Origin: Deferribacterales bacterium
Lineage (GTDB): Bacteria > Chrysiogenota > Deferribacteres > Deferribacterales > Geovibrionaceae
Length of the DNA stretch: 12,640 nucleotides
Direction: 5' to 3'
Assembly (NCBI GenBank): GCA_050253335.1
Contig: JBFWJG010000056.1
Coordinates: 1 to 12,640 of the forward strand
The notes under the pieces were generated by a model. The model worked only from the letters and a program-made list of their open reading frames with translations, was not told where the DNA came from and did no database searches. A program made the translations under genes and the position numbers. Positions 1-12,640 of this stretch are shown in pieces; position 1 is the stretch's first letter, and the number at the start of each line of letters is the position of its first letter.

Positions 1-2
1 TA

Positions 3-1145
3 AATAAAATAATTCTTCTCAGCCATTACGGATATGACAATGTTCGTGATTTGGCAAGAGAGGTCAGAGGCATTGACGTTATTGTTGACGGCGACTCCCA
101 TACTCTTCTCGGCGATTTTGATGACTTAGGACTCACTGCGTCCGGTTCATATCCGACCATGGAGGCATCTTTGACCGGAGAGCCTGTCTGCATTGTTCAG
201 GCATGGCAGTACAGTTATGTTGTGGGCGACTTAGACGTTGCAATGGACAAGGATGGGCGGGTTACCAGCTGCCTCGGAAATCCGGTGCTCCTCGTTGGCG
301 ATATTTTGAGTGTATCAAACCCTACATCATTGTTCGCAGCGTCTGCTGCCGATAATCAGACAATCATCGACGCAATCAACGCCAATCCTAATGTCGAAAT
401 TGTTGATGAAGATACATCTGTGACGGCAGTTATAAGCGAGTATTCCGATGAAGTTCAGGAAATGAAAACTATGGTTATAGGCAGAGCAGGCGAGGATCTG
501 CTTCATAACAGGATTCCCGGTGTAGCTTATAACGGCGTAAATCTCCCCCTCGGTTCAGATATAGCTCCGATAGTTGCCAAAGGATTTCTCGAACTGGCTC
601 TCAGAGCTGACGTATGTATTCAAAATGCGGGCGGAGTGAGGATAAGCATAGAAGGAGATACGGATATATCCTATGATACCGCATATACTCTTCTGCCTTT
701 TGCGAACACCCTTTTTGAAATAGAAATGTACGGTTCGGAAATCAAATCAGTGCTTGAAGACGCGGTTGATTTTGCCGTAGCCGGAGCCTCTTCAGGAGCA
801 TTCCCCTACTCTTACGGACTGAGATATGATGTTAACGCAGGAAATGAATTCGGTAACAGAATACTCAACCTTGAAGTAAGAGACAGGACAACCGGCACAT
901 GGTCACTGATAGATGAAAATGAAATGTATGTTGTGGTTACAAACTCATTTACAGCAAGCGGTCAGGACGGCTACACGACATTTAAGACAGTTCAGGATCA
1001 AAGAGGACTGGGTGTGGATACTTTCCTTGACTATGCAATGTCGTTTGTCAATTATGTGGAAATGGAAACTGCGGCAGGGAATGATATTATGAAGCTTCCC
1101 GCTTCGGAACACCCTATAAAAAGCTATACGCCGGCAGTTGATTAA
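3..1145 (+). CDS. 5'-nucleotidase / NAD nucleotidase (NadN/UshA family), 5'-truncated by the window edge
   Basis: The frame is open from base 3 (NKIILLSHYGYD...), so the start at 51 is not the true start. Shows late metallophosphoesterase motifs (SHYG, DVIVDGDSHTLLG) and 5'-nucleotidase C-domain motifs (QNAGGVR, LLPFANTL, GAFPY, GQDGY). GDSHTLLG and GAFPY resemble the NadN subgroup. Confidence 0.9.
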   Translation, partial: NKIILLSHYGYDNVRDLAREVRGIDVIVDGDSHTLLGDFDDLGLTASGSYPTMEASLTGEPVCIVQAWQYSYVVGDLDVAMDKDGRVTSCLGNPVLLVGDILSVSNPTSLFAASAADNQTIIDAINANPNVEIVDEDTSVTAVISEYSDEVQEMKTMVIGRAGEDLLHNRIPGVAYNGVNLPLGSDIAPIVAKGFLELALRADVCIQNAGGVRISIEGDTDISYDTAYTLLPFANTLFEIEMYGSEIKSVLEDAVDFAVAGASSGAFPYSYGLRYDVNAGNEFGNRILNLEVRDRTTGTWSLIDENEMYVVVTNSFTASGQDGYTTFKTVQDQRGLGVDTFLDYAMSFVNYVEMETAAGNDIMKLPASEHPIKSYTPAVD

Positions 1146-1167
1146 TAATTTAAATCTGATATAAATT

Positions 1168-1203
1168 AAAAGCCCGTGAGATTCGTTTCTCACGGGCTTT
1201 TTT
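1168..1203 (+). terminator. Intrinsic terminator after the nucleotidase gene, possibly bidirectional
   Basis: Perfect 14-bp inverted repeat AAAAGCCCGTGAGA (1168-1181) / TCTCACGGGCTTTT (1188-1201) with a 6-nt loop and T-run. Confidence 0.9.
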
Positions 1204-1204
1204 A

Positions 1205-1234
1205 TTGCCAAATCATGTGAAGATATATAATAAT
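1205..1234 (+). promoter_or_regulatory. Putative sigma70 promoter of the first ABC-F gene
   Basis: TTGCCA at 1205-1210, with TATAAT at 1226-1231 (15-bp spacer) or AATAAT at 1229-1234 (18-bp spacer). Spacing is not optimal. Confidence 0.45.
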
Positions 1235-1242
1235 TCTCTCCT

Positions 1243-3081
1243 ATGAATCTTTTATCCATTGAGAAACTTAAAAAGAACTACGGCGACAGGACAATATTCG
1301 AGAATGTAACCTTCGGGCTGAACGAGGGCGATAAAGCCGCCATAATAGGCATAAACGGCAGCGGCAAATCAACTCTGCTTAAAATTATCGCAGGGCTTGA
1401 AGAGGCTGACGGCGGAAATATTGCCATAAATAAATCGTGTGTCATAAATTATTTATCGCAGTTACCTGATGTATTGCCTCATGTCAGTGTGATCGACTAT
1501 ATCTTCAAGTCCGACACGCCGACAATGCGCCTTATAAAGCGCTATGAGCAGCTCTGCCACACAGACAGCCCTGAACTGCACAAGCTCATGGCAGAACTGG
1601 ACGCGAAAAACGCATGGGGCTATGAGTACAGCGTAAAATCTGTTCTGGGCGAGCTTGGCATCCATGACTACAACATGAAAATGGGCGAGCTCTCCGGCGG
1701 CATGGCGAAAAAGGTCTCACTCGCTCAGGCGCTCATTGACGAAGGCAGTCTGCTCATACTGGACGAGCCGACCAACCATCTTGACATAGACACTGTGGAG
1801 TGGCTCCAGAACCATCTGGAAACCACAAAAAAGGCTGTTCTGCTTGTAACCCACGACAGATACTTCCTTGATAATGTCTGTAACGTTATTTTTGAGATAG
1901 ACGAAGGCAGATTCACCCGATATGACGGCAACTACTCATTTTATCTGGAAAAGAAAGCAGAAGCCGAAGCCCACGAACAGCGCAGGCAGGACAGGCTGGC
2001 CAACATTCTCCGCAATGAGCTTGTATGGCTGCGCAGAAGTCCCAAAGCACGCACCACCAAGCAGAAGGCAAGGATAGACCGTGCGGCGGTTATTCAGGAC
2101 AGCATTGTCCGCAAAACGGAAAAGGAGCTTGAACTCAAGACCCTCGGACGCAGGCTCGGCGGCAAAATACTTGACCTTAAAGATGTTTCCAAAGCATACG
2201 GGGATAAGGTTCTGTTCCGTGATTTCAGCTACTCCTTCAAAAAAGGGGAAAAACTGGGGATCGCAGGGGCAAACGGAAGCGGGAAATCAACCTTCCTGCG
2301 CATTCTCACCGGAGAGGAAGCACCGGACAGCGGAACTGTGGACATTGGAGTAAACACATTTTTCGGAGTGTTTGATCAGCACAGCAAAGAGCTTGACCCT
2401 GAGATGAAAGTTATTCAATATATTGAGGAAACAGCGAAAAATATCAAGCTGGACAACGGACTTACCCTGTCCGCCACACTGATGCTTGAGCGCTTCCTTT
2501 TCCCGAAGGACAGCCACTACCGCCCGATCAGCAAGCTTTCCGGCGGTGAAAAACGCAGACTGCATCTTGTAAACGAGCTTATCAAGAATCCTAACTTCAT
2601 CATTCTGGATGAACCGACGAACGACCTTGATATACAGACCCTGAGCGTGCTTGAGGATTTCCTTGAGGATTTCGGCGGCTGTGCCGTTGTGGTTTCCCAT
2701 GACAGATACTTCATGGACAGAGTCTGCGACACCATGTTTATCTTCAAGGGTGACGGCGTGTTTGAGCACTTCCCCGGCAGTTATTCCAACTGGCTGGAAT
2801 CCCGAACCAAGGTAAAAGATAAACCCGCGGAAAAGAAGGAAGCCCCAAAACCTGTGCAGGAGAAGAAGCGTAAGCTCTCATACGCAGAAAAAAAAGAATA
2901 TGAAGGCATAGAGGCCGAAATAAGCCGTCTTGAGGGCGAACTGGCGGACATGACGGCGGAGCTTGAAAAAGGCGGAAGCGATTACTCCCGCCTTGCGGAA
3001 CTTCAGCAGAAGATAGATGAAACGGAAACAGAGCTCCTCGAAAAAATGGAACGCTGGGAGTATTTAAGCGGGTTGGAATAA
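1243..3081 (+). CDS. ABC-F family ribosome-associated ATPase, Uup/YfmR-like
   Basis: Two ABC domains (GINGSGKS/LSGG/LDEPTNHLD/THDRYFLD and GANGSGKS/LSGGE/LDEPTNDLD/SHDRYFMD) and no TM helices. Linker ELVWLRRSPKARTTKQKAR and a C-terminal coiled coil ending ERWEYL are typical of Uup-like proteins. Confidence 0.93.
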   Translation: MNLLSIEKLKKNYGDRTIFENVTFGLNEGDKAAIIGINGSGKSTLLKIIAGLEEADGGNIAINKSCVINYLSQLPDVLPHVSVIDYIFKSDTPTMRLIKRYEQLCHTDSPELHKLMAELDAKNAWGYEYSVKSVLGELGIHDYNMKMGELSGGMAKKVSLAQALIDEGSLLILDEPTNHLDIDTVEWLQNHLETTKKAVLLVTHDRYFLDNVCNVIFEIDEGRFTRYDGNYSFYLEKKAEAEAHEQRRQDRLANILRNELVWLRRSPKARTTKQKARIDRAAVIQDSIVRKTEKELELKTLGRRLGGKILDLKDVSKAYGDKVLFRDFSYSFKKGEKLGIAGANGSGKSTFLRILTGEEAPDSGTVDIGVNTFFGVFDQHSKELDPEMKVIQYIEETAKNIKLDNGLTLSATLMLERFLFPKDSHYRPISKLSGGEKRRLHLVNELIKNPNFIILDEPTNDLDIQTLSVLEDFLEDFGGCAVVVSHDRYFMDRVCDTMFIFKGDGVFEHFPGSYSNWLESRTKVKDKPAEKKEAPKPVQEKKRKLSYAEKKEYEGIEAEISRLEGELADMTAELEKGGSDYSRLAELQQKIDETETELLEKMERWEYLSGLE

Positions 3082-3093
3082 CCCGCCTTATTT
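3065..3093. terminator. Hairpin between the convergent ABC-F genes, overlapping the first gene's stop codon
   Basis: GCGGGTT (3068-3074) / AACCCGC (3080-3086) with a 5-nt loop, followed by CTTATTT on +. Confidence 0.5.
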
Positions 3094-4954
3094 AATCATC
3101 GCCGTCATCATCCCCAAGTTCCTTGAGTTTGCTTTCGTATTTTGCCGATTCAAACTCAAAGTCCTCTGTGGCTGTCTCAAGCTGAGTGAAAAGCTTCTCT
3201 ATTTCCGCTTCCCATTCCGTAAGCTCCTTTGAGAGCGAGCTTATTTTAGCGGTGTCCCCGTTTTCGGAAGCCGCCACGAGAAGGCTGTTTATATCCGCCA
3301 CTCTTTTTTCGGCGGTTTCTATGGCAGTTTCAGTGTCACGGACTTTCTTTTCAAGGGGAGCAACCACCCTGCTTTTCTCGCTAAGGAGATCGGAGCGGCG
3401 TTTTCTCAGCTCCTTTTTTGTCAGCCTGCCCTGAGAAGTTGTCTTTTTTTTGGGCTTTTCAAACTGCTCATCCTCGTCCCAGCCCTCTTTTTCAAGGAAT
3501 TCGGCGTATGTGCCTTCAAAAACGCTTATGCTGTTGTTTTTGAATACAATAAGCCTGTCCGCCAGAGCGTGGAGAAACATCTCGTTGTGGGTGATGAGTA
3601 GCAGAGTTCCCGGGAATTCGTCCAGAGCCTCAAGGAGCGAATCGCAGGACTGCATGTCAAGGTGGTTCGTAGGTTCATCCAGCATAAGGAAGTTCAGCGG
3701 CTGTGCAAGGAGCTTGCCGAGCATCACCCTGCTTTTCTCCCCGCCGGAGAGAACGCCTATCTTTTTAAGCGCCGAATCCCCTTCAAACATCATTATTCCG
3801 GCGATATTTCTGGCTCTCTGCCTGTCCACATCCGGCGCGGTCTGGAGGAGTTCCTCCTCTATTGTGCGCCTGTCGTCCAGAGTTTTTATATTTGTCTGCT
3901 CATAAAAACCTTTTTCTATGCCTGGCCCGTAGTAAACCTCACCAGCGTCAGGCTTCATCTCACCCGCCAGAAGCTTGAGGAGGGTTGTTTTCCCCTTGCC
4001 GTTTTTACCGATAATGCAGACACGTTCGCCAGTAGTGATATTTATGCTGAAATCATTGATCAGCGGTTCGTTTTTATCATAGCCGAAGGTTATTCCCTTC
4101 GCGTTCAGGCCTGTTTTGCCTTCATAGGGCTTATAGCGGAATCCGAAGTCCAGATCTTTTATATCCTCAAGCTTCGCCCTTGAACCCATCTTCTCAAGCA
4201 TCTTCACCCTTGACTGAGCGCGGCTCGCCAGAGATGCCTTAGATTTGAAGCGTGTGATGAACGCCTCAACCTCTTTGCGTTTCTGCTCTTCGTTGAGGCG
4301 GGTTTTCTCGTAGATCTCCTCTTCCATGGCTATCTGCTCATAGAGCTTGCCCGTGTCGCCCTCTATTTTGCGGATTTTTTTGCGGTGGATAGCAACTGTG
4401 TGCGTGACAACGGCGTCCATGAAGCTTCTGTCGTGGGTGATCAGCATCAGCTCCCCTTTCCAGCTCCGCAGGAAGCTTTCAAGCCAGCGGACGGAAGTGA
4501 TGTCCAGATAGTTCGTAGGTTCATCCAGAAGGAGCATGTTCGGTTCGGAAACCAGAACCTTAGCCAGATTCAGGCGTATCTGATAACCGCCTGAAAACTC
4601 GGACGGACTGCGGTACATGTCTTCCTCCGTGAACCCCAGTCCGAAAAGAATTTTCTCCACTTTCCAGTTCTGCCCCTCGTCCTCTTCACGAAGCCCTTTG
4701 CAACCTTCCTCAATAACAGTGTTTTCCGTGAAGTTAAGATGCTGCTGCAAGTGCCCGATTGTGTAGCGTTTGGGAAAGCTCACCTGACCGGAATCAGGCG
4801 TTTCCTCTCCGATCAGCATACGGAAAACAGTTGTTTTTCCGTGCCCGTTTCTGCCGACCAGCCCTGCTCTCTCGCCTTTATTTAAACGGAATGAGGCATC
4901 CTCAAGGAGAACCTGTCCGCCGTAGCTTTTACTTATGTTTTCAACGTTTACCAT
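3092..4954 (-). CDS. ABC-F family ribosome-associated ATPase, YheS/YdiF/YbiT-like
   Basis: Two ABC domains (GRNGHGKT/FSGG/LDEPTNYLD and GKNGKGKT/LSGGE/LDEPTNHLD), linker AFITRFKSKASLASRAQSRVKML, C-terminal coiled coil. GGAG lies 8 nt upstream of the ATG. Confidence 0.93.
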   Translation of the reverse strand: MVNVENISKSYGGQVLLEDASFRLNKGERAGLVGRNGHGKTTVFRMLIGEETPDSGQVSFPKRYTIGHLQQHLNFTENTVIEEGCKGLREEDEGQNWKVEKILFGLGFTEEDMYRSPSEFSGGYQIRLNLAKVLVSEPNMLLLDEPTNYLDITSVRWLESFLRSWKGELMLITHDRSFMDAVVTHTVAIHRKKIRKIEGDTGKLYEQIAMEEEIYEKTRLNEEQKRKEVEAFITRFKSKASLASRAQSRVKMLEKMGSRAKLEDIKDLDFGFRYKPYEGKTGLNAKGITFGYDKNEPLINDFSINITTGERVCIIGKNGKGKTTLLKLLAGEMKPDAGEVYYGPGIEKGFYEQTNIKTLDDRRTIEEELLQTAPDVDRQRARNIAGIMMFEGDSALKKIGVLSGGEKSRVMLGKLLAQPLNFLMLDEPTNHLDMQSCDSLLEALDEFPGTLLLITHNEMFLHALADRLIVFKNNSISVFEGTYAEFLEKEGWDEDEQFEKPKKKTTSQGRLTKKELRKRRSDLLSEKSRVVAPLEKKVRDTETAIETAEKRVADINSLLVAASENGDTAKISSLSKELTEWEAEIEKLFTQLETATEDFEFESAKYESKLKELGDDDGDD

Positions 4955-5074
4955 CGTATGTACTCCACAAAATTTACACCGCTCCTGTCTGAGGGCGGGT
5001 ATAATCTACTGGAAATCTTTGCAAAAGTGAAGGATAATGCGCCGATTCAAACTTTATTAACAGGAGTATCAGGC

Positions 5075-5740
5075 ATGATTCCGGTCATTTCATTTGTAGG
5101 AAGCAGCAACAGCGGCAAAACAACGCTTGTTGAGCAGGTAATCAAAATACTTTCGGAAAAGGGAATCCGCATATCCCTTATCAAGCACGATGCCCACGGG
5201 TTCGAGATTGACCACGAAGGCAAAGACACATGGCGGCACAAAAAAGCCGGAGCGGTGCGTGTGCTCATATCATCCCCCGCTAAATACGCAATGATTGCTG
5301 ACGGAGAGGCCGATTTGGGCGATATGCTATATATGGCGGGTGACGGAGATATTGACCTTATCGTTATCGAAGGCTACAAATCGTCCTCACTGCCCAAGAT
5401 TGAGGTTTTCAGGGAAGCAAACGGCAAAAAGCCCGTGTGTACAGGTCATGAGAGCCTGCTTGCAGTGGCGACAGACACGCCGGACAGCGAACAGCTTAAA
5501 AGTGCGCCCATGCTCCTTGACATAAACGACCCCGAGGCGGTAGTCCGCTTCATTGAAGAGCGCATACTCTGTGAGGAGAAGCCTTTTCCCTTCGTCAGCC
5601 TTGTGGCGGACGGCAAGAAGATCGACCTCAACCGTTTTGCCTCCTTCTCGCTGGCGAACACACTGAAAGGCTATCTGAAATCGCTGAAAGGCGCGGAAGA
5701 TGCTGTGGAATTTGAAATAAAAGTCAGTATGAAAAAATAG
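5075..5740 (+). CDS. mobB: Molybdopterin-guanine dinucleotide biosynthesis protein B with C-terminal extension
   Basis: MIPVISFVGSSNSGKTT P-loop, IKHDAHGFEIDHEGKDTWRHKKAGA, IEGYK. Start moved to ATG 5075 because AGGAG sits at 5062-5066 and family similarity begins there. Confidence 0.92.
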   Translation: MIPVISFVGSSNSGKTTLVEQVIKILSEKGIRISLIKHDAHGFEIDHEGKDTWRHKKAGAVRVLISSPAKYAMIADGEADLGDMLYMAGDGDIDLIVIEGYKSSSLPKIEVFREANGKKPVCTGHESLLAVATDTPDSEQLKSAPMLLDINDPEAVVRFIEERILCEEKPFPFVSLVADGKKIDLNRFASFSLANTLKGYLKSLKGAEDAVEFEIKVSMKK

Positions 5741-5752
5741 AATACGAAAGGC

Positions 5753-5830
5753 CACGGGGCGGGATGTCCGCTAAAATCCCTGAGCGAAAAACGCATGGGA
5801 ATCAGGGCGCCCGCTCCGGTGTGTTTATTT
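5753..5830 (+). other. GC-rich branched stem-loop after mobB followed by a T-rich tail (terminator-like or REP-like)
   Basis: Outer stem CGGGGCGGG (5755-5763) / CCCGCTCCG (5810-5818), inner stem CCCTGA (5778-5783) / TCAGGG (5802-5807), small GCG-A5-CGC hairpin, then TGTGTTTATTT. Confidence 0.55.
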
Positions 5831-5858
5831 AAGAATGCGTCGTAATTTCCCGCCGTGC

Positions 5859-5886
5859 TTGACACCTGCTGTCTTTGATATAAAAT
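5859..5886 (+). promoter_or_regulatory. Putative sigma70 promoter of the nitroreductase gene
   Basis: TTGACA (5859-5864), 16-bp spacer, TAAAAT (5881-5886). GGGG SD-like sequence precedes ATG 5910. Confidence 0.65.
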
Positions 5887-5909
5887 TGATTTTCAGACGG
5901 GGGTAGAAA

Positions 5910-6488
5910 ATGGAAAGAATCAAGGAACTTATGAAGATAAACCGTTCTTACCGCAGGTTTGACAATTCCAAAGAGCTTGATATGGGCTTTCTGGAAGATC
6001 TCATATACTCGGCGCGCATGTCCCAAAGCGCCGCCAATCTCCAGCCTCTCCGATATATTACTGTCACTGACAGGGAAAAAGTCGCAGAAGTTTATTCGAC
6101 ACTCGGCTGGGCAGGTTATCTTAAAGACTGGGACGGACCGGAACCCGAGGAACGCCCCGTCGCTTACATAGTTGTTCTCAGCACGAAGGATTCTTCATAT
6201 GCTCAGGTGGATGCAGGGCTTGCCATGCAGAATATGTGCCTCACGGCTATTGCCGCAGGTGTGGGTTCATGCATACTCGGCAACATCAAAAAAGAGCGTC
6301 TGGCGCAGATTCTGGAGCTTGAGGACGATCTGACGATACTGTATGTGGTAGCTCTCGGCTATCCGGTTGAGAATGTTCAGGTTATCAGCATCAGAGAAGC
6401 GCCCGACCACAAATATTTCAGAGACGCTGAAGGGAATCATTATGTCCCTAAGAGATGCATAGACGACCTGCTGATTAAGGAACTGTAG
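5910..6488 (+). CDS. Nitroreductase family flavoprotein
   Basis: NRSYRRF FMN-binding start, ARMSQSAANLQPLRY, DAGLAMQNMCLTA...GVGSCILG, VVALGYP, C-terminal HYVPKR. Confidence 0.92.
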   Translation: MERIKELMKINRSYRRFDNSKELDMGFLEDLIYSARMSQSAANLQPLRYITVTDREKVAEVYSTLGWAGYLKDWDGPEPEERPVAYIVVLSTKDSSYAQVDAGLAMQNMCLTAIAAGVGSCILGNIKKERLAQILELEDDLTILYVVALGYPVENVQVISIREAPDHKYFRDAEGNHYVPKRCIDDLLIKEL

Positions 6489-6503
6489 CCTGCAAATCAT
6501 CCC

Positions 6504-6541
6504 GCGCCCTCCTTCCCTGAAAAGGAGGGTGTTTTGTCTTT
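6504..6541 (+). terminator. Intrinsic terminator after the nitroreductase gene
   Basis: GCGCCCTCCTT (6504-6514) / AAGGAGGGTGT (6522-6532) with two G-U pairs on +, then TTTGTCTTT. Confidence 0.8.
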
Positions 6542-6566
6542 ATCTCAAAGAAATTTCTCTGACGCT

Positions 6567-7019
6567 TTACAGTTCCTTGTCCATATATACATGAGTGTCT
6601 TTCTTCCAGCCGTTGCGCTCATAAAACTTTCTTCCTGCATGGTTTTTTTCCAGAACAAGCAGATGTATGCGGATATGCCCGCTTTTCCGGCAGCACTCCT
6701 CAACGGCGGCAAGGAGCTTCGCCCCCACCCCTGAGCTTCGCAGGCTTCCGCTGACTACCATATTTTCGACATAAGCCACCTTGGCGCCTTCATCCACGGA
6801 AACAAGCGACTGAGCCTGACACATGCCGACTATTTTTCCGCCCTGCTCCGCAATGAAAATACAGTAACGCTCAGGGTCGCTCATCAGCATTTCAAACCCT
6901 TTTCTCATTGCCGCTTCGTCCACTGTTTCGTTTTCGAGGGCGAGAAGCTCGCTCAAAACCTCTATCATGCCGCTTATATCGCTCTTTTCCGCAGGGCGGA
7001 GGGTAATGGTGTCCGTCAT
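6567..7019 (-). CDS. GNAT family N-acetyltransferase
   Basis: ITLRPA start, FIAEQGGKIVG, acetyl-CoA motif A variant VVSGSLRSSGVGAKLL, motif B NHAGRKFYERNGW. GGAG SD upstream. Confidence 0.9.
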   Translation of the reverse strand: MTDTITLRPAEKSDISGMIEVLSELLALENETVDEAAMRKGFEMLMSDPERYCIFIAEQGGKIVGMCQAQSLVSVDEGAKVAYVENMVVSGSLRSSGVGAKLLAAVEECCRKSGHIRIHLLVLEKNHAGRKFYERNGWKKDTHVYMDKEL

Positions 7020-7170
7020 GTGTGCTCCGTTATAAATAGTGATAAAATCTCTATAATATTTTTGATCCTTAAAAGCAAATACTCTTTATAAAGCGGCTCT
7101 GAAACGTGTTAACAGAGGGATTTATTAAACTTGTCAAAAAACTATTGCGAAATAGATAAGGGCTTATATC

Positions 7171-7428
7171 TTATGACATATAGCAGATGCACGGAACGCA
7201 CGGGAAGCGACATTCCCCTGAGTTGTTCGGAACTCTAATGAAGAACAAGAGCCGCAGACGCATCGCTGGAGACAAATACGGAGGTGTTACCCGTTGAGTC
7301 ACTTTAAAATCCCCTGCCCGGCAAGGTAAAAAACGCAATGTGCCGTTAGTCGGGCAGGGTTTCCAAAATTATGAATATGTTATGACATAGAAAAGGCACG
7401 GAGACATGAACCGTGCCTTTATTATTTG
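7171..7428 (+). ncRNA. Candidate free-standing structured RNA of unknown family
   Basis: Lies in a gap with no long ORF. 11-bp closing stem 7171-7181 / 7375-7385, small hairpins at 7188-7235, long hairpin 7312-7359, terminator 7392-7428. The non-Watson-Crick pairs in the closing stem and long hairpin are G-U on +, which favours that strand. No family recognised. Confidence 0.55.
7392..7428 (+). terminator. Intrinsic terminator in mid-intergenic position, not adjacent to any long CDS end
   Basis: Perfect 10-bp stem AAAGGCACGG (7392-7401) / CCGTGCCTTT (7411-7420) with a 9-nt loop, followed by ATTATTTG. The A-run on the left makes it potentially bidirectional. Confidence 0.75.
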
Positions 7429-7526
7429 TGAAATTATTATTCAGTTTTATGATTTCTGAACACTTCAAGCGCTTTTGCGATGTTCATACAGGTTTCCGCT
7501 AATATCCCGCATTTGCGGCATTCACC

Positions 7527-7596
7527 TCATTCTGAACGAAGTGAAGAATCTCTTATTTGTTATGATTTTGAGACTCTTCGCTTTGCTCAGAGTGAC
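7527..7596. repeat. Palindromic REP/MITE-like element (GTCATTCTGAGC...GAAGAATC type)
   Basis: 26-bp imperfect inverted repeat TCATTCTGAACGAAGTGAAGAATCTC (7527-7552) / GAGACTCTTCGCTTTGCTCAGAGTGA (7570-7595), 21/26 matched, AT-rich 17-nt spacer. Resembles the CGTC/TGTC-tagged palindromic repeats of many bacteria (recalled, not searched). Confidence 0.7.
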
Positions 7597-7608
7597 TGTT
7601 TAATCAAC

Positions 7609-7635
7609 AAAAAAGCGGAGCCCGAAAGCTCCGCT
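7609..7635 (-). terminator. Intrinsic terminator of the PhoH-family gene
   Basis: Minus strand reads AGCGGAGCT-TTCG-GGCTCCGC-TTTTTT (UUCG loop), 13 nt after the stop codon. Confidence 0.9.
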
Positions 7636-7648
7636 CAGTAAACTTGCC

Positions 7649-9064
7649 TTACAGCACCCTCGCCGCTTCGGTGGCCAGCCTGCTTCTTTCCCCTTTGTCG
7701 AGGAAAACTGTTGTGCAGTGGCGGAATCGCGCCTGAGTGAACTTCTCGGAAGCGTTGATCAGCCCGTTGTCCCATTCGTTGAGGTATGGGTTGTCTATCT
7801 GCTTCAAATCGCCCGTGAAAACGATTTTGGTGTTGTGCCCTGCCCTTGTGATGATTGTTTTCATCTCATGAGGACTGAGGTTCTGCGCCTCGTCTATGAC
7901 GACGTAGGTATCGATAAGTGTCCTGCCCCTTATGTAGGTCAGTGCTTCGATTTCAAGTATGTTTGAGGACTTGAGGTAGTCTATTGTTATGTTGTTCATC
8001 TGGCTTTTGTAGTAGACCCCGTCTTTGCCGTCTCTTATTTCCTTGTTGCTGTTGCCGATGATGAAATCCAGATTATCGTAAATCGGCTTGAGCCATGGGT
8101 CGAGCTTTTCGGAGATACTGCCGGGCAGATAGCCCAGATCGCGCCCCATAGGGATAGGAGAGCGGGTAACAAGCATCTTTTTATATGTGCCTTCGTTAAG
8201 CACGGAATACATTCCGGCGCAGAGAGCAAGGAGCGTTTTGCCTGTTCCGGCTATCCCTATGGCGAAAACAACGTCAATATCAGGGTCGAGGAGTGCTTCC
8301 ATGAGGTATTTCTGTTTCCTGTTGGCGGGGTTTATGCCGAAGATGTTTTCGTATTCCGTAACCCTTTTGAAGCCCTTGACATCGCCCTCGTCCTCGAAAT
8401 ATTTCACAAGAACGCCCTTCTTCTCGTCCACTTCGCTTTTCATCACGAAATATTCGTTAATTCTGGGTCTGAATTCCTCCATGTTTATGCCGTAGATATA
8501 ATCCGGCATGGGGAGCTCACTCTCCTGATACATCATGTTTATGTATGAGTCCGGCACGTAAAGAGTGTCGTCCTTGCTCTCTGTGAAGCTTCCCATGCGC
8601 TCGTGGTAGTAGTCCTCCGCTTTTATGCCGAGGGCGTTTGCCTTAACACGCAGGTTCACATCTTTGGAGATTATTATTGTTTCGTTCTTTGACTCGTTCT
8701 GGAGCTTTTTTGCTATTCCCAGTATTAGGTTATCGTTTCTCCTGCCGGAAAATTCCTCAGGAACGCTCTCCTTTGACTCCCTGTCATGGAACGAGATGAA
8801 AAGTGTCGCCCCGCTCTCCATTTTCACGCCTTTCAGGAGATCTCCGCCAGTTCTGTAGTCCTCAATTTTGCGGATGAATTCACGGGCGTTGTAGCCGTTG
8901 AGATCCACGCCTTTTTTAAATGAATCCAGCTCTTCCAGAACGATTGCGGGGATATAGATGTTGTTGTCATCGAAGGTTTCCAGAGCTTTCGGCGAGTACA
9001 GAATCACGTTTGTGTCTATTACGAAGTTCTTGATCTTTGAAGATTTTTTTACCGCTTTAGGCAT
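7649..9064 (-). CDS. PhoH family ATPase with N-terminal PIN domain (PhoH2/YlaK type)
   Basis: PIN motifs FVIDTNV, VLEELD, NDNLIL, SKDVNLR. PhoH motifs GIAGTGKT, GYLPG, YIRGRTL, DEAQN, TRAG, GDLKQID, ERSRLA. Start placed at ATG 9064 because GGAG is 7 nt upstream. Confidence 0.93.
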   Translation of the reverse strand: MPKAVKKSSKIKNFVIDTNVILYSPKALETFDDNNIYIPAIVLEELDSFKKGVDLNGYNAREFIRKIEDYRTGGDLLKGVKMESGATLFISFHDRESKESVPEEFSGRRNDNLILGIAKKLQNESKNETIIISKDVNLRVKANALGIKAEDYYHERMGSFTESKDDTLYVPDSYINMMYQESELPMPDYIYGINMEEFRPRINEYFVMKSEVDEKKGVLVKYFEDEGDVKGFKRVTEYENIFGINPANRKQKYLMEALLDPDIDVVFAIGIAGTGKTLLALCAGMYSVLNEGTYKKMLVTRSPIPMGRDLGYLPGSISEKLDPWLKPIYDNLDFIIGNSNKEIRDGKDGVYYKSQMNNITIDYLKSSNILEIEALTYIRGRTLIDTYVVIDEAQNLSPHEMKTIITRAGHNTKIVFTGDLKQIDNPYLNEWDNGLINASEKFTQARFRHCTTVFLDKGERSRLATEAARVL

Positions 9065-9201
9065 TAACAACTCCAACCTTTTCTATGTTTTAATTTTCAA
9101 CCGAGTAACCTTTAAAGTCAAGGACAGTTTTGGGTTAAACTTTGTCCGCACAAAAATTTAACGAAGTTGACACGTCCTTTTTTTAATGCTTAAAAACAGT
9201 G

Positions 9202-9582
9202 ATGAAGATTTTTGTTTACGGAACACTGATGAAAGGATTTGCGGGGCATACGGCATATCTGGCAGGGAAAGAGCCCGATGCGGAAGGGTACATCCACGGG
9301 AAAATGTATCACCTGCCGGAAGGATATCCTGCCGCAATATTCAGGCACGGCTTCAGGATTTACGGCGAAGTATATGATGCAGATGAAGAAACCATGCACA
9401 GAATACGCGAATACGAAGATATTTACGAAGCGGAGCCGATGTATGAGGAAAGAGAGGCGGATGTATATACGGACAAGGGCGTTATCCGTGCCGCGGTGTT
9501 CTTCGCTTCAAAGACCTTTGAGAAGTATGCAGAAACCTTCGGAATCCCTGTTCCGTCCGGCAGGTGGAACGGAAATCTATAA
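9202..9582 (+). CDS. Gamma-glutamylcyclotransferase (AIG2/YtfP-like) family protein
   Basis: MKIFVYGTLMKG signature, GYPA, IYGEVY...REYE. Start is ATG 9202 or GTG 9199. Overlaps the bioB end by 6 nt. Confidence 0.88.
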   Translation: MKIFVYGTLMKGFAGHTAYLAGKEPDAEGYIHGKMYHLPEGYPAAIFRHGFRIYGEVYDADEETMHRIREYEDIYEAEPMYEEREADVYTDKGVIRAAVFFASKTFEKYAETFGIPVPSGRWNGNL

Positions 9583-10542
9583 CCCTTTTTCCGCTCTTAT
9601 ATGGCTGTTTATGGCTTCCATATCGCTTGCAAGCCCCTCACCCTTCACCACCAGATAATCCCCTACCATGAGGCCTGAAATCCCTGATTTGAAGAGCTTC
9701 TCCTTTTCCGCACCCGGGAAGATGAGGGTGCGCCCGCCGCACACGCGTATGTGTTTTTCAGGCAGGAGAAAACGGAACAAAGCCACAATTCTGAGCGCCT
9801 CATCCTGCGGAAGGGGTTTTGTTCCCTCCAGAGGTGTCCCTTTGATAGGGTTAAGGAAGTTTATGGGCACGGACTGAACGCCGATTTCTTTCAGTTCACG
9901 GGCAAGCTCCACCCTGTGTTCCCAGCTTTCGCCTATGCCGAATATTCCGCCGGAACAGACATAAAGCCCCGCTTCCACAGCAGCTTTGACTGCGTTGACA
10001 TCTTCGTCGTATTCGTGAGTGGTGCAGATGTTCGGGAAGAAGCTGCGGGATGTCTCAAGGTTGTGGTGGTAGCCTTTCAGCCCGCTGTTTTTAAGGATGA
10101 GAAGCTGTTCTTTGGACAGCACGCCGACGGAAATATCCGCTTCCAGCCCGAAGGATGTTATTATCCCTACAGACTGCCTGAGAAGCTCAAATTCCTGTTC
10201 GTTGGGGGATTTCCCGCTGATTACGGCGGCGTAGCGCTTTACGCCCGCGTCTGCCATCCGTTCGGCGTTTATCTTTATCTGCTCAAGATCAATATAGGGA
10301 TAAACGGGTGTGCCTGTCCTGTGGTGGGCGGACTGGGCGCAGAAAGTGCAGTCCTCGCTGCAAAGACCGCTTTTGGCGTTTATAATACCGCAGGTGTTTA
10401 TTTCATCTGCGAAGAAGTGTTTTTTCAGTTTGTATGAATACTCCAGAAGCTCTTCCAGCGGGGTTTTAAGAATTATTTCTATATCAGAATCATTGATTTC
10501 CTGAAAATTCAGGGCTTTATTGTAAAGGGCTTCAATCATCAA
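9577..10542 (-). CDS. bioB: Biotin synthase (radical SAM)
   Basis: NAKSGLCSEDCTFCAQS (CxxxCxxC), YHHNLETS, VCSGGIFGIGE, SVPINFLNPIKGTPL, GDYL. Start is TTG 10542 or ATG 10539. Confidence 0.93.
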   Translation of the reverse strand: MMIEALYNKALNFQEINDSDIEIILKTPLEELLEYSYKLKKHFFADEINTCGIINAKSGLCSEDCTFCAQSAHHRTGTPVYPYIDLEQIKINAERMADAGVKRYAAVISGKSPNEQEFELLRQSVGIITSFGLEADISVGVLSKEQLLILKNSGLKGYHHNLETSRSFFPNICTTHEYDEDVNAVKAAVEAGLYVCSGGIFGIGESWEHRVELARELKEIGVQSVPINFLNPIKGTPLEGTKPLPQDEALRIVALFRFLLPEKHIRVCGGRTLIFPGAEKEKLFKSGISGLMVGDYLVVKGEGLASDMEAINSHIRAEKGL

Positions 10543-10545
10543 AAA

Positions 10546-10815
10546 TCACCTTAACGCTTCTATTTCCTCTTCTGTGTGTCTGAGGCTTTTCTTTGTTTCC
10601 TGAATCTCCGCCGTCTGCCCTTCTATATCATCAGAAAGACCGTCCAGCTTGGTTTCAAGTTCCTGTATGCGGTTTTTAAGCGCTGTTGTTTCTTCCCTCA
10701 TTTTCCGCATTTCGGTTTCGATGCCTTTAAGCGCGTCCAGCGTGGGGTTTTGACTTCCGGCGCAGGCGGAGATGAAAAAGGATGAAAATATAATAATCAG
10801 CAGAGGTTTATTCAC
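10546..10815 (-). CDS. Small coiled-coil lipoprotein
   Basis: From GTG 10815: MNKPLLIIIFSSFFISA-C, a signal peptide II with lipobox, followed by a heptad-rich helix. Overlaps the upstream gene by 8 nt and ends 3 nt before bioB. Confidence 0.75.
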   Translation of the reverse strand: MNKPLLIIIFSSFFISACAGSQNPTLDALKGIETEMRKMREETTALKNRIQELETKLDGLSDDIEGQTAEIQETKKSLRHTEEEIEALR

Positions 10816-12136
10816 ATTGTCCCTGCGAGTTTGTTTCGGCGACATATTTTATAAAGAGATAACCTTCTTGTCCGTTTACCTCGGAGCGCCACCAGTCATC
10901 TTTCAATTCAAGCAGAGGAACCCTGCTGTTGTAAGCGGCGACACCGACAACTTCCGAATTGGGCGAAGGCCTGCTTCTGAGCTTGAGGCCGCTTCTGGCT
11001 GTAATGCAGCCGTATCTGATTTCGGGTTTTGCCGGTTCGGCGGGAACTTCAACAGCCTGAACAGCCGGAGGTTCCTCTTTAGCGGGTTCCGCCTCGGCAG
11101 TCACCGCGGGCTGAGATTCGGGTGCTGTTTCTTCAATAACAGGTGCAGGTTCGGGAGTTTCCGCTTCCGCAGTTTCTACGGAAGATTCTTCCTGCAAGGG
11201 TTTCACTCCGGCGTATTGCTCCTCTATATTTTTCATATCAAAGAATGTTTTTATCTGTAATCCGCCAAGGAGAAGTACAAGAAAAATGAGCACTGGCGTG
11301 AGATACTGTGCAATGGTGAAAACCCTGAGCGGCTGTCTTATGCCGGAAATATGTTTTATGGCTTCTTTGACGTGTTTAGGCCCGACTTTTTTATCCTTTG
11401 CCTCAGCCGCGACACTGAACGCTTTGTCAGCGACAAGATTTATTTCCAGCGGAAGTCCGTGGGCATAGCGGAATATTTCAACAACCGCCGTGCGCTTCAG
11501 AACTTCAGGGTCGGTTCCTTTTGCCAGTTTTATGCGGTGCTGAAGATAGCTTGCAGTGTCGCTCAGTCCGAGGAGATTAAGCTCCGTAACGGAGAGAACA
11601 CGCTCGCTTATGTTTTTGACATTGCCGTACATAAGCTTGCTGCAAAGCTCCTGAGTGCCCACAAGAAGCACCTGAACAAGCTTGCACTGCTCTATCTCCA
11701 CTTCTGAGAGCTTTTCCAGCGTGCGGAAAGCGTCTATGGAGTATTCATCAGCGTCATCGACGATGATCAGGTTGTTTCTGCCTTTTTTATATTCTCCGAC
11801 GAAATAGTCCATCATTGCGCCGAAGTATTCATTTTCGGTGGATTTATGAACAGCTTCTATGCCGAATCCGTTGCATATTTTCTGAAGCAGTTCGGCATCA
11901 GGAGTTTTCGGCACATATGAAACATTACAGTTCACAAGAGTTTCACGCAGCAGAAAACAGAGGGTTGTTCTTCCTGTTCCGGGCAGACCGTAAAGCAACA
12001 TGAATCCCTTACGGCTGTTTATGCCGTATTCAAGCATTGTCATTGCTCTGTCATGGGGGGCGGAGCAGAAAAAAGCCGAAGGCTCGGGAGTGAGTCTGAA
12101 TGGTTTGTCCCTGAAACCGAAAAAATCGATGTACAT
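10808..12136 (-). CDS. ExeA/GspA-like AAA domain protein with one TM helix, Pro/Glu/Ala-rich linker and C-terminal bacterial SH3 domain
   Basis: MYIDFFGFRDKPFRLTPEP is a typical ExeA N-terminus. GLPGTGRT, IIVDDA, YLQHRI, GLPLEINLVADKA. TM segment LTPVLIFLVLLLGGL. SH3b-like GLKLRSRPSPNSEVVG...DWWRSEVNGQEGYL. Confidence 0.85.
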   Translation of the reverse strand: MYIDFFGFRDKPFRLTPEPSAFFCSAPHDRAMTMLEYGINSRKGFMLLYGLPGTGRTTLCFLLRETLVNCNVSYVPKTPDAELLQKICNGFGIEAVHKSTENEYFGAMMDYFVGEYKKGRNNLIIVDDADEYSIDAFRTLEKLSEVEIEQCKLVQVLLVGTQELCSKLMYGNVKNISERVLSVTELNLLGLSDTASYLQHRIKLAKGTDPEVLKRTAVVEIFRYAHGLPLEINLVADKAFSVAAEAKDKKVGPKHVKEAIKHISGIRQPLRVFTIAQYLTPVLIFLVLLLGGLQIKTFFDMKNIEEQYAGVKPLQEESSVETAEAETPEPAPVIEETAPESQPAVTAEAEPAKEEPPAVQAVEVPAEPAKPEIRYGCITARSGLKLRSRPSPNSEVVGVAAYNSRVPLLELKDDWWRSEVNGQEGYLFIKYVAETNSQGQCE

Positions 12137-12239
12137 AGCTGTCCTTTAAGATTAATAGCTTAAAACATAATATATGAATTACAAATAATTTTCAATAATA
12201 TAGGTTCAGGAAAAGAGAAACGGGTGAAAAAGGGAAATT

Positions 12240-12273
12240 AAAAAGCTCCCTTCCGTTAAGAAGAGAGCTTTTT
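12240..12273 (-). terminator. Intrinsic terminator after hup
   Basis: Minus strand AAAAAGCTCTCTTC-TTAACG-GAAGGGAGCTTTTT, a 14-bp stem with one G-U pair on the minus strand. Confidence 0.85.
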
Positions 12274-12311
12274 ATTCCTTGGAATTTTGTCTCAGTAAAA
12301 CAAGAGACAGC

Positions 12312-12584
12312 TTAATCTACGCTGTCTTTGAAAAGTTTGCCGGCAACAAATTTAGGCACCCTTTTGGAAGGGATAGTCATCTCTGCACCAGTCTGGGGAT
12401 TTCTTCCCTTGCGCTCTTTCCTTGCGGAAACAGAGAATGTTCCAAAGCCAACAAGTGTAACTTTGTCATCTGCTTTAAGAGCTTCAACAGTTGCCTCTTC
12501 GAAAGCTTTAAGCGCTTTTTCTGCGTCAGACTTTTTCAGCCCTGACTTCTCGGCAATCTTCTCAATAAGTTCCTTCTTATTCAC
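12312..12584 (-). CDS. hup: DNA-binding protein HU
   Basis: MNKKELIEKIAEKSGL...VTLVGFGTFSV...RKGRNPQTG...PKFVAGKLFKD. GTG start at 12584 is preceded by a strong SD, GAGGAGGT. Confidence 0.96.
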   Translation of the reverse strand: MNKKELIEKIAEKSGLKKSDAEKALKAFEEATVEALKADDKVTLVGFGTFSVSARKERKGRNPQTGAEMTIPSKRVPKFVAGKLFKDSVD

Positions 12585-12640
12585 TACAACCTCCTCACTC
12601 AAGAAGTTTCTATAGGTTATACACAGTGGTACCTATAAAA

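Follow-up and report, generated by a model that had tools for sequence, protein, structure and literature searches.

Genomic Setting of the Locus

The window analysed here is a stretch of 12,640 nucleotides (contig JBFWJG010000056.1, assembly GCA_050253335.1) from a Deferribacterales genome that is 99.94% complete and is labelled G000 in what follows. Two genes on its minus strand, a divergent one encoding a GNAT acetyltransferase (6567-7019) and a convergent one encoding a PIN-PhoH protein (7649-9076), had been named as such in a preliminary description of the sequence, and both identities are confirmed by Pfam. The gap between them contains, on the plus strand, a promoter, a folded segment and two hairpins that belong to a putative RNA gene, which overlaps neither neighbour and is single-copy in G000. 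Taking into account that the adjacent GNAT protein shares 93% identity with a protein named Geovibrio ferrireducens by a source, the genus (g1) is presumed to be Geovibrio and is called so here. The comparison set comprised four Geovibrio genomes, including G000, G001 (the most distant one) and G002, together with G004, which represents the sister genus.

The GNAT gene is the neighbour of the RNA in all five genomes carrying it. PIN-PhoH is found near the RNA in Geovibrio only, the convergent gene in G004 being a LysM gene instead. The terminator attributed earlier to PhoH itself was located by the consensus scan at 7613-7636 on the minus strand. It had also been stated that the gap holds a comparatively GC-rich segment, which is true with respect to the promoter zone (47.5% in 7200-7399 vs 34.5%) but not with respect to the genes.

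Other elements were observed around the locus. In G002, an insertion of some 700 bases separates the second terminator from PhoH and seems to contain an open frame (L031), and in G004 both the RNA and PhoH are immediately followed by tandem hairpin repeats (L079:800-1480, L034). A long imperfect palindrome at 7526-7596 (z -5.9), REP-like and with about 43 similar copies in the genome, presumably resembles the CGTC-tagged REPs; it is absent downstream of PhoH in G001. The accessible part of PMC3733652 does not mention this lineage in the context of REPs. Elsewhere in the window, two convergent ABC-F-like ATPase genes (1243-3081 and 3092-4954) were recognised from their translations.

Promoter and Conservation of the RNA Body

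The sigma70-type promoter on the plus strand (7145-7172) was found exactly where it had first been placed, with a -35 hexamer TTGCGA (7145-7150), a spacer of 16 bp and a -10 hexamer TATCTT (7167-7172), and the start of transcription is estimated at 7179-7182. The hexamers are conserved: TTGCG and TAT(C/A)TT are preserved in the five homologues while the spacer between them diverges, and the promoter of G004 (TTGCG, 16 bp, TATATT) has the same layout as in Geovibrio. An A-tract just upstream of the -35 hexamer (7132-7144, plus strand), possibly UP-element-like, is invariant in the four Geovibrio genomes and is also present in the sister genus. In the consensus scan the promoter scored 8 matches out of 12, below the cut-off of 9, and was not listed; both plus-strand hairpins were omitted as well, with a loop or tail outside the scan rules. 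Since the scan lists none of these elements, it is conservation that supports them. Readings of the promoter as sigma54 or sigma28 were rejected by eye on spacing.

The RNA body (7179-7370) is 92-98% identical in the three congeneric genomes, and around it the identity within Geovibrio is 64-100% in the upstream zones and 37-60% in the downstream zone. Between G000 and G001, 172 of 187 body positions are identical; for the same pair, GNAT and PhoH are 54% and 56% identical, respectively, at third codon positions. The body is thus under strong purifying selection acting at the RNA level. At its 5' end, 7179-7236, G000 and G001 agree in 56 of 58 positions, and this part includes an invariant core, CGGAACGCACGGG(A)AGCGA (7192-7210, plus strand), identical in the sister genus (a 13-nt block plus AGCGA in G004), also matched by a metatranscriptome contig, and largely paired in predicted folds. 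Further on, an A-rich linker with (ARN)4 periodicity (7241-7252, plus strand) constitutes a candidate site for the distal face of Hfq, and ARN runs of 3-5 triplets occupy this position in 5/5 homologues. From 7276 to 7328 the two genomes are identical at 53 of 53 positions. Here lies a conserved segment (7276-7311, plus strand) that carries a Shine-Dalgarno-like GGAGGTG (7280-7286) and a TTG from which a frame of 11 codons (7294-7329) can be read; in G004 only the GGAGGTG of this segment is retained.

This last site raises the question of whether the RNA could be an mRNA, or a dual-function RNA, from which a tiny peptide is read. The Shine-Dalgarno sequence is strong, the TTG found 7 nt after it opens the 11-codon frame in 4/4 Geovibrio genomes, the stop codon changes from TAA to TGA in G001, and in G004 a 13-codon frame runs through the hairpin arm in an identical register. 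With ~200-230 nt and a Shine-Dalgarno sequence followed by a short frame, the gene would be reminiscent of SgrS or SR1, from which it differs in that its frame, opened by a TTG, has only 11 codons and is unconserved outside Geovibrio. G004 offers only ATT or ACG as starts and encodes a different peptide outside the stem, the frame shows no synonymous change in a comparison where 44-46% of third positions differ, and in the ten genes out of 1313 that carry GGAGGTG the motif is followed after 4-5 nt by ATG or GTG, where here a TTG follows after 7 nt. A coding role is, on this balance, improbable.

Predicted Structure and 3' Ends

The long hairpin announced at 7312-7359 (plus strand) is present there, with a z of -4.5 and none of 200 shuffles folding as well. 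It encloses a 2x4 internal loop of conserved sequence, and its 14 pairs hold in the four aligned sequences (14/14) with two compensatory changes (C-G to U-A) and two one-sided ones. Its substitution score was reached by 20 of 500 shuffles, and all the compensatory change comes from one sequence, there being none among the four Geovibrio genomes. A K-turn is defined by tandem G-A and A-G pairs after a bulge; this motif was considered for the internal loop and rejected by eye from the alignment, a U being found where a G is required. Directly 3' of the hairpin there is a U-tract in G004 and only three U in Geovibrio, and it is as an intrinsic terminator that the hairpin would function in the sister genus.

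The separate terminator proposed at 7392-7428 (plus strand) is also borne out, with a stem formed by 7392-7401 and 7411-7420, a tail reaching 7428 and a z of -5.9. It is exclusive to Geovibrio, where its stem is invariant (20/20), only one of the nine loop bases being retained in G001. It is probably bidirectional: on the minus strand, the 7392-7420 hairpin has a z of -7.1 and in G001 is found 77 nt beyond the end of the PhoH frame, so that in this genome it probably ends PhoH transcription as well. It is likely to be the 3' end of the RNA in Geovibrio, and two RNA-library contigs end at 7411 and 7422. The conserved unit, of ~185 nt, closes with the 7312-7359 hairpin, Geovibrio adding the second terminator.

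As for the 5' domain (7181-7268, plus strand), pair probabilities predict a bulged closing stem (7181-7190/7260-7268; 0.68-0.97), an inner CGG/CCG helix and the hairpin GGGAA/TTCCC (7202-7217; 0.89), and the bulged base of the closing stem, 7185, is the one that varies. The closing stems of G004 are analogous, yet not alignable with those of Geovibrio. Of the three short hairpins initially described here, GGGAA/TTCCC stands, and TGC/GCA and GAGTT/AACTC are unsupported: both are absent from the helices predicted in G000 with a pair probability >0.15, and GAGTT/AACTC is without counterpart in the sister genus.

On either strand, the region as a whole has a more stable predicted fold than its shuffles (z -3.5 on plus, -3.1 on minus). 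The value of -3.5 reflects the signal supplied by the two 3' hairpins, since the 5' domain alone, with a z of -1.05, is no better than shuffles. Taking into account that both strands fold alike (-76.6 vs -75.4 kcal/mol for plus and minus), folding gives no orientation to the gene. The wobble pairs, previously taken as an argument for the plus strand, do fit it as G-U, and so does the pattern of compensatory changes.

Distribution and the Homologue of the Sister Genus

A BLAST check in 61 genomes, of the kind first suggested for this element, found the RNA at length in the four Geovibrio genomes only. A covariance model made from these four sequences gave one further match in 68 genomes, that of G004 (E 5.3e-5), which shares 119 identities over 186/190 nt and sits at the same site, divergent from the orthologous GNAT gene. 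The similarity of the body to G004 has a local score of 40, against a maximum of 30 in 1000 dinucleotide shuffles, and the blocks common to both genera are the invariant core, GGAGGTG and, in the long hairpin, both arms together with the internal loop. Five of the 68 phylum genomes searched, some of them incomplete, thus contain the RNA.

Other searches delimit this distribution. The 5' pattern, allowing three mismatches, was found in 4/68 genomes, all of them Geovibrio. Among eight non-Geovibrio or weak loci inspected with model R1, G004 was the sole addition, and model R2 gave 32 weak places in 39 genomes, 16 of which were inspected, none with the conserved blocks. No locus of the 20 tested for the 3' pattern had both motif and hairpin, and the G004 sequence used as query gave one chance match, in coding sequence. 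The matches listed for the syntenic positions at PhoH, at nitroreductase and at 22 other GNAT loci included no RNA. Exact pattern scans gave one match in genome contigs, of the G001 type, one real match out of seven in metagenomes, one chance match in each of two scans of viral contigs, and none in plasmids and phages.

Compared with other non-coding sequences, the intergenic similarity between G000 and G004 ranks 24th among 80 orthologous upstream regions (a ranking based on 2.0 of ~3.0 Mb of G004) and lies above the 99th percentile of unrelated pairs; in an intergenic BLAST ranking of the two genomes, the RNA locus was absent among the matches listed. Among the non-coding sites best conserved with G004 were a SAM riboswitch-like leader, a tRNA and an intergenic stretch of 83 nt that separates divergent genes (G000:C9, ~27650-27730), is about 90% identical in G004 and is likely to be a regulator binding site.

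RNA-Library Contigs and Probable Transcription of the Gene

Three metatranscriptomes from two studies contain a small share of 6500-7900. Two of their contigs lie wholly inside the RNA gene, one from run X3 (7241-7411, depth 53.5) and one from run X2 (7246-7422, depth 2.4), and a third, from run X1 (7198-7436, depth 19.9), continues into unlike sequence. Within 5800-9200, PhoH is represented in runs X1 and X3 by contigs of depth 2-4.6, and no contigs were found for GNAT and nitroreductase, which in the case of GNAT is not proof of silence. Taking into account that strand, ends and true level are not given by these contigs and that DNA can be present, they are regarded as supportive only.

Run X1 also contains a 320-nt contig of depth 128 that matches 7188-7217 (with three differences) and 7342-7362; according to the match tables, the two cross-genus blocks would be separated in it by ~246 nt, vs 124 here, their order being kept. 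Since the 5' pattern with three mismatches hit only Geovibrio, this contig is read as a hint that some organism beyond the 68 genomes carries a longer homologue.

It is very probable that this is a real, stand-alone small RNA gene. Purifying selection, the cross-genus homologue, the promoter and the compensatory changes support the original proposal of an unannotated and independently transcribed plus-strand RNA, as do the RNA-library contigs on the gene and the lack of a match in Rfam. Transcription would proceed on the plus strand from ~7180; in the sister genus it would end at the 7312-7359 hairpin, in Geovibrio only at ~7425. The product, probably expressed, would be an RNA of ~190-250 bases belonging to an uncatalogued family of two genera of anaerobic bacteria, known in kind, and new and narrow as a family.

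The opposite view is that there is no functional RNA here, and that the region controls the divergent GNAT gene and supplies terminators for convergent transcription. The equal folding of both strands, the bidirectional second hairpin, strand being unproven by the contigs, and a cross-genus similarity that is unexceptional among upstream regions would all agree with it. Against this, conservation is lower beside GNAT and peaks at a distance of 160-350 nt from its start, the conserved promoter faces away from that gene, the G-U and compensatory patterns fit the plus strand, and the contigs cover the RNA stretch and not GNAT. A mere control region is for these reasons very improbable.

Comparison with Known RNA Families

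As had been anticipated, the gene cannot be assigned to a catalogued family: no Rfam 15 match overlaps 7100-7450 up to E 5, the G004 homologue has none up to E 10, and ARAGORN gave no match in the window. With 6S, tmRNA, SRP and RNase P RNAs it has in common that it is structured, apparently abundant and provided with its own promoter. However, 6S RNA, tmRNA and SRP RNA are each encoded elsewhere in G000. A replacement of RNase P RNA was considered, prompted by the lack of an RF00010 match in G000, and rejected, RNase P RNA being present in G001-G004. It was not found in the G000 assembly, though the search recovered it from each of the 15 other members of the family; rnpA occurs in 5/5 of the genomes tested and PF08745 in 0/5. 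Since G001-G004 have this RNA, a gap in the G000 assembly is the likely cause. Thus, the earlier view that it is not recognisable as tmRNA, RNase P RNA or SRP RNA is upheld. Nor is it a riboswitch or leader, because the downstream genes are convergent in G000 and G004 and no sense-strand gene follows in either.

Searches of the literature retrieved nothing on small RNAs of Geovibrio or on metatranscriptome small RNAs of the group. Three GC-IGR screens (PMC6429828, PMC8632094, PMC11109978) do not name Deferribacter, Denitrovibrio or Geovibrio in the accessible main text, and their supplements could list the RNA.

Possible Modes of Action

Most characterised orphan small RNAs in Hfq-bearing bacteria act by pairing, a narrow distribution is usual among them, and the Hfq-dependent ones of class II carry ARN motifs. 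The RNA described here resembles this last type in having a stand-alone gene, a U-tailed intrinsic terminator, an ARN run, short invariant blocks, a narrow distribution and an Hfq encoded in the same genome; it differs in the lack of an Rfam match, in an invariant block that is G-rich and predicted to be paired, and in that no target was found. An Hfq-associated, trans-acting regulator is tentatively proposed as its most likely mechanism, a preference that rests largely on the prior for orphan small RNAs in Hfq-bearing bacteria. The 3' U-tail and the ARN linker would load Hfq, and the purine-rich invariant segments (7192-7210 and 7276-7311) would act as recognition surfaces, pairing with pyrimidine-rich, anti-Shine-Dalgarno-like stretches of target RNAs. 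As a result, an inhibited mRNA leader could be opened, or another small RNA soaked up.

G000 encodes two Hfq proteins, a miaA-linked one and a two-domain one of 167 aa (L167:1459-1962, in G000:C2) followed by a lone receiver-domain gene. The latter is 99-100% identical across Geovibrio and full-length in 34/68 genomes; it was not found in families f5, f7, f9 and f10, scores far below the cut-off of the 176-position NCBIfam Hfq model, and nothing on tandem Hfq was found in the literature. The distribution of the RNA does not follow that of this protein, which is far more widespread (34/68 vs 5/68 genomes).

A screen for mRNA targets with five segments and 1054 orthologue pairs, carried out on two genomes with crude gene calls and 2.0 of ~3.0 Mb of G004, placed 1-2 pairs in the top 3% of both genomes, vs 0-7 for shuffled seeds, and none of the seven inspected among the best 14-mer complements in G000 lies at a translation start. 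Further features count against this mechanism: the conserved internal loop of the 3' hairpin is superfluous for a plain terminator, the compensatory changes come from one sequence, the invariant core is largely paired in predicted folds, unlike a classic seed, the cross-genus similarity reaches only rank 24 of 80, and the two-domain Hfq is much more widespread than the RNA. The limits of the RNA-library contigs noted above weigh on the same side.

The absence of a pairing target in this screen would be in accordance with the main rival reading, in which an RNA of a new type would act as a structured, folded particle in association with a protein or ligand partner, built on an invariant 5' junction and an invariant 3' internal loop with a length-variable middle. 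It is the two blocks in common with G004 that the 320-nt contig matches, and the internal loop is conserved even though Geovibrio has lost most of the U-tail of the hairpin. Nevertheless, the 5' domain does not surpass shuffles and its closing stems cannot be aligned between genera, covariation does not extend outside the 3' hairpin, the RNA occurs in only 5/68 genomes, and the long homologue is a matter of contig matches; such a particle is considered rather unlikely.

Sequestration of CsrA, in the manner of CsrB or RsmZ, has also been weighed. The RNA is similar to CsrB/CsrC and RsmX/Y/Z in size, terminator, apparent abundance, variable length and the possession of a few GGA motifs, three GGA positions survive in both genera, and csrA is present in G000. 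An alternative CGC-loop-GCG hairpin would resemble the GCGC-AAGGAA-GCGC site and the Shine-Dalgarno-overlapping GGA of flagellin leaders, but it costs ~4 kcal/mol. Unlike in those sponges, which Rfam does not match here, GGA is neither enriched (6 vs 5.0 expected in G000; 3 vs 3.9 in G004) nor placed in loops. The RNA of G000 has only three A(N)GGA motifs, the second terminator containing one, compared with 8-11 per 190 nt in many intergenic regions. Most of the GGAs are paired, with a mean unpaired probability of 0.0-0.63 across the sites of the five homologues, and the accessible text of PMC4005645 indicates that GGA pairing is what lowers CsrA affinity most. Moreover, fliW adjoins csrA in G000, making this a FliW-type CsrA system; in the parts available of two papers, lineages with FliW, Deferribacteres included, are proposed to use a protein antagonist (PMC4682653), and CsrA-FliW is called ancestral (PMC13443453). 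A sponge of this type is quite unlikely.

A broader proposal, unlikely as a whole, is that the RNA represents a new class of structured RNAs, abundant, variable in length (~185-310 nt) and marked by two invariant cores, which would have members outside the 68 genomes and act as folded decoys. Its target might be either the anti-Shine-Dalgarno of the 30S subunit, through the startless GGAGGUG, or FliW-type CsrA, through mimicry of flagellin leaders. Antagonism of FliW-type CsrA or a decoy for ribosomes would, if true, extend known regulation, and an ordinary pairing small RNA, the mechanism preferred here, would be of local interest. In a lineage that carries two Hfq and CsrA and for whose genus literature searches found no small RNA, a conserved, apparently abundant RNA provides a starting point both for studying RNA regulation in Deferribacterota and for building a new Rfam family.

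Regarding the flagellin leaders themselves, contig G000:C10 contains two long flagellin-family ORFs, and both leaders have an AAGGAA hairpin loop and a Shine-Dalgarno-overlapping GGA, typical CsrA sites.
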